From the IMG/VR virus record IMGVR_UViG_3300033273_000833, positions 64,001 through 128,000 of that record: a stretch of DNA of 64,000 nt; one strand, 5' to 3'. The notes under the pieces were generated by a model that worked only from the letters and a program-made list of their open reading frames with translations, ran no database searches and was not told where the DNA came from. Below, one piece after another: positions 1-64,000 of this stretch. A program made the position numbers and the translations under genes. Position 1 is the first letter of the stretch. Each line of letters opens with the position of its first letter. This DNA is from a virus (taxonomy: Duplodnaviria; Caudoviricetes).

Positions 1-690
1 AGAGATTTTGTTCTAAAAAATTATTCTATAGAAGTTATAGGTAGTCAAGTCGAAGAATTTATTGATTCTTGTGAGGTTGTAAATTATGATTTTGATATCA
101 AGCCTCACTCAAAAAGGAGGAACAATACTTATCCTTTTCAAAATATTGAAGATGGCCTAGAGTGGGTTAAAGATTTATATAAAAATGTTCTTATTAGAGA
201 TGTAGAGGATAACGATGAAGGCGTTAAGCATTGGATGCAAAAATTAAAAGAAGGGGCTACCAGAGAAGGTATTTATAATTATTTTATTTCGGTTGCCAAC
301 AAAGAAAACCAAGAGATTGTAGACTCTCTAGACACTATCTTAAGTGAAGATAAAGAAAAGAAAATAGCTATTGTAATTAATGAAAATGCCACTGAAACAT
401 TCCTATGTACATCTTTATTGCCGTCAATCAAAAGATTATATCCTGAGCATAATATTTATTTCTTCGCACCAAAACATAATCTAGATATTTTAAAAGGGAA
501 TGAGTATATATATAAATCACTCCCTGTTTCAGAAGATATTTTTGACTGCATATCTATGGAAAAAGAAAAAGGGGACAATAAATTTTTTGACATCATCTAC
601 TACCCTTCTGACGCCTCTTCTGGAGCCTTTAGATACTGCCACCAAGGTAGAGACAAAATAGAATACGAAACAAAATATGCACATACTTGA
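1..690 (+). CDS. 5'-truncated protein; C-terminal part resembles the N-terminal Rossmann half of GT9 (heptosyltransferase-like) glycosyltransferases
   Basis: Frame is open from base 1 (RDFVLKNYSIEV...) through the track ORF 235..690; KIAIVI..TETFLCTSLLPSIKRLYPEHNIYFF..LDILKGNEYI matches the GT9 N-terminal pattern but lacks the GxGD motif. Confidence 0.5.
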   Translation, partial: RDFVLKNYSIEVIGSQVEEFIDSCEVVNYDFDIKPHSKRRNNTYPFQNIEDGLEWVKDLYKNVLIRDVEDNDEGVKHWMQKLKEGATREGIYNYFISVANKENQEIVDSLDTILSEDKEKKIAIVINENATETFLCTSLLPSIKRLYPEHNIYFFAPKHNLDILKGNEYIYKSLPVSEDIFDCISMEKEKGDNKFFDIIYYPSDASSGAFRYCHQGRDKIEYETKYAHT

Positions 691-1840
691 ACATTTTTCT
701 TTAAATTGCGGAATTAAATCATCAAAAGCCTTCATTCAAGAAGACTATATCCCCGTTCCTTTTGATCAATTTATATGCATCAATAATGACTCATCCATAG
801 ATTCGTTTACATACTCATATTGGTCAGATGTTTTTGACATAATCAAACCTTATCTAGAAAAGTCAAATATTAAAATCTTACAGATTGGTGGACCGAAAGA
901 TCAACTTCTGCCAAGCTGCGAAGATTACAGGCATATCCAAACTCGACACCAAGGAGCCTACATAATCAATAAAGCACAACTCTTTATTGGTTCAGATATT
1001 TTTTACTCAAACATCGCCTCCCATTTTGGAACCCCAGGCGTTCTCCTATACGGGCCGATACCACCATCTTGCACCAAACCATATTGGAATGAAGATAATT
1101 TTGAAATTTTATGCGAAAACGATAAGTTCTCCTACTCATCTAAAGAACTTCATAAGACAATTGATAAAATAAAACCTGAATCAATAGCAAATGCTATTCT
1201 TAAAAAATTAAAAATACCTTTTGAAAGCGATCAAAAGACAGAGTTTATAGGTCAGCTTTATGACAATAAAATATTCGAAGTCATTCCTAATTTTTCTCCC
1301 AATCCAGATTTCTTAAAAGGCTCATTTGTGACAATGAGAGCTGACTATCAAGAATCTGATGAATTCATAGGTGAGTGGTCGATTGGTCGAAAAATAAATC
1401 TCATAACTAATCGAAAAATTAATCTTGGATTAATACAAGCTATAAAAAACTCTCTACAAGTTATACATTTTGAAGTTTCTAATGACTGCAGTGAAGATGT
1501 TGTAAAAGAAAATATACAGTACTTTAAAGCAATTAAAAAACTTGGTTTAAATATCAGTCTTTTTAGAAAAGATGAAGACAATATTGCTGATCTTCGCTTA
1601 ACTTATTTTGATTGGAATGTAGAAGTTTTATCCCAGAATAAGCCTTCAGAAAATATAACTAAAAATAAAGATTTGTATTTTTATTCTGGCAAGCTGGTCT
1701 TTTCTGATGGCAAAAAATATCCCTCAATAGAGCATGCTATAAACGATCTTGACAGCGACACAGGAATAAATCGGATTGTAGATACAGATTTATTTTGGTT
1801 AGAATCAGATCATTATAGAATAATATCAAAAAAGAGTTGA
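677..1840 (+). CDS. GT9-like glycosyltransferase (C-terminal half-like domain plus unknown C-terminal extension)
   Basis: IKILQIGG...AYIINKAQLFIGSDIFYSNIASHFGTPGVLLYGP resembles the GT9 LFIGxDSGxxHxAxAxGxPxVxLFGP motif. Confidence 0.6.
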   Translation: MHILEHFSLNCGIKSSKAFIQEDYIPVPFDQFICINNDSSIDSFTYSYWSDVFDIIKPYLEKSNIKILQIGGPKDQLLPSCEDYRHIQTRHQGAYIINKAQLFIGSDIFYSNIASHFGTPGVLLYGPIPPSCTKPYWNEDNFEILCENDKFSYSSKELHKTIDKIKPESIANAILKKLKIPFESDQKTEFIGQLYDNKIFEVIPNFSPNPDFLKGSFVTMRADYQESDEFIGEWSIGRKINLITNRKINLGLIQAIKNSLQVIHFEVSNDCSEDVVKENIQYFKAIKKLGLNISLFRKDEDNIADLRLTYFDWNVEVLSQNKPSENITKNKDLYFYSGKLVFSDGKKYPSIEHAINDLDSDTGINRIVDTDLFWLESDHYRIISKKS

Positions 1841-1865
1841 CTTAGGTTGTTTTATATGCTATCAT
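1837..1865 (+). promoter_or_regulatory. sigma70-like promoter (near-leaderless)
   Basis: TTGACT-17-TATCAT; ATG at 1874. Confidence 0.7.
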
Positions 1866-1873
1866 TATAAACA

Positions 1874-2662
1874 ATGAAAAAATCAACTAAGCAAACAAAA
1901 ATAGACAACAGCCCTGGACCAAACCTTTATAGTAGAGACGAAAACGGACTACTAAAAAACCATCAGTATGAGTTCAATGAAGATGGATCAATTAACTGGA
2001 GGGCAATGATTAAAGATGAGCACCTATTCCCAAATCGATCTTGGTTTCAAACAAGAGGCAAAGATTACCCCAAGACCATCGAAGGCTTGGCGGACCATCA
2101 GTTATTAATTAAATTAAGCGGAATTAAAGAGCTGGCTAAACTACGAGGATTTTCTTCGGTTCATTATAAGACAGTCAAATGCGAAGAAAACCATGTGGCT
2201 GTTTCTTGTTCTATTACCTTTTTAGCTAACTACGAAACAAATAACGAACCCATCGTTTTTGAAGATATGGCCAATGCCACACTTAATAACACAAGCAGTT
2301 TTGCCACAAAGTTTCTTGAAACGATTGCATGCAACAGAGCCTTCGTCAGATGCGTTAGAAATTTTCTAAATGTTCATATTGTTGGAGATGACGAAATTGA
2401 TAAGTCCAATAACACCCAACAAAGTTTAACGCAAAGAGAATCAGAAGTTCAATCTAATTCTGACATCTCTCCCTCAGGAATATTAGCGAGCTTAGCTAAA
2501 GATAAATTCGGCATTAATAGCTACTCAGAATTTAAAAATAAACTGAGAGAGTTGTGGCAGAATGATTTATACAAGAACCCTGATACTAAAAATTGGTCAG
2601 ACTTCGCAGATATACCCCCGAAAGAAGCCAGAGCTTTACTTAAAGCACTTCATTCTTCTTAA
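1874..2662 (+). CDS. Rad52/Sak-like single-strand annealing protein (putative)
   Basis: IKLSGIKELA..GFSS...VAVSCSITF...FEDMANAT...LETIACNRAFVRCVRNFLNV..VGDDEI resembles the Rad52/ERF-type core ending AETRAxxRALR. Confidence 0.5.
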   Translation: MKKSTKQTKIDNSPGPNLYSRDENGLLKNHQYEFNEDGSINWRAMIKDEHLFPNRSWFQTRGKDYPKTIEGLADHQLLIKLSGIKELAKLRGFSSVHYKTVKCEENHVAVSCSITFLANYETNNEPIVFEDMANATLNNTSSFATKFLETIACNRAFVRCVRNFLNVHIVGDDEIDKSNNTQQSLTQRESEVQSNSDISPSGILASLAKDKFGINSYSEFKNKLRELWQNDLYKNPDTKNWSDFADIPPKEARALLKALHSS

Positions 2663-2698
2663 TTAAGTGTAATTTATAGAGTTCTTTGATAAATTTAT

Positions 2699-3062
2699 GG
2701 GCGTGTACTGGATTCGATTTAAATTGGATTAGTATACTGCAAGTAGGAGTTGCATCTGGCTCCTCAAAAAGGTGCAAACAATTACATGGCAACAAAAACC
2801 GTGTTAAAGCTTTCGGCCTTAAAGCTAAAAAGCTTGCCCTAGCAGCTTAGTTCTGCTACCTCGTAACCTTTGACGCAGATAAAAGGATTACGGGGCCATT
2901 AATCTGCAAAACAGAAAAAGTTTTCTTGCTTCACAAACTGCAAATAATTGAAACAAGAAGTTGGATGTTAATATCATAACTGTAAAAAAAATTAACTAAA
3001 CTTGTAGGCGTATATCTACAGAAAATTTAAAGACGCGGGTTCGACTCCCGCCACGTCCACCA
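2699..3062 (+). ncRNA. ssrA: tmRNA (364 nt); tag (A)GNKNRVKAFGLKAKKLALAA* at 2788..2850
   Basis: 5' GGGCGTG pairs with 3' CACGTCC-A-CCA including a G3.U wobble (Ala identity); GGATTCGA D-loop; GCGGGTTCGACTCCCGC T-arm; internal ORF ending LALAA-TAG. Confidence 0.95.
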
Positions 3063-3099
3063 AATTTATTCGCCAATCCACACTTAAACCAATTTATAT

Positions 3100-3687
3100 A
3101 TGCTTGTCAAAAAAATATTCTTAATCACCTTTCCAAATTCGTCTCGATCAAAATATTATACAGAATCAAATTCTCATTCCAAAAAGCATTTGACTTTTTT
3201 TAATGCCATTGATACCAGAGAAGACCCTCTAGGCTTTTGCTCAAAATATGGCATCAAGATCAACATAATGGAAAAATGGAAAAAATATTTTTTGTCAAAT
3301 AGTGGTTCATTTGGCTGCACAATTTCGCATGTAGAGCTTTGGAAAAAAATATCATCAATGAAAAAAGGAGATTTTGTCTGCGTTTGTGAAGACGACATAT
3401 CAGTAGATTCTCTAGAAAAATTAATTAACACAGACCTCAGGAGTATAGACTCAGATATAACTTCGGGTAAAATAATCAACATAGCAGGGTGGGCATTTGA
3501 TCTTTGTTCTGCGGGTTATTTGATTGATTCTGCTGGGGCTAAATATTTATTAAAAGAATTTAACCAAACCATTATAGCCCCTCAGGACAAATTTATGTTT
3601 CAAGTTTGCTTCAAAAAAAATCCAGAACTATTTAAATGGAATCCTGTTTTAAAATTTGCAGAACATTTTAAGAATACAACCTTGTAA
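3100..3687 (+). CDS. GT25 family glycosyltransferase
   Basis: FFNAID...GSFGCTISHVELWKKI...VCVCEDD...SAGYLI..AGAKYLL...APQD. Confidence 0.85.
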   Translation: MLVKKIFLITFPNSSRSKYYTESNSHSKKHLTFFNAIDTREDPLGFCSKYGIKINIMEKWKKYFLSNSGSFGCTISHVELWKKISSMKKGDFVCVCEDDISVDSLEKLINTDLRSIDSDITSGKIINIAGWAFDLCSAGYLIDSAGAKYLLKEFNQTIIAPQDKFMFQVCFKKNPELFKWNPVLKFAEHFKNTTL

Positions 3688-3699
3688 ATATTTTTATTT

Positions 3700-4137
3700 A
3701 TGACTGATATTAACCCATATTACATTGCTTACATGCAAGGTGGTGATTACATTATAAATGCAAAAATAGATGATCTTCCTGTACATGTAGAAAATAATAT
3801 ACAACAACCAGGCCAATATTTTATTAAAATTTGGATACAATATAAAAGTACAGAATGGGAAGTAGACTATAATAAGGGATGGGTAGGATGCTTAAACAGC
3901 GACGAATCACACCTAATCAATAAAACTTTTAAAAACGGCGACAACGGCCCAATTAAAATTGCAAAAATTGAACTTGATGATGTTATATTCATAGTTGATT
4001 TTCCTGACCGAGGTTTCAACTTAAAATTTAAAGAAAACTTTTTTAAAAATAATCCAAATATCAGTAAATATTTAGGCGGAATTATATCTAAAGATCAGTT
4101 ACGATATTTAGATGATTATAAACAAATTTTAATTTAA
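3700..4137 (+). CDS. hypothetical protein
   Basis: 145-aa ORF in tandem after GT25; no motif recognised. Confidence 0.6.
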   Translation: MTDINPYYIAYMQGGDYIINAKIDDLPVHVENNIQQPGQYFIKIWIQYKSTEWEVDYNKGWVGCLNSDESHLINKTFKNGDNGPIKIAKIELDDVIFIVDFPDRGFNLKFKENFFKNNPNISKYLGGIISKDQLRYLDDYKQILI

Positions 4138-4269
4138 TTATTTATAAAAATATACTTAGTGCTCCAGCTAATAAAATTAAAAATATTATTTGACTAATTT
4201 CAACGTTGTGTATCATGCTTGTTTTGTTTGTGCGTGGAAGTTGTTTTTGAAGAATTCCATAATGACTTA

Positions 4270-6075
4270 TTAGAAATACTTTAACCATGTTTCACAAATT
4301 TTTAAATCTAGCTCTGTGATGATTTGTTTGTTAAATAGTTTTTGGTAAATGTTTCGCATTAGTTCTTTGTTGAAGTTTTTATCTATTGACTTTTGTCGAG
4401 GTAAAACATCTTCGCCCAACACATCTACAATAGTTTCGTTAGCCAAATACATGGGAACTTCCGACTCGAAGTCTTGCATCAAATCGTGTTCATTCCTTAG
4501 CTGTGTTACATTAGGTGAGGTGTAAGCCATGTTTTTATTGTTGTACTTCAAGAGGGTATTTGCTACGATTCCTTTTAATATATCACAATAACGAAAAGTT
4601 ACAGAACAAGGTATAAGTAAACCTAGAAAGAGGTTTGGATCTAACCAAAAAGTATTTTGAGTATTAAACGGACAGGTATTCTCATTGGATATAATTATTT
4701 TTTTGCCTTTTTCCCATACAACTGCATGATTGCAAACTAAACGAAAAATAGCATCAACATCTGGATCGTTTTCAACGAGACCATTAATTATGGCAACATC
4801 TTCTTTGTTTTTTGAATTGTCAAATTTAAAGTCTGGATGCGGGTTTTGTTTTATATTGGATAACGGGTAACCTCTTGGCCAAATCCAACTGTTATTGGTG
4901 AAGTATTTAAAAATATTGATCCACGAACTATTATTTTCTTTGATAGTTTGTACATTTTTATCGAGTTCAAGAACTGAGTCAAAGTTGTCGTGCGGTATGT
5001 TGTCATCATCAGTCTCGTATATAACCTCGTAACCTTTTTTAATAGCGTAAAGATAACCTAAGTTTTTACGACCATAATGGTTGTAGGGTATCAAATCACA
5101 CAATTCAGGAAACAATTTTTTTTGATTTTCAACATCCAAAAATATACAATCTTCATTTTTATATGTGCCTGGAGTTTTTAGATCACCCACGATGATTACA
5201 TCATATTCTGAATTGCTTATGTGTTTACGAATAGTTTCCGTAGGTTCATTAATGGTGGTTATTATGACGCATTTTTTCTTTTGAAAAATATCATTTAGTA
5301 AATCGAGTAGTTTTGGGTTTTCACCAAATTTAATTGGATGTAAAAATAAATCAAATTTTTTATTAAATCTGTTCTTTATATACGGTGGTTTAGAGGTGAG
5401 ATTTCTGGAACTCCACAGGACAGTTCCACTTATGTTATTATAGTTCTGTCGTTCAGGTTCAATATTCCTAATAATTGTTGGTATTGCTATTTCTAAAAAA
5501 ACACCATAATTTGCGAATAGTTGAAATAAATCAAAAATTTTGCTCGAAAGATATTTTTTTGGTAAATAAAAATAATCAGCAAATTCTTTACAATATTTAT
5601 TAATACCAAAGTCATGATATTCCGCATTTTTTTCTAGTTTAGATATTGCTTTTATGCCGTAAGGGCCGTGCCACCAGCCCCCTTTAAGTGCATCTAGTGC
5701 ATCTAGTGGTTTTATATTAAAACCGTGACCTGTAGCAGAGCAGGCCTCTGTATTGTAAATAATTTTTCCTGTGTCATATAAATTCAATATATTTGTGTTG
5801 ATTATGTTATCATCCATTGTATAGAATAGACCATCGCATTCGTTTATATCGTTCTTGTAATTATCGTACAAATGCTTAAAAATTTTATGAGCAAGGTATC
5901 CACGCTCTATATCAATATAGTTAACATCGTTGTGCAATTTTTCATCGGTATCTTTGGGTGTATCAGAGTATACAATAATTTTTTTAAAATGGCTTTTATA
6001 CAAATCGCAAATTTTTTGCCTGCTGTCTAAGCATTTGCTATAGTTGAATACTAATAGTAATATTGAATTTGTCAT
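4270..6075 (-). CDS. STELLO/DUF288-like glycosyltransferase with swapped domain order
   Basis: CVIITTINEPT..VIIVGDLKTP..GRKNLGYLYAI..IYETDDDN..WPRGYPL (GT75-like STELLO domain) lies C-terminal; ILLLVFNY..LYKSHF..GY..DGLFYTMDD..WW..ADYFYLP..VFLEIAIPT lies N-terminal. Confidence 0.8.
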   Translation of the reverse strand: MTNSILLLVFNYSKCLDSRQKICDLYKSHFKKIIVYSDTPKDTDEKLHNDVNYIDIERGYLAHKIFKHLYDNYKNDINECDGLFYTMDDNIINTNILNLYDTGKIIYNTEACSATGHGFNIKPLDALDALKGGWWHGPYGIKAISKLEKNAEYHDFGINKYCKEFADYFYLPKKYLSSKIFDLFQLFANYGVFLEIAIPTIIRNIEPERQNYNNISGTVLWSSRNLTSKPPYIKNRFNKKFDLFLHPIKFGENPKLLDLLNDIFQKKKCVIITTINEPTETIRKHISNSEYDVIIVGDLKTPGTYKNEDCIFLDVENQKKLFPELCDLIPYNHYGRKNLGYLYAIKKGYEVIYETDDDNIPHDNFDSVLELDKNVQTIKENNSSWINIFKYFTNNSWIWPRGYPLSNIKQNPHPDFKFDNSKNKEDVAIINGLVENDPDVDAIFRLVCNHAVVWEKGKKIIISNENTCPFNTQNTFWLDPNLFLGLLIPCSVTFRYCDILKGIVANTLLKYNNKNMAYTSPNVTQLRNEHDLMQDFESEVPMYLANETIVDVLGEDVLPRQKSIDKNFNKELMRNIYQKLFNKQIITELDLKICETWLKYF

Positions 6076-6091
6076 TTTTTAAATTTCTTCT

Positions 6092-6847
6092 TCATTTAGG
6101 GGAATATTTACGTAAAAAAATGTATTCGGATGATTCTTTTGGTATGTTAGAGAATACTTGCGCCGCTGTCCTAGTTTGATCTATGTTACAATATATAAAT
6201 TGTTCATTGTCTATGTAATCAATACTATTGTATTTTAACGCATTTGCCCAATAATACTCGTCATGCAAAAAGTATTTAACACATTCATTTTTATCATGGG
6301 GAAGATACTTCTTGGCATAATCATCGTTAAAACCAACAAAAATATCGGATTTTAATATTTCAGGTGTTTTTAACTTATAAAAATCTTCTTTTGATATACA
6401 GAAAAACATATTTTGCTTGACCCATTCAACTTCACTAATTTTTGACTTAAATTTAGCAGTCGTTATACTATTGTATTTGCTTGAATTAAATTTAGCTTGT
6501 GATGTTGTTGGGTTTTTTTGTATTTTTATATTAGTATGTTTGTTATTATTTACAAACGATATAGATCGCCTTAGTGGTAGCATATCTCCCGACATTATGT
6601 ATACAACATCACACCCTTTATCAAATAAATCATGAAATAATAAGTTCGTCGCGACAACCAGGCTAGAATGCCCCCATTCGGTTGGTATAGTATTAATACA
6701 ATTTATTGGAAATGGTAATTTATTTTGCACCCTTCCTTTTGCATGCACAGATATTATCGTTTCATGTTTTATAGAATTAAAAAACGCATCAAGATGTGAT
6801 ACATTATGTATTTTATTATATACCATGAAGCCAAAACCAATTTTCAT
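6092..6847 (-). CDS. GT14/Core-2-I-branching (DUF266-type) glycosyltransferase-like
   Basis: KIGFGFMVY..ISVHAK..PTEWGHSSLVVAT..LF..YIMSGDMLPL..KQNMFF..HDEYYW. Confidence 0.65.
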   Translation of the reverse strand: MKIGFGFMVYNKIHNVSHLDAFFNSIKHETIISVHAKGRVQNKLPFPINCINTIPTEWGHSSLVVATNLLFHDLFDKGCDVVYIMSGDMLPLRRSISFVNNNKHTNIKIQKNPTTSQAKFNSSKYNSITTAKFKSKISEVEWVKQNMFFCISKEDFYKLKTPEILKSDIFVGFNDDYAKKYLPHDKNECVKYFLHDEYYWANALKYNSIDYIDNEQFIYCNIDQTRTAAQVFSNIPKESSEYIFLRKYSPK

Positions 6848-7521
6848 AACTTGTGGAGGTTAAAAAGTTGTGGATATTTTTCATGCATAATTGTTAAGAC
6901 CATTTCTTCATCATATATAATGAAATTATTATCAACAAATTGTAGGCATTCTATATATTTCTTTGTAAATTCAGGAATTATGTGTCTTGGGAGTTTTATA
7001 ACTTGAGCCAATATCTTTATGGGTGGTAATGTATTTTTTAGTAAACCTTTATATGGTTTATTTGGGAAGTTGTCTGATTTTGCATATTGATTGATGTAAC
7101 ACTTATTGCTATCACTGGAGGTTATTGACTGTAAATTTCTTGTCTTCACGCAATCAACCCACATTAAATAATCAGCATCTGTATAGTCTAAAATTTTTTC
7201 AAAAAGAAGAATTTTGCTTGTCCATATTGTAGCTAACTTTAAAAAAGCATTGGATTTAACGTGCCTCCCAAATTTGAAATAAACTGCATCTCGTGATTTG
7301 CAAAAATTAGTTAAGTTTTTAAGGTACGGCAAACTTGGAAGATTATTAAATTCCAAATCAATTTTATTGGAGAAGCCTACAACCTGATCTTGCGAACATA
7401 TAAAATAATCTAAATTTTTGTTTCGAGCATGTTTTATATGACCTTGTCTGTTTGAAAATTTTGGATTGTTTTCTACATGCCAGTAGGCGGAAAAGGTTGT
7501 TGTTTTTTTCATATTGATCAT
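6844..7521 (-). CDS. HtrL/WlaTC-like glycosyltransferase
   Basis: IWTSKILL...DADYLMWVD...DEEMVLTIMHEKYPQLF. Confidence 0.55.
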   Translation of the reverse strand: MINMKKTTTFSAYWHVENNPKFSNRQGHIKHARNKNLDYFICSQDQVVGFSNKIDLEFNNLPSLPYLKNLTNFCKSRDAVYFKFGRHVKSNAFLKLATIWTSKILLFEKILDYTDADYLMWVDCVKTRNLQSITSSDSNKCYINQYAKSDNFPNKPYKGLLKNTLPPIKILAQVIKLPRHIIPEFTKKYIECLQFVDNNFIIYDEEMVLTIMHEKYPQLFNLHKL

Positions 7522-7526
7522 AATTA

Positions 7527-7688
7527 CTATTCTCCAAATTTGTAACCGAAATACTCAATGTGCGTACTACCCCCATATGGGTCTCCGTTGTACCCCGTGT
7601 CCGATCTTCCGAAGACAGCCTCCTCGACTGATTCTCCGCCACATTTTGCAAAATGCACAAATATAATTTTTTGTTTATGACAAATCAC
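7527..7688 (-). pseudogene. internally deleted sulfotransferase (53 aa, GTG start), absent from the ORF track
   Basis: Translates MICHKQKIIFVHFAKCGGESVEEAVFGRSDTGYNGDPYGGSTHIEYFGYKFGE*: N- and C-termini of the neighbouring sulfotransferases fused in frame. Confidence 0.8.
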
Positions 7689-7690
7689 TA

Positions 7691-8452
7691 TTATCTATGT
7701 TTGCGGTTTCCTAAGCCTGTAATATATTTCCTGTTTTTCTGTATATACAGATTATCATATATCCCTTTGGATTTGGAGATAACAGTGTTTTTATTATAAA
7801 TCCCAGCAATTCCGCTAAACGAGGATATTCCAGAAGGAAATAATATGTCGCATAATATCATGTCATTGATTGCAGTTAGCTCTGGTGTATTGCGATCATA
7901 TACATTTACTCTCATTCCATGAGTGTTAAGCTCCCTTAAATTTATATTTCCGTCAGTATGTATATTTATTGATAAGGGGGGATTTATGTAGTAGTGGATA
8001 TAATCTAAAATATTTTTTAGGTCTTCAGTAGAGCAAGCTCTATATCTAACTGGTTTACAGCCTTTATATTCCTCATTAGCAGTATCTCCTCTTCGCACAT
8101 GTATACAGATATTGGTCTGATTAACTTGTTGAAGAGTGTTTTCTAGAGGGGTGTAGTTTTTAATGATTGATTGCATAAATTTGCTACTAAAATCAGCAAA
8201 TAAGCCACGTTTGATAATTGGAGTATAATTAGCTTCACCGCTAAAGATGGTGATCTTATTTAATTCTTTCTCACAAATGTTATGAAATTTAGAGCCTAGG
8301 TTAAAGACAGACTCGTATGGATCCTCGAGTGGTGTGTGTATATATTCGAAGCCTTCTTGTTTAGCAAAGTAAGCGGTCCATAGTCTGCTATAAATTTGCA
8401 TACCAATCCTATCTGTTTTTTGACAGGTGATATATTTTTTTGCTTTTCTCAT
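7691..8452 (-). CDS. GT11/NodZ-like fucosyltransferase-like protein
   Basis: DRIGMQI at the N-terminus; ICIHVRRGD; MILCDILF..SSFS. Confidence 0.6.
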   Translation of the reverse strand: MRKAKKYITCQKTDRIGMQIYSRLWTAYFAKQEGFEYIHTPLEDPYESVFNLGSKFHNICEKELNKITIFSGEANYTPIIKRGLFADFSSKFMQSIIKNYTPLENTLQQVNQTNICIHVRRGDTANEEYKGCKPVRYRACSTEDLKNILDYIHYYINPPLSINIHTDGNINLRELNTHGMRVNVYDRNTPELTAINDMILCDILFPSGISSFSGIAGIYNKNTVISKSKGIYDNLYIQKNRKYITGLGNRKHR

Positions 8453-8516
8453 TCAGTTAGTAATGTTTGCAAGTTATTTAAGCTGACGAATTCAATATTC
8501 TGGTTGTGGAATAAAT

Positions 8517-9122
8517 TTAATCTCCAAATTCATAATTAAAATACTCAATGTCTTTTGCATATTTTTCTGCAACTATTTGCTTCGTTTCTTCATCGTAATA
8601 TTCGGTGTAGTGTTTTTTGTTTCTCTTGTTCATATGTGGCAATTTCAATCCTTTCATATTCAAGTAATTACACACACACATAAAATTATTTTCAAAATTT
8701 TCAAATCTACCAACAAAATCAACAGCTATATTACCTTCATTATCTTTCAAGAAATCATATTGAGCAACAGAGTGAGATGGATCAAGGTGTATGGGCGATA
8801 GTAGAAACTTTTTTAAGCTTTGTTTTTTTGGTCCGCCGAAATAAAAATAATCTGATATGGCCCTGTCCCATGGGTTTCTAACAAAAGCAAAAGAAAAATA
8901 ATAATTCTTTAATTGTGGGTGAATTTTATAAACCTCACTGATTGTAAGGTGTTGAAGATATTTTCCTGTATACTCATCCCTGCCAAGCAATAATTGCTTG
9001 TCGCAAAAATTATTTGGGAATTTTTTTTTGTCCCATAAATTATAACCAAATGCAGTTTCAATACTAGAACCGCCGCACTTGGGTATATGAATGAAGATAA
9101 ATTTATGCTTATGGCTTATCAT
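8517..9122 (-). CDS. Sulfotransferase (Sulfotransfer_2 family)
   Basis: FIFIHIPKCGGSS (5'-PSB loop), FAFVRNPWDRAIS (3'-PB), DFVGRFENF, YAKDIEYFNY. Confidence 0.9.
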   Translation of the reverse strand: MISHKHKFIFIHIPKCGGSSIETAFGYNLWDKKKFPNNFCDKQLLLGRDEYTGKYLQHLTISEVYKIHPQLKNYYFSFAFVRNPWDRAISDYFYFGGPKKQSLKKFLLSPIHLDPSHSVAQYDFLKDNEGNIAVDFVGRFENFENNFMCVCNYLNMKGLKLPHMNKRNKKHYTEYYDEETKQIVAEKYAKDIEYFNYEFGD

Positions 9123-9142
9123 TGTACTGAATAATATACACC

Positions 9143-9784
9143 TTATTTTAACCAGCTTCCATTCCAGTGGTGAACCGCATAAGCTTCAGGATGCGTTTTG
9201 GAAAAATCTTCTTCCCTACGAAACTTTTCTTGCCAATAGTAAGGGTATACAGTTTTCTTAAGAGAATCGCGACCATCTGGCATTCCTATTTCGTGTCCTA
9301 ATTTTTCGGTTATGTATGCTGGTCCATATTTATAATCAGAGTTTTCTTTATGGCCATGAGATTTTTTTCTCGAAGGTAGTCCGTCTATCAAGCGTTTTAC
9401 ATCTCTATTATGCTTGGAGGCTCCAAAAAAAGCTCCGCATATTTTTTTATGTTCTTGATGAAATAAAACAATTTCTTTTTGTTCAAAGAGAGGATTTATA
9501 TTTTTTAAGCATTCAAAGTCGGTATCAATATACAATCCTCCAAACTGATAAAGGATTTCAAACCTTAAGATATCAGATTTTTCAGAAAAATTTTCGCAAC
9601 TCTCTAGAATTTCAGGGTAGGTAATTTTTAAATTATCTTTTATTTTTTTATCGTCCCAAAGAATATGTATCCATTCGGGGTTTTTACTTTTCCATGTACC
9701 TTGCCAGTATAACTCTTGTTTTGATAATGAACTTTCGCCCATATGTATTTGATGAAATATTTTTGGTATTATTGAATTTCTCAT
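9143..9784 (-). CDS. GT32 (OCH1-like, DXD) glycosyltransferase
   Basis: IPKIFHQI..SDILRFEILYQFGGLYIDTDFECLK..GPAY..YAVHHWNGSW. Confidence 0.9.
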   Translation of the reverse strand: MRNSIIPKIFHQIHMGESSLSKQELYWQGTWKSKNPEWIHILWDDKKIKDNLKITYPEILESCENFSEKSDILRFEILYQFGGLYIDTDFECLKNINPLFEQKEIVLFHQEHKKICGAFFGASKHNRDVKRLIDGLPSRKKSHGHKENSDYKYGPAYITEKLGHEIGMPDGRDSLKKTVYPYYWQEKFRREEDFSKTHPEAYAVHHWNGSWLK

Positions 9785-9786
9785 TT

Positions 9787-10371
9787 TTATTCTCCAAATT
9801 TATACCCAAAATACTCAATGTCCTTTGCGTATTTTTCCGCAACAAGTTGACGAGTTTCATCATCGTAATATTTTGTGTAATGGGTGGTTTCTGTTTTGTA
9901 ATTGTGTGGTAGTGTTTTTCCAGAAATACCTATATTTCTACAAACATTATTGAAGTCTTCGTGTAAATTTTCAAATCTTCCTATAAAATCCATTTGTTCA
10001 AGTGGTTTTAATATTTTCATGTAATCGTATCTGTGATATGGATCTCCTACATTGCTACTAAAAAATTTTTTTAAAAAACATTTAAAAGTTGTTCCGTGAT
10101 AAAATTTTTTGACTTTTTTTAGTGGGTATTTGTGTGTTGAATTTGTAAACCATTTAAACTCTGAAACCATTTTATCGTAAGGGTTTCTTACAAACGCAAA
10201 CTTATAATAATTTTTATACTTATCCAACTTCAGAACCTCTGCATGGGTCGTGTGAGTGTGACCATTAAAAAAGAATTCAAAATCTTGCAAGTATCTTTCC
10301 ATGCTTGTGCCCGCACACTTCGGTATATGAATAAATACAGTTTTATGTTTATCACTTATCATTTTTATCAA
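9787..10371 (-). CDS. Sulfotransferase (Sulfotransfer_2 family)
   Basis: VFIHIPKCAGTS, FAFVRNPYDKMVS, DFIGRFENL, YAKDIEYFGY. Confidence 0.9.
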   Translation of the reverse strand: MIKMISDKHKTVFIHIPKCAGTSMERYLQDFEFFFNGHTHTTHAEVLKLDKYKNYYKFAFVRNPYDKMVSEFKWFTNSTHKYPLKKVKKFYHGTTFKCFLKKFFSSNVGDPYHRYDYMKILKPLEQMDFIGRFENLHEDFNNVCRNIGISGKTLPHNYKTETTHYTKYYDDETRQLVAEKYAKDIEYFGYKFGE

Positions 10372-11183
10372 ATTTTGTTTTCTTTCTTCATAAGAGTTTC
10401 GTCCTTTACCTCTGGATGGTCACTGCTTAATAAATGTTGCAATGTATAATCTGAATACCAATTATTTAATTTTATTTTTTTTTCACAGTTTTCTTTGGAT
10501 ATTATTCTATAATGGTAGCACAACAAAAATCCAGTCTCAATATCTACCTCACGTAAATTATCATAAAACGGATTTAATTCACTTGGTTGGTTGCCAACTC
10601 CGTCGCGAATTTGCTCTGGAGTTCCCATGTGTTCACATGGATGATGGTCTTTTATCTTTGTAAAATATGTTGGTTTAAAAATACATTTAACTTCAATTTT
10701 TTCATAACGACATCTAAACTTGTGAATTTTGTGTGGATGTTTTTTATCATGATTCCACCTATAAGTTATTTCATTTAAAATGCTTTTTGGATTTTTTTTC
10801 AAGGAATTGCAAGACATCATCACCCAAGGTACTTTTATGCAATGGGCGTCCTTGAAAGTTGTTTGTAATTCATCCCTAATAGTTTTATTGAGATTTTTCT
10901 TTGTAACTATAAACTCATCAATGTCCACATATATTACCCACTCGTAATTATCCTTAAGTTTATCCACCCAATTTAAAATATAATTGTCCTTTGTAATTTC
11001 CTTTTCAAAGAAAATGTTTATGTTTTCTTTATTTAACAATTCATCATATATGGATTTATCTTCGGAATCGTCATCTATTATATTAATTTCGTCAACTCCT
11101 TGACTTAGATAATGATTGCAAAACTCTGCAACAAAAAACTCATCTTTACAACGAGCTATTAATCCTAAAAATTTTTTGTGCAT
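10368..11183 (-). CDS. GT2-like/GT92-like glycosyltransferase
   Basis: LIARCKDE..VAEFCNHY..GVDEINIIDDDSED..WVIYVDIDEF..KCIFKP..YHYR. Confidence 0.8.
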   Translation of the reverse strand: MHKKFLGLIARCKDEFFVAEFCNHYLSQGVDEINIIDDDSEDKSIYDELLNKENINIFFEKEITKDNYILNWVDKLKDNYEWVIYVDIDEFIVTKKNLNKTIRDELQTTFKDAHCIKVPWVMMSCNSLKKNPKSILNEITYRWNHDKKHPHKIHKFRCRYEKIEVKCIFKPTYFTKIKDHHPCEHMGTPEQIRDGVGNQPSELNPFYDNLREVDIETGFLLCYHYRIISKENCEKKIKLNNWYSDYTLQHLLSSDHPEVKDETLMKKENKI

Positions 11184-11189
11184 TGACTC

Positions 11190-11993
11190 TTATTCAGGTC
11201 TTTTGCCTAAAGGTTTTCCATCTTGACCAATTTCTCCAGCCCTAATTTTGGTTGCAGAAACATTTTGAAGCTCTTTACTTAATTCAAGCTGCTCAATGTT
11301 ATATCCTACGCCTCTACCATAAAATACATCTGTAATATTTGGAAGCTCAACAACTTTAATTTTATTCCCAAACTCAATGCATGCAGAATGAATTTCTGCT
11401 TTAACTTTTTCAAAATTATATGGATTCTTTTCGTCAATTCCGCCGACATCTCTTAAAGCAATGCAGCATTGCCCAGTTCTTTTAATCGCTTCAGCAACTA
11501 ATGTTTTATGGCCAACATGAAAAGGTTGATACCTCCCAATTAATAAAGCTGTTGGAGCTTGATTATCCCAGGATTCTGTTTCATTTAATTTATTCAATAC
11601 TCTTTCAACCCATTCTTCTGGAGATCCGTCAGTTAGTCTTACGTCGTAATTCAAAGGTCTTTCAAACATTTTATTAGTGTCTTCGTATCTACCTTCCATA
11701 ATCCTATCGACCCATACAACAAAATCAGCAGCAAATGCTTTTCTTGTTTCTTGGGTAGGGCATACAAAATCGGCGACAGAGTAACCTCCGCCCATTGAAG
11801 ACCAAGAACATAGTTTACCCATTCTTTCGGCATGCTTAATTCTATCTTCTTCCGAAAACCCTAGCTCTGAATATATATCTTGCCTAACGGCATCAGCGTT
11901 AAACCAGGCTGCGTTAATTTTTTTTACTAAAATCTCAGCCAACGTTGTTTTGCCAGATCCTGGGAGCCCCATAATCAAAATTTTTCTTTTCAT
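11190..11993 (-). CDS. cysC: Adenylyl-sulfate kinase fused to a C-terminal HxGH nucleotidyltransferase domain
   Basis: GLPGSGKTT..NADAVR..LGFSEEDR..VADFVCP (APS kinase); GRYQPFHVGH..NPY..VSATKIR (NadM/Sat-type nucleotidyltransferase). Confidence 0.85.
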   Translation of the reverse strand: MKRKILIMGLPGSGKTTLAEILVKKINAAWFNADAVRQDIYSELGFSEEDRIKHAERMGKLCSWSSMGGGYSVADFVCPTQETRKAFAADFVVWVDRIMEGRYEDTNKMFERPLNYDVRLTDGSPEEWVERVLNKLNETESWDNQAPTALLIGRYQPFHVGHKTLVAEAIKRTGQCCIALRDVGGIDEKNPYNFEKVKAEIHSACIEFGNKIKVVELPNITDVFYGRGVGYNIEQLELSKELQNVSATKIRAGEIGQDGKPLGKRPE

Positions 11994-12015
11994 ATCTCTG
12001 TTTACACGCTTTTTT

Positions 12016-12345
12016 TTATTTTATCTTCTTATTTATTAAACATGCTAGACTAGGCACGGAAAACATACTAAAGCCAGCAAAAATCATATTTAAATTAAAA
12101 AACCAACAACAAAACAAAGAAGCAAGCAAAGACAACCAAGTGCCATAACATAAGGGACAGCTCAATAGTTCTCCCAGCTTACCCCAATTATCAATTATAT
12201 AATCATGCAAATCATCTAATGTATATATTTTTTCTTTTATAAACAATGACAATATATATACTTTTAAATTAGTATACTCCAATACGGCAATAATATTAGA
12301 AACAAACAAAATGCAAGCTAAATAAATTAATAAATAATTAATCAT
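12016..12345 (-). CDS. membrane protein with CPLC motif (DUF1360-like)
   Basis: Likely start MINYLL at 12345; two or three hydrophobic segments; LLSCPLCYGTWLSL. Confidence 0.55.
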   Translation of the reverse strand: MINYLLIYLACILFVSNIIAVLEYTNLKVYILSLFIKEKIYTLDDLHDYIIDNWGKLGELLSCPLCYGTWLSLLASLFCCWFFNLNMIFAGFSMFSVPSLACLINKKIK

Positions 12346-12574
12346 CTTGAATGCGAGGAAGAATGAACGATGTGTATTTCCTACGCACACTAGCTTTTCT
12401 GCACGAAGAACATCCTCCAGGTTTATTCACTTCTGCCAAGTAATCTTTTTTCATTTGCTGACAACCATCAAAGTTTATTTCTTGACAAGTTTGCTCGGGC
12501 GTTTTATTTAAATCCATAAATATTCTTATGAGATTCATTTGGGCTGGTGTTTTTGGATTCATTTTTCTTGACAA
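12338..12574 (-). CDS. small Cys-containing hypothetical protein
   Basis: GGCSSC motif; start may be 12562. Confidence 0.55.
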   Translation of the reverse strand: MSRKMNPKTPAQMNLIRIFMDLNKTPEQTCQEINFDGCQQMKKDYLAEVNKPGGCSSCRKASVRRKYTSFILPRIQDD

Positions 12575-12596
12575 ATTTGATTACATATATTATACT
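12568..12596 (+). promoter_or_regulatory. sigma70 promoter (leaderless)
   Basis: TTGACA-17-TATACT; ATG at 12603. Confidence 0.85.
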
Positions 12597-12602
12597 TATA
12601 AT

Positions 12603-13142
12603 ATGAAAAATATTCTAGAAAAAACTAAAACTTATCTGGTTGGCCACATGCAATACATTAGTGGGAGGAACTGGCGAGAAGAAGTTACTCAAAAGCTTTC
12701 TGATATTAACATTACATGCTTCGACCCTTATAAAAAACCCTTTATTAAAGATGTCGAAGAAGATGAGGTCTCAAGACAAGAAATGGAAACTTGGATGAAA
12801 ACCAAGCAGTACGACAGAGTAACGGAAAGAATGAAAATGGTAAGAGCTTATGACCTAAATTTAGTTGATCGTAGCGATTTTATCATCGCTCATCTAGTTC
12901 CTAGCGTTGCATCTTGGGGTAGTGCCGAAGAAATTGTTACTGCGGTAAGAATGAAAAAACCTATCTTTATCAGCATGGAAGGCGGTAAGTCCCAAACTCC
13001 ACTCTGGATGCTAGGAATGCTTCCTCATAAATACATTTACAATTCAGTAGAAGAAATAGTAGATATGCTTTTTGCTATCAATGAAGGGTCAAAAACTATA
13101 GACTCAGATCGCTGGCGCCTATTAAGACATGAATTTAGATAG
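12603..13142 (+). CDS. nucleoside 2-deoxyribosyltransferase-like protein
   Basis: YLVGHM..WREEV..FDPY..DLNLVDRSDFIIA..SWGSAEEIVTA..KKPI; start reassigned to MKNILEK at the promoter-defined ATG. Confidence 0.65.
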   Translation: MKNILEKTKTYLVGHMQYISGRNWREEVTQKLSDINITCFDPYKKPFIKDVEEDEVSRQEMETWMKTKQYDRVTERMKMVRAYDLNLVDRSDFIIAHLVPSVASWGSAEEIVTAVRMKKPIFISMEGGKSQTPLWMLGMLPHKYIYNSVEEIVDMLFAINEGSKTIDSDRWRLLRHEFR

Positions 13143-13569
13143 TATAACCTTTTCCAAAAATAGGCTTCATATGAGGGTCGCCACTTCCACCAGCACTTAG
13201 GCTTGGAGTCCCAAATAGAATTTGATGATTATTGCTGTAATAAGGAGCAGCAACTAAGTCATTGGCAATAGCTACTTTTATACTTGTCTGCCCTCCGCCA
13301 GCATCAGAAATTTCGGTAGCTACTAGAGATATTGAATCAACATAACTGCTCGCTCCTGCATTGTTTGGCCAATGTCCGACGCTAGGTTTGGTAGACGATA
13401 ATACGCTTGAGTCGAACGTTTCATAATCTGAAGCGCTCATTGCTCCAACTGAGTGTGAATTTATATAAGGAGTTATAGTTATATTACTTAGTTCGGTGTC
13501 GCTAGGTATTATAGCGCTTGATACAGTAATTGTTGTTGAATTTGTTCCTGTTGATATTTCGTTTGGCAT
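13135..13569 (-). CDS. Ser/Thr-rich hypothetical protein ending in a GDPH motif
   Basis: C-terminus GGSGDPHMKPIFGKGYTI*. Confidence 0.65.
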   Translation of the reverse strand: MPNEISTGTNSTTITVSSAIIPSDTELSNITITPYINSHSVGAMSASDYETFDSSVLSSTKPSVGHWPNNAGASSYVDSISLVATEISDAGGGQTSIKVAIANDLVAAPYYSNNHQILFGTPSLSAGGSGDPHMKPIFGKGYTI

Positions 13570-13628
13570 AATATTTTAAAATTTAAAGTGATTAATATAG
13601 GTATATACACATTTTTTTTAAATAGTAC

Positions 13629-13657
13629 TTGACATTCTAAATAATTTTTACTATAAT
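13629..13657 (+). promoter_or_regulatory. consensus sigma70 promoter (leaderless)
   Basis: TTGACA-17-TATAAT; ATG at 13665. Confidence 0.9.
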
Positions 13658-13664
13658 TATAAAC

Positions 13665-13763
13665 ATGGATAATTCAGAATTACAAGGTTATTTTATTTTG
13701 GCTGGAGCAGTAATTTACTGCATATGTCTATGTGTCAAATATTCAGACGGAGGAAAACTATAA
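13665..13763 (+). CDS. 32-aa membrane peptide
   Basis: MDNSELQGYFILAGAVIYCICLCVKYSDGGKL*; starts at the predicted +1; TAATG-coupled to the next gene. Confidence 0.6.
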   Translation: MDNSELQGYFILAGAVIYCICLCVKYSDGGKL

Positions 13764-13984
13764 TGAAAGAAGTTTATCTTAGAGGAATTTATTCTCAATA
13801 TGTCGGATTAAGAGATCAAAAAATTGCAGACTTGAATGTCATGCTTAATTCTCCTGTTGGAGTCGGAGAGCACGGGGATTTAAGTGAGACAATTAAAAAA
13901 ATTATAGAAGAAATTGATAAGTACGATTCTCTTATTTCCACATTGAACAATTTAATTCCTAAAGAAGAAGATAAGAGTGAGTAA
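13763..13984 (+). CDS. hypothetical protein
   Basis: MKEVYLRG..LNSPVGVGEHGDL..; start reassigned via the TAATG overlap. Confidence 0.7.
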   Translation: MKEVYLRGIYSQYVGLRDQKIADLNVMLNSPVGVGEHGDLSETIKKIIEEIDKYDSLISTLNNLIPKEEDKSE

Positions 13985-14942
13985 AAGTTTAAAATACTCA
14001 GATATTTGCTTGATTCCTAATTATAGCGAATGTCACTCTAGATCAGATTGCGATACATCAGTATCTTTATTTGATAAAAAATTTAATCTACCTATCATTC
14101 CAGCCAATATGAAGTCTGTAATTGATATGGACTTAGCTAAATGGATGAGTGATAATCAATATTTTTATGTAATGCATCGCTTTAATCGCGATTTAGCTGA
14201 AGATGTTGCTAACGCTCAAGAATGGAATAATATTTCATTTAGCGTCGGGGTTAAGATGGAATGCAAGATCGCAATACAAAAAATTAAGAAGCGAAACCAC
14301 AAGGTCGATTTTTTAACAATTGATATTGCTCACGGACATTGTTTAAGAATGAAAACAATGATTAACTTTATCAGGAAACATTTGCCTGATACGAAAATTA
14401 TAGCTGGCAATGTCGCAACTCCTCAGGCAGTTAGAGATTTATCCTCTTGGGGCGCTGATGTCGTTAAGGTTGGAGTAGGTCAAGGTTCTCCTTGTACAAC
14501 TAAAGATAAAACTGGCTTCACTATGCCAATGTTTAGTTGCGTAAAAACTTGCTCTAAGCAGTATTCTGACGACCTTGAGGAGGAAACAAGTATTCCAATC
14601 ATTGCAGATGGAGGTATAGGTAGCAATGGAGATATCGCAAAAGCTCTTGTAGCTGGAGCAACAATGACTATGGCAGGAGGTTTATTTGCGGCTTGCTCTG
14701 ATAGCCCCGCATGCCCTAGCTTAATAGGAGGAGTATCTCACAAATCTTATTTTGGCTCAGCGAGTGCGGAGAATAAAGGGCATCGCAATCACGTAGAAGG
14801 CAAACTAAATCACATCTTATGCAACAATATGACCTACGAACGAAAGCTAAATGAAATCAAACAAGACTTACAAAGCGCCATATCATATGCAGGAGGCCAA
14901 GATCTAAGCGCATTTAAACACGTACAGTACACAGAACAATGA
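13977..14942 (+). CDS. guaC: GMP reductase
   Basis: PIIPANM, IDIAHGH, IAGNVATP, KVGVGQGSPCTT, IIADGGI..GDIAKAL, VEGK. Confidence 0.93.
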   Translation: MSKSLKYSDICLIPNYSECHSRSDCDTSVSLFDKKFNLPIIPANMKSVIDMDLAKWMSDNQYFYVMHRFNRDLAEDVANAQEWNNISFSVGVKMECKIAIQKIKKRNHKVDFLTIDIAHGHCLRMKTMINFIRKHLPDTKIIAGNVATPQAVRDLSSWGADVVKVGVGQGSPCTTKDKTGFTMPMFSCVKTCSKQYSDDLEEETSIPIIADGGIGSNGDIAKALVAGATMTMAGGLFAACSDSPACPSLIGGVSHKSYFGSASAENKGHRNHVEGKLNHILCNNMTYERKLNEIKQDLQSAISYAGGQDLSAFKHVQYTEQ

Positions 14943-15103
14943 ACAAACAAAAAGCATTATTAATTAAAAAATTAATTTCTTACGATGGCTCATCAGCCGA
15001 ACATAAAAGAGTTTTTAAAAAATTAAAGAAAAAGTACAACAAATTATCTAAATCAGAAAAGATTAAATTATTAGAAGATATAGAATCTACATTTAAAGAT
15101 TAA
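14939..15103 (+). CDS. small basic hypothetical protein (54 aa)
   Basis: MNKQKALLIKKLISYDG...ESTFKD*; ATGA overlap with guaC; converges on the gpJ stop. Confidence 0.55.
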   Translation: MNKQKALLIKKLISYDGSSAEHKRVFKKLKKKYNKLSKSEKIKLLEDIESTFKD

Positions 15104-18100
15104 GATATGCCATCAGGTTCAATCCTATACCATATACCATTAACTTCTATGTGAAGATTACCGTCTTCGACTTTTAATCTTGAATTTCCAGATATAACTA
15201 AATTTTGGGTAAAGCCCGTATCTTGTATTTTATTATCAAAAATAGTTGTGTTATTCAAAGCTTCGTCTATTTTACCAGATATCCCTTCTCCCTCAGAAAA
15301 GTAAGTTGACATCGGGGAATTACCGATAGTAGGTTCTTGCGAAAAGTTTACTATTTCCCCAGCCTCAAAACCATTTGTTTTAATTGTTGATCCAGAAATA
15401 ATTCCTCCTTGACCATCATAATCTCCATCATCGCCAGGTACGCACCTGATATTCATTCCTTTAACATTAACAAAAAAGTCTAACATATCACTATCAATTG
15501 ACCCGCTAGTTAAGGCAAAATTATTAGAACTATCACCTTCTCCTAATAAATCACTAAATGTTTTATTGCTTAAGTTTTCAATATCAAACTGTCCAATTCC
15601 TATAGGAGTGCCTTGATATGCAGTTTTAGATGCCAAGGGATACTTAACAAAAGAATCTGGATCAGAACTAACTCCATCAGAACTACTCCAAGTCTTTGTT
15701 CCTCCTATAATTATTCCTTCTCTAAACTGTTTCATCCCTACAATTCTCTCATCTCCAAAAGTGTTCATAAACACATGTCCCAACTCCTCAACTGAACTTT
15801 CTTCATCCTCAACACCTTCGCTTAGATCTGCCAACTCATCTTGAGGAGCAATCATAAAACCTGTTACTCCAAAATCAAAAACGGTATTATCAAGAAGAGT
15901 AACTTTATCAATTTCACTCAATAAAGAATTTTTCCATACGAAACTTTCGAATACTTTAACTTTCAAAAAATAATCTCTGTCATAATTAATTCCACCATTT
16001 TCCAAACTAGCGTCATAAGGAATTATTAGCTTATCACTACCATCTTTCTGTTGAATAGCTAAGGTTTCAGACAATTCAAAATCTGGATTATTTTTATTAG
16101 CATATAGTATAGCGTATCCAACAGTTTGCTTCTGGGAATATCTACTTGAGTCAGCTAATGATGGATTATGATAGGATCCAGATATATTTAAATTCATAGA
16201 GTCGAACGCCATTAACGTATTTGATCCAGCATCATCAGGTCTATTTTTTTGTAGAGCAGCTTTATTTGTATCATTAAATTCTACGTCGCTTGTTGTCCAG
16301 GAACCCAACTCTTCCAGCATAGCAGAATCTTCAATACCGTCTTGTTTCCAGAAATTTACTGCAGAGAAGTTTGCAAAATGAGTTACAGCCAAAATTTTAG
16401 TAAAATTATTAAAGCCATTTGACCCATAATCTTCCCAGGTTTGAGCTATCTGTTTAATTTGATCAAAAGAATATGTTTTATATGGGTAATTTTGATTATG
16501 GAATTGATTTACTTTTAAAGATTGAATTGTCAAATTTTTTATTTGATCCCAATATGCTAGCGCATCATCCAATGAATAAATTCTACTTGGGATATTGCTA
16601 TTCAAAGCCATTTCTGCCTGATAATCAAACCTTGCCCCTTCTGGAATATCTCCATGCGAAGCTGTTTCTGTATGAACATCGTTTCCATCATCATCAGTAG
16701 TTATAATTTTGATTTTTTGATCTTGATTTAAATCTAAAAATACTTCATCTGAGGGGATCCATTCTGGCAAAATTGAAGTTATTGACCCAGTAAATATTGT
16801 AGGTGCGTCGTAAAGTATAAATGTTTGGACTGAAGAATATCTTTTTTGGTTTCCAGCTTTTGCAATTGCTTGGATAACAACTGCTATACCTCTTTGATCT
16901 TGTAAGTTTGAATATTTAAAAGAAACACTACCCTGATCGTCTACAACTGTTTCAAACCTTATATCGTATGAAAAGCTGTAATCCAGCCTTTTGTATAAAT
17001 TGCTTTCATCATAAATCCATTGAGTTTGAGAGGTTACAGGGACTCCAGCTGTTTGAGCGCTAGATGCTCCAGATCTATCAACTGGACACAACCCAATTTT
17101 AAACCCTTCAAAATATGGACTACTGGAATTAAGCATTGACGAAGAGGTATAGGTTGTAGTTAAACTATCTATATCTCTGTATTCCCAGGTTAAATTATAA
17201 GAAGGAGAGTTTTGTTCTATTTTTGCATAATTACCAACCCAACCATCAGGAGCGAAATTGCTAATAACAGGAGGTCCACTACTGTACGTTGAGTCAGATA
17301 GAACTGCAGATAAAATTCCTGAAGCAGAAGTCTTAGACTTTCCTGTACTCTTTTCAGTTCCTGAAGTGGTAACCAATAAAGACCATGTACCTGTTGCTGC
17401 GGAAGAATTTTTTGCCACCGAAGTCGTTATTGAAAAAACTTTACTCCCCCCACCGTTTCTGGAAGAACTATTATGAGTAGTTTGATCTCCTGTTGGAGAT
17501 ATTAATATTATATTATTTGTTATGTTATTAAAGAGGGATTCGTCTACAGTTGTTGTAAATTTTACATCGAAAGTTAAGGTAGAGTTTGACTTAGCTTTAA
17601 ATTTTTCAACGATAGGCGGTGTGATATTTGCTGAAGCCTGAGATGTGCCAACTGATATATCATAGTCTGAAGTTATTATTGGGAATGTTTGATCCATTGA
17701 AGATAGTTTTTCTTCATCAAAAAATACTGCAATAATTTTATATTTACCCTCTCCTTCTTCTTCGATTGCCTGTATTCTATATTTTCGCTCTCTCCAGTCC
17801 GTACCATATTGGCCTCCATCTTCAGGATTAATTAAAGCCCAGTCAGTACCTTTCAGAATAACTTTGTATGAATTATCATAACTTTCAAGAATTGATGTAG
17901 TGAATTTTATAAAATTTCCATTAATGTCTTTTACTTTTATCTTGTTAGTAACAGCGGAACCTCCATCAGCAGGAAATACTGAGCCTTTAATTCTCTGGCT
18001 TTTATTCAAGTCTCGAATATCTTGACTACTTACAGAACCTTTTTCATCTAAAAAGTCTACATCATAATTTGGATCAATATTTCCTAGAATTATATCAAAG

Positions 18101-20835
18101 TAATTCGATTGCCTTGAATTTGGGTCGTAAGCTTTGAGAGATATAGGTTGAGTAAGTACCAGAGTTTCATCGCCTTCGACATCAATTACTTTTCCTATTG
18201 ATTGGTTCGTGTTCTTCAAAGTGTCTGTAACACTGATAATGTTTCCAGGTTTTAAAAACAAAGCTCTATAATCAGTACTAAAAGTAATTGTTTCTGTATT
18301 TACAGAAGAAGTCAGGAAAAACCATCTACCCATTCTTCTGGCCTGACCTCTAGAGGTACACCCCAATGGCTCAATATTTTTCCGAATGACTCCTAATTCT
18401 TTAACCCCCTGCTTATCTTCAACATATTCGTATTTTTTTCGAAAATTATCTTTCTTGTCCATATAGCCTACTCGAGCCACCGTATATCGCGTTGACTTAG
18501 AAGAAGTATAATACGAAAATACTCCTCCTTCTACATTTGTATTTGAAAAATTAATAGATGGTTCATCTACTTGAACACCAGGAACCTTATTCCAATATTT
18601 TTGCCAATTATTATCAACCCCAGGCCTAATTCCAGTTCCGCCAGTAGCGGTTTTTTTGAAAAAATTAAATGTAGATGCAGGAAACTCTACAACATCCCCT
18701 ATAGAATATGAAGTGCCTCCAGAGAAGCTTACATAACTAACGGTATTACTTCCGCCGTCAAGGGAAATAGAAACACCTCTGCCGTCCCAATATGCTATAC
18801 CATGAAATGTTTCAGCTATAGTTTTTAATAGCTGATAAGCTTCTTCTTCTTCGCTTATAATTACATTCATAGTGTATCTAGGCTCTTTACCGTTGTAAGT
18901 GTCATCGACGCCAACAAAATTACCTGAATCATTGACAGCGTCGCAGTATCTACCAATTTTATATAGTGTCCATTTATCAATTTTATCAATATCTAAATAT
19001 GCCCCAATTCCATATCTATTATTAATCATCAAATCATATAAAACCCACGCAGGATTATCAGACCATTCATATTTAAACGTTCCATCCCAGTTTCCGCTGT
19101 ATACATTTCCTCCGACAAATCTATTATCAGGAGTATAATTAGATGGAATTAATATTTTTTTAAGTCGTAGATGATAACTTCTTTCTGGCTTATCTTGAAA
19201 ATACCTTGAATTAAAAGATTGCTGAATAATTGCACTAAATGGGTATGACATTTTTTCGTCAATGATTTCAGTAACACTATCTAATGTAATTTTTGCAGAC
19301 ATTATAGGAGATATAATTTCTCTACCCGTTTTAGTGACTTTAATATATCTAGTTTTTCCAGCAATAGCTGGCGGCATCCTGAAACAATTAAAAGCATTAT
19401 TAGCATCAGTAATTGGCATAAAGAATGTTTCCAAACCTTCTTCATAATATTGCCTCATTCCTGAATCTTGTCCAAATTGACGAAATCTATTTAATCCTAA
19501 AGCTGGTTCATCGCTAGAAGGTGCGAACGTATGAGGGATAGCTTGATCAGGAGTAACTCCTTCTAGAGCTTCTGCATCAAATACCTCAGCTGGATTCCCT
19601 CCAGTTTCAATATCTCGCATTCCGTTATCAAAATCCGAATCCTCTCCAAATATAATTTCACCACTGTCTCCAAAACTAGCCCTACCTACATCAATTAAAT
19701 AACTTGAACCTTGAACCAGGCCTTGAATGAAATAATTTCTACTTATCGATTTCCTAGGAGCACCTCCAACTTGAGAAATTCCATGATATGCAAGCCATTG
19801 AGTAAACTCTAAAGAATTAGCTTCTTGATCAGTTAAACCGTTAATTCCTATTTCTACCTGAAAACCTATTTTATGTTCTCTTGCAGTTGTCATTAAACCT
19901 ACTTTACCACCCCCTGCTCCATGATCAACAGTATCTTTTAAGTCGTCAACGGATATTGTAATATAGGCAAAATCAACCTCAGGATTTGTGATGGTGTGAG
20001 ATACGGGAAAAGCGCCTTCTGAAAATTCTGCATGACCTGCGCTCCATGAAGTAAAATTTCTTACACTTGTATGAGTTCTTATATCTGAACCATGTTGTAC
20101 TTCGCTAGCTGCATACCCATATTTTATCGCTTCATCCAACCCTGCGGATGTACCAAGAAAATAACCTATGTAAGATCCGTTTTTTGCAAACCAATTCGCA
20201 GTATTAAAGTCGGACTTGACTGCCGTTTGACCCTCTTGCTTCATTAGATTAAGCATTGTTTTAAAATTTGGCGTCCCTCCTCCATATAGTATAGAAGCTC
20301 CATCTTCACCAGTACCCATATTAGGGCCGACCAAGCTTTGCTTAATAGATTGAGTATTATATATTTTACTCCTAGACCACGTATCTCTACTTGGGTCTAT
20401 GCCTTTATGGTTTCCAGGGCTCCAGTTTAAAGCAAGTTTTCTATAATTATATGTGCCATTTTCATTCTGAACCGCAGTCCCGTTAAAATATATTCCTTTA
20501 GCAATTTCTGTCCCAGACGCCAAGCTACCATCTGGTTTACAAAAGCCCTCTATAGGTCCTTCACAAATTAAATCTACAACTTCAGACTGAGAAAAACTCT
20601 GCAAAGCATTTTCGTCAGGAGCAGGAGGCTTTAGCAATGGGGTGGGAGGAGAGCCTTTTCCTTTTCCTCCTCCTTCTCCAGAAACTAAAGGTACGACTAT
20701 AAATTTATCCTCTTGTTCTAAAATTTTACATGGATATATATTATGCTTTATATAAAACTTTAATTCCTCCAAGCTTTTGTAAACCCTTTTACCAAGAGTT
20801 TTATTTAAAATTCCATGAAATTTTACGTTTATCAT
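15100..20835 (-). CDS. tail tip / host-specificity protein J (central tail fibre) with an N-terminal ubiquitin-like extension
   Basis: VVDLICEGPIEG, YPFSA..FNSRYF..R.YHLRLKKI, WSDNPAWVLYDL..RYGIG, CDA..EPRYTMN, GCTSRGQARRMGRW..E.ITF. Confidence 0.92.
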   Translation of the reverse strand: MINVKFHGILNKTLGKRVYKSLEELKFYIKHNIYPCKILEQEDKFIVVPLVSGEGGGKGKGSPPTPLLKPPAPDENALQSFSQSEVVDLICEGPIEGFCKPDGSLASGTEIAKGIYFNGTAVQNENGTYNYRKLALNWSPGNHKGIDPSRDTWSRSKIYNTQSIKQSLVGPNMGTGEDGASILYGGGTPNFKTMLNLMKQEGQTAVKSDFNTANWFAKNGSYIGYFLGTSAGLDEAIKYGYAASEVQHGSDIRTHTSVRNFTSWSAGHAEFSEGAFPVSHTITNPEVDFAYITISVDDLKDTVDHGAGGGKVGLMTTAREHKIGFQVEIGINGLTDQEANSLEFTQWLAYHGISQVGGAPRKSISRNYFIQGLVQGSSYLIDVGRASFGDSGEIIFGEDSDFDNGMRDIETGGNPAEVFDAEALEGVTPDQAIPHTFAPSSDEPALGLNRFRQFGQDSGMRQYYEEGLETFFMPITDANNAFNCFRMPPAIAGKTRYIKVTKTGREIISPIMSAKITLDSVTEIIDEKMSYPFSAIIQQSFNSRYFQDKPERSYHLRLKKILIPSNYTPDNRFVGGNVYSGNWDGTFKYEWSDNPAWVLYDLMINNRYGIGAYLDIDKIDKWTLYKIGRYCDAVNDSGNFVGVDDTYNGKEPRYTMNVIISEEEEAYQLLKTIAETFHGIAYWDGRGVSISLDGGSNTVSYVSFSGGTSYSIGDVVEFPASTFNFFKKTATGGTGIRPGVDNNWQKYWNKVPGVQVDEPSINFSNTNVEGGVFSYYTSSKSTRYTVARVGYMDKKDNFRKKYEYVEDKQGVKELGVIRKNIEPLGCTSRGQARRMGRWFFLTSSVNTETITFSTDYRALFLKPGNIISVTDTLKNTNQSIGKVIDVEGDETLVLTQPISLKAYDPNSRQSNYFDIILGNIDPNYDVDFLDEKGSVSSQDIRDLNKSQRIKGSVFPADGGSAVTNKIKVKDINGNFIKFTTSILESYDNSYKVILKGTDWALINPEDGGQYGTDWRERKYRIQAIEEEGEGKYKIIAVFFDEEKLSSMDQTFPIITSDYDISVGTSQASANITPPIVEKFKAKSNSTLTFDVKFTTTVDESLFNNITNNIILISPTGDQTTHNSSSRNGGGSKVFSITTSVAKNSSAATGTWSLLVTTSGTEKSTGKSKTSASGILSAVLSDSTYSSGPPVISNFAPDGWVGNYAKIEQNSPSYNLTWEYRDIDSLTTTYTSSSMLNSSSPYFEGFKIGLCPVDRSGASSAQTAGVPVTSQTQWIYDESNLYKRLDYSFSYDIRFETVVDDQGSVSFKYSNLQDQRGIAVVIQAIAKAGNQKRYSSVQTFILYDAPTIFTGSITSILPEWIPSDEVFLDLNQDQKIKIITTDDDGNDVHTETASHGDIPEGARFDYQAEMALNSNIPSRIYSLDDALAYWDQIKNLTIQSLKVNQFHNQNYPYKTYSFDQIKQIAQTWEDYGSNGFNNFTKILAVTHFANFSAVNFWKQDGIEDSAMLEELGSWTTSDVEFNDTNKAALQKNRPDDAGSNTLMAFDSMNLNISGSYHNPSLADSSRYSQKQTVGYAILYANKNNPDFELSETLAIQQKDGSDKLIIPYDASLENGGINYDRDYFLKVKVFESFVWKNSLLSEIDKVTLLDNTVFDFGVTGFMIAPQDELADLSEGVEDEESSVEELGHVFMNTFGDERIVGMKQFREGIIIGGTKTWSSSDGVSSDPDSFVKYPLASKTAYQGTPIGIGQFDIENLSNKTFSDLLGEGDSSNNFALTSGSIDSDMLDFFVNVKGMNIRCVPGDDGDYDGQGGIISGSTIKTNGFEAGEIVNFSQEPTIGNSPMSTYFSEGEGISGKIDEALNNTTIFDNKIQDTGFTQNLVISGNSRLKVEDGNLHIEVNGIWYRIEPDGIS

Positions 20836-21326
20836 CTAAATAAATTTCTATTCCATGTTTGATTGCCGATTACATAGCTACCAACCCTGAGCCTACCATA
20901 GGCAACAGGCACAGGCTTACCTTGTTTTTCAACATTTGTTTCTCCTCTAAAAGAGTAAGATTCAGTTTTAGCGGATTGAGTTGAAGCATTATCCATTTCG
21001 GGGGCTTGAACTGAATTAGCTGCCATAATTACGCTTACGCCAATTGAGACAAGAAGTCCTACAAAAAACCAAAAAAGCCCACCTTTAGCTGCAGGCAATA
21101 TGTCTATTCTTTTTATATTTTTTTTATTAGCATTCTCTAGAGACAAAACTTTTCCATCTATCAAAATCACAAATTCCATTTGATCAAAATTTTTAGCTAA
21201 AAAAGTCATAAAATTACCTTCTACGGCATCTATAGCTTTAAGAACGTCTTTCGCAGATGAAATTTCGAATTCATATTTTTCTTGAAAACGCTCCTCAAAT
21301 ATTCCATGCATATATACCTCAACCAT
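20832..21326 (-). CDS. tail assembly protein I (lambda gpI-like)
   Basis: N-terminal beta-grasp-like domain ending ILPAAKGG, hydrophobic segment, SYSFRG..QGKPVPVAYGRLRVGSYVI. Confidence 0.88.
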   Translation of the reverse strand: MVEVYMHGIFEERFQEKYEFEISSAKDVLKAIDAVEGNFMTFLAKNFDQMEFVILIDGKVLSLENANKKNIKRIDILPAAKGGLFWFFVGLLVSIGVSVIMAANSVQAPEMDNASTQSAKTESYSFRGETNVEKQGKPVPVAYGRLRVGSYVIGNQTWNRNLFR

Positions 21327-21690
21327 TAATCAGTCCTTTTATTTTATCAATTTTATGTTTCTTGCATAAATCAGGAAAAAATACTTCAAATTTATCTTCT
21401 TCATTTATATACAAAACATTGGGCAGGCAATTGATTCTCGAAACTATTTTATCAGCTTCGGAAAAAGATTCTGCATTAGGGTGGCTATGGTATATCGCTA
21501 AAATTTCTGAGCTTAATTTAGTCTCTAAATATGCCTCTGGATGTATTTCAAATTTGGTCTTGGGGGTGGAGGATACATTCTTGCATTCTTTTGCAGATAT
21601 TTCTCCATCAACCTCAACAATAAATCCGCAAATTTCTTCTGAAATTTTACTTAAAGCATGCGTTTTAATTCTTTTAAGCGTCTGATCCAT
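21319..21690 (-). CDS. tail assembly protein K-like JAB/MPN+ metalloprotease (no NlpC/P60 domain)
   Basis: EEICGFI..FEIHPEAY..YHSHP..FSEAD; position between gpL and gpI. Confidence 0.85.
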   Translation of the reverse strand: MDQTLKRIKTHALSKISEEICGFIVEVDGEISAKECKNVSSTPKTKFEIHPEAYLETKLSSEILAIYHSHPNAESFSEADKIVSRINCLPNVLYINEEDKFEVFFPDLCKKHKIDKIKGLING

Positions 21691-22873
21691 ATCCTTCTGT
21701 AGCTGGAAAACCTCCGAATCGTAAATTTTTATTTTTTGTGTACCCAGATCTAAATCTCATTCTGCAAGCATCTACGCTTTTTGAGCATTGATCAGCAACC
21801 CAATTTCCACTTTTTTTCTCAGGAGCATTACTTAAACTAGATAAATGAGCACTCACACAAACCCACACAGTTAAGTCGTGTTTTTTACTTATTTTTCCAG
21901 ATACAAGAGTAATTTGTTTTGTACCCTCCATAAAACCCCCTCCTTCAGAAGAAGGTGGCGTTTTAACAACTGTACCAACCTCATAATTAACCCCAGCAGC
22001 CCAATCTGAAATCGTAGCTGTATAATCTTTTTCTCCTATCACCGAAGAACCTCCATTGCTTGGAGTTCTTAATGCGTTTAATCTCCCTAATCCTGCGGCA
22101 TTTTCATAAGACTCTGTTTGTCCAAGCATAAAGTTTTTTTCATCTAATTCTGTAGCTATTGGAGGTCCAGTAAAGTAACAACCTTCGCCCCTATAACACC
22201 ATGAGCAATAACTACCCAATATAGTTCTATTTGGTATAGTTACATTTTCTACATCTAAAGAAGAGGTTAACTCATACTCCACAGATTCTTTTGTTTCGTT
22301 AGCTTTTTTTGATATAAAGTATAATTCCGAAGAAAATTCGTAAGCAGAATCTGTTTCTGAGCCAGCGCCAGCATTTCTGGTTCCCCAAGGATTTTTGTTG
22401 CCGTTTTCAGGAAAGTTGTCCCCGTCTAAAAACTTAGCAAAAACTCGCCTCCTTACAACTCTAGCATTAGTCATATCATTAAAGTACTTATTATATGTAG
22501 ATATAGTTTCTAACACAGTACCCTTGTGATTTGTATCCTGCACAGCGTTTGCGATTTCTTTATTTGATATTGTTAACAAAGGTCTAGGAAGACCTTGAGA
22601 AGAAGATGCAAAATTTGCAGACCTAATACCTATAGGTAGATATGAAAAACCAGCCCAATTTAACCCTTTTTCTTGCATATGATCTGCTGTGACTGCCGTG
22701 ATTTCAGACAAGTTATCTACAGAACATAACCTTAGTGCGTAATTTCGATTATCATATACATCAACATCTTGATATCCTTCCAAGTAATATATTTCATACA
22801 AAGACAATAAAGCCGTTGGCGACAAGCCGAATGCTTGCTCCATGTTTAATCCTTGTTTTTGATAATCTTCCAT
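21674..22873 (-). CDS. minor tail protein L (lambda gpL-like, Cys cluster)
   Basis: PRPLLTISN, RRRVFAKFLD, VEYELTSSLD, YCSWCYRGEGC, DQCSKSVDACRMRF..FGGFP. Confidence 0.9.
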   Translation of the reverse strand: MEDYQKQGLNMEQAFGLSPTALLSLYEIYYLEGYQDVDVYDNRNYALRLCSVDNLSEITAVTADHMQEKGLNWAGFSYLPIGIRSANFASSSQGLPRPLLTISNKEIANAVQDTNHKGTVLETISTYNKYFNDMTNARVVRRRVFAKFLDGDNFPENGNKNPWGTRNAGAGSETDSAYEFSSELYFISKKANETKESVEYELTSSLDVENVTIPNRTILGSYCSWCYRGEGCYFTGPPIATELDEKNFMLGQTESYENAAGLGRLNALRTPSNGGSSVIGEKDYTATISDWAAGVNYEVGTVVKTPPSSEGGGFMEGTKQITLVSGKISKKHDLTVWVCVSAHLSSLSNAPEKKSGNWVADQCSKSVDACRMRFRSGYTKNKNLRFGGFPATEGYGSDA

Positions 22874-22886
22874 ATAATTATTTACA

Positions 22887-23633
22887 CTATAGTTTAAAAT
22901 TATAAGTTATTGAAATTCCTTGTTTTATATTATTTATTCTATGCCACCAAAACCTAGGTATATTTAAACTTTCGTTTTCATTTAATATTATTATATTATA
23001 TTTTATATTGTTTTTAATTAAAATCTCGGAAATTTTTGTTTTAGAATACATAGCTCCAGAATGTTTTAAATCAGAACTTTCTATAAAGTTATTATATTGA
23101 GGATCAATCAACAAGACTTCTTTTCTACCACTTATAACGCTTAGTAGGGAATGTGCTATCGGCTTCTTATAAAAGTTTTCCTTGTGAATTTGCTTAAGAG
23201 TTTGATCAATTTTATAACTATAGGAATCGTAATGCAACGGAGTGATAGTGCCCTTTCCTCCCCACCAGAATGATATTCCGCCCTCTTTACCAAAATTGTA
23301 TTTATTGACTATTTCTTTTTCGAACTCTAAAATTTTTTCAGGATCAACAAAGCCAAAAGGATTTTCCGAGCGCAGATAATATTTATTATTTTTTTTATTC
23401 ATATACTCTTTAACATATTGCTCTATAGTAATTTCAATACAATTCATTTCTTGTAAATTTGATATTTGCCTACCTTCTATTATTTCTGGCACAATAACCT
23501 TGAGTCGCCCATATTTCTTTAATATATTATCGACATTAATAATTTTACTTAATCCAAAATCATAACTTAAAAAAAATGGGTTATTCTCCTTAAACAAATC
23601 TGTAATATTGTCAATATTTTCTACATGCAACAT
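22887..23633 (-). CDS. JmjC/cupin-like Fe(II)/2OG-dependent hydroxylase
   Basis: FWWGGKGTITPLHYD..SGRKEVLL..LNIPRFWWHRINN..ISITY (HxD...H triad). Confidence 0.85.
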   Translation of the reverse strand: MLHVENIDNITDLFKENNPFFLSYDFGLSKIINVDNILKKYGRLKVIVPEIIEGRQISNLQEMNCIEITIEQYVKEYMNKKNNKYYLRSENPFGFVDPEKILEFEKEIVNKYNFGKEGGISFWWGGKGTITPLHYDSYSYKIDQTLKQIHKENFYKKPIAHSLLSVISGRKEVLLIDPQYNNFIESSDLKHSGAMYSKTKISEILIKNNIKYNIIILNENESLNIPRFWWHRINNIKQGISITYNFKL

Positions 23634-23636
23634 GCT

Positions 23637-23948
23637 TTATTTTAGTCTATTTAATATTTTTCTCAATACAAAAGACTGATTATTATAATTAATTAATTCT
23701 ATCTGCAAATTACTTTTGCGACGCGGGCCTATATAAAAACCTTGAACCTCATCTCTACTCACCATAGCGTCAACAAAATCATATGAATTATTTTGTTTTA
23801 ACCAAGACCAATATAGATCAATTTCTTTTTCGCAACATTCTACAAAAACATTTTTGTTTAAAAAACATTTTGCATATAAACTAATGTCCCTAAAACAATA
23901 CACCTGACTAGGAGGAGCGGTCAAACTACCATCTATAATCAAATCCAT
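23637..23948 (-). CDS. hypothetical protein
   Basis: MDLIIDGSLTAPPS...; ATG at 23948 preferred over the TTG at 23966. Confidence 0.6.
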   Translation of the reverse strand: MDLIIDGSLTAPPSQVYCFRDISLYAKCFLNKNVFVECCEKEIDLYWSWLKQNNSYDFVDAMVSRDEVQGFYIGPRRKSNLQIELINYNNQSFVLRKILNRLK

Positions 23949-24028
23949 ATTTTTTTTTACACTCAAACAACTAAAATTTTTTTTCGACGGATTTTTGAAT
24001 CACAGTGGACGATATACAAAAATAATAC

Positions 24029-24057
24029 TTGACAAACCTTGCAATATTTAATATGAT
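24029..24057 (+). promoter_or_regulatory. sigma70 promoter (leaderless)
   Basis: TTGACA-17-TATGAT; ATG at 24065. Confidence 0.85.
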
Positions 24058-24064
24058 TATAAAC

Positions 24065-24370
24065 ATGAATACTGAAAACAAAACAAAAACTTCTACTGAG
24101 TGGTCTTCGAGAGAAATGGGAGCACTTTGGCGCAAAAGCGGGAATACCGACTATTTAACAGGACACTTCAAGACTACAGAACTTGGTCAAGAAGTAGTTC
24201 ATAAGGTTGTTATTTTTGCCAACAAAAATAAAAAAGATAATGAAAGAGCTCCTGATTTAATTATCTACAAATCTAAACCTAATAATGCGTCTGAGGTAGC
24301 GCAAGTTCAACCTGAAGTAGCAGCTGTTTCTGCGGCCTCTGAAGATGAAGTTCCTGATAACTTGTTTTAA
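24065..24370 (+). CDS. DUF736-like putative ssDNA-binding protein
   Basis: EMGALWRK..DYLTG..VIFANKNK..RAPDL and an acidic tail ending EDEVPDNLF. Confidence 0.6.
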   Translation: MNTENKTKTSTEWSSREMGALWRKSGNTDYLTGHFKTTELGQEVVHKVVIFANKNKKDNERAPDLIIYKSKPNNASEVAQVQPEVAAVSAASEDEVPDNLF

Positions 24371-24388
24371 TGTGTAAATAAGTTTATT

Positions 24389-25489
24389 ATGAATACTTAT
24401 GGTTTACTGAGCTCAAGCTCAACTTTGTCACAATCCTCTACTAGTAACGCTTTTAGAAGCTTATCCAAAAAAGCTTTTAATTCTAAGTCTCTTGATGAAG
24501 CCATAGCTGAGCTCAGTGAAATCATAATGCATAATGCGGTGTGCGCGCAAAACCATCTCAAATTTTGTGCTCAAAACAACATTAAGTTATATTCTATATT
24601 TAATGACTTAATTCCTTTGTTGCACGATGACGCAATACCATGTTCTATTAAAGACTTAAACGACTATGAGTCTATTATTAAAGAATTAAAGAAAATTGGA
24701 ATTATAGCAAGAAAATTTAATATTAAAATTTGTGTCGAACTAAGGAAACAAGTATTCTTGTCAGGTACAGACAATACTATTAAAAAATCTTTAAATTTAA
24801 TTAATTTATGGTCTACAATTTTTGACTTGTTCGAACTAGACCAAGGGCAAGAATCTCCAATTATTGTGCAAATTAATAATTCTGTAAATGAAGCCGAGGA
24901 ACTAAAACTAAAAAACGTGGTTGATAAATTTTACTCATCTTTTGAAAACCTACCCGAATCTTCTCAATCAAGAGTCGTCGTAACCAATGAAAAAGAAGGT
25001 TGCTGGAACTGTCAAAATCTATTTAAATGGTTGCATCTATACTGTGGCGGAGAATATGGCAAATTCTTTTCTTTATCTTACAATAATTTAAATCATAAAT
25101 TAAATTCCTCTATAGTTGGCGGTTCTGAGGTTTCTGATAAGCAAAATGTTCAAGCTTTTAAACATACTTGGGCTAAAAACGTAACTCCCACTTTCTTTTG
25201 GGACGAAGAACCTCTTGATGATTCATTTTCTAAAGAAATTCCTGATTTTGGAGAGAGCGTTAATTGGGTATGCTGTGGTGTAGAAAGTGATAAGAATATT
25301 TTTGGAATGCAAGGCGTTGTTGTTGAAGATGAGAATCTTGACATTAGTAGCTTTGATGAATTACTTATTGACGTCGAAGTTGATGATAGTGATATTAATG
25401 AAAGCGAAATAGATCTTGCTCATAAGAAAATTAGAGAAGCTTTAGAGTCAAAAGGGGGCAAAGACTTCAATTCTATATACGGTTTTTAG
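24389..25489 (+). CDS. degenerate UvdE-like (UV damage endonuclease fold) protein with acidic C-terminus
   Basis: Colinear with 56038..57048 (FCAQNNIKLYSIFNDLIPL, VVVTNEK..WN, SYNNLNH..N, TW..PTFFWDE) but catalytic motifs altered. Confidence 0.65.
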   Translation: MNTYGLLSSSSTLSQSSTSNAFRSLSKKAFNSKSLDEAIAELSEIIMHNAVCAQNHLKFCAQNNIKLYSIFNDLIPLLHDDAIPCSIKDLNDYESIIKELKKIGIIARKFNIKICVELRKQVFLSGTDNTIKKSLNLINLWSTIFDLFELDQGQESPIIVQINNSVNEAEELKLKNVVDKFYSSFENLPESSQSRVVVTNEKEGCWNCQNLFKWLHLYCGGEYGKFFSLSYNNLNHKLNSSIVGGSEVSDKQNVQAFKHTWAKNVTPTFFWDEEPLDDSFSKEIPDFGESVNWVCCGVESDKNIFGMQGVVVEDENLDISSFDELLIDVEVDDSDINESEIDLAHKKIREALESKGGKDFNSIYGF

Positions 25490-25490
25490 A

Positions 25491-25907
25491 ATGCCAAGTA
25501 TAAATAGCCTTGACATCACTTATCTCGAAATGGCTAAGACATGGTCAAATTTGTCAAAAGCTTTGCGTAAAAAAGTCGGATGCTTAATTGTCAAAGATGG
25601 TGCGATAATCTCAGATGGGTACAACGGAACTCCTAGTGGTTTCGACAATTGTTGTGAAACTGAGGATTTTATCACTAAGCCAGAAGTTATACACGCTGAA
25701 AGCAATGCCATCACTAAACTATCAAGGTCTACACAATCAAGCCTTGACGCGACTATGTATGTCACGATATCTCCATGCGTTGAATGCGCAAAGCTTATTA
25801 TTCAGTCTGGTATCTCTCGCGTTGTATTTGGAGAAGTTTATCGCAGTGAAGAAGGTATAGATTTATTAAGTAAAGCAGGAATTAGGACAGATTTAGTAGT
25901 TTTTTAA
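25491..25907 (+). CDS. dCMP deaminase
   Basis: KVGCLIV..GYNGTPSG..HAESNAI..SPCVECAK. Confidence 0.9.
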   Translation: MPSINSLDITYLEMAKTWSNLSKALRKKVGCLIVKDGAIISDGYNGTPSGFDNCCETEDFITKPEVIHAESNAITKLSRSTQSSLDATMYVTISPCVECAKLIIQSGISRVVFGEVYRSEEGIDLLSKAGIRTDLVVF

Positions 25908-25908
25908 T

Positions 25909-26940
25909 ATGGAACAACCTTTAATAGATTTTGATTTAATTAGATCAAAAATTTCCATCAGAGATGAAAATTTGTCTAATAACGATCAAACAAAACAATA
26001 TAAAAAAATAGCTTCACTTATAACTCCTTATTGTCTTTCTTTTAAAGATGACGAAACAAGAAGAAAATATATAGAATTATTTAATCATCTTTGCGGCACT
26101 TTACAGTATTTTTATCAAGTTAAAATTATAACGCCCCGCAAGTATTTAGATATTACTTCTAAATATATAACAAAAAATCATGAATTATTAATTAGCGTTC
26201 CTGACGCATATGAAATTAAACACGTTAATCTAGCCCCAAGGAATTATTTATTTTATCAAATCAGCTCAAGAAAAGAAGGCATAGACTGCTCGTTTGCCCA
26301 GAGTTTCATGTCTTCAGATTATCGTTTAGATTTTCGCCAACTATTTAAACATTTAGACGGAGTTTATACTTTTGTCAATTTACCTGATAATGTTTCTTTG
26401 AATGAAATTTGCATAACCAAGCATTATGCTATTATATCAACAGCGCTTGAAAAGCAATATCCAAACATAAAAGAGAAGCTATCAAAATTTTTAAGATTAA
26501 AAATCATAACTTTTCGTTCTCCTGAAAATTCGACAGATATAACAAAATATTTTAGGTCAATTGATTCCGCGCCATCCTTGAATATCTCAGATTCTTTTGT
26601 TTCCTCTAATAATAGTCGATTAATATATGCCGAAACAGGAGTAAAAGATATAGATTCTAAAATCAAATTAGTGCTTGATGAAATTTCAAAAATTCAAAAC
26701 ACTACCACAATAAAATTTTTAAACCCTCAGAATAATAGATTAATTAATTATCTTGATTTCGCAATGTTAGATGGAACTTTTTTATTCCCACTATACGACG
26801 AAACTGCAGAGCAGAACCAATACGCTCTATCAGAACATTTTGCAAATAATTATTTTTTAACAATGATGCATCCAGACCTTGATTTATTTAACAAAAACAA
26901 AGTTAATTTTTCAAACAGCATTCTATTATCTCTAATATAA
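25909..26940 (+). CDS. agmatine/peptidyl-arginine deiminase-like (pentein fold), apparently degenerate
   Basis: LAPRNY, HLDGVYTF, INYLDF..LDGTFLFPLYD resemble AguA segments; terminal GGxxHC nucleophile motif absent. Confidence 0.4.
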   Translation: MEQPLIDFDLIRSKISIRDENLSNNDQTKQYKKIASLITPYCLSFKDDETRRKYIELFNHLCGTLQYFYQVKIITPRKYLDITSKYITKNHELLISVPDAYEIKHVNLAPRNYLFYQISSRKEGIDCSFAQSFMSSDYRLDFRQLFKHLDGVYTFVNLPDNVSLNEICITKHYAIISTALEKQYPNIKEKLSKFLRLKIITFRSPENSTDITKYFRSIDSAPSLNISDSFVSSNNSRLIYAETGVKDIDSKIKLVLDEISKIQNTTTIKFLNPQNNRLINYLDFAMLDGTFLFPLYDETAEQNQYALSEHFANNYFLTMMHPDLDLFNKNKVNFSNSILLSLI

Positions 26941-26953
26941 AATTATTTTTTTA

Positions 26954-26982
26954 TTGACATTTTAATATCTTTTTAATACAAT
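26954..26982 (+). promoter_or_regulatory. sigma70 promoter (leaderless)
   Basis: TTGACA-17-TACAAT; ATG at 26989. Confidence 0.85.
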
Positions 26983-26988
26983 ATATAT

Positions 26989-27195
26989 ATGAAAATTGAA
27001 AATAACTCACATTCTGCTACGAAGAGAGGTAGAAAAAAAGGTTCAACATCATTTACCCATTTAACATACAAAGATTTAGGTAAATTTGTTGGCGCCGAAA
27101 CCTTAGTTCCTGTCCATAAATCTTGGCTCGAACAACTTGGCTTTGATATCTATACGAAAGAGCAGATCGAAAAATATACTCAGAAAAAATTATAA
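26989..27195 (+). CDS. small AT-hook-like DNA-binding protein; paralog of 52615..52848
   Basis: KRGRKKG..LTYKDL..FVG..VPVHKSWLE. Confidence 0.6.
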   Translation: MKIENNSHSATKRGRKKGSTSFTHLTYKDLGKFVGAETLVPVHKSWLEQLGFDIYTKEQIEKYTQKKL

Positions 27196-27205
27196 ATTAT
27201 ATAAA

Positions 27206-27625
27206 ATGCAGAAAATCTTAATTGTTTTATCACTTATTGGTTTAGCTAGTTGCTCTAGCTCATTAACTAAAATCAACAAAGGCTCAAACGGGGAAATTGT
27301 AAGAGAATTACATATTGCTCCAATTGAAAAAGTGCGAGAAGCTACTGATTCCATCAAAGATTCAGTTCCTGTTAGAGTTAAATTATATCACATGCCATTT
27401 GTGTTAGGGCCAAGACTAAAAATGATAAATAACTGGGATCAACCACCACATATTTATGAATATGATTACGCCGAAGAACAGTATACAGAAAAATATGTTA
27501 TGTTCGATGTTAAAAATATTGAAAAATCAGAATCAATGAATATAATTGATTATATTAACTCAAACATTAAAGATCCTTCAGGCTTTCAACAAAATCATAA
27601 TAAACGATTTTTATTGGGGCTCTGA
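27206..27625 (+). CDS. lipoprotein
   Basis: MQKILIVLSLIGLASC lipobox; start reassigned to 27206. Confidence 0.7.
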   Translation: MQKILIVLSLIGLASCSSSLTKINKGSNGEIVRELHIAPIEKVREATDSIKDSVPVRVKLYHMPFVLGPRLKMINNWDQPPHIYEYDYAEEQYTEKYVMFDVKNIEKSESMNIIDYINSNIKDPSGFQQNHNKRFLLGL

Positions 27626-27626
27626 T

Positions 27627-28109
27627 ATGGAAAAACAACCAACTCCATTTGCCGTGTTTCAAGATTTAGCAGAAAAAAAAGGGTATAGGCCCAAAAGAGC
27701 TACTACATCTCTTAAGAAAGAAAATGTTCAGTTTATCTTCCAAACTCCAACTCATAAAAATATTGAAGTTGATTTAAAGACTAAGAAAAAGTTTAAAAAT
27801 AAGTCTTTTGATAAGTGGATTTGGATTGAGTTTGCTAACAAGTATGGTAGGAAAGGCTGGATATATGGTCGAGCAAAATTTATCGCATTTGAAACGGCAG
27901 ATTCTTTTATACTCGTAAACAGGTCCGAACTAGCTAATTTCTTACAAAGCAGCAATGTAGCAAGATTTGACCTACCATTTGTTGACCAACCATGGAAAGC
28001 TAAATACAGGGTTTTTCGCAGACCTAATACAAAAGAAACTTTGACCCAAATCAAAACTCATGATTTATTAAAATTAAAATCCGTACAGATTTGGAAAAAA
28101 TATGAGTAA
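27627..28109 (+). CDS. PD-(D/E)xK nuclease-like protein; paralog of 48046..48501
   Basis: EVDLK..WIWIEF.N..GRKGWIYG.AKFIAFE..FILVNR.EL. Confidence 0.55.
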   Translation: MEKQPTPFAVFQDLAEKKGYRPKRATTSLKKENVQFIFQTPTHKNIEVDLKTKKKFKNKSFDKWIWIEFANKYGRKGWIYGRAKFIAFETADSFILVNRSELANFLQSSNVARFDLPFVDQPWKAKYRVFRRPNTKETLTQIKTHDLLKLKSVQIWKKYE

Positions 28110-28275
28110 TTTATTAGAAGTCGCACTCTTTAATGTGTGGCATTTTTTTGGAACTATTGTATTAATTATTACTATAGGTTTCGCAATATCTCTACCAGTG
28201 AGCGTTTACTTCAGGAATAAGCAATTACAATCATCAAACCTACTAAAAGTAATCAAATCAAAATTATATGAATAA
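28102..28275 (+). CDS. small membrane protein (57 aa)
   Basis: MSNLLEVALFNVWHFFGTIVLIITIGFAISLPVSVY...; overlaps both neighbours. Confidence 0.55.
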   Translation: MSNLLEVALFNVWHFFGTIVLIITIGFAISLPVSVYFRNKQLQSSNLLKVIKSKLYE

Positions 28276-28453
28276 TCAAGACAAATTCTATGTTGTCACA
28301 AGAAATGGTCGCAGAATTGAAGAAAAAAATTACTGGACCAAAGATCTTGCAATCAAGCGCGCAGACGCTTTAATCGCATGTTTAAAAAAGTGGAAGGATA
28401 AAACTAATAAGGTTGAAATCGTAGAAACTTTTAAGCCTGAATCTATTAGGTGA
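28268..28453 (+). CDS. hypothetical protein
   Basis: FYVVTRNGRRIEEKNY..A..RA. Confidence 0.65.
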   Translation: MNNQDKFYVVTRNGRRIEEKNYWTKDLAIKRADALIACLKKWKDKTNKVEIVETFKPESIR

Positions 28454-28995
28454 TAAAAAGTCTAGATTTATCGAACTCTAAAAAAAAGTATAGTCATAAA
28501 GGTTTTGAGATTCTACCCTCACACTATTGGGTAGAAGAATTTCTGCAAAGCCTAAATAAGCTGCCTGAAGAATCAAGAAAGCTTATGTTTTGGAACCAAA
28601 CAAACAGCGACTTATACTTTAATCTTAGGTCTTTTTCCCGCACAAAAGGTTTTAGATTTCAAAAAGAAGGTCGAGGTATGTACTGGTTATTCAATAAGCC
28701 AAAAGATTTTAATAATGCATGGACTTTAGATGTGTTTAATCCACCAGATTCTGGAATTAATGGAATTGATTTTATTAGGGCAGTCCCCACCTACTTTTAT
28801 ATAGTTGATAAATTTAAAGAAACCCTAAAATGTAAAAAATTGAGAGCTTTTGTGTTAAATGATAATATTCAATCTATGAGAATGTGCAAAACTTTAGTCA
28901 AAAAAGGTTATCTAGATCTTGAATGCGAACTTAAAAACGAGGTTTTTGTTCATGGTAAAGATAGAGATTTAACACTTTTTTTAAGGTCAAAATAA
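28450..28995 (+). CDS. GNAT (RimJ/RimL-like) fold protein
   Basis: LRAFVLNDNIQSMRMCKTL..ECELKNEVFVHGKDRD. Confidence 0.5.
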   Translation: MIKSLDLSNSKKKYSHKGFEILPSHYWVEEFLQSLNKLPEESRKLMFWNQTNSDLYFNLRSFSRTKGFRFQKEGRGMYWLFNKPKDFNNAWTLDVFNPPDSGINGIDFIRAVPTYFYIVDKFKETLKCKKLRAFVLNDNIQSMRMCKTLVKKGYLDLECELKNEVFVHGKDRDLTLFLRSK

Positions 28996-29003
28996 AAAAA
29001 AAT

Positions 29004-29549
29004 ATGGAATTTCTGGTTTTTACATGTATAATTATACTAATAGCAAGTTTATACTTTCAATCTCAACACAAAAATAACGCAAATTTATTATCATCAGAAA
29101 ATAAATTACTTAAAAATAGAGAGGATCAATTAAATAGAACAATATCTGACTTAAATGCATCTTTAAAAAGAGAGCAAGAAATTATCAAAGAGCGTAAAAC
29201 TGAATTAGATAAAAAAGAAAAGCATATTGTCTCAACTTTAAATGATTTAGAAATACAATTAGCTAAAGAAAAAGAAGCGAAGAAAAAAGTAACATCACAG
29301 AAAAAGAGTAGCGAAGTTAGACTCGGTCATATCGCAGAAACTCTGGCTCCTTTTTTAGATCAATTTGAATTCGATCCAGAGGCTTGTACATTTCTAGGAA
29401 AACCTATAGACTATATATCGTTTGGAGAAGAAGAAATTACATTTATAGAAGTTAAAAGCGGAAATAGTCAATTAAACCAAAATCAGAGAAGAGTAAGAGA
29501 TTTAGTGAAAGACAAAAAAGTAAGTTGGAAAGAAATCAGAATAAAATAA
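29004..29549 (+). CDS. Holliday junction resolvase-like endonuclease with N-terminal TM and coiled coil
   Basis: SSEVRLGHIAETLAPF..FLGKPIDYISF..FIEVKSGNSQL..QRRVRD. Confidence 0.85.
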   Translation: MEFLVFTCIIILIASLYFQSQHKNNANLLSSENKLLKNREDQLNRTISDLNASLKREQEIIKERKTELDKKEKHIVSTLNDLEIQLAKEKEAKKKVTSQKKSSEVRLGHIAETLAPFLDQFEFDPEACTFLGKPIDYISFGEEEITFIEVKSGNSQLNQNQRRVRDLVKDKKVSWKEIRIK

Positions 29550-29566
29550 ATTTAATTATAAAATAT

Positions 29567-30220
29567 ATGAAAACTAAAATCGTATCATTATTACTAGCCC
29601 TCGGGCTCACAACTAACGCCGCCTTTTCAGGCAACTCTGCACAAGTAGGATACACATCCGACTTTTTCTACAGAGGAGCGCAAAAGGCAGAACAATCAAT
29701 TCAATCCTCAGTTAGCCTCGGCTCTGCCGTCGGAAGCGTTGATCTTAGCGCGAATGTTTCCACTAATCAAGCTGTTGATACTGGTGCAGATAGCTACCAA
29801 ATTGCAGTAGGAGGAGGAAAGTCTTTCTCGGAAGGATTATTATCTGTCTATGCTGGAATCAATCATTTTGAAGACCGTCCAGGAGACGCCATTTCTGAAT
29901 TCGAAGTAGGTCTTTCTTCAAATGTATTGCTGAATCCATCTGTTTCGGTATTCAGAGATCTTGATGATTCTTTGTATACGGTTGAGCTTGGAGTCGGTCA
30001 TTCTGTAGATTTATCAGTTGCTTCCCTTGATTTGTCAGCTTCAATTGGTAACACTGATTTAACTGACACTACCGACAGAACATATTACGCTATTGGAGCA
30101 AGTGTTTCAAAAGCTGTTTCTGATAATGCAGAAGTTTCTGTTGGTGTAGATTATATTGATGCTGACGATCTTGCTGATAGAGAGTATGTTTTTGGAGGAG
30201 CTCTAACAATTAATTTTTAA
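29567..30220 (+). CDS. outer-membrane beta-barrel, TorF/Gcw_chp-like putative porin
   Basis: Signal peptide MKTKIVSLLLALGLTTNAAFS; YTSDFFYRG; alternating beta strands; terminal Phe. Confidence 0.75.
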   Translation: MKTKIVSLLLALGLTTNAAFSGNSAQVGYTSDFFYRGAQKAEQSIQSSVSLGSAVGSVDLSANVSTNQAVDTGADSYQIAVGGGKSFSEGLLSVYAGINHFEDRPGDAISEFEVGLSSNVLLNPSVSVFRDLDDSLYTVELGVGHSVDLSVASLDLSASIGNTDLTDTTDRTYYAIGASVSKAVSDNAEVSVGVDYIDADDLADREYVFGGALTINF

Positions 30221-30247
30221 CCCCTAACCATCAACCATTAAATTATT

Positions 30248-30487
30248 ATGAAAAATACATTGGAAACAATCAAAGCATATGCTGGCGGAATTACCAGCGT
30301 GTTACTAACGCTCATTGGACTACTTGTAGTAGCCCAAGTTGTATTCGGTACTGGAGCTCCAATTAATGTTATTGGAAATCTTCAAGAAGTAGTTACTGGA
30401 TTTGTAGGAGAAGGAGCCAGCCTGTCTGGAGTCATTACTCTCTTGCTTATCGTAGCTCTGTTTCAGAAAACTAAAGAAGCTAAGTAA
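30248..30487 (+). CDS. small two-helix membrane protein
   Basis: 79 aa, two hydrophobic segments. Confidence 0.75.
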   Translation: MKNTLETIKAYAGGITSVLLTLIGLLVVAQVVFGTGAPINVIGNLQEVVTGFVGEGASLSGVITLLLIVALFQKTKEAK

Positions 30488-30510
30488 CAGCTAATACATA
30501 GCAAGCTTTA

Positions 30511-30536
30511 AGGGGCGCTTTTGCGCCCCTTTTTTT
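30511..30536 (+). terminator. rho-independent terminator
   Basis: AGGGGCGC-TTTT-GCGCCCCT followed by a T run. Confidence 0.9.
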
Positions 30537-30570
30537 GTGGATTTTTTAATTTTTAATTATATAATAATTA

Positions 30571-31326
30571 ATGCAAGAATCATTAGCTATATTAAGTTCT
30601 TATTTTTCTAAAAAAAAGCACCCCAATGACCCTGCGGATGCTCATGTAGTCGGAAGAACTGTTGATGGTAAAGTTAAAAACGACGAAATATCCTATATTA
30701 AACCTTGGTATGATTCTATTAATAAATTAAACCTTAAAGGATTCATATTTCACGACAATCTTTCGGAATACTTTGTAGAGCAGTATACAACAGAAAATGT
30801 AACTTTTATTAAAGTTGAAGATTCGATATACTCTAACAATGATTATAGATTTTTCTGTTTTAACAATTTTTTGCAAGAGAATAAATTCAATTACGTTTTT
30901 CATTCTGATGCATCAGATGTTACGGTAGCTCAAAATCCAATTAAATTAATTAAAAATAATCCAGAAATTTCATATTTCGCCTGTAAAGACAGCATTAAAC
31001 TCAAACAGTTTGGCGATTACTTAAGCGTTCATGATAAATTTAATTTTGAAGATAAAATGATGTTCATGCTGAACATGGATTCATGGGATTTAATTAATAT
31101 GGGGGTTATCGGGGGAGCTTACGAAGATATGTCTAATTTTTATTCTAGATTCGTTGAAATTAGACAATCTATGGGTGTTCCAGAATTTAATTCTGATATG
31201 TGGTTATGCCAGTACTTACTCAGGTCTCAATTCAAAGATAAAAAGTTTATTATGGGTGAGCCTGTTTGTAGTGAATTTAAACAATACCAAAACGAAAGAG
31301 AAGATGTCTATTTCATCCACAAGTAA
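30571..31326 (+). CDS. glycosyltransferase-like protein
   Basis: NDYRFF..YVFHSDASDV..NPI..INMGVIGG; first gene of a glycan cluster. Confidence 0.55.
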   Translation: MQESLAILSSYFSKKKHPNDPADAHVVGRTVDGKVKNDEISYIKPWYDSINKLNLKGFIFHDNLSEYFVEQYTTENVTFIKVEDSIYSNNDYRFFCFNNFLQENKFNYVFHSDASDVTVAQNPIKLIKNNPEISYFACKDSIKLKQFGDYLSVHDKFNFEDKMMFMLNMDSWDLINMGVIGGAYEDMSNFYSRFVEIRQSMGVPEFNSDMWLCQYLLRSQFKDKKFIMGEPVCSEFKQYQNEREDVYFIHK

Positions 31327-32032
31327 AATTACGGTTTATTGCTCTACCTATAATTCAATTAAATGGATTGAAGGTTATTTAAATAATATCAACTCTCAGA
31401 TTTGTGAAGCCTTTGAATTATTTTTCATAGACGCAGGCTCAACAGATGGCTCTCTTGAGAAAATTAAAAATTTTAAATTCAGCCCACATATTAATGTGTC
31501 TATTTTTGAACCTGGATTTTTATCCATTTACGGAGCATGGAATTTAGCAGTCGCTAAAGCTAGTACTCCATATGTTATGAATTTCAATACAGACGATAGA
31601 CTTAATTTTTGCGCCCTTTCAACCTATCATAGGTATATCGAAGAGTTCCCAGAGATAGATTTATTTTACGGAGTTCACAATTTCGTATCTGAAATTGGCG
31701 GAACCAACCTACCTATAGGTGAATATTGGAAAAACTTAACTGACTCCCTACTATCTGAATCAGAGAAAAAATTAATGTTTACAATTAATCCCTGTGGACC
31801 ATTTCCTTTAGTCAAAAAAGCCTCCCTGATGGACGCTGGTGAATTTGATGAAAAATATTTTTCTTCTGCGGATTATGACATGTGGTTGCGAATGTTTTCG
31901 ATGGGCATGAGATTTAAAAGAACTCAAGATATCATTGGTGACTTTTTATATAGGCCTGATTCAGCCTCTCAAGCTAAAATCAAAGAGTCAGAATCGCACG
32001 ATAAAGAAATACAATCAAAATATAAAACATGA
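31304..32032 (+). CDS. GT2 family glycosyltransferase
   Basis: ITVYCSTYN..IDAGSTDGS..GAWNLAV..FNTDD..ADYDMWLR; start reassigned to MSIS. Confidence 0.9.
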   Translation: MSISSTSKITVYCSTYNSIKWIEGYLNNINSQICEAFELFFIDAGSTDGSLEKIKNFKFSPHINVSIFEPGFLSIYGAWNLAVAKASTPYVMNFNTDDRLNFCALSTYHRYIEEFPEIDLFYGVHNFVSEIGGTNLPIGEYWKNLTDSLLSESEKKLMFTINPCGPFPLVKKASLMDAGEFDEKYFSSADYDMWLRMFSMGMRFKRTQDIIGDFLYRPDSASQAKIKESESHDKEIQSKYKT

Positions 32033-32685
32033 AAAAAGTAGTATCATTTTCTCTATGGGGCGATTGCGATCACTATACATATGGAGCCATTGAAAATGCA
32101 AAAAGTATTGGGCGCGAATTTTATTCAGACTGGGAAAGCTGGTTCTATACGCACCCATCAGTAGGTCAAGATATTCAAGAAAAAATAAAAGAAGCTGGGG
32201 GTAAAATTATTATGTCAGAAAGCTCTAAAGACTTTTCTATGCTTTTTGAAAGATTCAAGCCAATGTCTGATCCTAATGTATCAATTTTCGCCAGCAGAGA
32301 TTGCGATTCTAGAGTTTCAGATAAAGAATATCAAGCCGTTCTGGAATGGGAAAATAGCGACTTTCAATTTCATGCAATGCGCGACCACTTCCATCATCAT
32401 CTTTACGTCATGGGCGGACTATGGGGAGCAAAAACTGAAGGATTAATCAATACATCCCAAGCATACCGACAAATGATTGATTCATCTTTTGGAACCCATT
32501 ATAACGACGATCAAAGATCATTGCATTTTTTATACAAAGAATATAGCAAAAATTTTTTGGAGCACGACGATAGACAAAGACATAAAGGAATAAAATTCCC
32601 TAATCATAAACCCTTTAAATATGGCTCCTTCATAGGAGAGCGCATAACTTCTAATAATCAAGTCGGACCAATAGAAAGATGGTGA
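32029..32685 (+). CDS. glycosyltransferase-like protein
   Basis: KKVVSFSLWG..Y.YGAIEN..RFKPM..FASRDCDSR..FHAMRDH..MGGLWG. Confidence 0.6.
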   Translation: MKKVVSFSLWGDCDHYTYGAIENAKSIGREFYSDWESWFYTHPSVGQDIQEKIKEAGGKIIMSESSKDFSMLFERFKPMSDPNVSIFASRDCDSRVSDKEYQAVLEWENSDFQFHAMRDHFHHHLYVMGGLWGAKTEGLINTSQAYRQMIDSSFGTHYNDDQRSLHFLYKEYSKNFLEHDDRQRHKGIKFPNHKPFKYGSFIGERITSNNQVGPIERW

Positions 32686-33362
32686 ACCACAATAAAGACA
32701 TTTTATTCAGATCCCACCTAGGGCTTGGAGATCAAATATCTTGCTGTGGCATTGTTCACTATCTTAGAATTGAACTTCAAAAGAAAATACATGTACTAAC
32801 TAAAACTCGGAATGTGCAAAATATATCTTTTTTATACAAGGATTACGAAGACATTGAAGTCGTAGAGATACCAGGAATAAATGAAGATCAAGAATCCAAT
32901 CAAATATCAAAAGATTTAAATTTAAATGTAATTAGAACGTTAATACCGCATGGCAGACATCTTTCAGATATATACTGGGACAAAGCTTTTTATGACCTCT
33001 TAAATTTAGACTACAATATAAAATATACACACTGGTCATCTCCTAAGCTTAATGAGCGGCATATAATTGAAAAATACTGCCCAAAAGAAGATTTCGCCTT
33101 CGTTTTTGATGATGAGCGCAGAGGCTTTACATTTCAAGCTTCAACTAACCTACAAGTAGTAAAAAATATACCAGACTTGAATATTTTTGAAATGGAGCCT
33201 ATAATAAAAAGAGCTAAAGAGCTTCATATAATGAATGGCGGCCTACTCTGCCTAATTGAAATGTTAGATATACCAAAAGAAAACCAAAAAGCATTTTTTT
33301 ACCCGATTAGGGATAATTTAAATTTCAGAAATAAAGAAAAATACAAAATAATTTCTACATGA
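32679..33362 (+). CDS. GT-B-like hypothetical protein
   Basis: SHLGLGDQI..AKELHIMNGG. Confidence 0.5.
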   Translation: MVNHNKDILFRSHLGLGDQISCCGIVHYLRIELQKKIHVLTKTRNVQNISFLYKDYEDIEVVEIPGINEDQESNQISKDLNLNVIRTLIPHGRHLSDIYWDKAFYDLLNLDYNIKYTHWSSPKLNERHIIEKYCPKEDFAFVFDDERRGFTFQASTNLQVVKNIPDLNIFEMEPIIKRAKELHIMNGGLLCLIEMLDIPKENQKAFFYPIRDNLNFRNKEKYKIIST

Positions 33363-34060
33363 AAATAAAAAACGTTATATTATGCGGAACAAACTGGGCA
33401 GGCTGCAAAGCCTTAGAGATCCTGCATTCGAGAAAAGATGTAAATCTATATGTTTATACAGAGCGAAGACCTTATTATATTAATGATATGGAAAACTACT
33501 GTAAAAAATTAAAAATAAATTATTCTTTAGAAAAAATTAAAAAAGAGAACCTTCCTTTTAATCCAGACATAGTGATTTCAGTATATTACTCTTATATCAT
33601 TCCAGCGGAGGTATTGACAAAAAACAGCTTCAATCTCCATCCGTCGTTATTGCCAAAATACAGAGGTTGTAGCAGTCTAACTTGGGCTTTAATAAATGGA
33701 GACAAAGAAGCTGGCTTTACATATCACTTCATGAATGAAAAAATCGATGACGGTAAAATAATTCTTCAAGAAAGAGTATTAATAGAGGAATTTGATACTC
33801 AAGAAACCTTATATCAAAGAACAATGTTTGAAGCCTTAAAATTTTTCAATAAAGTGTTATCGTTAATTGAAAATGGTTACGCAGGCTCAGAACAAAAAGG
33901 AACTATAACATATAATAAAAGAGGCTGCCCTCATAGCGGAGAAATAGATGAATCCTGGGCCATTGACAAAAAAGAGCGTTTTATAAGAGCCATGATATAC
34001 CCTCCTTTAAAATGTGCAACATATAAAGGGAAAGAAATTAAGTCGATAAATGAACTTTAA
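33359..34060 (+). CDS. N10-formyl-THF-dependent formyltransferase (sugar N-formyltransferase-like)
   Basis: ISVYYSYIIP..FNLHPSLLPKYRG..G.TYH..IDDGKI. Confidence 0.85.
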   Translation: MKIKNVILCGTNWAGCKALEILHSRKDVNLYVYTERRPYYINDMENYCKKLKINYSLEKIKKENLPFNPDIVISVYYSYIIPAEVLTKNSFNLHPSLLPKYRGCSSLTWALINGDKEAGFTYHFMNEKIDDGKIILQERVLIEEFDTQETLYQRTMFEALKFFNKVLSLIENGYAGSEQKGTITYNKRGCPHSGEIDESWAIDKKERFIRAMIYPPLKCATYKGKEIKSINEL

Positions 34061-34106
34061 ATTTTAAAATTATGGAAATAAATAAATTTAACTATATAAT
34101 AATATT

Positions 34107-34415
34107 ATGGCAGATACAATAGGCAGTTTAATAGATAAATTAATTACAGCTGATCTTAAAATGTGGAATAATCAAGAGATTTATTACGCAATTAGGCACA
34201 TGGATTTCGATCAATTCAAAAAAGAATACTTGTCTAACGAAAAAGATCAAGAAGCGATCTTTAATTGTTTCAAAAAAGTTGCAGACCTTAATGTTCAAAG
34301 AAATTCAATTATCGATGAGATAGATGAAAAAATCATAGACATTATAAAATCTGGCTTATCTGGAAAAGATTTAGATGACGGAAAGTTTATTCAACGAAAA
34401 CACAAAACTTATTAA
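34107..34415 (+). CDS. DUF4254-like helical protein
   Basis: TIGSLIDKL..LKMW..LNVQRNSIIDEID. Confidence 0.55.
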   Translation: MADTIGSLIDKLITADLKMWNNQEIYYAIRHMDFDQFKKEYLSNEKDQEAIFNCFKKVADLNVQRNSIIDEIDEKIIDIIKSGLSGKDLDDGKFIQRKHKTY

Positions 34416-34445
34416 ACAAATATCAGTCGAATTTAGAGGCAGACA

Positions 34446-35579
34446 ATGATACCAATTTACAAGCCTTATTTACCTCCCAATAGCCTGCGATATGCGCACG
34501 AAGCTATAGATTCTGGCTGGATATCTTCTCAAGGAAAATACGTCTCTCAGGCAGAAGATATGGTTAAAGAAAAAAATCAATCTAAATTCGCCCTCTTAAC
34601 CAATAGCGGAACTTCTGCGACCCATTTACTTTCTATAGGCCTAAAGCACAAATACCCTGACATAGATACATTGATTGTTCCAAACGGCGTATATGTTGCC
34701 GCGTGGAATAGCTTCATGATGTCAGAAGATTATATTTTTAGAGTTGCCGAAATGAATCCAGACACCTGGAACTCAAACTATATTGACGCAATACATGCAG
34801 AGCATAACCTAAAAGACATTATACCTCATTTAGATCACGCAAGAATGATCGGCGTTCTCGTCGTTCACAATCTTGGGAATATAGTGAATGTACCTAAAAT
34901 TCAAAACAGCATTCGCAATTGGAGTAATCGTACCATTTTTGTTGAAGATAATTGCGAGGGTTTTTTAGGTTCATACAACAACACCTTAAGCGGTAACGCT
35001 TCATTACTTTCTTCTGTCTCTTTTTTTGGAAATAAAACCATAACAAGTGGCGAGGGCGGAGCAGTTTTCACTAATGACGAAGAATTATTTGAGCACCTCA
35101 ACTCCGTTAAAAATCAAGGAAACTGTTCTGGTAATTATATTTTCAATAAATTAGGTTACAATTATCGCATGACCAATGTTCAAGCTGCCATACTCCTAGG
35201 GCAACTAGAAATCTTAGATGAAATATTGGAAAAAAAGCGGACAATATTCAATACTTATAAACAAGAATTATGCATGGTTGATGAAATAGATTTTCAGGAA
35301 GCCGAAGTAGATACATCACATTCAAATTGGATGTTTTCTATAAAATGCAAATTAAAATCAGCAGCAGATTTACAATTAAATTTATACAGAAACAAGATTG
35401 ACTCACGCAGTATGTTCCCTCCAATAAATCAACACAAACACTTAAGTCAACATGCTCATGACTGCGTCGCAGATGAGCTATGGAGGAGCGTTTTAATGCT
35501 GCCCAGTTACCCTGAATTAACAAAGCCTGAAGTTGTATGCATTTGCAAACATATTAAAAATTATTTTAAAAAGAATTAA
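34446..35579 (+). CDS. DegT/DnrJ PLP aminotransferase, GDP-perosamine synthase-like
   Basis: MIPIYKP..SGWISSQGKY..VEDNCE..SFFGNKTITSGEGG..GYNYRMTNVQAA. Confidence 0.88.
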   Translation: MIPIYKPYLPPNSLRYAHEAIDSGWISSQGKYVSQAEDMVKEKNQSKFALLTNSGTSATHLLSIGLKHKYPDIDTLIVPNGVYVAAWNSFMMSEDYIFRVAEMNPDTWNSNYIDAIHAEHNLKDIIPHLDHARMIGVLVVHNLGNIVNVPKIQNSIRNWSNRTIFVEDNCEGFLGSYNNTLSGNASLLSSVSFFGNKTITSGEGGAVFTNDEELFEHLNSVKNQGNCSGNYIFNKLGYNYRMTNVQAAILLGQLEILDEILEKKRTIFNTYKQELCMVDEIDFQEAEVDTSHSNWMFSIKCKLKSAADLQLNLYRNKIDSRSMFPPINQHKHLSQHAHDCVADELWRSVLMLPSYPELTKPEVVCICKHIKNYFKKN

Positions 35580-35588
35580 TGAAATCCA

Positions 35589-36851
35589 ATGAATAGTAAA
35601 TTAATTATACCAAAAGCTTGTTTCGAGAAGCAATTTGGTTTTTGCCTCATCAATCATGACGACAAAAAAGCTTACCGTTTTGTAACAAAAGAATGTTCGA
35701 ATTTTTTGAAATCTAATGCTTACCAATCTAAATCTTCGGATTTATGGATTCAAGCTAAACATATAAACCAGAAAGAAATAGACTATCCCCATCAACCTAA
35801 TCTTGAACTATTCGAGGTTGATTATGTCCAAAATGTATTTTATTGGACTGAAATGTCATTTTTTGATATCAAAAAAAGCTTGATTAAATTGTGTGATATT
35901 TGTATTTTTTTAAGTGAAAACAACTATAGCATACAATCCCATTTATGGAATATTGTCCTTCAAAAAGGTGAGCCGATTTTAATTGACTTAGGGGATTTTA
36001 AACATGGCGCTAATAAATATTTTGTATTTGAAACAATAAGGAGTACTCTAAAAGAGCATTGCGAAGAACATCATTGTCCTAAAAATTTGCACGGGAAAAT
36101 TTGGATAAAAAACTATAAAGATATTTTGAGTAGAATTAATGATCTTCAAAATAATATTAATATATATCATGCCAGTGATTTATCGAAAAAATTGAAAGAT
36201 ATTATTTTGTCTATCGAAATTAATTTAGAGAAACATTATTGGGATAGCTATCCTGCACAAAAAAACATACCGAAAGACCGCAATGAAATACTTAAATACG
36301 CTCAAAATAATTCAGGCGCCAAAAGCTTGAATTTATGCAAAATAATTTCAAATGAAAAACCCAAAACTCTGATTGATATCGGATGCTCTAGAGGTCTGTA
36401 TTCTACATACGCTACTTTATCTTGTGAAGCAACTTGCACAGGTATAGATTATAGCCACGAGTTAGTTTCATCAGCTAACGAGCTTTCTAGAAACTTAAAC
36501 CTAAATAATAATTTTGCTTTCATAGATCTATTAAATCTAAAAAAATATGGATTTAAAAATGCTTATGAAAGTTTTTTAGAGCGATTTAGATGCGAAATGC
36601 TTATAGCCCCTGCTGTTATTCATCACTTGAATGGTCGGGGCGTTCTATTAAAGGATATCATTAACCAATGGTGCAAAATCACTTCTAATTGCTTGATGAT
36701 TGAATATATTAGCAAAGATACCCTTGGTAATGAAATAAGTTTGGATGCTATAAAAAACTACCTTGCTTTGAATAGATTTTCAGATATAAAAATTTTAGAT
36801 TCTAGTTCTGTAGACAGAAAATGGATTTACGCTAAAAAACTTTTAAATTAA
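35589..36851 (+). CDS. class I SAM-dependent methyltransferase with an N-terminal kinase-like region
   Basis: LIDIGCSRG..GIDYS..APAVIHHL..LMIEY; N-terminal LWNIV..PILIDLG. Confidence 0.6.
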   Translation: MNSKLIIPKACFEKQFGFCLINHDDKKAYRFVTKECSNFLKSNAYQSKSSDLWIQAKHINQKEIDYPHQPNLELFEVDYVQNVFYWTEMSFFDIKKSLIKLCDICIFLSENNYSIQSHLWNIVLQKGEPILIDLGDFKHGANKYFVFETIRSTLKEHCEEHHCPKNLHGKIWIKNYKDILSRINDLQNNINIYHASDLSKKLKDIILSIEINLEKHYWDSYPAQKNIPKDRNEILKYAQNNSGAKSLNLCKIISNEKPKTLIDIGCSRGLYSTYATLSCEATCTGIDYSHELVSSANELSRNLNLNNNFAFIDLLNLKKYGFKNAYESFLERFRCEMLIAPAVIHHLNGRGVLLKDIINQWCKITSNCLMIEYISKDTLGNEISLDAIKNYLALNRFSDIKILDSSSVDRKWIYAKKLLN

Positions 36852-36906
36852 AATATATAAAATATATCGGTTTAAAAACCTTAATTGTGTAATATAATTT
36901 TATAGA

Positions 36907-37959
36907 ATGAAGAAAATTATCATAACAGGAGTAACAGGTCAAGACGGTAGCCACATGGTAGACTATCTCTTAAAATTATTTAACGAAGAGTTTGGTAAAA
37001 CAGACTACATGATATACGGATCGATAAGAAGGTTAAGTGTCAAGAATCATGAAAACATTTTACATCTAGAAGATGAGCCTAGATTTCAGTTAATTGACAT
37101 GGATCTAAATGATCCTCACAGTATTCGTGACGTGGTCATCGATATTCAGCCTGATTACTTTATTAACTTTGCGGCTCAATCCTTTGTGGCAGGAAGCTGG
37201 AAATATCCAATACAAACGTGGGACACTGATGCAGATGCCGTTCTTCATATTTTAGAATCAATTCGTAGATTTGCACCAAATTGTAGATTTTATAATGCTG
37301 GATCATCTGAAGAATTTGGAGATGTCATTTATAGCCCTCAAGACGAAAAGCATCCACTTCGCCCTCAATCTCCTTATGGAGCTGCAAAATGTGGTGCTAG
37401 GCATATAGTCAGAGTCTATAGAGAATCTTATGGTCTATATGCAGTTCAAGGCTGGTTATTTAATCATGAAGGAACTCGCAGAGGACTTGACTTTGTAACT
37501 CGAAAAATTACTCATACTATCGCTAGAATTAAAATTGCTCTTGAAAATAACAAACCCCTACCAATTCTTAAACTTGGAAACTTAGAGGCTAAAAGAGACT
37601 GGAGTGACTCAGAAGATTTTATGGAGGGAGTATGGTTAATGCTAAATCAAGACGCTCCTAAAAATTATGTTCTAGGAAGCGGTGAAATGTTTACTGTTAG
37701 GGAGTTTTTAAATATTTGCCTTAAATATGCTGGTATTGAGTTTGAAACTAGAGGCTCTAATGATTCCGAAGAATATTATACAAAAGAAGGTGCTCTATTT
37801 TTTCAGGTAGATCCTAAATTTTATCGACCTGCAGAAGTTCATGAGCTGTGTGGAGATCCATCTCTTGCTGAAAAAGAATTAGGCTGGGTAAGAAAAACTT
37901 CATTCGAAGCCTTAGTAAAAAAGATGTACGACAATGACTACCAATTACTCAATCACTAA
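36907..37959 (+). CDS. gmd: GDP-mannose 4,6-dehydratase
   Basis: GVTGQDGS, NFAAQSFV, SSEEFG, SPYGAAK, LFNHE, RDW, FYRPAEV. Confidence 0.96.
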   Translation: MKKIIITGVTGQDGSHMVDYLLKLFNEEFGKTDYMIYGSIRRLSVKNHENILHLEDEPRFQLIDMDLNDPHSIRDVVIDIQPDYFINFAAQSFVAGSWKYPIQTWDTDADAVLHILESIRRFAPNCRFYNAGSSEEFGDVIYSPQDEKHPLRPQSPYGAAKCGARHIVRVYRESYGLYAVQGWLFNHEGTRRGLDFVTRKITHTIARIKIALENNKPLPILKLGNLEAKRDWSDSEDFMEGVWLMLNQDAPKNYVLGSGEMFTVREFLNICLKYAGIEFETRGSNDSEEYYTKEGALFFQVDPKFYRPAEVHELCGDPSLAEKELGWVRKTSFEALVKKMYDNDYQLLNH

Positions 37960-38908
37960 AGATTCAAAAATTTTCATCGCAGGCCACAGAGGAATGGTCG
38001 GCTCTGCGACATTAGATTGTCTTAAAGCTCAAGGCTATCAAAACATCGTAACTAAAAACAGGAAAGAGCTTGACTTAACAAACCAAAAAGATGTTGATTC
38101 TTTTTTTGAAAAGGAACAAATCAACATTGTTATTCTATGCGCGGCAAAAGTTGGAGGGATACTCGCCAACAATACTTATAGAGGAGATTTCCTTTATGAT
38201 AATTTACTCATTAGTGCAAACATTATTAAAGCCGCCCGAGATTGCTCTGTAGGTAAATTAATCAATCTAGGCTCGTCTTGCATTTATCCTAAAAATTCGG
38301 ATTTACCAATTAAAGAAGAAAGTCTTTTGAGCGGATTTCTAGAGTCTACAAACGAGCCTTATGCTATAGCTAAAATTGCGGGATTAAAATTATGCGAAGC
38401 ATTCTACCACCAATACTCTAGTAATTTTTACTCAATTATGCCATGCAATTTATACGGCGAAAGAGATAATTTTGACCTCAAAAGCTCTCACGTACTTCCT
38501 GCGTTTATTAACAAATTCCATACTGCAAAAGAAAGTGATTTAGATTTTGTTAAAATTTGGGGCTCAGGAAAACCTAAAAGAGAATTTTTGCATGTTAGGG
38601 ATTTGGCTAACGCTATACTGTTTTGCTTGGAGAATGTTGAAGCTGAAGACATATACAAGTACAATATTTCTCACTTGAATTGCGGTTCATCTCAAGAAGT
38701 TTCTATCCTAGAGTTAGCCAACTTGATTAAAAAAACTGTAAAATATAAGGGCGAAATCAGATTCGATAAATCGAAGCCAGATGGAACTTTTAGAAAAGTT
38801 ATGAACAATAATAGAATCTTCAAATTAGGCTTTTTACCTCAGATATCTCTCGAGGATGGGATTAAACAAACATATAATTGGTATATAAAAAATAATGAAA
38901 AAAAATAA
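37934..38908 (+). CDS. fcl: GDP-L-fucose synthase
   Basis: AGHRGMVGSA, AAKVGGI, GSSCIYP, YAIAKIAG, CNLYG, WGSGKPKREFLHV. Confidence 0.96.
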   Translation: MTTNYSITKDSKIFIAGHRGMVGSATLDCLKAQGYQNIVTKNRKELDLTNQKDVDSFFEKEQINIVILCAAKVGGILANNTYRGDFLYDNLLISANIIKAARDCSVGKLINLGSSCIYPKNSDLPIKEESLLSGFLESTNEPYAIAKIAGLKLCEAFYHQYSSNFYSIMPCNLYGERDNFDLKSSHVLPAFINKFHTAKESDLDFVKIWGSGKPKREFLHVRDLANAILFCLENVEAEDIYKYNISHLNCGSSQEVSILELANLIKKTVKYKGEIRFDKSKPDGTFRKVMNNNRIFKLGFLPQISLEDGIKQTYNWYIKNNEKK

Positions 38909-39818
38909 ATTTTTAGTAACTGGTGGAGCTGGATTCATTGGTAGTAATCTTGTTGACTTATTAATAGAAGAAGGTCACGAAGTAACTGTTGTGGATAATT
39001 TATCAACAGGCAAAGAGTCAAATTTAAACCCAAAAGCGAATTTTGAAATACTTGATATAAGTCATTCTTGCAATCAAGAAAAACTGACCAAGTTAATGGT
39101 TGGTTGTGATGGCGTTTTTCATCTTGCGGCTCTTGCCAGGGTTCAGCCTTCGATTGAAGACCCTAATGAATTTAATAAACAAAACGTTAATGGAACACTA
39201 AATGTTATTGTTGCTGCTCGCGACTCAAAAGTTAAAAGAGTGGTGTACAGCGCCAGCTCCGCCGCTTACGGGGACGCTGAAGTTTTACCTACTCCAGAAG
39301 ATTTCCCAACCGACCCTTTGAGTCCTTATGGTTTACAAAAATTAATTGGAGAACAGTATTGCAGAGTTTTTTATCATTGTTACGGTTTAGAGACTGTTAG
39401 CCTTCGCTATTTTAATGTTTTTGGGGAAAGGCAGTCTCTAGATAGTGGCGCTTATAAACTGGTTATGAGTGTATTTGCACAGCAAAGGCTGGAGGGAAAG
39501 CCTCTGACGATAACAGGAGATGGCGAACAGCGTAGAGATTTTACCTACGTTGGGGATGTTGCTAGAGCAAATCTTTTGGCAATGACTTCAGAAAATGTTG
39601 GAAGCGGAGAAGTTATTAATATAGGCTGCGGAGATAATCGTTCAGTAAATCAGCTCGCTGATCTTATGGGCGGGGAAAAAACATATATAGAAAAAAGGCT
39701 TGAACCTCAAGAAACCCTTGCCGACAACAGCAAAGCTAAAAAACTCTTAGAATGGGAGCCAACCGTGTCAATTGAAGAATGGGTTCCAAAATATAAAAAA
39801 TCCTTAAATATTGATTAA
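38895..39818 (+). CDS. NAD-dependent nucleotide-sugar epimerase/dehydratase
   Basis: VTGGAGFIGS, SPYGLQK, LRYFNVFG, RDFTYVGDV. Confidence 0.92.
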   Translation: MKKNKFLVTGGAGFIGSNLVDLLIEEGHEVTVVDNLSTGKESNLNPKANFEILDISHSCNQEKLTKLMVGCDGVFHLAALARVQPSIEDPNEFNKQNVNGTLNVIVAARDSKVKRVVYSASSAAYGDAEVLPTPEDFPTDPLSPYGLQKLIGEQYCRVFYHCYGLETVSLRYFNVFGERQSLDSGAYKLVMSVFAQQRLEGKPLTITGDGEQRRDFTYVGDVARANLLAMTSENVGSGEVINIGCGDNRSVNQLADLMGGEKTYIEKRLEPQETLADNSKAKKLLEWEPTVSIEEWVPKYKKSLNID

Positions 39819-40051
39819 TGTCTGATAAATATACTGGCCCAAATGATTTTGACGAACAGACTGATGCATTCAGATTTGATTTAGATTCTTTAGTAGATAG
39901 ATATTTGCAAGAATTTGATATTAATGTCTTTACTATAGCAGGTGCATTGATGGAAAAAATCAAAGAAGTTTTAGGTGATGATATTGTATTCAATATAGAA
40001 GAGCCAGAAGAAGAGTCAGAAGAAGAGAATGACAATGATGATGAAATATAA
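39818..40051 (+). CDS. acidic hypothetical protein
   Basis: 77 aa; TAATG-coupled; D/E-rich tail. Confidence 0.6.
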   Translation: MSDKYTGPNDFDEQTDAFRFDLDSLVDRYLQEFDINVFTIAGALMEKIKEVLGDDIVFNIEEPEEESEEENDNDDEI

Positions 40052-40057
40052 GGAATC

Positions 40058-40225
40058 ATGACAGAAAGGCAAAAAAAATATTTTGCAACCGAAAAAGGGA
40101 AAAAGTCTCTAGAAAAAGCTAGAAAAAAATATGACGAATCAGATAAAGAAAGACGCAAAGAGCAAAAAAGAGAGTATATGCGCAGAAAAAGAGAAAAAGA
40201 TCCAAATTATTGTAAATGGAAATAA
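40058..40225 (+). CDS. small highly basic protein (55 aa)
   Basis: MTERQKKYFATEKGKKSLEKARKKY...YMRRKREKDPNYCKWK*. Confidence 0.6.
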   Translation: MTERQKKYFATEKGKKSLEKARKKYDESDKERRKEQKREYMRRKREKDPNYCKWK

Positions 40226-40262
40226 AATTGTGTAATTTGATAAAAATTACATATAATATATT

Positions 40263-42533
40263 ATGAAAATTCTAACTATTCTATTATTGTCATCAATTTT
40301 CTGCTTTGGTGATGTTCTTTATTTTAATAACGGAAAAGACCTAAAAGGCGATATTATTGAAGCGAACGCGACACACGCATTAATTAAAAGATCAAGCGAC
40401 TTGCAGTTATTTAGAATCGCTATCGATTCTTTAACAGAAGACAATCGGGCGTATATTAAAAACAATTTTGCACCCAGCCATGAAGCTCTACCTAAGTTCA
40501 ATAAACCCTTGTCTGATAAAGAGTTAACTACCCACTCCAAATACATTGATAGTTTAATTGAAACAAAATTAAGATCATACAATCTTAGGTCGAATAAAGA
40601 AGTTGATGATGCCACTTTTTTGCGCAGATCTTATTTAAAAATTATCGGCAGAACACCATCATTAACCGAAGTAGACTCCTTTTTAAATAGCAGAGAAAAT
40701 AATAAAAGATCTAAATTAATTGATCAATTACTAGGCAGCGAAGGCTATGTAAGCCATTGGTTTAATTTTTGGGCAGATATATTAAGAATAAAAGATCGAC
40801 TGAATAATAGAATATCTGGAGTGCCATACAAAAATTATGTAAAAGATTTTATATCTAATAATAGGCCTTACGATGAATGGGTAAGAGAGATGCTTTCCTC
40901 TTCTGGCCCATTATGGATAAAAGGCAATGAAGGAGTTAGTTATTTTGCTCGAGATGTAAATATGCCTCTTGACAGCATGGCTAATACAGTCCGAGTTTTT
41001 TTAGGTACTAGCCTTGAATGCGCTCAGTGCCATGATCACCCTTTTGATCGTTGGACACAAAAACAATTTTATGAAATGGCAGCATTTACGAGTGGGTCAA
41101 CCAATTTAAGAATAAAGAGTCCAGATAATTTAACTCAGTTAAACAGGCTAGTGAGGGACGAAAGAAAAAAACTAGAAGATTCAGATCAGCCTCAAAAATC
41201 AAGACAATTATCAAATGCTGTCAGAGATATCCAAGATATTCTGCAAACTGGTTTAACTAGTTTAGGAAATGGTAAGATAAATTTACCGAAAGATTATCAA
41301 TATAACAATGCAAAACCAAATGAAGTTTTATTAGGTAAAACAATTTTTGGAAAAGAAATCGATATCAAAACTAAAGCTCCTGACGCTGGTTCTAGAGAGA
41401 TTTACGCTAATTGGTTGGCTTCAGATTCTAACCCAAGATTTACCGCTGTAATTGTAAATCGTTTATGGAAAGAAGTGTTTGGGCTTGCCTTAATTGAACC
41501 TCTGGATAATATGTTCGACGATACTCTCGCAACTGATACAAAACTTCAGTTACATTTGGAAAAAGTTATGGTTGCATTAGATTATGATTTAAAAGAATTT
41601 TTGAGGATATTATATAACACAAAGACTTTTCAAAGACAATCTGTAGTTCGAGATGTAATACCTAAAGACAATAAAGATCAGTCTATGCCTGTAGATGTAA
41701 AATGGATCATAGCTGGACCAAATGTAGAAAAGCAATCTCAAGGAGCAATTCCATATTTCTATCAAGGGCCAATACTCGAAAGAATGAGTGGCGAGCAAAT
41801 CTGGGACTCTTTAGTCAACTTAACCTTTAATGATATAGACTCTAGAAAATTAGAGCAAAACACAAAAGGTTACCAGAATTACGAAAATTTTTCCGAAATG
41901 ACTGGAGAAGAATTGTTTGCAGACATAATGGCTAAAATTAATAAAACAGAAAAGCCAAAAATAGAGAAGAAGACTAAGTTTTCTGAACCTATCAACACCG
42001 ACTGCCCCATAAAGCCTGGGAGGGCAATTGATCCAACATTATTAGCTCTAAACGAAAACGGAGAAACTCTTGCGTTTTGTTGCGAATCTTGCGTTGATAA
42101 ATATAAATCCCAGCAGAAAGCTAGAGAACAAGAGTATAAGCAGAATTTTGTTAAAGATAGAAACTCTGTCAGAGCCTCTGAACTGCCTTCCCCTGCTCCG
42201 ATTGGTCACTTAATCCGAGAGTTTGGAGGTTCGGATAGAGAGCAGATAGAAAATGCGCATAAAAGCGCCTCTGCAACACAAGTATTAAATTTACTCAATG
42301 GGTTTGTAGAAACTAGATTATTAAAAAATAAAAACTTTGAAATTATTAAAGCAATTCAATCTCAAAAATCATTAAATGATAAAATAAAAGTTGGATATAA
42401 ATACATACTAAATAGAGAGCCTGACACTAAAGAGTTAAGAATTTTTTCTGACAATTTAAAAAACGCAAAAGAACCTTATAAAGAAATAATATGGACGCTA
42501 ATCAATACTCATGAATTCATGTTTATTAAATAA
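40263..42533 (+). CDS. DUF1549/DUF1553 (PSCyt2/PSD1) protein with a CxxCH motif and a YHS-like insert
   Basis: Signal peptide; FLRRSYL.IIGRTP, RPYDEWVREML, FLGTSLECAQCHDHPFDRWTQ..FY, NPRF..VIVNRLW..FG.ALIEP, WTLINTHEF. Confidence 0.92.
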   Translation: MKILTILLLSSIFCFGDVLYFNNGKDLKGDIIEANATHALIKRSSDLQLFRIAIDSLTEDNRAYIKNNFAPSHEALPKFNKPLSDKELTTHSKYIDSLIETKLRSYNLRSNKEVDDATFLRRSYLKIIGRTPSLTEVDSFLNSRENNKRSKLIDQLLGSEGYVSHWFNFWADILRIKDRLNNRISGVPYKNYVKDFISNNRPYDEWVREMLSSSGPLWIKGNEGVSYFARDVNMPLDSMANTVRVFLGTSLECAQCHDHPFDRWTQKQFYEMAAFTSGSTNLRIKSPDNLTQLNRLVRDERKKLEDSDQPQKSRQLSNAVRDIQDILQTGLTSLGNGKINLPKDYQYNNAKPNEVLLGKTIFGKEIDIKTKAPDAGSREIYANWLASDSNPRFTAVIVNRLWKEVFGLALIEPLDNMFDDTLATDTKLQLHLEKVMVALDYDLKEFLRILYNTKTFQRQSVVRDVIPKDNKDQSMPVDVKWIIAGPNVEKQSQGAIPYFYQGPILERMSGEQIWDSLVNLTFNDIDSRKLEQNTKGYQNYENFSEMTGEELFADIMAKINKTEKPKIEKKTKFSEPINTDCPIKPGRAIDPTLLALNENGETLAFCCESCVDKYKSQQKAREQEYKQNFVKDRNSVRASELPSPAPIGHLIREFGGSDREQIENAHKSASATQVLNLLNGFVETRLLKNKNFEIIKAIQSQKSLNDKIKVGYKYILNREPDTKELRIFSDNLKNAKEPYKEIIWTLINTHEFMFIK

Positions 42534-42895
42534 TCCCATTTCTTATATTTAAATATATAAATCATATTGCTTTTAATATAAATCCACCCCAACTTTTCTG
42601 CATAAAAATACCCTTTTTTGTTGGGCATATTATAAACCCATCCTAATTTTTTTGAATATATCCAATCATTGCTTATTGATTTTTGATAAGTTCCATATAC
42701 CCTGCCAAGCCCCTTCATATCGAACCATATAGACTTAGGTTTTTTCTGGCATTTAGCCATCCATTCGCCAATATCTAAAGGTTCTCTATATTTAGCTTTT
42801 TTTTTACACCAATCACAATCATCCAGAAAATCATCTAATTCAACCCTAGCTCCTGTACAAACGCAAATCATTACAAAAATAAAGAAAAACCTCAC
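42509..42895 (-). CDS. secreted/membrane protein with Trp-rich WxYxxxLGWxY repeats
   Basis: CDWC; WIYSKKLGWVY, YFYAEKLGWIY, IYIFKYKKW; GTG start. Confidence 0.6.
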   Translation of the reverse strand: MRFFFIFVMICVCTGARVELDDFLDDCDWCKKKAKYREPLDIGEWMAKCQKKPKSIWFDMKGLGRVYGTYQKSISNDWIYSKKLGWVYNMPNKKGYFYAEKLGWIYIKSNMIYIFKYKKWDYLINMNS

Positions 42896-42950
42896 ATTTA
42901 TGTATACACAAATTGTTTGATTTTTTAAAAAATGTGTATATAATATTATT

Positions 42951-44243
42951 ATGAACTTAAATACAATAGACGAATTAGGAAGAAGAGAATTTATAGCTCA
43001 TGCCGCCAGAGCATGTTTTGGAGTAGGGTTAATGCCGATGGCGGGGGCATACATACATAATAGTGTTAGCGCTTTACAGCCTGGAGCTAGAGTTCCAACA
43101 GCCAGACACGTTATTTATTTAAATATGGCAGGGGCAATGTCTCATCTGGACACATTTGGCCCGAAACCCGATGCTCCTGATATCCAAGGCCCAACTCAGT
43201 CTATTTCTACAAGTGCAGACGGTATTATTTTATCAGAAAATTTACCCTTAACCGCTCAACACATGCATAATGGCTCTATTATTAAAACAATGGTTACGAG
43301 TCAAGGCGCGCATGAGCAAGCAAGCTACCTAATGCACACAAGCTATCTTAAAAGAGGCACTATTGTACACCCAACTTTTGGTAGCTGGGTTTCAAAACTT
43401 TCAGGATCAATCAATAGAACGATTCCAAGTAATATAAAAATCGGCGGAGGCGGAGGTGGAGCTGGATTTTTAGAGTCTAAATACGGAGCACTTCCCATCA
43501 ATAATCCTTCATCAGGTTTAGCTAATAGTAAGATGGCTTCATACTTAGATCATGAGCATTTTCAGAGCAGAATATCTATTGCAGAACAGTTAAACGAAAA
43601 TTTCTCCACAGAGTTTCCTCAAAAGCAAGTTAGAGCTTATGGTGACCTCTATAAAGACGCCATTAAATTAATGAATAGCAATGATCTTAATGCGTTCGAT
43701 ATAACCCAAGAAGCTGAGTCAACAAGTTCTCTCTACGGACCAACTAATTTTGGTAAAGGCTGCCTACTAGCAAGAAGGCTAGTGGAGCATGGAGTAAGAT
43801 ATGTTGAAGTCACAAGAGGAGGATGGGACACTCATGACAATAATTTTGAAAGAGTAGCGGCTAATTGCGCTGATATAGACAAGGCCTTAAGTGGGCTACT
43901 TATAGACTTAGATAGAAGAGGTCTGCTATCAGAAACTCTAGTTGTTCTAACTTCAGAATTTGGACGCACTCCAAACATTAACGGCAGAGACGGCAGAGAT
44001 CACTGGCCTTACTGCTTCACAGCGTTCCTAGCAGGAGGCGGAGTCAAAGAAGGCTTTAGTTACGGAGAGACAGATAAAACTGGCAGATCCCCTACGGAAG
44101 GCAAACCAATTAAGCCTGAAGATCTGAATGCTACAATTGCTCATACGCTAGGCTTACCACTAAATGACTATCAGTATTCGCCGTCAGGAAGGCCTTTTAC
44201 CATAGCTCATAAAGGCGAGCCTTTATTTGATATTTTGGCTTGA
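42951..44243 (+). CDS. DUF1501 family protein with a Tat signal
   Basis: GRREFI Tat motif; VIYLNMAGAMSHLDTFGPK, CLLARRLVEHGVRYVEV..GGWDTH, SEFGRTP, RDHWP. Confidence 0.93.
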   Translation: MNLNTIDELGRREFIAHAARACFGVGLMPMAGAYIHNSVSALQPGARVPTARHVIYLNMAGAMSHLDTFGPKPDAPDIQGPTQSISTSADGIILSENLPLTAQHMHNGSIIKTMVTSQGAHEQASYLMHTSYLKRGTIVHPTFGSWVSKLSGSINRTIPSNIKIGGGGGGAGFLESKYGALPINNPSSGLANSKMASYLDHEHFQSRISIAEQLNENFSTEFPQKQVRAYGDLYKDAIKLMNSNDLNAFDITQEAESTSSLYGPTNFGKGCLLARRLVEHGVRYVEVTRGGWDTHDNNFERVAANCADIDKALSGLLIDLDRRGLLSETLVVLTSEFGRTPNINGRDGRDHWPYCFTAFLAGGGVKEGFSYGETDKTGRSPTEGKPIKPEDLNATIAHTLGLPLNDYQYSPSGRPFTIAHKGEPLFDILA

Positions 44244-44268
44244 CAAATAATTTAAATTCATCTATAAT
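44240..44268 (+). promoter_or_regulatory. consensus sigma70 promoter (leaderless)
   Basis: TTGACA-17-TATAAT; ATG at 44275. Confidence 0.9.
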
Positions 44269-44274
44269 ATTTAG

Positions 44275-44871
44275 ATGAATAAATTACCAAAAATTATCGG
44301 CCTAACAGGGTTTGCAACGAGCGGCAAAGACACGTTTTTTACTGCAATTAATTCTTTAGCAAAAGATATGAATCTTCCAGAAATGACAAGATTTGCCTTT
44401 GCGGATGAACTTAAACGAGAATGTGATTCATTTTTAATTGAAAATGTAGGTATATCAGCTTGGACTTCTGAAAAAAAATCTAAAGAAATAATTAGACCTT
44501 TTTTGGTTACATACGGAACTCATATCCGAAGGAAGTTAGATCAAAATTGCTGGATTAATAAAATTAAAGATTCTGTAGAAAATTGTATAGCTAATAATGA
44601 GATTCCTGTCGTAACAGATGTACGGTACGAAAACGAAGCTTTATGGGTTAAAGAACAAGAAGGTATTATTGTCCAAATAAACAGAGAGTCTATCGGACCA
44701 GCAAATAATGAAGAAGAGTCTGAAATGAAAAAGCTTTCGAATTATCAAGATTTTTCTGTAGATTGGCCTACATTCGGCGCCGATAATCTATCAGAATGTA
44801 TGGGCTTCGCTAGATCCTTTTTGTCTCAATTAGGCTCAAGCATGGCAGTGGAATCTAATGCTTTTACCTAA
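44275..44871 (+). CDS. deoxynucleoside monophosphate kinase
   Basis: IIGLTGFATSGKDT..FADELK..R.FLV.YGT..R..VTDVRYENE. Confidence 0.85.
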   Translation: MNKLPKIIGLTGFATSGKDTFFTAINSLAKDMNLPEMTRFAFADELKRECDSFLIENVGISAWTSEKKSKEIIRPFLVTYGTHIRRKLDQNCWINKIKDSVENCIANNEIPVVTDVRYENEALWVKEQEGIIVQINRESIGPANNEEESEMKKLSNYQDFSVDWPTFGADNLSECMGFARSFLSQLGSSMAVESNAFT

Positions 44872-45517
44872 TCAATACATACAAAAGCAAATATTAAATA
44901 AATTATTAATATATAATTCTAACTTTTTTGACTTCAAAAATAATTTATTCACTGAAGAGATCAACTTTATCCATAGATCGATCAAGAATATTTCAGCAGA
45001 AGACATTTTCTTGCATGAACATATATCAGTTTATACATTTTGTCCTCAAGTATTACCCTCAGGAGACATAAACTACGGAAGGTTTGCATTTGGTAAAAAA
45101 ACGGAAAATGAAACATTTAATCAAATAACATTAGAACTATTTAGTTTTTTTAATTTAAAGTTAAAACCAAAAAAAAATTTCTTTTTCTATGGCGTTGGAT
45201 GGGATTATAGAAATAATTTAATAAAGCTATATAAGCTAAGTTTTGATTATGAAAACATTTTATGCTTAGAATATTTTGTAGATCGCTCTGATTTCAATAA
45301 TAATAAGTTATTACGAAAAAAAATGTATAATATAGGAAAAAAAACTACAGTTATGCATAAAGATGATTTAAATATTGAGCAAATTAATTTAACTAAATCA
45401 AAAAAAATCTTCAATCATAAGCCCGTAGATAAGTTTTGTGAAGTAATGGAAAAATTAAATTTTAATTTAGATACATACAGTTTATATAACAATATCACAA
45501 CTTTGTATTTTGATTAA
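44858..45517 (+). CDS. hypothetical protein
   Basis: 219-aa ORF overlapping the kinase stop. Confidence 0.6.
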   Translation: MLLPNQYIQKQILNKLLIYNSNFFDFKNNLFTEEINFIHRSIKNISAEDIFLHEHISVYTFCPQVLPSGDINYGRFAFGKKTENETFNQITLELFSFFNLKLKPKKNFFFYGVGWDYRNNLIKLYKLSFDYENILCLEYFVDRSDFNNNKLLRKKMYNIGKKTTVMHKDDLNIEQINLTKSKKIFNHKPVDKFCEVMEKLNFNLDTYSLYNNITTLYFD

Positions 45518-45525
45518 TTTTTTTC

Positions 45526-45554
45526 TTGATATTTGCCAAATAAAGAGTTATAAT
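45526..45554 (+). promoter_or_regulatory. sigma70-like promoter (leaderless)
   Basis: TTGATA-17-TATAAT; ATG at 45562. Confidence 0.8.
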
Positions 45555-45561
45555 TTATAAC

Positions 45562-45783
45562 ATGAACAATAAATTCCTATCTATTCTTGAATATTCTTTA
45601 AATAAGTTTATGCCATATGTTTTAATTAGTTTTTTAGTGTTTTTTGAATTTGGATTTTATAAAGTTCAACCATACATAATCATGGGGCTATTGTGTTTTC
45701 TAGACAAACATTCTTTCAGAGTTGGGTACGCAGTAGCTCTTTGCGAACAAAAAGGTATCGATCTTGAGAAATGGGAAGAATAA
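45562..45783 (+). CDS. small membrane protein
   Basis: 73 aa, hydrophobic core. Confidence 0.6.
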   Translation: MNNKFLSILEYSLNKFMPYVLISFLVFFEFGFYKVQPYIIMGLLCFLDKHSFRVGYAVALCEQKGIDLEKWEE

Positions 45784-45799
45784 GAGTGTAATCTTGTTT

Positions 45800-46012
45800 G
45801 TGCAAGAAAGAATTATAAATTTGCTTTTAACAATTATTGGTTGTTGTGTAGTATTCTATATTTTTAAACAAAATCACGAAATAACTTACTTGAAAGATAC
45901 AATTAGACTGCAACACGAAGCAATAGAAAGGCAAAATGTTTTAATCGACTTCCAAAAAAGAATCATGTATCCCGATAATTTCAAAAATGAATTTCAGCCA
46001 ACTTATAAATAA
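45800..46012 (+). CDS. small protein with N-terminal TM and coiled coil
   Basis: GTG start 14 nt after a GTGTA motif; IINLLLTIIGCCVVFYIF. Confidence 0.55.
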   Translation: MQERIINLLLTIIGCCVVFYIFKQNHEITYLKDTIRLQHEAIERQNVLIDFQKRIMYPDNFKNEFQPTYK

Positions 46013-46382
46013 GCAATCATACAAGCGTATATTTAATATATTATATTCAAGTCATTATAAACATGAACGATCCTCTACCGTCTCAGAAATTGATGTAAAA
46101 TCGCGAGCAGCTTGGGATGTTTTATTAAAAACTCAGCCTCAAAGATCCAAGCATGAAATATATGTGGCTTTTTGTAAAGACTTTGAAAATAAAAAATTTG
46201 CTTGTGCAGAATTGCAGAACATTAAAAGTAAACTTTTTCATGATTTTGATCAAGTTGCTTGGCAGGAAGTTTTGGGTTCAAATATTATCAATCACACAGA
46301 TCTACCAGACGAAAAAATATGTGCAATAATTTTTTGGCACCTGACAATGAATTCTTTCGAGCTAAATAAGACAAATGGATAG
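45987..46382 (+). CDS. hypothetical protein
   Basis: 131-aa ORF in tandem. Confidence 0.55.
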   Translation: MNFSQLINKQSYKRIFNILYSSHYKHERSSTVSEIDVKSRAAWDVLLKTQPQRSKHEIYVAFCKDFENKKFACAELQNIKSKLFHDFDQVAWQEVLGSNIINHTDLPDEKICAIIFWHLTMNSFELNKTNG

Positions 46383-47319
46383 ACAGCCTTGGTGGTTCGA
46401 TAGAAACCTTGACGAAATTATAGGAGAGAATCCTATTATTTTAAATAATGTTTACATTGGGGCGAAAGGCTCTGTTTTTAACGAGCAAAAACAACCTATA
46501 TACTTAAACAACATAAAGGAAACGCATGAATCTGCTAAATTCCACAAATCCCAAAAAATTCATGAACTTAAAGGAGAATATATATACATGCTTTCTGAAC
46601 ATGATATCCAAGTATATGGGCATATTGGAGAAGATTTCTCTAGGCTTAGATTTTTTGAGGATGATAAATTTAAAAAATGCTCGGTTCTTAAAAACGTAGG
46701 ACATTTCACAAGCTGGCAAGGGCTTAGTAAAAGAGAATGCCTAACAAAACATCTAGAATTTTTTGGCTACCCTCCATCTCGGCAAAAGGAATTAACCTTA
46801 AGCCCCTCTCCTTCGGGAATTACTTATAAGATAGACACCCTACATTTAGCGCCTCGAACCATTAATGTTGAAAGTATTAATTTTTTCACTCAAACATGGA
46901 GGAAAGCATTATCTCTCCCTCAATATAAAAATAAAAACAATAAAATTTATTTATCACGACCTCATCGACCAGATCAGCGCGCCGTGCTTAATAATTCTGA
47001 AGTTGAAAAGTATTTAAGGCAAGAAGGTTTTTATATATGGACAGGTAAAGAAAATCTTGAGGATCAAGTGCATCTTTTCAGGGATGCTGATGTAATTATT
47101 GGGCCTCACGGAGCCGCTTTTTTTAACTGCATTTTTTGCCAAAACAAACCTTTAATATTAGAATTCATGCCCTCATCAAGGAGTGTATATATGTTTCGAA
47201 ATCAATCTCATATTATTGGTAACAAGAACCATAAAGTAATCGAATGCGATTCGGATAAAAATTGGAATCATGAAATAAATATAGATATAATTAAAAATGA
47301 AATACTTGCTATACGATAA
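46375..47319 (+). CDS. GT61 (DUF563) family glycosyltransferase
   Basis: KIYLSR..RAVLNNSEV..EDQVHLFRDADVIIGPHGAAFFN. Confidence 0.85.
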   Translation: MDRQPWWFDRNLDEIIGENPIILNNVYIGAKGSVFNEQKQPIYLNNIKETHESAKFHKSQKIHELKGEYIYMLSEHDIQVYGHIGEDFSRLRFFEDDKFKKCSVLKNVGHFTSWQGLSKRECLTKHLEFFGYPPSRQKELTLSPSPSGITYKIDTLHLAPRTINVESINFFTQTWRKALSLPQYKNKNNKIYLSRPHRPDQRAVLNNSEVEKYLRQEGFYIWTGKENLEDQVHLFRDADVIIGPHGAAFFNCIFCQNKPLILEFMPSSRSVYMFRNQSHIIGNKNHKVIECDSDKNWNHEINIDIIKNEILAIR

Positions 47320-48049
47320 TCTAGTGCGCGGTGCAGGCCTTGGTCACTTAATGAATTGCTATAATTATGGTCTAGACTATAGCATCAGAGAAGACATGGA
47401 ATGGGTTCCTATCAGAATTAAGTGTGGACATCATTTAGGCTCAGGTGGGCATGTAATAGAAAATGAATTAGGGTTACCTATTTTCGAAGATTCTTATCGA
47501 GAAAATATTAAAAAAAACCATAAATACGAACATAAAGAGTATAATCCAAAATATAGTCCAACATCAGAATCTACAGAGCTGACAGGAAAAATATTAAAAG
47601 ACTGGTATACGACTTCTCGAAAAGGGCTCTCAAGTAAGTTTTTAAGTCAAGATAAAGTCAATATATGCATTTCGATTAGAAGGGGGGATATATCCGCCAC
47701 CCCAAACCATTCAATGAGAGATCGGCTTCGGCCCTTAAGTTACTATACAAATATGTTGAATGAAATTATTAAAGAAAATGGCGTATCTAAGTATAGAATC
47801 ATTCTCTCTACTGATTTGCGTGGGCATCGTGATTGCCTAGTTGATATGGACAACCAACCTCATTCAGTGGAAAAAATATTCAAAAACCACTTGGATGATT
47901 TAATATTCCTGCCTTTTTGCGAAGATGATCCAGACTCCAATGAATATCATACTTTTGATTTTTTTCATACAGCGATAGCTTCTGATTTTTTCATTGGCAG
48001 TAATAGTGGTTTTAGTCATATTATTGAAAATTATTATAGATCAAAATGA
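47297..48049 (+). CDS. GT11/NodZ-like glycosyltransferase
   Basis: GAGLGH; ICISIRRGD; SDFFIGSNSGFS. Confidence 0.55.
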   Translation: MKYLLYDNLVRGAGLGHLMNCYNYGLDYSIREDMEWVPIRIKCGHHLGSGGHVIENELGLPIFEDSYRENIKKNHKYEHKEYNPKYSPTSESTELTGKILKDWYTTSRKGLSSKFLSQDKVNICISIRRGDISATPNHSMRDRLRPLSYYTNMLNEIIKENGVSKYRIILSTDLRGHRDCLVDMDNQPHSVEKIFKNHLDDLIFLPFCEDDPDSNEYHTFDFFHTAIASDFFIGSNSGFSHIIENYYRSK

Positions 48050-48501
48050 ATGAAAGTGAAAAAAAGTTTTGCGATATCTGTGTTTCAAGAAATTGGAGCG
48101 TAAAAAAAGCGTCAAAATATCAAGACATGCATGAGCATTGGGATTTTAAAGTGAGAGATTCTCTAATTGATGTCAAAGGGCCTAAAAAAACTTCTAGACA
48201 TGATGCTTGTTTTAATTATAATGAAGCTTGGATAGAGCTTCAAAATGTAAGAGGTCAAAAAGGTTGGCTTCGTGGTAAAGCAGATTATATAGCTTTTGAG
48301 CATATAGATCATTTTTTAATCGTGAACCGCCAAGACTTATTAAATTGGTGCAAAAATAAAATCGAAACCTCCTCTTTTGTTGCAAGTCCTAAAGAAGCTT
48401 TGTATAAACTTTATCGCCGAAAAAACCGCAAAGATATTATTTCTATTATAAAAATAAAAGATTTTCAAAAAGATATAAAAACTTGGAAACTCAAACAATA
48501 G
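48046..48501 (+). CDS. PD-(D/E)xK nuclease-like protein
   Basis: EHWDF..IDVKG..WIELQNVRGQKGWL.GKADYIAFE. Confidence 0.6.
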   Translation: MNESEKKFCDICVSRNWSVKKASKYQDMHEHWDFKVRDSLIDVKGPKKTSRHDACFNYNEAWIELQNVRGQKGWLRGKADYIAFEHIDHFLIVNRQDLLNWCKNKIETSSFVASPKEALYKLYRRKNRKDIISIIKIKDFQKDIKTWKLKQ

Positions 48502-48505
48502 TGCG

Positions 48506-48763
48506 ATGTACGACAATGGCTTAAACAATGGATTTGAAGAAGCTCATCAAAAAGGACTTCATCGAGGCTTTGATCTAGGCTGGTCATACAAAGGAAGGTT
48601 TGATCGCCAAATAATACAAGATAAAATAAACGAACTTAAGGTAAAATATGATATGCGAAAGTCAAAAAAAACTTTGCATGAAATTAACGTATTACAAACT
48701 GTTTTAGATCAAATAAAAGAACATAAATCTAACAGAGAAAATATAACTTTAAATTTTTGGTAG
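48506..48763 (+). CDS. hypothetical protein
   Basis: GxxxG repeats (GFEEAHQKGLHRGFDLG). Confidence 0.55.
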   Translation: MYDNGLNNGFEEAHQKGLHRGFDLGWSYKGRFDRQIIQDKINELKVKYDMRKSKKTLHEINVLQTVLDQIKEHKSNRENITLNFW

Positions 48764-48786
48764 GCTTGTGTAAATAATGGAAAATT

Positions 48787-49290
48787 ATGAACTTATATAA
48801 CATTGCAAAACACTGTAATTCACCCGAAAAAGTATACGGAGTAGTTGAAATACCCAAAGACACAAACGTAAAGTATGAATATCGCCCTGATTTAGAAGCA
48901 TTTATTTATGATAGGAGCTTATTAAGCTCTATGGTTTATCCATCTAATTATGGCTTTATCCCTAGTACAAAAGCTGAAGACGGAGACGCCTTAGATGTGT
49001 TGATTTATAATGGAACTCCTATTGACAGAGCTACTATAGTAGAGTGTAAAATAATTGGTGTATTAGACATGGAAGACGAAGGGCAAAAAGATTACAAAGT
49101 TTTAGTAACTCCTGTTTCTCATGTTAAAAAATATCGAGGTCTTGAGGACATTGACCCTCATTTTTTAAATATATGTAAAAATTTCTTTTCTCATTACAAA
49201 GACTTAAATGGAAAAAAGGTAGAAGTTTTTGAATGGCATGATAGTGATTTTGCTAAAAATATAGTCGAAAAAAGTTATATCAAATATTAG
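48787..49290 (+). CDS. ppa: inorganic pyrophosphatase (family I)
   Basis: VEIPK..KYE..DR..YPSNYGFIP.T.AEDGDALDV..MEDEG..DYK. Confidence 0.95.
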   Translation: MNLYNIAKHCNSPEKVYGVVEIPKDTNVKYEYRPDLEAFIYDRSLLSSMVYPSNYGFIPSTKAEDGDALDVLIYNGTPIDRATIVECKIIGVLDMEDEGQKDYKVLVTPVSHVKKYRGLEDIDPHFLNICKNFFSHYKDLNGKKVEVFEWHDSDFAKNIVEKSYIKY

Positions 49291-49311
49291 TGGTGTAATG
49301 CTTTGTGTACT

Positions 49312-49701
49312 ATGGAACACAAACATCTTTTAATAAATGCAACTTTCAAGGAAACCCCATTTACAAATGTAGATTTCACAAATAAATGGCTTTTAGATAT
49401 TGTTGACTTAATAGGAATGGAAGTGCTTCACCCACCAACTTCTGTTAGATGCGAGCAAGAAGGAAATAAAGGCATTAGTGGGTTTTGCCTTATAACCACA
49501 AGCCACATTTGCTTACATTCATGGGAAGAGAGAGAGCCGAACTTACTGCAACTTGATGTTTACAGCTGTAAAGATTTTGATCGAAATTTAATTAGAAATG
49601 AAATCGAAAAATTCAAACCTCTTTCTTTTGGATTCAAGTTTTTGGATAGAAAAATCAAAAACACAAAAGGTTGGGCTGTTTTTGACGAAAATAAAGCGTG
49701 A
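49312..49701 (+). CDS. speD: pyruvoyl-dependent S-adenosylmethionine decarboxylase-like proenzyme (T-SH variant)
   Basis: GISGFCLITTSHICLHSWEE..LQLDVYSCKDF. Confidence 0.8.
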   Translation: MEHKHLLINATFKETPFTNVDFTNKWLLDIVDLIGMEVLHPPTSVRCEQEGNKGISGFCLITTSHICLHSWEEREPNLLQLDVYSCKDFDRNLIRNEIEKFKPLSFGFKFLDRKIKNTKGWAVFDENKA

Positions 49702-50468
49702 AAATATATTTCCGACATTACTCAGGGGCAATTACTGAATATGATTATTTATTTTTTGACTGCATGGCAGAAGTTTCTTTACCTGAAGAAGATAAAGCTT
49801 TATGTGAAGGTTGGTTACCTGATGATTATTTAATTAAAAAAGACTCTTTAGGTAATATTTCAAAATCACATTGGTATCAAGCAAGGCAAACGAGAATTAA
49901 TTTAAGTAAATTTTTGGATACCCGAAGCACTAGAAAAGCTCGAAAGAAATGTAAACAAATAACAACTAAATGCTTAAACGCAAAAGAGATAGATTTAAAT
50001 ATTTTACAAGATATTTTTGATAAATATTTTGAGTATAGAAATTTCAAGAAATGGGATTTAGAACCATTGATTTTAGCAGAGCCTCATAGAAAATATTTTT
50101 TAATTTATTATTTAAATGAAAAACCTATTGCATTTACATTCCTGAGAGATGTTGGGTCGAGTAGCGTGTTCTCAACTCAATTTGCATGGGACTATGAAAA
50201 CCCGAAATTATATTTAGGCAAATATGCAAATCTCGCAGAGATAGACTATTGTATCGCAAATAATAAGAATTATATGTACCTTGGTTTTGGTTATGAAAAA
50301 TCTTGTATGTATAAAGCAGATTATAAAGGTTTTGAATTTTGGACAGGAGAGAATTGGTCTAATGATACAGAACAATATAAATGGTTGTGCGAAAGAGATT
50401 CTAAAATAATTAAAACAAGTGATTTGGATAAAATAAAGAAATATGATGATAAAAATTTTTTTAAATGA
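49698..50468 (+). CDS. aminoacyl-tRNA-protein transferase, Ate1/Bpt-like
   Basis: ALCEGW..RQTRINLSKF..FAWDY....LYLGKYA.LAEI..C...YMYLGFGYEK.CMYKADY..FEFW. Confidence 0.7.
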   Translation: MKIYFRHYSGAITEYDYLFFDCMAEVSLPEEDKALCEGWLPDDYLIKKDSLGNISKSHWYQARQTRINLSKFLDTRSTRKARKKCKQITTKCLNAKEIDLNILQDIFDKYFEYRNFKKWDLEPLILAEPHRKYFLIYYLNEKPIAFTFLRDVGSSSVFSTQFAWDYENPKLYLGKYANLAEIDYCIANNKNYMYLGFGYEKSCMYKADYKGFEFWTGENWSNDTEQYKWLCERDSKIIKTSDLDKIKKYDDKNFFK

Positions 50469-50917
50469 TTAAAGATTATATAGAATACATTTCGCTTAAA
50501 AGAAAAGAATTGGGAGGTCATGCAATTTGCCCGTTCGCTAAAACTTTTTTAAATAAAGTCGAAATAATAGAGTCGAAAGATTTTTGGGTCGATGCTATCA
50601 AATGCATGGACAATAAAGATCACCCAATGTTATATCTTATATATGGAGACAGAAATAGATATGATACTGAATGGCTTAAGTGGTTCTGCGAAATACATGA
50701 GCAATATTCAAAAGATAAGGACTTGTGGTTAATATGGGATCATCCCGACCAAATAAATAAAATAAACGGAATTGATACAAATAACAAAGAATATGCTATT
50801 CTGTTAATACAAAAATTATCTGAATTAAATAAATATTCTGAAAAGTTACATAAAACAAATTATTATGGATTTTGGGATGAAAAATACTATAATAAAATAG
50901 TGGAAAGGAGAAAATAA
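50465..50917 (+). CDS. hypothetical protein (DUF1415-like CPFA motif)
   Basis: LGGHAICPFAK..WDHP..YAILLIQKLSEL. Confidence 0.55.
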   Translation: MIKDYIEYISLKRKELGGHAICPFAKTFLNKVEIIESKDFWVDAIKCMDNKDHPMLYLIYGDRNRYDTEWLKWFCEIHEQYSKDKDLWLIWDHPDQINKINGIDTNNKEYAILLIQKLSELNKYSEKLHKTNYYGFWDEKYYNKIVERRK

Positions 50918-50919
50918 AA

Positions 50920-51111
50920 ATGAAAAAACTTTGGTTAATTTGGGCTAGAACACTAGATCATCGCGTTGGTAGAACTGATGACGATCAGCCCGATATTCCA
51001 ATTTTATCTTTGCGAGATGCTCAATTTAGTTTAATCTTGAGGACGATTATAGTCGTTGTAAATATAACAACTTGTTTCTTTATAATAGCAAATATAATTA
51101 AAAATTGGTGA
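50920..51111 (+). CDS. small membrane protein
   Basis: WLIWARTL..LILRTIIVVVNITTCFFIIANII. Confidence 0.65.
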   Translation: MKKLWLIWARTLDHRVGRTDDDQPDIPILSLRDAQFSLILRTIIVVVNITTCFFIIANIIKNW

Positions 51112-51118
51112 TTTTTTC

Positions 51119-51147
51119 TTGATTTTTCGCAAATAATATGGTATATT
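51119..51147 (+). promoter_or_regulatory. sigma70-like promoter (leaderless)
   Basis: TTGATT-17-TATATT with upstream TG; ATG at 51155. Confidence 0.7.
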
Positions 51148-51154
51148 TATACCC

Positions 51155-51559
51155 ATGTATTTAGGTAGTCACGAATTAGTTGAATTTTATAATTGCGATG
51201 AAGATATTTTAAAAGATTCTGATTTAATAAAAAGAATATTTATTGAGTCTGCTAAACTGGGTAATGCAAATATAGTTAATAGTCTATTTCATTCTTTCAG
51301 TCCGTATGGGGTCACAGGAGTCTTAGTGATTGCAGAAAGTCATATGAGTATTCATACATGGCATGAATTTAATTATTGTGCCGTTGATATATTTTCTTGT
51401 TGCGATAAATTAAATAATAAAATTGTTTTAGAAGACTTAAAAGACAAACTATTCAGCAGTAGATATGAATCAAAACTAATTAATAGGGGGAATAAATATA
51501 TTATCGAACAAAGTGCAAATAAAAAGTTGACAAATAAACAAAAATCTGTCATTATATAA
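51155..51559 (+). CDS. speD: S-adenosylmethionine decarboxylase proenzyme (canonical E-SH)
   Basis: LGSHELVEFY.C..HSFSPYGVTGVLVIAESHMSIHTWHE..AVDIFSC. Confidence 0.93.
   Translation: MYLGSHELVEFYNCDEDILKDSDLIKRIFIESAKLGNANIVNSLFHSFSPYGVTGVLVIAESHMSIHTWHEFNYCAVDIFSCCDKLNNKIVLEDLKDKLFSSRYESKLINRGNKYIIEQSANKKLTNKQKSVII
51527..51555 (+). promoter_or_regulatory. sigma70-like promoter (leaderless)
   Basis: TTGACA-17-CATTAT; ATG at 51562. Confidence 0.75.
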
Positions 51560-51561
51560 AC

Positions 51562-51822
51562 ATGGTAATTAGAAAAGAATTAAAAAACGCCACTTTTGAA
51601 TACGATGAAGAGAAAAAAATATTCACCATTATGGAAGCTGATGGTTTTAATGGTTATATTGAATTAAATAAAATTTATGCTTTTTCTTTTATGCGTTTTG
51701 TAATCAGAATGGCTCAGAGAAATTGGCTAAAAAGTGCAGATTCTTTTAATAAAACTGAAGAACTTTTAGACTCTATTGAAGAGGAAGAAGATAATCCAAA
51801 TCAATTAGAGCTTTTTAATTAA
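51562..51822 (+). CDS. hypothetical protein
   Basis: 86 aa, acidic tail. Confidence 0.65.
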   Translation: MVIRKELKNATFEYDEEKKIFTIMEADGFNGYIELNKIYAFSFMRFVIRMAQRNWLKSADSFNKTEELLDSIEEEEDNPNQLELFN

Positions 51823-51837
51823 TAAATAATAAATAAT

Positions 51838-52020
51838 ATGAACAATAAATCATTCGATATAGTTTGTGCGTCTGAAGTAGAAGAATTTTTTTACGAAGAC
51901 TCTGATTTGCCTGTTTCTGAAGGCGAGCCTGTTGGTGTTGAGTTTTATTCTCAAACCCAATCAAGTCTCATTTTATCTAAAGGAATCTATTTTTCGCATG
52001 AAAATCTTTTTTTAGATTAA
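51838..52020 (+). CDS. hypothetical protein
   Basis: 60 aa. Confidence 0.5.
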   Translation: MNNKSFDIVCASEVEEFFYEDSDLPVSEGEPVGVEFYSQTQSSLILSKGIYFSHENLFLD

Positions 52021-52063
52021 AATTTTATTTGACAAACCCACGCTTCTGTGCAATGCTTATTAC

Positions 52064-52240
52064 ATGATGAAAACAGAATATATCAAACTTACAGACTTGT
52101 GGAACGAAGGCGAATACGCTCAAGTAGGAAATATTATTAACGAAGAAAATTGGAGTGCATCAAGGGTTGCTGAATTCTGTGCGTACTTCAATAAATATCT
52201 TGGAGTAAATCAATTAAATCTTTTATATAAGTTTTTATAA
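52064..52240 (+). CDS. hypothetical protein (58 aa), absent from the track
   Basis: MMKTEYIKLTDLWNEG..VAEFCAYFNKYLG...; TTGACA at 52029 at the standard spacing. Confidence 0.65.
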   Translation: MMKTEYIKLTDLWNEGEYAQVGNIINEENWSASRVAEFCAYFNKYLGVNQLNLLYKFL

Positions 52241-52241
52241 T

Positions 52242-52628
52242 ATGGATGATTTAAGTAATGAAATAGCTTGGGATAGTTATGAATTCTATACCGAGCAATT
52301 ATTTAAACTCGAAGAAGATCATTTATCAAATATGGATAAAGTGACAAATGTCTTGCAAGGCGGGTCGTACTGCAACAAGCAAGACCACTTAGAAGTATTT
52401 AATAAATCCCTTGAAGTGACTTCTCAATTAATAGTTCTATATAATAAACAATTGTCATCTATTCAAGATATGTTAATAGCCTTGTCTGATGAAAAAGATG
52501 AGCAGTTAAAAAATCGCACTATTAACTCCTTAAATGTTCTAGTTCAATGGACAAATGATCTCCGAGATGATACAAATAAGTATAGACAAGATTTAAATAA
52601 ACTAATAAAAGAATATGAAGAGAGGTAG
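52242..52628 (+). CDS. coiled-coil hypothetical protein
   Basis: 128 aa, helical composition. Confidence 0.6.
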   Translation: MDDLSNEIAWDSYEFYTEQLFKLEEDHLSNMDKVTNVLQGGSYCNKQDHLEVFNKSLEVTSQLIVLYNKQLSSIQDMLIALSDEKDEQLKNRTINSLNVLVQWTNDLRDDTNKYRQDLNKLIKEYEER

Positions 52629-52848
52629 ACCAAAAGGATATACTCCATATGTTGAAATTTCTTACGAGGAATTGGCTGATTGGGTAGGCAGAAAAGCTAA
52701 AGTAGTTGTCTGTAAAAAATGGCTAGAATCATTAATGGGTAAAGAGATTCATATTGGATCAACAGAAGAACTCATTGCAGACAAACAACAACAACAAGAA
52801 GAAGAGAAAGAAGTTCCGAAGATTGAATACGAAATAACTCATTTTTAA
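52615..52848 (+). CDS. small AT-hook-like DNA-binding protein
   Basis: MKRGRPKG..ISYEEL..VG..VVVCKKWLE. Confidence 0.6.
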   Translation: MKRGRPKGYTPYVEISYEELADWVGRKAKVVVCKKWLESLMGKEIHIGSTEELIADKQQQQEEEKEVPKIEYEITHF

Positions 52849-52850
52849 TC

Positions 52851-52879
52851 TTGACAATTACTAATTTTAACTTTAGATT
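52851..52879 (+). promoter_or_regulatory. sigma70 promoter (leaderless)
   Basis: TTGACA-17-TAGATT; ATG at 52886. Confidence 0.8.
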
Positions 52880-52885
52880 TATATC

Positions 52886-53818
52886 ATGGACAATAATTAC
52901 TTCGATGGTTTGATCGGGCAAGAGTGCGTCAAAAAGAAACTCTCCTTTTATTTAGATGCGTTTCACAAAACAAGCGTTTGCCCATTCCTTAATTTAGTTG
53001 GTGCAAAAGGCTTGGGTAAAACCGAATTTGCAAAAGCCTTCGCTAAAAATCTGTACAATAGAAATGGGGGCAAGCGTTCGTTCTTGGAATTAAATTGCTC
53101 TACAATTAAAAATAATGAGCAATTTTTTGAGCAAATATTCCTACCCTTAATTGCAGACAATGAGATTACAATTCTTTTTGATGAATGCCATGCTCTGCCT
53201 AAAGACTTGACAATGGCTTTTTTAACCATTTTCAATACCGAAACAAACACAAGAAAGCGTTTTGAATGGAATGAGATGACATTTGAGTTTGACTTTAGAA
53301 AACAAACTTTTATTTTCGCAACAACAGAGAGTGATAAAATATTTCCACCACTTAAAGATAGATTAACGACAATAGATTTCGATCCGTATTCTCAAGAGGA
53401 GATTGGCGAAATTATTAAAATTTGTTGCGGTAATATTTCTTTCTCCGATGAATGCATAAACGAGGTTTCTTCTACAATTAGAAGTAACGCTAGAAGTGCC
53501 GTAATGCGTTCAAGAGAGATAATGCTATATTGCGAATCTAAAGAGATTGAAAGATTTGAATCTCATCATTTTAAAGATTTGCGTGACTCTATTGGGATTT
53601 TACCTTTAGGTATTTCTCGAACAGAAAAACAAATCCTACAAATACTTAAAGAGTGTGGATCAATTAGCCTAACAGGCTTATCCGCTAAGTTAGGCTTAAG
53701 CAAGACATCCCTACAAAGAGATCACGAACTTTACTTATTGGGCAAAAATTTAATTGAAATTGATGGTAAGCGAAGAATTACTTCAAATGGAATAAAACTT
53801 TGCGAGGACTTGTCATGA
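52886..53818 (+). CDS. ruvB: Holliday junction branch migration ATPase RuvB-like
   Basis: F..LIGQE.VK..L; Walker A GAKGLGKT; Walker B LFDECH; FIFATTE..PPLKDR; C-terminal winged helix ending GKRRIT..G. Confidence 0.85.
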   Translation: MDNNYFDGLIGQECVKKKLSFYLDAFHKTSVCPFLNLVGAKGLGKTEFAKAFAKNLYNRNGGKRSFLELNCSTIKNNEQFFEQIFLPLIADNEITILFDECHALPKDLTMAFLTIFNTETNTRKRFEWNEMTFEFDFRKQTFIFATTESDKIFPPLKDRLTTIDFDPYSQEEIGEIIKICCGNISFSDECINEVSSTIRSNARSAVMRSREIMLYCESKEIERFESHHFKDLRDSIGILPLGISRTEKQILQILKECGSISLTGLSAKLGLSKTSLQRDHELYLLGKNLIEIDGKRRITSNGIKLCEDLS

Positions 53819-53991
53819 CAAGAGATCAACTATCGCATTTAAGACAAGAGGTTTATTCCTTATGGTATCATGCTAAAGATAATTCTGAAGATAAAAAAAC
53901 TTATACTAGAATACTAGAATTAATAGATTATACCTTAGAATTAAAATCTGCAGTAAGATCAATTAGGAATTTATATGAAGGGTTAGTATGA
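53815..53991 (+). CDS. hypothetical protein
   Basis: ATGA-coupled to ruvB. Confidence 0.55.
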   Translation: MTRDQLSHLRQEVYSLWYHAKDNSEDKKTYTRILELIDYTLELKSAVRSIRNLYEGLV

Positions 53992-54182
53992 ACTTATCTG
54001 AAGATCAAAAATTAATATTTATGAAACTAGTTGAAGAACTATCAGAGCTTTCCGTTGAACTTTGTCACGCAGTTAATAAACCTAAAAAAAATAATTTTTC
54101 AAAAATTTTAAATGAAATAAATGATGTAGAAGGTTGGATTTTGAAATTAAAAGAAATAAATAATGATTTAAAATGTAATTAG
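53988..54182 (+). CDS. MazG-like all-alpha NTP pyrophosphatase-like small protein
   Basis: KLVEELSEL..EL..AV.K..ILNEINDV. Confidence 0.45.
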   Translation: MNLSEDQKLIFMKLVEELSELSVELCHAVNKPKKNNFSKILNEINDVEGWILKLKEINNDLKCN

Positions 54183-54185
54183 AGC

Positions 54186-54214
54186 TTGACTTTATTCACT
54201 CTTGTTATTATAAT
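54186..54214 (+). promoter_or_regulatory. sigma70 promoter (leadered; GGAG before ATG 54238)
   Basis: TTGACT-17-TATAAT. Confidence 0.8.
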
Positions 54215-54237
54215 ATATATTTTATGGAGATAAATAA

Positions 54238-54453
54238 ATGTTTGAATATAAAATAACTTATAGAAGAAGAGGAGATATGTTATCAAACTCTCATTATTAT
54301 ATGGCATCAGATGCTCATGAAGCACTAGACTACCAACTAGAAATGATTGACCATAAAGGATGGAATATAGATATATTAAAAATAGAAAAATTTTGTAAAT
54401 ATTCTAATAAATGGATAGATGAAAGTGAAGTATTAGAGGAAGAAAATAAATGA
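54238..54453 (+). CDS. hypothetical protein
   Basis: 71 aa. Confidence 0.65.
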   Translation: MFEYKITYRRRGDMLSNSHYYMASDAHEALDYQLEMIDHKGWNIDILKIEKFCKYSNKWIDESEVLEEENK

Positions 54454-54827
54454 AATATATAAACTTATTGATATTGTTAATGTTTGTGACTGCCTTTGGC
54501 TTTCAAACAAATAACTTTTATGACTCAAAAAATATACAACAGGCAACTTTTGTTCCTACTCCAAAAGTTATACCTCAGTCTGTACCTATATTTGATGATC
54601 CCATAGACAAATCTAAACACAAAGGGCAAATACAGATAAATCCTGCTCCATTCCCTTTCAATCTTACTCATCCTTATGTAGTTTGGATAGATGGTGAAAA
54701 AGCAGATTTAAGTCTAAAAGAAGTCAAAGCTTTAGCAAAAACATTAAACTTGACTCTTGAAAAGCCCAAAGATACTGCTGAAATTCATTCGGGTGATGGA
54801 TGGCTTAGACCTAAAATTATTAAATAA
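54450..54827 (+). CDS. secreted Pro-rich hypothetical protein
   Basis: Signal peptide MKYINLLILLMFVTAFG. Confidence 0.6.
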   Translation: MKYINLLILLMFVTAFGFQTNNFYDSKNIQQATFVPTPKVIPQSVPIFDDPIDKSKHKGQIQINPAPFPFNLTHPYVVWIDGEKADLSLKEVKALAKTLNLTLEKPKDTAEIHSGDGWLRPKIIK

Positions 54828-54845
54828 TTAGTGTAATCCACATAA

Positions 54846-55685
54846 ATGAAAATAGGAGTAATTGGAAATGGTTATGTAGGTTCAGCAGTAGCGAATGGAT
54901 TTAAGTGTTATGATTTAAAAATTTATGATAAAAATCCCGATTTATCAAGCTCTTCGTTAGAGGATGTTTTATCTCAAGACTTTGTTTTTGTATGTGTGCC
55001 TACTCCCATGACCGAAGTTTTGGGTGGAGATTGTAATTTATCAATTATTGATTCTTGTTTTAAAGAAATAGAAGAGATAGGTTCTAAAGCTATTTTTATC
55101 ATTAAATCTACTATACCTATTGGTACGACAAACTTTTTGCAAACTAAGCATCCTAGTTTAAGTATTGTGCATTCTCCCGAATTTTTGACTGCCAAGTCTG
55201 CAAAAAAAGATTTCGTCAACGCTGATAGGCATATTATCGGCTACCCTAAAAATAAAAGCATTGCAAAAAGAGTTGAACTTCTTTTTAAAGATCGATTCCC
55301 TAGCACTTTAACTTTAATTATGACGAGTGATGAATCTGAATCAGTTAAATATATAGCTAATTGCTTTTTCGCAACAAAAGTTAGCTTTTTTAATGAAATA
55401 TATACTTTAATTGAAAAATCGGGTCTTGATTGGACTCATATTATTAATGGGGTTATGTCAGACAGAAGAATTGGAAAATCTCACTATAAAGTTCCAGGGC
55501 ATGATGGATTCAAAGGATTCGGAGGCACTTGTTTTCCTAAAGATATTAATGCTTTAATAAAAACTTTTGAAAGAAATAATCTTGATCCAAAACTACTTAA
55601 ATCAGTATGGGCAGTTAATCTTGATGTCCGAAAAAATCACGATTGGGGCGACTCAGAATCAGCAGTTAAAAATGTGGAATTATAG
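54846..55685 (+). CDS. ugd: UDP-glucose/GDP-mannose 6-dehydrogenase family protein lacking the C-terminal domain
   Basis: IGNGYVG, CVPTP, KSTIP, SPEFL, KYIANCFFATKVSFFNE, GFGGTCFPKD. Confidence 0.88.
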   Translation: MKIGVIGNGYVGSAVANGFKCYDLKIYDKNPDLSSSSLEDVLSQDFVFVCVPTPMTEVLGGDCNLSIIDSCFKEIEEIGSKAIFIIKSTIPIGTTNFLQTKHPSLSIVHSPEFLTAKSAKKDFVNADRHIIGYPKNKSIAKRVELLFKDRFPSTLTLIMTSDESESVKYIANCFFATKVSFFNEIYTLIEKSGLDWTHIINGVMSDRRIGKSHYKVPGHDGFKGFGGTCFPKDINALIKTFERNNLDPKLLKSVWAVNLDVRKNHDWGDSESAVKNVEL

Positions 55686-55998
55686 AATCATACAAGCGTC
55701 AGATAAGAGCTATGGTCTTCATGAAGTCATTTACAATGATGATGGAGAAATATCTTTTGTTACAGAAAATCCCGAAATAATAGGTTGTAGCGTCAAAGAT
55801 TTACTTAATACTCTGAGGTTAATGCTTGATGACGCACAGAAAGCATCTAATAATATATTAGAAATGGATAAAATAGAATTTTCTCCAATCTGCGAAGATT
55901 ATGATAAAGAAGATGCCATACCATATGAAGAATGCAATAAAACAATAAATGTTTGGAAACCTAGTTGGGATTGGGAAGAAGAAGATAAGAGTAAATAA
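55672..55998 (+). CDS. hypothetical protein
   Basis: MWNYRII..YGLHEVIYNDDG; start reassigned. Confidence 0.65.
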   Translation: MWNYRIIQASDKSYGLHEVIYNDDGEISFVTENPEIIGCSVKDLLNTLRLMLDDAQKASNNILEMDKIEFSPICEDYDKEDAIPYEECNKTINVWKPSWDWEEEDKSK

Positions 55999-56002
55999 TT
56001 TC

Positions 56003-56031
56003 TTGACATTTTTTTTGTTTTGTCTTATGAT
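56003..56031 (+). promoter_or_regulatory. sigma70 promoter (leaderless)
   Basis: TTGACA-17-TATGAT; ATG at 56038. Confidence 0.85.
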
Positions 56032-56037
56032 TATATC

Positions 56038-57048
56038 ATGTCAGAACAAATATTAGGCTTAACTTGCATTAGTGAAGAACTAAAGGAGAAAGATAAAGTT
56101 AAATATTCCTTTAGAACTATGACTCGCAAAAGATTCAATGATTTGTGTAACTCCGAAGGTAGAGATGAAGCAATTAATCAATTATCTGAAAGAATTTTGC
56201 ACAATGTTATTGTTACTCAATATATTGTCAATCATTGCCATGCCTCAAATATTAGGCATTATCGTCTTAGTTCTGCTCTTTTTCCTCTCCTTACCGATCA
56301 GACTTTGGAAATTTCTTTGGAAGAATTGCCTCACAGAGCAAGAATCGAAAAAGGATTAGAATTTGTAGGCTTAATTGCAAAACGCTTTAATATATCAATC
56401 GGCTCTCACCCCGACCAATTCAATGTTCTCGCGTCTCCCGATAGAGACAAGGTTAGTCGCACTATAAACGAACTTAATTTCCAAGCGAGCGTTCTTGACA
56501 TGGTAGGACTACCACAAGATCATACTGCACCGATGAACATTCATGTAAACTATACTCCAAAAATGGATGAAAGTTTGGAAATAGTTGCAACTAGATTTTT
56601 TCGCAATCTTTCTATGTGCGACAAAGGTGTTTATAATCGTCTAACTATCGAGAACGAAGACAAAGGTTTCTTTAATGTAGATAATTGCATCAAATTTAGT
56701 GAATACTTGTTTGCAGTCTTCGGTGTTAATATTCCTGTTTGTTACGACAATTTGCATGACTTCTGCAACCCATCAGAAGATCATAATATTGCATTTCAAG
56801 CAGAGCGATGTGCATATACATGGGTAAATCAAGGAAGTGGTGATAACAATTTTGTTGCTCCTGTTTTTCATTGGTCAGAAGGTAAACCCGAAAAGCCTCG
56901 CTCTCATGCAGACTATTTTGCTCTTGGAAATTTTCCACCACATATCGCCATTGACCCCGATCAACCTGCCAAGTGGGAGTGTGAAGTTAAGTTAAAAGAT
57001 CAAGCGATTAAAGTATTGCGAAATAATCTAACAGAAAAAAGTGGTTGA
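56038..57048 (+). CDS. uvsE: UV DNA damage endonuclease
   Basis: LGLTCI, YRLSSALFP, HPDQFNVL, NIHV, LTIENED, YDNLH, FHWSE, HADY, ECEVKLKD. Confidence 0.93.
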   Translation: MSEQILGLTCISEELKEKDKVKYSFRTMTRKRFNDLCNSEGRDEAINQLSERILHNVIVTQYIVNHCHASNIRHYRLSSALFPLLTDQTLEISLEELPHRARIEKGLEFVGLIAKRFNISIGSHPDQFNVLASPDRDKVSRTINELNFQASVLDMVGLPQDHTAPMNIHVNYTPKMDESLEIVATRFFRNLSMCDKGVYNRLTIENEDKGFFNVDNCIKFSEYLFAVFGVNIPVCYDNLHDFCNPSEDHNIAFQAERCAYTWVNQGSGDNNFVAPVFHWSEGKPEKPRSHADYFALGNFPPHIAIDPDQPAKWECEVKLKDQAIKVLRNNLTEKSG

Positions 57049-57063
57049 TTTATTTATGTCTTT

Positions 57064-58404
57064 ATGACCTTAGCTCAAAAACATCCTAAAGATAGTTATA
57101 TTTTGGAACAGCAAATTGGCATTGTTTACAAGATAACAAATAAAATTCAATTCGATCCATTTCATGAAAAGTATAAATATTTAAACGCTTGGGACTCTTG
57201 TTATATTGGATGTACAAGCCAAGACCTTAATGAGCGTTATCAAGATGGAATAGAGAATACCCATAACCATTTTCTAAAAAAAGCTATCGAATTGTATGGT
57301 AAAGAAAATTTTGATATTGAAGTTTTAGAAGAAAAAATTCGGTTTGTAGATTTACTAAGAAGAGAGCGTTATTATATTCAATTAAATAATTGTATATATC
57401 CCAATGGATATAACATAAGAGAAGGTTCTGAATCTGATAATTCTAGCCATAGACGCAAAAAAGAGTCTCACATCAGAAACATTAAAACTAATAATGTTTT
57501 TTCTATTAAAAACCTTAAACATTTTTGCAAAAATCCAAGTTTATACGATAAATCCATTGATGAAAATTTAAAAATAAATTATACACAGATGTCTAATGCT
57601 CTCACAGGTTATGTAGAGCCTAAACACAAAAAGAAAGGATATGACTTACCTCACCAAATAATCGTTTCCGAAACTTATTGCTCGGCTAAACACACAAATA
57701 AAGATTTAGAAAATTTCAAACAATACCTGTATAAAAAAAGTATAGAAGAGTTTGCGGATAAATTAATATTCCCGATTGAATTAATAAATTTTAAAAATTT
57801 TAATATAATTAAAATTAAGGATGAACTTGCATTCGCCCATTTCATAATTAATAATCCTGAAATTTCCTTATCGAAATTGAAGCGAATTTTTTCAACCGAT
57901 AAAAGTGGGTATAAACGCTCAAAATATTCTAATCATGATCTTATCTTAAAAGAAAATTTTAAAAAAAACAATCAATGGCATAAATATGACATTAATGGTG
58001 AACCTGCTAAATTCACTCTAATTCACAAAAAAAGTGGAGATACAGAAACATTTACTTGGCAAGAGCTTGAAGCATTAGCTCAAAAACTATACTTAAAATC
58101 ATATGCTAGTATTGGTCTGAAAAATCACATAAGCCACATAAAAGATGTTGCACATTCAACTTTTGGTCGATCCATTAGAAAACTTTTGACAGGAGAGTTA
58201 AAAATATGTTATGGATACAAACTTGATGAATCTAATTTACCTTTTAAATTAAGAATAAAAAGATTTACGACAAATAAGTATGTTAAAAAAGTTTTAGACT
58301 TAGGTTATGCCGTTAGATTTAAAAATTTACCAACAGATTCTAAAGAGGAAGTTAAAATGACAAAAAAAATTCTTGATCTTCTTGACATTCCTTTCTTTTT
58401 ATGA
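57064..58404 (+). CDS. GIY-YIG homing endonuclease-like protein (free-standing)
   Basis: GIVYKITNK..YIGCT..RY..L..AI..YG..NF..E.YYI..PNGYN followed by basic repeated DNA-binding-like modules. Confidence 0.8.
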   Translation: MTLAQKHPKDSYILEQQIGIVYKITNKIQFDPFHEKYKYLNAWDSCYIGCTSQDLNERYQDGIENTHNHFLKKAIELYGKENFDIEVLEEKIRFVDLLRRERYYIQLNNCIYPNGYNIREGSESDNSSHRRKKESHIRNIKTNNVFSIKNLKHFCKNPSLYDKSIDENLKINYTQMSNALTGYVEPKHKKKGYDLPHQIIVSETYCSAKHTNKDLENFKQYLYKKSIEEFADKLIFPIELINFKNFNIIKIKDELAFAHFIINNPEISLSKLKRIFSTDKSGYKRSKYSNHDLILKENFKKNNQWHKYDINGEPAKFTLIHKKSGDTETFTWQELEALAQKLYLKSYASIGLKNHISHIKDVAHSTFGRSIRKLLTGELKICYGYKLDESNLPFKLRIKRFTTNKYVKKVLDLGYAVRFKNLPTDSKEEVKMTKKILDLLDIPFFL

Positions 58405-58410
58405 GAGTAT
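58382..58410 (+). promoter_or_regulatory. sigma70-like promoter (leaderless)
   Basis: TTGACA-17-GAGTAT with upstream TG; ATG at 58417. Confidence 0.65.
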
Positions 58411-58416
58411 ATTTGT

Positions 58417-58899
58417 ATGGACATTAAAATAATAGATGGAAATCTTCTTGATTTTCCTAATGATATAGATTTCATTGCTCACTCTTGCAATACACATAAT
58501 GTTATGGGAGCAGGAATTGCTAGAGCAATAAAAGATCGCTACCCTAAAGCCTATGAAGCTGATTGTCATGCAATGTACGAAGGTGCTAATATTTTAGGGG
58601 ATTATAGTTTTTCAGTAACAGATGCTACTCAAAATAAAGGCATTTATAATATGTATACGCAATCTAAGATTGGAGACAAAAGATCAGTTAATTATGAAGC
58701 ATTTTATGTTGCATTAAATAAAGTGGCAGGTCATATTGAATGGCAATCCAAGCATGAAGATGAAGAAAAGATTCTAGGTTTACCTTGGATGATCTCTTGT
58801 GGACTCGCAGGTGGAAGTTGGAATGTAATTTTTTCAATGATAAATGATATTTTGATTGACAGGTGCTTCAAAACCTTTATAGTTAAATATGATGAATAA
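58417..58899 (+). CDS. macro domain (ADP-ribose-binding/hydrolase) protein
   Basis: IDGNLL..IAHSCN..MGAGIA..I..RYP..NMYTQ..LP.ISCGLAGGSW. Confidence 0.85.
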   Translation: MDIKIIDGNLLDFPNDIDFIAHSCNTHNVMGAGIARAIKDRYPKAYEADCHAMYEGANILGDYSFSVTDATQNKGIYNMYTQSKIGDKRSVNYEAFYVALNKVAGHIEWQSKHEDEEKILGLPWMISCGLAGGSWNVIFSMINDILIDRCFKTFIVKYDE

Positions 58900-59107
58900 A
58901 TTAGAAGAAGCAATGGGTAGCATGAGTCAGATTCAATCTGATATAGACGCAATGATTTATGCGATTGGAGATTCTCCTCGCAAATATACAGAAGATGAAT
59001 TATTAAATATGCTAATTGGAATGAATCAGTTGCACAAAACTCGCTATGATATGATGTGGCAAGAATATGAAACATTTACAAAAAAAGAAAGGCAAAATAA
59101 TGATTGA
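58889..59107 (+). CDS. hypothetical protein
   Basis: 72 aa; TEDELLNMLIG. Confidence 0.65.
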   Translation: MMNKLEEAMGSMSQIQSDIDAMIYAIGDSPRKYTEDELLNMLIGMNQLHKTRYDMMWQEYETFTKKERQNND

Positions 59108-59483
59108 AATAGAAAAACCTTGGAGAGTTGACGAAAAAGTTGCGTTAGAAATAATTGATTTAGCAATAGCTCATATTAAAAAAGTTGAGCTTAATCCCGA
59201 AGTCGAAACTGATGGAGATAATTTTGATTATTGGAATAGTTACAAGCTAGAAGATGGCACTTTTGTAGATTACAATATCTATTGCGGTGATGATATTGGA
59301 GAATTTACTTGGAATGGTAAGTTTAGATATAGTGATCCAAGTGAATGGTCTTGGGATGTTGCCTGTTATGCAGTTGATCCGCCAAATAAAGACAATCCTC
59401 ATCATCAAATAGATACAGATAGAACACAATATTTATTTAATTATAATAAAGATGGGAATAAGGAGATAGTTTTTGAAAATTGA
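59100..59483 (+). CDS. hypothetical protein
   Basis: Start reassigned to MIEIEK (TAATG overlap). Confidence 0.6.
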   Translation: MIEIEKPWRVDEKVALEIIDLAIAHIKKVELNPEVETDGDNFDYWNSYKLEDGTFVDYNIYCGDDIGEFTWNGKFRYSDPSEWSWDVACYAVDPPNKDNPHHQIDTDRTQYLFNYNKDGNKEIVFEN

Positions 59484-59520
59484 TTGGTCATTTTTATTTG
59501 AATTATTTTTCGTTTTGTTC

Positions 59521-59549
59521 TTGACTTTTATATTAGTCTACTTTAGTCT
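59521..59549 (+). promoter_or_regulatory. sigma70-like promoter (leaderless)
   Basis: TTGACT-17-TAGTCT; ATG at 59556. Confidence 0.75.
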
Positions 59550-59555
59550 TTAATT

Positions 59556-60143
59556 ATGAGCGGAGAAGGTTTATCAGTTAGTTTTAGAAGAACATCCTTT
59601 ACGGATAAGTCTAATGCAGAACTCCTTAAGGAGTTTCAAAAGATCATCTACAATAGTAGAGTCATGAGACATATGAAATGGTATGGCAAACTTCATAGCG
59701 TTGACATACTAGAGCATGGTGACGACAACCGACCAAAATTTCAACAAGAATATGTTGCAATTAAAGACACTTTTCAATTTGAGATTAGTGTTTATGATTC
59801 TTGGTACGAAGATGCCGATCTTTATGAGTCGCATGAAGTAGAAGATAGTTTTGTGTCTCTTGCTTTTAAGTTCGCCAAAGATAACAACTTGATGTATTTT
59901 TCCCAAGGTTTTCCTGCTGAATGGATAGAGACAGAAACTACTGATGGAGAAAGATGTTGGAATCATTATAATGTAAAACCCGATGATAAAAACATTGACA
60001 AAATATGTAAAGTATGGCATGATTATGGTATGAAAATGATTCAAGCAGAACAATGTGGTCAAGCTGACGAAATGAAAAGTTATTATTGGGCAAATGCAAG
60101 AGATCAAATAAAAGAATTAATGGAATATGAATATGCAAAATAG
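59556..60143 (+). CDS. hypothetical protein
   Basis: 195 aa. Confidence 0.7.
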   Translation: MSGEGLSVSFRRTSFTDKSNAELLKEFQKIIYNSRVMRHMKWYGKLHSVDILEHGDDNRPKFQQEYVAIKDTFQFEISVYDSWYEDADLYESHEVEDSFVSLAFKFAKDNNLMYFSQGFPAEWIETETTDGERCWNHYNVKPDDKNIDKICKVWHDYGMKMIQAEQCGQADEMKSYYWANARDQIKELMEYEYAK

Positions 60144-60498
60144 ATCAGATAGTTGGTTAATAGAACAATACAATCGGAATCGTCCACCATCAGAACATAT
60201 TTCAAGTGTGGATCAAATCTCAAACGCTTACTCGCAAAGTTGGTTGACTATCAGACAACAAGATGGTACAGACGATTGGGGCACTCCGATTATGTGGCTC
60301 GATGACGGATCAGAATATGACCTCTTTGCGTCTAATGATCTTAATATAGATTGGGTAGAAGAAATGGATAAAGAGGGTTCTCCGATCATAGAGGACGATC
60401 ACTTATGTAGAGATATTTGTATTGAAGTAACCTGTCCATCCAAGGGTTGGAATAAAAGAAGGGCGGTAGGATATAACATAGACTTTGATTGGAACTAA
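60127..60498 (+). CDS. hypothetical protein
   Basis: 123 aa, acidic. Confidence 0.6.
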   Translation: MNMQNRSDSWLIEQYNRNRPPSEHISSVDQISNAYSQSWLTIRQQDGTDDWGTPIMWLDDGSEYDLFASNDLNIDWVEEMDKEGSPIIEDDHLCRDICIEVTCPSKGWNKRRAVGYNIDFDWN

Positions 60499-60641
60499 TG
60501 AAGCAAAAATCAAATGGAAATGGTAAAGGTGATTCGCCTAGAAACAATACTTCAAAAAAATTTAAAGACAATTATTCTAAAATAAATTGGAAAAAGGTGC
60601 GAGACACAAAAAAATATCTTGACAAAAACAAGAATAAATAA
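60498..60641 (+). CDS. small basic phage protein (47 aa)
   Basis: GKGDSPR..FKDNYSKINW; TAATG-coupled. Confidence 0.6.
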   Translation: MKQKSNGNGKGDSPRNNTSKKFKDNYSKINWKKVRDTKKYLDKNKNK

Positions 60642-60647
60642 TATCAT
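60619..60647 (+). promoter_or_regulatory. sigma70 promoter (leaderless)
   Basis: TTGACA-17-TATCAT; ATG at 60654. Confidence 0.85.
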
Positions 60648-60653
60648 ATATAA

Positions 60654-61004
60654 ATGAAAATACAAGTAACTAATTACGGAAAAACATACACTATTGAATC
60701 TAACGAAGATCATGATGTTGAAAGTGTCGCAGATATGTTCAAGAGCTTGCTTGTAAGTATGGGATACCATCCATGCAATGTAGACGCATTATTTAATACA
60801 GAATATAAATGGTTTACCGAAGAAGAGTTAGAAGCAAACTTACAAGGTCACATTCCCGCCTCAAATAAAATAGTAAACAAGTGGTACGATGAATGTCTAA
60901 ATGAATCTAAAGAAGATAAGGATAAAAGGGTGCAAGCATGGCAAAATAATCTTTATCGCCCCGAAGATGATGACTTTGATGATTACGACATATTCAAGAC
61001 ATGA
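60654..61004 (+). CDS. hypothetical protein
   Basis: MKIQVTNYGKTYTIE..F..LL..MGYHP. Confidence 0.7.
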   Translation: MKIQVTNYGKTYTIESNEDHDVESVADMFKSLLVSMGYHPCNVDALFNTEYKWFTEEELEANLQGHIPASNKIVNKWYDECLNESKEDKDKRVQAWQNNLYRPEDDDFDDYDIFKT

Positions 61005-61083
61005 AAGAATTAGAAAAAAAAATTGATGTTTTTCTTTTGCTTGTTTTGATGGTCGCAGTATTAATCTTAATATTTAATTGAAA

Positions 61084-61374
61084 ATGATAGAAAAAGAAAT
61101 AATATTAAAAGAAACTACCAATGGTGAATTGTTTTTTACTATACCCGATGAAATGCTCAATCGATTAGGTTGGAAAGAAGGAGATGATTTAAAGTTTGAA
61201 GATAGAAATGGTTCGGTTTTAATTCGTAAAGTTAAATACGAAAGCGTTGAACTAGAATTTGATGACGAAGAATTACTCAAGTACATGAAGTTTGCACACG
61301 AAAAAGGAATCACATTTAATGAACTTTGCGAGGAAGCAATCAAAGCTAAATTAGATGAGGTTAATTCTGAGTAA
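61084..61374 (+). CDS. AbrB/MazE-like domain fused to a ribbon-helix-helix-like domain
   Basis: GELFFTIPDEML.RLGWKEGDDL.F; VEL.FDDEEL..AHEKGITFN. Confidence 0.7.
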   Translation: MIEKEIILKETTNGELFFTIPDEMLNRLGWKEGDDLKFEDRNGSVLIRKVKYESVELEFDDEELLKYMKFAHEKGITFNELCEEAIKAKLDEVNSE

Positions 61375-61513
61375 AATATTATATCATATTGGAGACTTTA
61401 TTAGTATGTTTTTGTATTTTAATTGCTTTAGTTGGTTATATCCACTTTACAAAAGATTAATGATAGTAAGTTGTAAATTAGATAAAGACGCTAAAATATG
61501 GAAACATGAGTAA
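61355..61513 (+). CDS. small hypothetical protein (52 aa)
   Basis: MRLILSKILYHIGDFIS..WLYPLY..LM..S..LD..IW. Confidence 0.5.
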   Translation: MRLILSKILYHIGDFISMFLYFNCFSWLYPLYKRLMIVSCKLDKDAKIWKHE

Positions 61514-61745
61514 CTATCTCCCTAACAATAAAGAACCCGAAATGCCTCCCGATACTTGTCCGTATATAAATTTCATACAAGAAGTATTAGATCAAATAAA
61601 AGATAAAACAAAATCAAAAAATATAGACTCTCAAATACAATTAATAAATGATACCCTTGAATATATTAGAGATGCAAATTCGTCCCTCAGAGATTGTGGT
61701 AAATATTGGAAAAGACAATACCAAAATAAAGGTAAGAGAAAATGA
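61506..61745 (+). CDS. hypothetical protein
   Basis: PPDTCPYI..LEYIRDANSSLR. Confidence 0.65.
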   Translation: MSNYLPNNKEPEMPPDTCPYINFIQEVLDQIKDKTKSKNIDSQIQLINDTLEYIRDANSSLRDCGKYWKRQYQNKGKRK

Positions 61746-61909
61746 AAGAAGAAAAACAAGAATACATTATTATTGATTGGGGTCGTCCTCATGGTCACGA
61801 AAGAGTTCCAACTGATAAAAAAATTCTCTTAACAAAAGACGAAGCATATGATTTAAATAAATTACTTACATTAAATGGTGAGCATAAAAGGTATGTAAAA
61901 TGTCCGTAA
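61742..61909 (+). CDS. small hypothetical protein (55 aa)
   Basis: ATGA-coupled; TKDEAYDLN. Confidence 0.55.
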   Translation: MKEEKQEYIIIDWGRPHGHERVPTDKKILLTKDEAYDLNKLLTLNGEHKRYVKCP

Positions 61910-62148
61910 ATCGTCCAACAAAAAAACAACTATTAAGAGCTTTAAAACTTAATAAACAAATCTTAAAACTTTTGCCCGAAGGTGATTCGATGCACTTAAT
62001 GTATAAAAAAATGAATAAGAGGCTACAAGAAAGATATGATACTTATGAAAAATTTTTAATTAATCCTTATTGGACAAATAAAGGTCAAGTAAAGTACAAT
62101 TCCGACAATGAATTAAACTTGGGAGAATATAATATTAACGAAAGATGA
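61900..62148 (+). CDS. hypothetical protein
   Basis: 82 aa. Confidence 0.55.
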   Translation: MSVNRPTKKQLLRALKLNKQILKLLPEGDSMHLMYKKMNKRLQERYDTYEKFLINPYWTNKGQVKYNSDNELNLGEYNINER

Positions 62149-62426
62149 AAACAATACATAACACACGCAATTGCAATTATAGAAGATTTTTGCATAAAAA
62201 ATTAAAACATGGAAAAATAAGTGGTCGCTTTTATAAGTTCGTTTGTAGAAGTCATCCTTATCGTATTACAACTCGCAATATACAGCTAATTGTACGAGAA
62301 ATTCTTGATGGTAAGATGACAGAAAATAAAGCAATCCGCTTATTACAACAAGATACCCAAGAATTAAAACACCAACAAGAGTTATATAAATCCAACATTG
62401 AATGCAGAAAAAAAAATAATTCTTGA
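62145..62426 (+). CDS. basic hypothetical protein
   Basis: 93 aa. Confidence 0.55.
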   Translation: MKTIHNTRNCNYRRFLHKKLKHGKISGRFYKFVCRSHPYRITTRNIQLIVREILDGKMTENKAIRLLQQDTQELKHQQELYKSNIECRKKNNS

Positions 62427-62451
62427 CATTTATCGTTAAATATACTATTAT
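62423..62451 (+). promoter_or_regulatory. sigma70 promoter (leaderless)
   Basis: TTGACA-17-TATTAT; ATG at 62458. Confidence 0.85.
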
Positions 62452-62457
62452 TTACTT

Positions 62458-62730
62458 ATGCCTTATATAGCAAAATCAGAAAAAGAAAAAATAGACAAGG
62501 GCTTATTAGCTTTGCATCTATCAGAATTTACTAACGCAGGAGCATTAAACTATGCGATTCATCAAGTAATTGCACAATATATTTCACAAAATAAGGAAAG
62601 CTACCAAACATACAATGATATTGTTGGGGTTTTAGATTGTGCAAAAATGGAATTATATCGCAGATTAATATCAGAATATGAGGATAAGAAAATGACTCAA
62701 AATAAAGATGTTGCTCCATACGAAAATTAA
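62458..62730 (+). CDS. conserved phage hypothetical protein
   Basis: MPYI..GALNYAI..Y..YNDIVGVL.CAKMELYRR..YEDKK..N.DV. Confidence 0.75.
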   Translation: MPYIAKSEKEKIDKGLLALHLSEFTNAGALNYAIHQVIAQYISQNKESYQTYNDIVGVLDCAKMELYRRLISEYEDKKMTQNKDVAPYEN

Positions 62731-62736
62731 ATAATT

Positions 62737-63156
62737 ATGAAAATCGGAATTACATTCTCAACATTTGACTTGCTTCATGCAGGTCATAATTTAATGCTAA
62801 AGCAAGCAAAGTCTGTTTGTGATTATCTTATTTGTGGTCTCCATGTCGATCCTCAGATTGAGCGTCCAAAAAAAAATAAGCCTGTTCAGAGTTTGGTTGA
62901 AAGATATATTCAACTATCTTCTGTTTCTTATGTTGATGAAATCATTCCATATAATCTCGAAAAAGATTTACATGATATTTTGTTAGGTTACCCAATCAAT
63001 GTCAGAATTATTGGCTCGGATTATAAAGATGTAGAATTTTCGGGAAAAGATATTTGTCAAGCAAAAGGTATAGAAATTTATTACAACGATAGATTCCATA
63101 ACTTTTCAAGCACAGAATTAAGGCAGAGGATAGCCACTAGAGAAAATGCGAAATAA
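62737..63156 (+). CDS. glycerol-3-phosphate cytidylyltransferase-like (TagD-like) nucleotidyltransferase
   Basis: TFDLLHAGH..LICGL.VDP..KPVQS..ER..VDEIIPY..GSDY..FSSTELR. Confidence 0.85.
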   Translation: MKIGITFSTFDLLHAGHNLMLKQAKSVCDYLICGLHVDPQIERPKKNKPVQSLVERYIQLSSVSYVDEIIPYNLEKDLHDILLGYPINVRIIGSDYKDVEFSGKDICQAKGIEIYYNDRFHNFSSTELRQRIATRENAK

Positions 63157-63250
63157 AATAATACAAATATATGAACTCTTTGCTTTTATTGGAGTCTTTG
63201 CCTTGATATTGTGCTTCCAAATAATTTATATCCTAACAGGAAGAGAATAA
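63146..63250 (+). CDS. 34-aa membrane peptide
   Basis: MRNKIIQIYELFAFIGVFALILCFQIIYILTGRE*. Confidence 0.45.
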   Translation: MRNKIIQIYELFAFIGVFALILCFQIIYILTGRE

Positions 63251-63253
63251 ATA

Positions 63254-63457
63254 ATGAAAGAAATAATAATTAAAGTTTTAAAAAATTTTGCTGACTTACA
63301 AGCGAACTTAGAATCAGAGTCGGCAAGAGAAATGATTGCAACAGAAATAGAACTTAATTTAATAAAAAATAATGTTAATTTAAGTATTGATTCCTTGGAG
63401 CAAATTTGCGAGGATAAAAATTCCGATGATTGTTGTGGGGGTAATTGTCATCAATGA
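63254..63457 (+). CDS. hypothetical protein with a C-terminal CCGGNC motif
   Basis: 67 aa. Confidence 0.6.
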   Translation: MKEIIIKVLKNFADLQANLESESAREMIATEIELNLIKNNVNLSIDSLEQICEDKNSDDCCGGNCHQ

Positions 63458-63545
63458 TCTGTTTAAACTATAAGGGGTTAAAGATTATAGAAGACCTTCA
63501 CAAGTTGCGAGCAGAAACGAAAGTTCCCAAGCAGAAAAAAAAGTC

Positions 63546-63574
63546 TTGACATATTACTCTTGTTGGCTCATACT
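63546..63574 (+). promoter_or_regulatory. sigma70 promoter (leaderless)
   Basis: TTGACA-17-CATACT; ATG at 63581. Confidence 0.8.
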
Positions 63575-63580
63575 TAAACC

Positions 63581-63832
63581 ATGAGCAAAAATAGAAACAA
63601 AGAGTTGGTTGAAGAAATTAAAGAAATGAACCCCGAAGCAATGTTTGCTGATGGGTTCGATGATTCTATCCTTGGTTATGATACTAAAGGTAGAGTTGTG
63701 TACTCTGTTGATTCCATTCTTGAAACTCTCACAGAAAGAGACGAAATGAGCGTAGAGGAAGCTCAAGAATATTTTTATTTTAATATTGATGGAGCTTTTG
63801 TTGGCGAATATACTCCAATTTACATCTATTAA
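63581..63832 (+). CDS. conserved phage hypothetical protein
   Basis: ADGFDD.ILG..VVYS..EEAQEYF.FNI.GA.VGE.TPI. Confidence 0.75.
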   Translation: MSKNRNKELVEEIKEMNPEAMFADGFDDSILGYDTKGRVVYSVDSILETLTERDEMSVEEAQEYFYFNIDGAFVGEYTPIYIY

Positions 63833-63835
63833 TAC

Positions 63836-63864
63836 TTGACAATAACAAAAAACTAAACTAGGAT
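63836..63864 (+). promoter_or_regulatory. sigma70 promoter (leaderless)
   Basis: TTGACA-17-TAGGAT; ATG at 63871. Confidence 0.8.
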
Positions 63865-63870
63865 TATAAC

Positions 63871-64000
63871 ATGAAAACATACGAAGTAGAAATGGCAAGT
63901 ACGACATATCGTACTTTTGAAGTTGAAGCAGATTCACCCGAAGATGCTCAAAATAAAGCGTTCCTTGAGCTAGATGCTGATTGGGAGATTAGTAAAGCGT
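63871..64000 (+). CDS. 3'-truncated hypothetical protein
   Basis: MKTYEVEMASTTYRTFEVEADSPEDAQNKA... runs off the window. Confidence 0.6.
   Translation, partial: MKTYEVEMASTTYRTFEVEADSPEDAQNKAFLELDADWEISKA

Follow-up and report, generated by a model that had tools for sequence, protein, structure and literature searches.

A lambda-type tail-tip assembly module, consisting of gpL, gpK, gpI, and gpJ, lies as an L-K-I-J gene cluster on the minus strand of a 203-kb IMG/VR phage record, and within it gpJ bears an N-terminal leader of 53 residues that very likely derives from a ubiquitin-like (Ubl) domain of the gpI type. The gpK sequence is that of a zinc JAB/MPN+ peptidase with its active site intact, and the proposal that gpI and gpJ are Ubl-tagged precursors matured by gpK stands evenly balanced. 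Coordinates are those of the window, the whole 64,000-nucleotide stretch analyzed (Table 1). The ORFs and residues of gpI, gpJ, and gpK were all as described in the original prediction. The gpL ORF overlaps the start of gpK, and recognizable tail genes other than those of this module lie elsewhere in the genome of approximately 200 kb.

Table 1. Coordinates of the tail-tip genes and their predicted domains in the window
Feature	Position	Strand	Basis
gpL, tail-tip hub protein, 399 aa	21674-22873	minus	Pfam Phage_tail_L, E 8e-32; phrog_18
gpK, stand-alone JAB/MPN+ metalloprotease (predicted), 123 aa	21319-21690	minus	Prok-JAB match
gpK catalytic codons	E19 21634-21636; H68 21487-21489; H70 21481-21483; S77 21460-21462; D80 21451-21453	minus	
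gpI, tail assembly protein, 164 aa	20832-21326	minus	phrog_32
gpI residues 1-83, Ubl (MoaD-like beta-grasp) domain ending G82-G83	21078-21326	minus	AlphaFold2 and Foldseek
gpI residues 84-164, hydrophobic helix region (84-103) and TAPI-C plug domain	20835-21077	minus	phrog_32, phmmer
gpJ, central tail fiber/tip attachment protein, 1911 aa with leader	15100-20835	minus	Pfam Phage-tail_3, E 2e-12
gpJ residues 1-53, leader, probable truncated gpI-type Ubl ending P49-L-V-S-G53	20677-20835	minus	Conservation, dN/dS, hhalign
gpJ residues 54-97, canonical Gly-rich gpJ N-terminus (EGGGKGKG...VVDLICEGPIEG)	20545-20676	minus	PHROG and cultured-phage matches

Prok-JAB was the sole domain match in gpK (34 bits against a cutoff of 25). 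The residues E19, H68, H70, S77, and D80 are intact and invariant across the JAB domains of 26 relatives, and this speaks for catalytic activity. The closest solved relative of gpK by sequence is Pyrococcus furiosus JAMM1 (5lda). gpK is the single JAB protein of the whole genome, and no NlpC/P60 domain was found anywhere in the 203 kb, bearing out the earlier claim that gpK comprises a JAB/MPN+ domain only.

From its start at MVEVYMHGIF, the first domain of gpI runs to IDILPAAKGG (G82 and G83), with a hydrophobic stretch directly after. The AlphaFold2 model of residues 1 to 83 (pLDDT 90.5) has the elements b1-h-b2-a1-a2-b3-b4-b5, and the top Foldseek rows were all MoaD, ubiquitin, or SUMO (TA0895, TM 0.66; MoaD 1fm0, TM 0.65). 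On this model the domain is a confident MoaD-like beta-grasp, and it ends in Gly-Gly, as anticipated. P78 and G82 are invariant among 28 gpI Ubl domains. The phrog_32 tail assembly protein matched gpI at an E value of 2e-20, and using phmmer, the C-terminal part was found to match lambda gpI residues 135 to 206 in 8iyk as well as other solved tail assembly proteins. Full-length gpI was covered by tblastn in 149 phage records.

The gpJ ORF begins MINVKFHGIL, its start overlapping the gpI stop as ATGA, and reaches FIVVPLVSG (G53) before continuing as EGGGKGKGSPP...VVDLICEGPIEG. PHROG tail-fiber profiles begin to match at residues 48 to 55 and cultured-phage gpJ proteins from about residue 72; other gpJ relatives likewise have the motif of the canonical Gly-rich stretch close to their N-termini. 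The leader joins three to four residues before this canonical N-terminus, at a G-K-G motif aligning with M-G-K-G of lambda. It is kept in nine database homologs, with 47 to 86% identity over the leader itself (49 to 91% over residues 1 to 160), and in 14 IMG/VR loci; the gpJ homologs are 1,911 to 2,017 aa in length, and their contigs reach 195 kb. Every relative in the clade of marine phages of approximately 200 kb possesses the leader, and in all of them it adjoins the gpI and gpK genes. In an alignment that is shallow (10 rows, one clade), M1, G8, P49, and G53 are invariant, and a single glycine rather than Gly-Gly is conserved at the C-terminal end. With a dN/dS of 0.09 to 0.20 and saturated dS (about 1 to 2), the leader is, judged from its codons, a real coding sequence under purifying selection.

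The leader had been predicted to be a paralog of the gpI domain, and the outcome depended on the method. BLASTP revealed no likeness between leader and gpI, BLASTP and HMMER gave no link to gpI or ThiS/MoaD, and the leader has no Pfam or PDB sequence matches. A whole-library profile search found it in this clade only. Using hhalign, however, the leader profile matched 28 diverse gpI Ubl domains at 93.7% probability (P 2e-7), with runs against diverse gpI Ubl profiles spanning 93 to 94% and P values of 2e-7 to 3e-7; against the phage's own gpI clade the P value was only 0.005. The score against 26 gpI Ubl domains outside the clade was 37.1, compared with 10.3 +/- 1.9 (maximum, 16.5) in 150 column shuffles. 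Aligned globally, leader and Ubl run collinear at both ends, with P49 on P78 and G53 on G82. Most of the signal comes from the first 19 to 21 residues; when only the C-terminal half is used, it aligns to the final 13 Ubl columns (18.9 versus 9.6 +/- 2.1). Profile comparison supports the prediction of a shortened relative of the gpI domain, and the leader ends in a conserved glycine at the canonical gpJ N-terminus.

The predicted fold was also mixed. The AlphaFold2 model of the leader (pLDDT 79) has b1, a short helix (residues 9 to 13), the main helix, and the terminal strand-plus-tail in common with the gpI Ubl, but DSSP assigned only three strands, with no b2, and Foldseek returned no matches in the PDB. 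The best structural neighbors include Protein L, GB1, MoaD, Urm1, and SAMP, and an Atlas MoaD/ThiS cluster matches the model at TM 0.59. A beta-grasp fold is compatible with this model and would at best be a truncated one.

A complex model of gpK, Zn, and gpJ residues 1 to 70 scored 0.68 (best control, 0.00). Of 80 solved complexes, 58 reach that mark, as do 2 of 110 mismatched pairs. The pass may in part stem from resemblance to JAMM-Ubl complexes already solved, 5lda among them. At least 76% of contacts agreed across three runs, with a partner pLDDT of at least 74. The modeled tail, P49 to G53, sits in the JAB active-site groove, which is contacted by leader residues 46 and 48 to 56; residues 48 to 56 lie against JAB residues 45 to 49, G53 touches residues 79 and 80, and all five catalytic residues are within the modeled interface. 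The model suggests that the leader probably binds gpK. Cleavage of the leader by gpK is predicted with rather less assurance, as a proposition that could fall either way.

Homology and the complex model would fit equally well if the leader were a gpI-type Ubl remnant kept on mature gpJ as a docking handle, uncut at G53, by which the gpJ trimer recruits gpK (here a binding chaperone, not a protease) or gpI/gpL; the support of the complex model is shared because a binding model cannot separate docking from catalysis. Uncleavable-looking N-terminal extensions of 20 to 60 residues occur in several gpJ relatives, and lambda gpK is needed for assembly. Other gpJ relatives tolerate 5 to 60 extra N-terminal residues with no obvious processing device, and removal of the leader may therefore not be obligatory. 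We nevertheless regard retention as unlikely, given the invariant gpK active site, the clustering of invariant leader residues at the would-be cleavage tail (P49 and G53), a junction exactly at the canonical gpJ N-terminus, and the composite domain that the N-terminal region of lambda gpJ builds with gpL.

Less likely still is a small alpha/beta domain of the POTRA or another type with no relation to the gpI Ubl, whose ends it would resemble by chance or convergence; it would have a function of its own (adhesion or trimer nucleation, for instance) without any link to gpK. The negative sequence and Foldseek searches and the restriction to one clade are in keeping with this, as is the DSSP order b-a-a-b-b, which is that of POTRA; POTRA chains score Z 3.3 to 3.8 against the leader, as high as MoaD, and POTRA domains do as well as beta-grasps (Z 3.5 to 4.0). 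However, the profile-profile score lies about 14 SD above the shuffles, the match begins at residue 1 of both domains with a second, independent match at the very C-terminal end, the tail occupies the JAB groove in the controlled complex model, and gpI and gpK are constant neighbors.

A counterdefense role, in which the JAB domain mainly strips host Bil-type tags from gpJ and the leader is a decoy or shield of the tagged region, is very improbable. The central tail fiber is the target to which Bil conjugates a Ubl, and a 2023 preprint already speculated that phage tail DUB domains act against it (10.1101/2023.09.04.556158); nothing in the window bears on Bil, however, the phage is uncultured, tail modules with a JAB-Ubl pair extend far beyond the known Bil hosts, and lambda assembly requires gpK even with no Bil involved. 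Counterdefense and maturation are not mutually exclusive. That the true gpJ start lies downstream, leaving 159 bases as an open untranslated spacer, is scarcely credible: the ATG at 20835 has no obvious Shine-Dalgarno sequence before it and codons 53 to 57 include a GGAGG-rich stretch, but those bases simply encode the Gly run, the only other candidate start (ATG, GTG, or TTG) before the canonical N-terminus is a TTG at L22, the ATGA overlap is conserved, and the leader amino acids are under the constraint given above.

In the maturation scheme, whose binding and cleavage in vivo, exact bond cut, and purpose we infer, two tail-tip subunits would be made as precursors with N-terminal Ubl domains. 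gpI has the usual full MoaD-like beta-grasp, joined directly to hydrophobic helices and the plug domain; gpJ would have gained a cut-down copy, 53 residues with both ends kept and about 30 central residues lost. gpK would dock on each Ubl, accommodate the stretched-out tail ([ILV]-P-x-x-x-G) in its substrate groove, and cut after the conserved glycine (G53 of gpJ; G82 or G83 of gpI). Cleavage would free the hydrophobic segment of gpI and the Gly-rich N-terminus of gpJ for incorporation into the tip, with the Ubl pieces and gpK excluded from the virion; the Ubl may serve to mask or solubilize until assembly. In lambda virions, gpK is absent and the N-terminal domain of gpI has never been seen.

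The module shares with the lambda/T1-type trio (TAPK, TAPI, and TAPJ; PMC1779556) the L-K-I-J gene order, a gpI with a ThiS/MoaD-like Ubl, conserved terminal Gly, hydrophobic region, and plug domain, and a JAB domain with the full E/HxH/S/D site and the same predicted cut after the Ubl glycine. It differs in lacking the NlpC/P60 domain of JAB + NlpC/P60 gpK proteins, in the extra truncated Ubl on gpJ, in genome size, and in the separation of the module from other recognizable tail genes. In the TAPI-TAPJ fusions of some prophages (PMC1779556), a gpI-type Ubl is likewise N-terminal on a polypeptide running into gpJ, but there the whole gpI (Ubl and TAPI-C) is fused and no separate gpI is left, whereas here a 53-residue Ubl remnant sits directly on gpJ, next to one or two gpI genes that stay complete. 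Fusions of this type appear to be among the members of PHROG 31 ("central tail fiber J").

As minimal stand-alone JAMMs, P. furiosus JAMM1 (with SAMP2; 5lda) and Haloferax HvJAMM1 (with SAMP1; PMC4443979) resemble gpK; prokaryotic JAMMs of about 120 to 140 aa recognize a MoaD-like beta-grasp and cut at its C-terminal glycine (PMC4443979, 5lda). Such pairs act in sulfur-carrier or SAMPylation pathways with an E1, whereas no E1 enzyme was found in the phage, and the phage Ubl would be a cis-fused prodomain on structural proteins. Further prokaryotic JAMM-Ubl pairs are Mec+/CysO and QbsD/QbsE. Bil (bacterial ISG15-like; Hor et al., 10.1101/2023.09.04.556158) is host encoded, attaches its Ubl by E1/E2 isopeptide linkage, and blocks assembly, unlike the present phage-encoded, N-terminal genetic fusion, which is presumably part of normal assembly. 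About 20 of 80 other gpJ loci have a Hint domain (above the Pfam cutoff) in the Gly-rich N-terminus, and removable N-terminal modules on gpJ thus recur. In Hint/BIL-type loci of other marine phages (including L028, L030, L057, L068, and L075), the module likewise directly precedes the GGKGG motif; it cleaves itself (Cys1 ... His-Asn, followed at +1 by A or G) and needs no separate protease, and these phages retain a gpI of the ordinary kind and a gpK with JAB + NlpC/P60.

JAB processing of the gpI Ubl and the gpI-gpJ fusion are not new ideas; Iyer, Burroughs, and Aravind predicted JAB cleavage after the Ubl glycine and reported such fusions in 2006 (PMC1779556). The shortened, separate Ubl leader on gpJ would be a new twist on that proposal.

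The tail-tip genes of the lambda type, gpL, gpK, gpI and gpJ (the central tail fibre), were found as four overlapping genes on the minus strand of an IMG/VR virus record of 203,067 bases that is complete by CheckV. No close cultured phage was found, and the relatives identified were metagenome-derived contigs of 188 to 198 kb, with Tara among the sources. gpJ was assigned to its family by PF13550 (Phage-tail_3; E 2e-12), by the conserved N-terminal motif G-K-G ... [D/E]L[I]xEGPIxG and by tblastn matches to the gpJ of cultured phages. A search for related loci with gpK as the sole query gave no match; a set of 80 IMG/VR loci carrying relatives of gpJ was used for comparison. Within positions 15100 to 23966 and its flanks, the L-K-I-J module is isolated, with no recognisable tape-measure or distal-tail gene adjoining it; divergently transcribed genes, UvdE-like and dCMP deaminase, lie on one side and opposite-strand genes on the other. 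The product of gpL is longer than that of lambda (232 residues), with about 150 additional C-terminal residues, and retains a Cys-rich stretch (CSWCYRGEGC ... C...C) resembling the Fe-S site of lambda. Next to gpL, on its upstream side and on the same strand, a 248-residue protein is encoded that has a Cupin_8 (JmjC-like) counterpart in one related locus (L003) and none in another (L001); a possible role is that of a protein hydroxylase linked to the tail-tip genes.

Features of the tail-tip module in the window, and of related IMG/VR loci (L numbers)
Feature	Position	Strand	Remarks
248-aa protein	22887-23633	-	
gpL	21674-22873	-	399 aa; Phage_tail_L, E 8e-32
gpK	21319-21690	-	123 aa; Prok-JAB only
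gpK JAB motif	21451-21489	-	HSH-x6-S-x2-D
gpI	20832-21326	-	164 aa; phrog_32
gpJ	15100-20835	-	1911 aa; Phage-tail_3
Hint (intein-like) domain in gpJ	L068:2979-3650		
Hint domain in gpJ	L030:2934-3650		
Hint domain in gpJ	L057:2991-		
Hint domain in gpJ	L075:3081-		about 16 more in L028-L083
Tandem gpI	L001:4968-5489 and 5486-6004		
Tandem gpI	L017:2324 and 2899		
Tandem gpI	L028/L030:1640 and 2260		Hint-bearing lineage

When the open reading frames were re-read, the residue assignments of the original prediction for gpI and gpJ proved exact. gpI starts MVEVYMHGIF, with IDILPAAKGG (G82-G83) at the end of its first domain. gpJ starts MINVKFHGIL, its start codon overlapping the stop codon of gpI as ATGA, and runs through FIVVPLVSG (G53) into EGGGKGKGSPP...VVDLICEGPIEG; residues 1 to 53 are referred to here as the leader. 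A mis-called gpJ start was ruled out, as no ATG, GTG or TTG occurs downstream of codon 22 as far as the canonical gpJ N-terminus and the 53 leader codons are under purifying selection (dN/dS of 0.09 to 0.20, at a dS of approximately 1 to 2). The leader is common to nine database homologues, with 47 to 86% identity within it and 49 to 91% across residues 1 to 160, and is also present in 14 IMG/VR loci. Given this conservation, the dN/dS values and the lack of a later start codon, we conclude that these residues are translated and subject to selection. Residues M1, G8, P49 and G53 are invariant, and the leader carries the terminal glycine motif [ILV]-x-P-x-x-x before G, with P49 and G53 unchanged in 10 homologues and the IMG/VR loci of the clade. 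Outside the clade it was not recovered: a leader profile searched against 1.84 billion representative proteins returned only its own clade and three low-complexity matches. The profiles phrog_1727, phrog_31 and phrog_2589 match gpJ from residues 48 to 55 on. As tblastn matches of gpJ residues 1 to 150 to 50,697 phage records begin only at residue 72, no cultured phage in that set has a recognisable leader.

The first domain of gpI had been proposed to be a beta-grasp ubiquitin-like domain (Ubl), and this was borne out by structure prediction. The AlphaFold2 model of residues 1 to 84 has a pLDDT of 90.5 and a pTM of 0.79, with the order b1, short helix, b2, a1, a2, b3, b4, b5. The top 50 Foldseek rows were all of the MoaD, ubiquitin or SUMO type, with weak E-values (0.01 or higher), the neighbours including TA0895 (probability 1.00, TM 0.66) and MoaD (1fm0_D, TM 0.65). 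P78 and G82 are invariant in an alignment of 28 diverse gpI Ubl domains. A start of gpI at Met6 was ruled out, as most homologues have Leu at position 6 and M1 is invariant. The C-terminal part of gpI matches residues 135 to 206 of lambda gpI (8iyk) as well as phrog_32, consistent with a linker and the TAPI-C (plug) domain. gpI is duplicated in tandem, both copies having a Ubl and a plug, in a sub-branch of the clade with the leader (L001 and L017); the same arrangement is found independently outside the clade, in a lineage that bears a Hint domain in gpJ (L028 and L030).

To compare the leader with gpI, the 80 gpJ loci were used as a source of gpI sequences, yielding 37 distinct ones that span many lineages. 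Using hhalign, the leader matched the alignment of 28 gpI Ubl domains with 93.7% probability (P 2e-7) and a gpI Ubl profile without its own clade with 93% probability (P 3.4e-7). The score of 37.1 compares with 10.3 +/- 1.9 (maximum 16.5) for 150 column shuffles and 11.1 for a reversed profile. Similarity was strongest across leader residues 1 to 21, M-x-x-V-x-[FL]-[HY]-G-x-L-x-K-x-[LF]-G-K, which correspond to the first strand of the gpI Ubl and its short helix. Aligned globally, the two are collinear throughout, placing P49 on P78 and G53 on G82, and the C-terminal half of the leader alone matches the last 13 Ubl columns (18.9 versus 9.6 +/- 2.1). The signal emerged only with diverse gpI sequences; against the gpI Ubl of its own clade only, hhalign aligned 16 columns (P 0.005, probability 7%). 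The leader lies closer to the general gpI consensus than the resident gpI does, and thus it is not a recent copy of its neighbour. The paralogy with the gpI Ubl put forward in the original prediction was upheld at the level of profile comparison, while BLASTP of gpI 1 to 83 against gpJ 1 to 58 gave no alignment and HMMER, run over the phage genome with a profile of the gpI Ubl, found gpI only, missing the leader. A Pfam scan of 10 leaders gave neither ThiS/MoaD (PF02597) nor a ubiquitin family at E-values up to 10, a profile search of PDB sequences gave no MoaD or ubiquitin chain, PHROGs gave nothing under E 0.07 with the leader alone, and an ESM Atlas feature search gave no usable match. Overall, the leader very probably descends from a gpI-type Ubl.

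The AlphaFold2 model of the leader (pLDDT 79) comprises b1 (residues 4 to 6), helices at 9 to 13 and 22 to 30, and strands at 36 to 40 and 45 to 49, with a tail disordered from residue 54. Of the Ubl, the first two elements, a single main helix and the final strand with its tail are retained, and approximately 30 central residues are lacking. A Foldseek search of the PDB with this model gave no match, the top rows being unrelated GTPases. VIA-align gave Z scores of only 3 to 4, the best being Protein L (4.0), with POTRA at 3.8 and GB1 and MoaD at 3.6; several MoaD chains, Urm1, SAMP1 and ubiquitin were among the rows, as were POTRA domains. The Atlas search returned mixed rows, among them a 211-residue viral protein (TM 0.56) and, at TM 0.59, a MoaD/ThiS cluster. 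On these mixed, low-scoring matches, the modelled fold would at most be in keeping with a minimal beta-grasp about as large as GB1.

gpK had been described as a JAB domain only, and this description held: its 123 residues give a Prok-JAB match alone (34 bits versus a cutoff of 25), and NlpC/P60 (PF00877) is absent from the whole 203-kb genome. In lambda gpK (TAPK), by contrast, an NlpC/P60 domain is fused C-terminal to JAB. gpK is the sole JAB protein in the phage genome, and its best solved relative is JAMM1 of P. furiosus. Residues E19, H68, H70, S77 and D80 are invariant across 26 aligned JAB domains. Compared with the other aligned gpK sequences, the motif spacing in gpK (HSHPNAESFSEAD) is, as in the rest of the clade, shorter by one residue, and Phe replaces the usual Pro ahead of the motif Ser. 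JAB-only tail proteins exist elsewhere, in phrog_2635 and among the JAB open reading frames of related loci, approximately 30 of 78 of which encode 105 to 140 residues. A conjugation system of the Bil or CBASS-Cap2 type was ruled out, since the phage genome lacks an E1 (ThiF-like, PF00899), which points to a fused pro-domain system instead.

A complex of gpK (26-row alignment), Zn and gpJ residues 1 to 70 (10 rows) was modelled together with three controls. The complex scored 0.68 (0.68, 0.49 and 0.70 in three runs) versus 0.00 for the best control; 58 of 80 solved complexes reach a score of 0.68, as do 2 of 110 mismatched pairs. At least 76% of contacts are shared between runs, with a partner pLDDT of at least 74. 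In the model, leader residues 48 to 56 run along JAB residues 45 to 49, G53 touches residues 79 and 80, and the interface includes E19, H68, H70, S77 and D80. This geometry is that of known JAMM-Ubl complexes, and thus the result may partly be recall of those structures. The model is a likeness that supports binding rather than cleavage, and on this basis gpK probably binds the leader. As a mechanism, a cut by gpK after G53 of gpJ would be the most likely, although the chances of this predicted cleavage appear evenly balanced.

A parallel was seen in other gpJ proteins, as approximately 20 of the 80 related loci encode a Hint domain within the Gly-rich N-terminus, with Hint and PT-HINT Pfam matches above the cutoff. 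In L068 the arrangement is GGGGGGG/CFLGHTL ... TFIAGGIRVHN/AGLG ... GGGKGGG, where slashes mark the domain boundaries. The domain is bounded by Cys1 and His-Asn, with Ala or Gly at +1 in place of a splicing nucleophile. Despite Cys1 and His-Asn, the residue at +1 gives it the look of a self-cleaving BIL-type element and not of a splicing intein, and judged from these residues it should excise itself rather than splice. With the leader in one clade and Hint in other gpJ proteins, removable modules would have arisen at the gpJ N-terminus at least twice, a recurrence that, by analogy, supports a pro-domain reading of the leader.

A gpI Ubl with a conserved terminal glycine and a JAB domain in gpK were described by Iyer et al. 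in 2006 (PMC1779556), who predicted that the JAB releases the Ubl and noted some cases of gpI fusion to gpJ or to gpK. Residues 63 to 150 of gpI and 48 to 142 of gpJ match adjacent positions of PHROG 31, which seems to include gpI-gpJ fusions. The concept is thus 20 years old and gpI-gpJ fusions were already known. What is new is that a truncated leader consisting of the Ubl only is joined straight onto the canonical gpJ N-terminus, with a separate, intact gpI beside it; new as well are the JAB-only gpK and the setting, a clade of approximately 200-kb marine phages. In cryo-EM of lambda, gpI is seen from residue 101 or 134 on, plugging the lumen of gpJ, its N-terminal domain is never visible, and gpK is absent from virions. 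A bulky N-terminal addition to gpJ is plausibly something to be removed.

Taken as a whole, it is possible, if rather tentative, that a stand-alone JAB strips Ubl pro-domains off both gpI and gpJ as a deubiquitinase-type assembly checkpoint, with sister lineages using Hint at the same spot; if so, tail-tip assembly would in general require the N-terminus of gpJ to be unmasked. The roles of the gpK JAB and the gpI Ubl in lambda-type tail assembly have been prediction only since 2006. The clade is unusually well suited to a test, as a minimal 123-residue JAB without a second peptidase domain faces two candidate substrates, and cleavage of gpJ at the predicted site would leave what is recognisably its canonical N-terminus. 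That deubiquitinase domains of phage tails may counter Bil is a published speculation (Hor et al., 10.1101/2023.09.04.556158). If cleavage were confirmed, this would be a virus maturing its structural proteins via ubiquitin-like pro-domains and a deubiquitinase-type enzyme, and it would provide a context for host Bil systems, which attach Ubls to that protein, the central tail fibre.

Follow-up and report, generated by a model that had tools for sequence, protein, structure and literature searches.

The Transferase Gene and Its Distribution

The window analyzed here, a stretch of 64,000 nucleotides from a marine phage genome of 203 kb, carries on its plus strand, at 49698..50468, a gene for a 256-residue homolog of the aminoacyl-tRNA transferases of the ATE/Bpt lineage, recognized from its open reading frame, Pfam matches, fold, and a residue tally. 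A sequence-only reading of the window had singled out this open reading frame, and the counts of its homologs confirm it as a real and conserved gene: a search of 5.8 billion proteins returned 214 clusters at E ≤ 1e-3, the family comprises 249 representatives at 50% clustering, and members are found on 119 viral contigs of IMG/VR. The GTG start codon overlaps the TGA of the gene upstream (a shared GTGA, 4 nt of overlap), and the stop codon shares bases with the ATG of the gene downstream. This start is supported by the conservation of residues 1–22, including M1 and G10, across 85 homologs; some metagenome gene calls choose an internal Met as the start, which gives a 234-residue form. A promoter scan of positions 48000–51700 found 24 sites versus 22.3 in shuffled sequence and so does not define the operon.

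The neighborhoods compared were IMG/VR loci. A profile scan of genome contigs (alignment A2) yielded seven MAG loci, one of which (L085) is a phage fragment that carries a T4 baseplate gene; another, L086, has the same arrangement of the transferase and phrog_10325 genes, the comparison being limited to that gene pair. The alignments exclude locus L135, and genomes G151 and G049 enter only the tally of 76/151 genomes. All loci examined, on the 119 IMG/VR contigs and a handful of MAG contigs, appear to place the transferase clade in viruses; a single MAG contig was checked, and it proved to be a phage fragment. Among 50,697 GenBank phages, tblastn found no match with the transferase, the form from smaller phages (group 2, described below), or the short form, and the gene is thus without any cultured-phage carrier in that collection.

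The Upstream SpeD Paralog

Directly upstream of the transferase gene, at 49312..49701 on the plus strand, lies a gene for a SpeD paralog, a predicted pyruvoyl decarboxylase of the SpeDA/SpeDC type with a TTSH processing site (Pfam AdoMet_dc, 46 bits). Its mechanical open reading frame begins at TTG 49303, and its probable start is ATG 49312. The protein aligns over its full length with HTVC201P gp22 (AXH71538; 39% identity, E 2e-33), which has been proven by experiment to be an arginine decarboxylase, and Ser67, His72, and Cys89 are invariant in the alignment of the paralog; the match to the canonical SpeD of the window is a local one of 35 residues (E 4e-7). Judged by sequence, the closest characterized relative is an ADC/ODC and not an AdoMetDC. 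The canonical SpeD gene (51155..51559, plus strand), an AdoMet decarboxylase with an AESH site that scores 117 bits with AdoMet_dc and 118.6 bits with TIGR03330 (cut-off, 75.65), is a second and separate polyamine gene, located near the cassette in only 4/18 loci.

In each of the 18 related loci from large phages (17 by a stricter tally), the SpeD paralog directly precedes the transferase, and the pair remains constant as the genes around it vary. In pelagiphages, SpeDA-type genes occur on their own and serve simply as polyamine genes, and overlapping start and stop codons are common in phages, so that the adjacency could represent co-expression without a shared pathway.

Downstream Genes and the tmRNA

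The gene that overlaps the 3′ end of the transferase gene (50465..50917, plus strand) encodes the phrog_10325 protein (150 amino acids; PHROG match 2.2e-23), which contains an invariant G..CP[FY]A motif and a DHP motif. It lies directly 3′ of the transferase in 12 of the 18 loci and also adjoins it in loci L075–L080 and L085/L086. At the level of motifs, the protein is DUF1415/DUF6875-like (CPFA and HPD motifs in common), and its Atlas feature neighbors carry DUF1415/DUF6875. Pfam gave no match to either domain in the window protein and one in a relative, at E 0.03–0.06, and hhalign of phrog_10325 against DUF1415 reached a probability of only 45.6%. DUF1415 is found beside canonical Bpt in one gammaproteobacterial genome (G082) and apart from it in eight other genomes that have both, so there is no general DUF1415–Bpt linkage. 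A relationship to the YqcI/YcgG thiolate-haem hydroxylases of the AglA type (PF08892) was also considered and found no support in the sequence: no Pfam or PDB profile matched, and hhalign against one member gave a probability of 0.1%. The next gene, at 50920..51111 on the plus strand, encodes a small conserved protein of 63 amino acids with a hydrophobic C-terminal segment; it is 76–87% identical in 13 of the 18 related loci, in 5 of which it directly follows the transferase or phrog_10325 gene, and is a candidate member of the cassette.

At the other end of the window (2699..3062, plus strand) lies a phage tmRNA, whose tag, GNKNRVKAFGLKAKKLALAA, ends in ...LALAA. This tmRNA, reported in the sequence-only reading, is real, being found by ARAGORN and by Rfam RF00023 at 130 bits; its presence in 4/5 related large phages makes it a trait of the phage clade.

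Relationship to the ATE/Bpt Family

In both sequence and fold, the transferase is closest to the ATE/Bpt family, a resemblance far stronger than chance would give, and it is a member of that lineage; the Ate1/Bpt-like assignment initially made from the sequence alone is thereby upheld. The Pfam model ATE_C matches residues 121–214 at 39.4 bits (cut-off, 25) and also has matches in 43/59 of the relatives, and canonical Bpt proteins reach 119–157 bits with the same model. A profile of the transferase family matches ATE1 chains in the PDB (E 1.4e-9). The AlphaFold model (pLDDT 94.5) has ATE1 as its top structural match in both Foldseek (E 2.4e-9, about 270 columns) and VIA-align (Z 17.1, rmsd 4.7, 225 residues over 1–256). 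Of the two ATE domains proposed for comparison, only the C-terminal one was recovered, as Pfam gave no match to ATE_N in the transferase or elsewhere in the phage genome. The NCBIfam arginyltransferase/Bpt equivalogs were also missed, the best scoring 42.3 bits against a cut-off of 170 and the others 19–36 bits against 205–267.

The soluble domain of MprF is the second-best VIA-align match and a partial one (Z 15.6, 194 residues); L-PGS (Z 14.1), FemX (Z 14.1, 161 residues, below ATE1), and Sbb17 with streptothrisamine (Z 12.5) also match the model. A better match to FemAB/MprF-type transferases had been named as grounds for giving up the ATE/Bpt assignment; the matches obtained are weaker and partial, and the assignment therefore stands. 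In Pfam, LPG_synthase_C (DUF2156) had no match in the transferase at E ≤ 0.1 and matched 1/59 relatives (3.8e-4); FemAB had no match in the transferase, and the FemAB-related PF13480 model weakly matched 17/59 relatives. No flippase or membrane domain adjoins the transferase. The L/F-transferase model Leu_Phe_trans (Aat) had no Pfam match at E ≤ 0.1, and L/F-transferase is not among the structural matches listed for the model, an absence that excludes nothing.

Residues Retained and Lost

Residues were tallied in 85 members of the transferase family and 27 canonical Bpt proteins and mapped onto the mutagenesis of K. lactis Ate1, in which Arg80 is essential for recognition of the acidic N-terminus and the R80E protein is inactive (PMC9351520). 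This position, within the GFRRSG motif, is Arg in 27/27 Bpt and in 0/85 family members, which have L (41), I (23), A (8), T (3), C (2), and others. The window transferase reads GWLPDDY at this acceptor-loop site, with two acidic residues (D42 and D43). The Cys4 metal site (C23, C26, C95, and C96 of K. lactis Ate1) is missing; two aligned columns that are Cys in 27/27 Bpt hold W (83/85) and A/S in the family. The Y25 region of the acceptor pocket is gone as well. The position of His178, which binds the tRNA 3′-end phosphates and is His in 27/27 Bpt, is occupied in the family by N, G, K, D, and Q as the five commonest residues (79/85), His not being among these; a basic residue near this position, K/R114, is kept. 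Because the pocket for the acidic N-terminus has been lost along with the metal site, the acceptor would not be an N-terminal Asp or Glu.

The catalytic and tRNA-end residues, a FemX-like Tyr-Lys pair, are preserved. Y205 (Tyr303 of ATE1) is found in 75/85 members and K206 (Lys304) in 84/85, both being present in 27/27 Bpt, and R66, G38, W220, and Y110 are common to the family and ATE1/Bpt. The donor pocket is ATE1-like (S/T159 = S255, W164 = W260, plus a Glu); this last residue, E181, corresponds to the Arg-binding E277 and is conserved as Glu in 79/85 members, whereas 18 of the 27 Leu-transferring Bpt have Gln. Together, the retained Tyr-Lys pair and the ATE1-like Glu of the donor pocket suggest that the donor is Arg or another basic residue. 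The donor assignment depends on one conserved Glu. R63 and a GFEFWTGxxW motif are invariant in the family and peculiar to it.

An Alternative Partner in Smaller Phages

In about 50 smaller phages (group 2), the SpeD paralog upstream of the transferase is replaced by phrog_3704 (“PurM”), an abundant cyanophage and pelagiphage protein whose sequences form more than 2,000 clusters. The acceptor-loop motif follows the partner, being GWLPDDY with the decarboxylase (17/17) and GW[IL]PL[SP]WY with phrog_3704 (50/50), although each partner class forms a clade of its own, and the correlation therefore counts as about two independent events. Both a SpeD-like gene and phrog_10325 are absent from five phrog_3704-type records (67–93% complete), and a phage decarboxylase is therefore not a general requirement. 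No Pfam, NCBIfam, PDB profile, or Atlas match was obtained for phrog_3704, and its AlphaFold model is poor (pLDDT 51.7), with Tudor/KOW-like barrels as top matches at noise level (Z ≤ 6.2). The idea that phrog_3704 is a second decarboxylase was left unsupported (BLASTP against the SpeD paralog, E 0.7).

Proposed Function and Alternatives

The reading that we favor, with a probability of roughly 0.4, is that the transferase aminoacylates an amine, either agmatine or putrescine, in a tRNA-dependent reaction. Its lost protein-end recognition, together with its operon with an arginine-decarboxylase-like gene, makes it more likely that it builds a modified amine than that it marks proteins for destruction. 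It would be a soluble, minimal aminoacyl-tRNA-dependent enzyme of the ATE lineage with the GNAT core retained. Charged host tRNA would probably supply arginine (or another basic residue), as the Tyr-Lys pair and the ATE1-type donor pocket with its conserved Glu make probable. The apparent co-translation with a SpeD-derived arginine/ornithine decarboxylase and the two acidic residues of the GWLPDDY loop point to the primary amine made by the decarboxylase as the most likely acceptor, and transfer of the amino acid to the primary amine of agmatine or putrescine would give an N-aminoacyl (arginyl) polyamine. The DUF1415-like Cys protein, phrog_10325, may further process this product. A full tRNA-dependent small-molecule pathway in marine phages, in which an ATE-type enzyme, a pyruvoyl decarboxylase, and a DUF1415-like finisher produce a new metabolite of the arginyl-polyamine type during infection, is a tentative and more doubtful extension. 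In a broader view, viruses may have recruited the ATE fold for different acceptors, with a distinct upstream partner in each case (the SpeD paralog or phrog_3704).

The transferase might instead still aminoacylate the N-terminus (or a side chain) of a phage or host protein, its changed specificity being for an N-terminus other than Asp/Glu, which we regard as unlikely, if still a substantial possibility. Proteins are the substrates of every characterized member of the ATE family, no full-length structural match is better than that to ATE1, and the catalytic residues are kept. The presence of a tightly coupled upstream protein, be it the SpeD paralog or phrog_3704, in all clades would fit an enzyme–substrate or enzyme–adaptor pair, and the five group-2 records examined have no decarboxylase. 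Candidate substrates would include a protein whose basic N-terminus binds to D42/D43 and the operon partner itself, and the outcome could be altered activity or degradation, e.g., through addition of Arg and the subsequent action of host L/F-transferase and ClpS-ClpAP. Against this, the residues that mutagenesis has assigned to the acceptor pocket (R80, the Y25 region, and the Cys4 site) are lost, and the phage encodes no ClpS. These same losses, and the lack of ClpS, also count against the specific proposal of the sequence-only reading, that Bpt/Ate1-type addition of Leu or Arg to N-terminal Asp/Glu feeds ClpS-ClpAP and, with the tmRNA, steers N- and C-degron proteolysis. Homology to the ATE/Bpt family and a genuine tmRNA in this genome and in 4/5 relatives speak for it. 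The acceptor Arg, however, is present in 27/27 Bpt and 0/85 family members, its R80E replacement kills Ate1 activity, and the transferase further lacks the Cys4 site, His178, and ATE_N, with equivalog scores of 19–42 bits falling far under the cut-offs. The pairing of the two degron routes comes only from their co-occurrence in the genome, the tmRNA lying 47 kb from the transferase, with no linkage between the two. We consider this proposal highly improbable.

A lipid, cell-wall precursor, or glycan could also be the acceptor, by analogy with MprF/aaPGS or FemX, for example in the host envelope or in a sulfated glycan that the phage seems to build. MprF (Z 15.6) and L-PGS and FemX (Z 14.1) fall about 1.5–3 Z units under ATE1, and genes for a GT61 glycosyltransferase (46375–47319) and a GT11-like glycosyltransferase (47297–48049), both identified by Pfam, lie 1.7–3.3 kb upstream of the transferase. 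However, the MprF, L-PGS, and FemX matches span about 145–195 residues versus 225–270 for ATE1, Pfam assigns ATE_C and not LPG_synthase_C or FemAB (1/59 relatives matches LPG_synthase_C), the transferase has no membrane segment or flippase partner, and glycosyltransferases are absent near it in all related loci examined. An acceptor of this kind thus seems improbable. The sequence-only reading had offered a glycan or lipid as its own alternative; a non-protein acceptor is indeed closer to the gene context, but that context indicates an amine made by the decarboxylase.

Significance and Comparison With Known Systems

To our knowledge, the only role described for ATE/Bpt enzymes is the writing of N-degrons on proteins, and a phage clade in which the tRNA-dependent chemistry was kept and the acceptor site replaced would widen the known range of the ATE fold. 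If the acceptor is a polyamine precursor, the cassette would represent a new auxiliary metabolism in abundant ocean phages that draws on the host pool of charged tRNA, would tie in with the SpeD-derived arginine/ornithine decarboxylases that were recently discovered in phages, and would provide the first functional handle on the very common phage proteins phrog_3704 and phrog_10325. If the acceptor is a protein, the enzyme would define a protein-tagging system that is peculiar to phages and novel in its specificity.

Among tRNA-dependent enzymes that act on small molecules, AglC of the argolaphos pathway of Streptomyces monomycini uses Arg-tRNA to convert a small primary amine, aminomethylphosphonate, to AMPn-Arg, and the arginyl product then becomes the substrate of a Cys-ligated enzyme (PMC12866846). 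Sbb17, matched with streptothrisamine in the structural comparison above, is a further precedent for tRNA-dependent transfer to small amines. Like the argolaphos system, the phage cassette combines a probable Arg-tRNA transferase with an enzyme predicted to make an amine and with a small protein whose Cys is invariant; the comparison is a working analogy only, the phage cassette being known from sequence and models. The tRNA-dependent ligases of argolaphos are PF13480/COG3146 GNATs and not members of the ATE family (PMC8976061), and phrog_10325, unlike AglA, has no detectable similarity to YqcI/YcgG. The C-terminal domain of MprF/aaPGS and FemX belong to the same aminoacyl-tRNA-dependent GNAT superfamily as the transferase (Z 14–15.6), but with partial coverage and without a family-level sequence match, and no conserved neighbor of the transferase suggests phosphatidylglycerol or a peptidoglycan precursor, the acceptors of these enzymes.

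The SpeD paralog shares with HTVC201P gp22 an architecture shortened relative to true SpeD and the same Ser/His/Cys set. The processing site is TTSH in the paralog, a predicted decarboxylase, and ETSH in gp22, whose gene adjoins ribonucleotide reductase and has no neighboring transferase. The transferase itself shares the ATE_C GNAT core, the whole-chain fold, and the Tyr-Lys pair with eukaryotic ATE1 (PDB 8tzv, 7wfx, and 8e3s) and bacterial Bpt. It is about half the size of ATE1 and lacks the Cys4 Zn/Fe-S site, the arginines of GFRRSG, and His178, and, unlike ATE1 and Bpt, it is encoded by a phage, in an operon with a predicted decarboxylase.

Gene Order and the SpeD-Derived Partner

The transferase ORF (49698-50468, + strand; 256 aa) lies in a window that corresponds to bases 64001-128000 of a complete IMG/VR virus record of 203,067 bp and has a G+C content of ~32%. 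Its GTG start shares bases with the TGA stop of the ORF before it (…GCGTGAAA…), and the ATG of the next ORF (50465) overlaps its own stop codon. Some metagenome gene calls begin at an internal Met and give 234-aa forms; the GTG start is favored because residues 1-22 are kept among homologs, with M1 and G10 near-invariant. Relatives comprise 214 clusters at E ≤ 1e-3; clustering at 50% identity leaves 249 representatives, 94 of them at E ≤ 1e-10, and 119 viral contigs were confirmed to carry one. The ORF is a real, conserved gene.

Upstream of the transferase are an inorganic pyrophosphatase (48787-49290; Pfam 158 bits, complete) and a weak AdoMet_dc homolog (46 bits), the SpeD paralog, which begins at 49303 or 49312 and ends at 49701. 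Downstream are the small Cys protein phrog_10325 (50465-50917), a 63-aa protein (50920-51111), and the canonical SpeD (51155-51559; AdoMet_dc 117 bits, TIGR03330 118.6 bits, cut-off 75.65). The hexamer GTGTAA (within gtGGTGTAATGC, 49291-49311) stands ~13 nt ahead of the probable ATG (49312) of the SpeD paralog and may be a phage-specific, perhaps late, promoter element. The 63-aa protein has a hydrophobic C-terminal segment, often directly follows the transferase or phrog_10325 in related phages, and is 76-87% identical among them, a conservation exceeding that of the transferase itself.

The SpeD paralog matches the canonical SpeD of the window locally, over 35 residues only, and aligns over its full length with gp22 of Pelagibacter phage HTVC201P (AXH71538; 39% identity, 65% similarity, E 2e-33). 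Experiments on that protein showed that it is no longer active as an AdoMet decarboxylase and decarboxylates L-arginine instead, with a Km of 0.87 mM (PMC9992855), and its near relatives are ornithine decarboxylases (PMC10407285). Because of this likeness and the invariant TTSH…H…C residues, which comprise the processing Ser, a His five residues later, and a downstream Cys, the SpeD paralog is most likely a pyruvoyl-dependent decarboxylase of arginine or ornithine (ADC/ODC).

Conservation of the Cassette

The SpeD paralog is directly upstream of the transferase in all 18 related large-phage loci, with stop/start overlap in most of them; transferase identity in this group is 67-84%. The genes that flank this pair change from locus to locus (pyrophosphatase in 3/18, canonical SpeD in 4/18), and phrog_10325 is directly downstream in 12 of the 18 and no more than 2.5 kb away in the others. 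A second clade of ~50 loci (36-41% identity; contigs of 5-50 kb) has phrog_3704 as the overlapping upstream partner; the AdoMet_dc gene and phrog_10325 were both absent from five records of this clade (67-93% complete), and phrog_3704 was not found in the genome of the window. The acceptor loop follows the partner, reading GWLPDDY in 17/17 decarboxylase-partnered transferases and GW[IL]PL[SP]WY in 50/50 phrog_3704-partnered ones, a match that counts as about two events, since there are two clades.

In a third form, ATE_C alone is present, as a protein of 145-149 aa found together with phrog_3704 and phrog_10325 (loci L075-L080). These short proteins (e.g., L077:5926-6363 and L080:1927-2376) lack the entire N-terminal half and always occur with both partners, and they may therefore receive the acceptor-binding part in trans. 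Two MAG contigs (L085 and L086) carry the transferase and phrog_10325 in convergent orientation, and the first is a phage fragment, because a T4 baseplate gene is present.

phrog_3704 is an abundant marine-phage gene (112 GenBank phage records; 2,265 clusters), which annotations of cyanomyophages and pelagiphages call "PurM" or "ferredoxin". It had no match in Pfam, NCBIfam, or PDB, and its predicted model is poor (pLDDT 51.7). Genes labeled "PurM/phosphoribosylaminoimidazole synthetase" or "ferredoxin" (e.g., L035:5366-6001 and L080:2364-3017) gave no Pfam match to AIRS, ferredoxin, or any other family, and these names look like legacy misannotations. In Flavobacterium phage vB_FspM_immuto_3-5A (L081:3687-4645), phrog_3704 is preceded by an overlapping 104-aa ORF that carries the unverified depositor label TiaS (tRNA-Ile2 agmatinyltransferase), a hint of agmatine or tRNA chemistry nearby.

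phrog_10325, which cyanophages carry as well, bears two motifs, DHP and an invariant G..CP[FY]A. Its likeness to DUF1415/DUF6875 stops at the motif level, with a Pfam E of 0.03-0.06 for one relative, Atlas feature neighbors that carry these families, and an hhalign probability of 45.6% against DUF1415. Sequence tests for a YqcI/YcgG-type heme enzyme were negative, with no similarity to YqcI/YcgG found. In a gammaproteobacterial genome (G082, L099:1483-2758), a bona fide DUF1415 gene directly precedes a canonical Bpt (GFRRSG, Cys-rich); the two genes are apart in eight other genomes that hold both.

Family and Fold of the Transferase

ATE_C is the sole Pfam family on the transferase (39.4 bits, cut-off 25; residues 121-214), and no PHROG match was found. 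A profile of 59 relatives matched ATE1 chains best among solved structures (E 1.4e-9), and ordinary GNAT acetyltransferases came next. The AlphaFold2 model, built from 85 sequences, has a mean pLDDT of 94.5 and a pTM of 0.89. Foldseek ranked human, yeast, and K. lactis ATE1 at the top (E 2.4e-9 to 5e-8, ~270 columns), then A-PGS/MprF and FemX (~145-190 columns). An independent all-against-representatives search also placed ATE1 first (Z 17.1, rmsd 4.7, 225 residues across 1-256), ahead of the MprF soluble domain (Z 15.6), L-PGS and FemX (Z 14.1), the streptothrisamine-bound, aminoacyl-tRNA-dependent peptide synthase Sbb17 (Z 12.5), and plain acetyltransferases (Z ~12 or below). The Ate1/Bpt family placement of the sequence-only reading thus agrees with these rankings, FemAB/MprF-type transferases being the poorer match. 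On these rankings, the transferase is a predicted aminoacyl-tRNA-dependent GNAT transferase, with ATE as its nearest family.

Residues Kept and Lost

Mutagenesis of K. lactis Ate1 (PMC9351520) defined a Cys4 zinc site (C23, C26, C95, C96), a positive pocket holding the acidic N-terminal residue, with Arg80 essential (R80E is dead), and an Arg-binding pocket (S255, S273, E277, Y289), the equivalents of which in Leu-transferring Bpt are A, A, Q, and L; His178, Tyr303, and Lys304 serve the tRNA end and catalytic site. Columns were tallied in an alignment of 85 family members with 27 canonical Bpt proteins from gammaproteobacterial genomes, the latter set omitting one locus of an unpublished genome. 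G38, R66, Y110, K/R114, and W220 are common to both groups, as are Y205 (75/85 and 27/27) and K206 (84/85 and 27/27). Glu occupies position 181 in 79/85 family members, compared with Gln in 18 and Glu in 6 Bpt proteins, position 159 is Ser/Thr in the phage family and Ala in 25/27 Bpt, and W164 corresponds to W260 of Ate1, such that the donor pocket resembles ATE1 more closely than Bpt.

The acceptor side differs. Both arginines of the GFRRSG motif are present in 27/27 Bpt, whereas the first is L/I/A/T/C in the phage family, with Arg in 0/85, and the second is mostly Pro. The proposed recognition of N-terminal Asp/Glu, which this Arg defines, is therefore not supported. Two Cys columns (C in 27/27 Bpt) are W (83/85) and A/S in the phage family, and the His178 column (H in 27/27 Bpt) is N/G/K. 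Across the wider family, the donor side is conserved, unlike the acceptor loop, which is highly variable past its invariant Gly (GWLP, GWIP, GWAV, GWQI, GFID, and others). Domain searches found no ATE_N in the transferase or the whole phage genome; NCBIfam Bpt/arginyltransferase equivalogs scored 19-42 bits against cut-offs of 170-267, while canonical Bpt proteins scored 119-157 bits on ATE_C. By these comparisons, the transferase belongs to the ATE_C superfamily lineage and is not a Bpt/Ate1 ortholog. A more distant, Cys-less ATE-like clade in bacterial MAGs bears "GFLP…FYLARSVR" (L087:4827-5693, L088:3314-4096); one member neighbors a Peptidase_M90 gene, and another is flanked by GARS-like ATP-grasp and HlyD genes in what looks like a peptide-product cluster.

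Proposed Function and Alternatives

The transferase combines an ATE-lineage fold with a catalytic Tyr-Lys pair and, in the donor pocket, a conserved Glu; it has lost the acidic-N-terminus pocket and metal site, and it is translationally coupled to an ADC/ODC-type pyruvoyl decarboxylase and a small Cys protein. We propose, with a probability of roughly 0.4, that it would draw on host aminoacyl-tRNA for Arg or another basic residue and place this on a primary amine made by the neighboring decarboxylase, agmatine or putrescine, the positive charge of which could be met by D42/D43 of the acceptor loop; the downstream protein would then alter the aminoacyl-amine product. This proposal is weakest where the second clade is concerned, since that clade has no decarboxylase. 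The same clade leaves room for a different common theme, an upstream-encoded protein that is the partner or substrate of the transferase, a somewhat less probable explanation. Transfer to a lipid, wall, or glycan acceptor is unlikely.

Least probable, and by now very doubtful, is the original Asp/Glu N-degron route, against which the missing recognition Arg argues. It had been paired with a C-terminal tagging route through a phage tmRNA. The tmRNA (2699-3062) is genuine, its tag ends in …LALAA, and it occurs in four of five related large phages (G001, G002, G003, G005); its supposed link to the transferase, 47 kb away, amounts to a common genome, and ClpS was not found in the phage. The tmRNA is the only tRNA-like gene of the phage genome, in which no tRNA genes were found.

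Comparison With Known Systems

A literature search found no description of phage ATE-like genes or of the transferase cassette, and both polyamine papers on phage SpeD-derived decarboxylases leave the transferase neighbor unmentioned (PMC9992855; PMC10407285). New here are the residue tallies against 27 Bpt proteins, the link to the characterized HTVC201P enzyme, the partner-motif correlation, and the negative heme-enzyme tests. The cassette may work in a manner analogous to part of argolaphos biosynthesis, in which AglC makes aminomethylphosphonate-Arg from Arg-tRNA and AglA is a Cys-ligated heme N-hydroxylase of the YqcI/YcgG family (PMC12866846). The tRNA-dependent ligases of that cluster are PF13480/COG3146 GNATs (PMC8976061), whereas the phage transferase is of the ATE lineage. 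Because the families differ and phrog_10325 showed no sequence similarity to YqcI/YcgG, the AglC/AglA analogy would extend to how such a cassette might work and not to the family membership of its parts.
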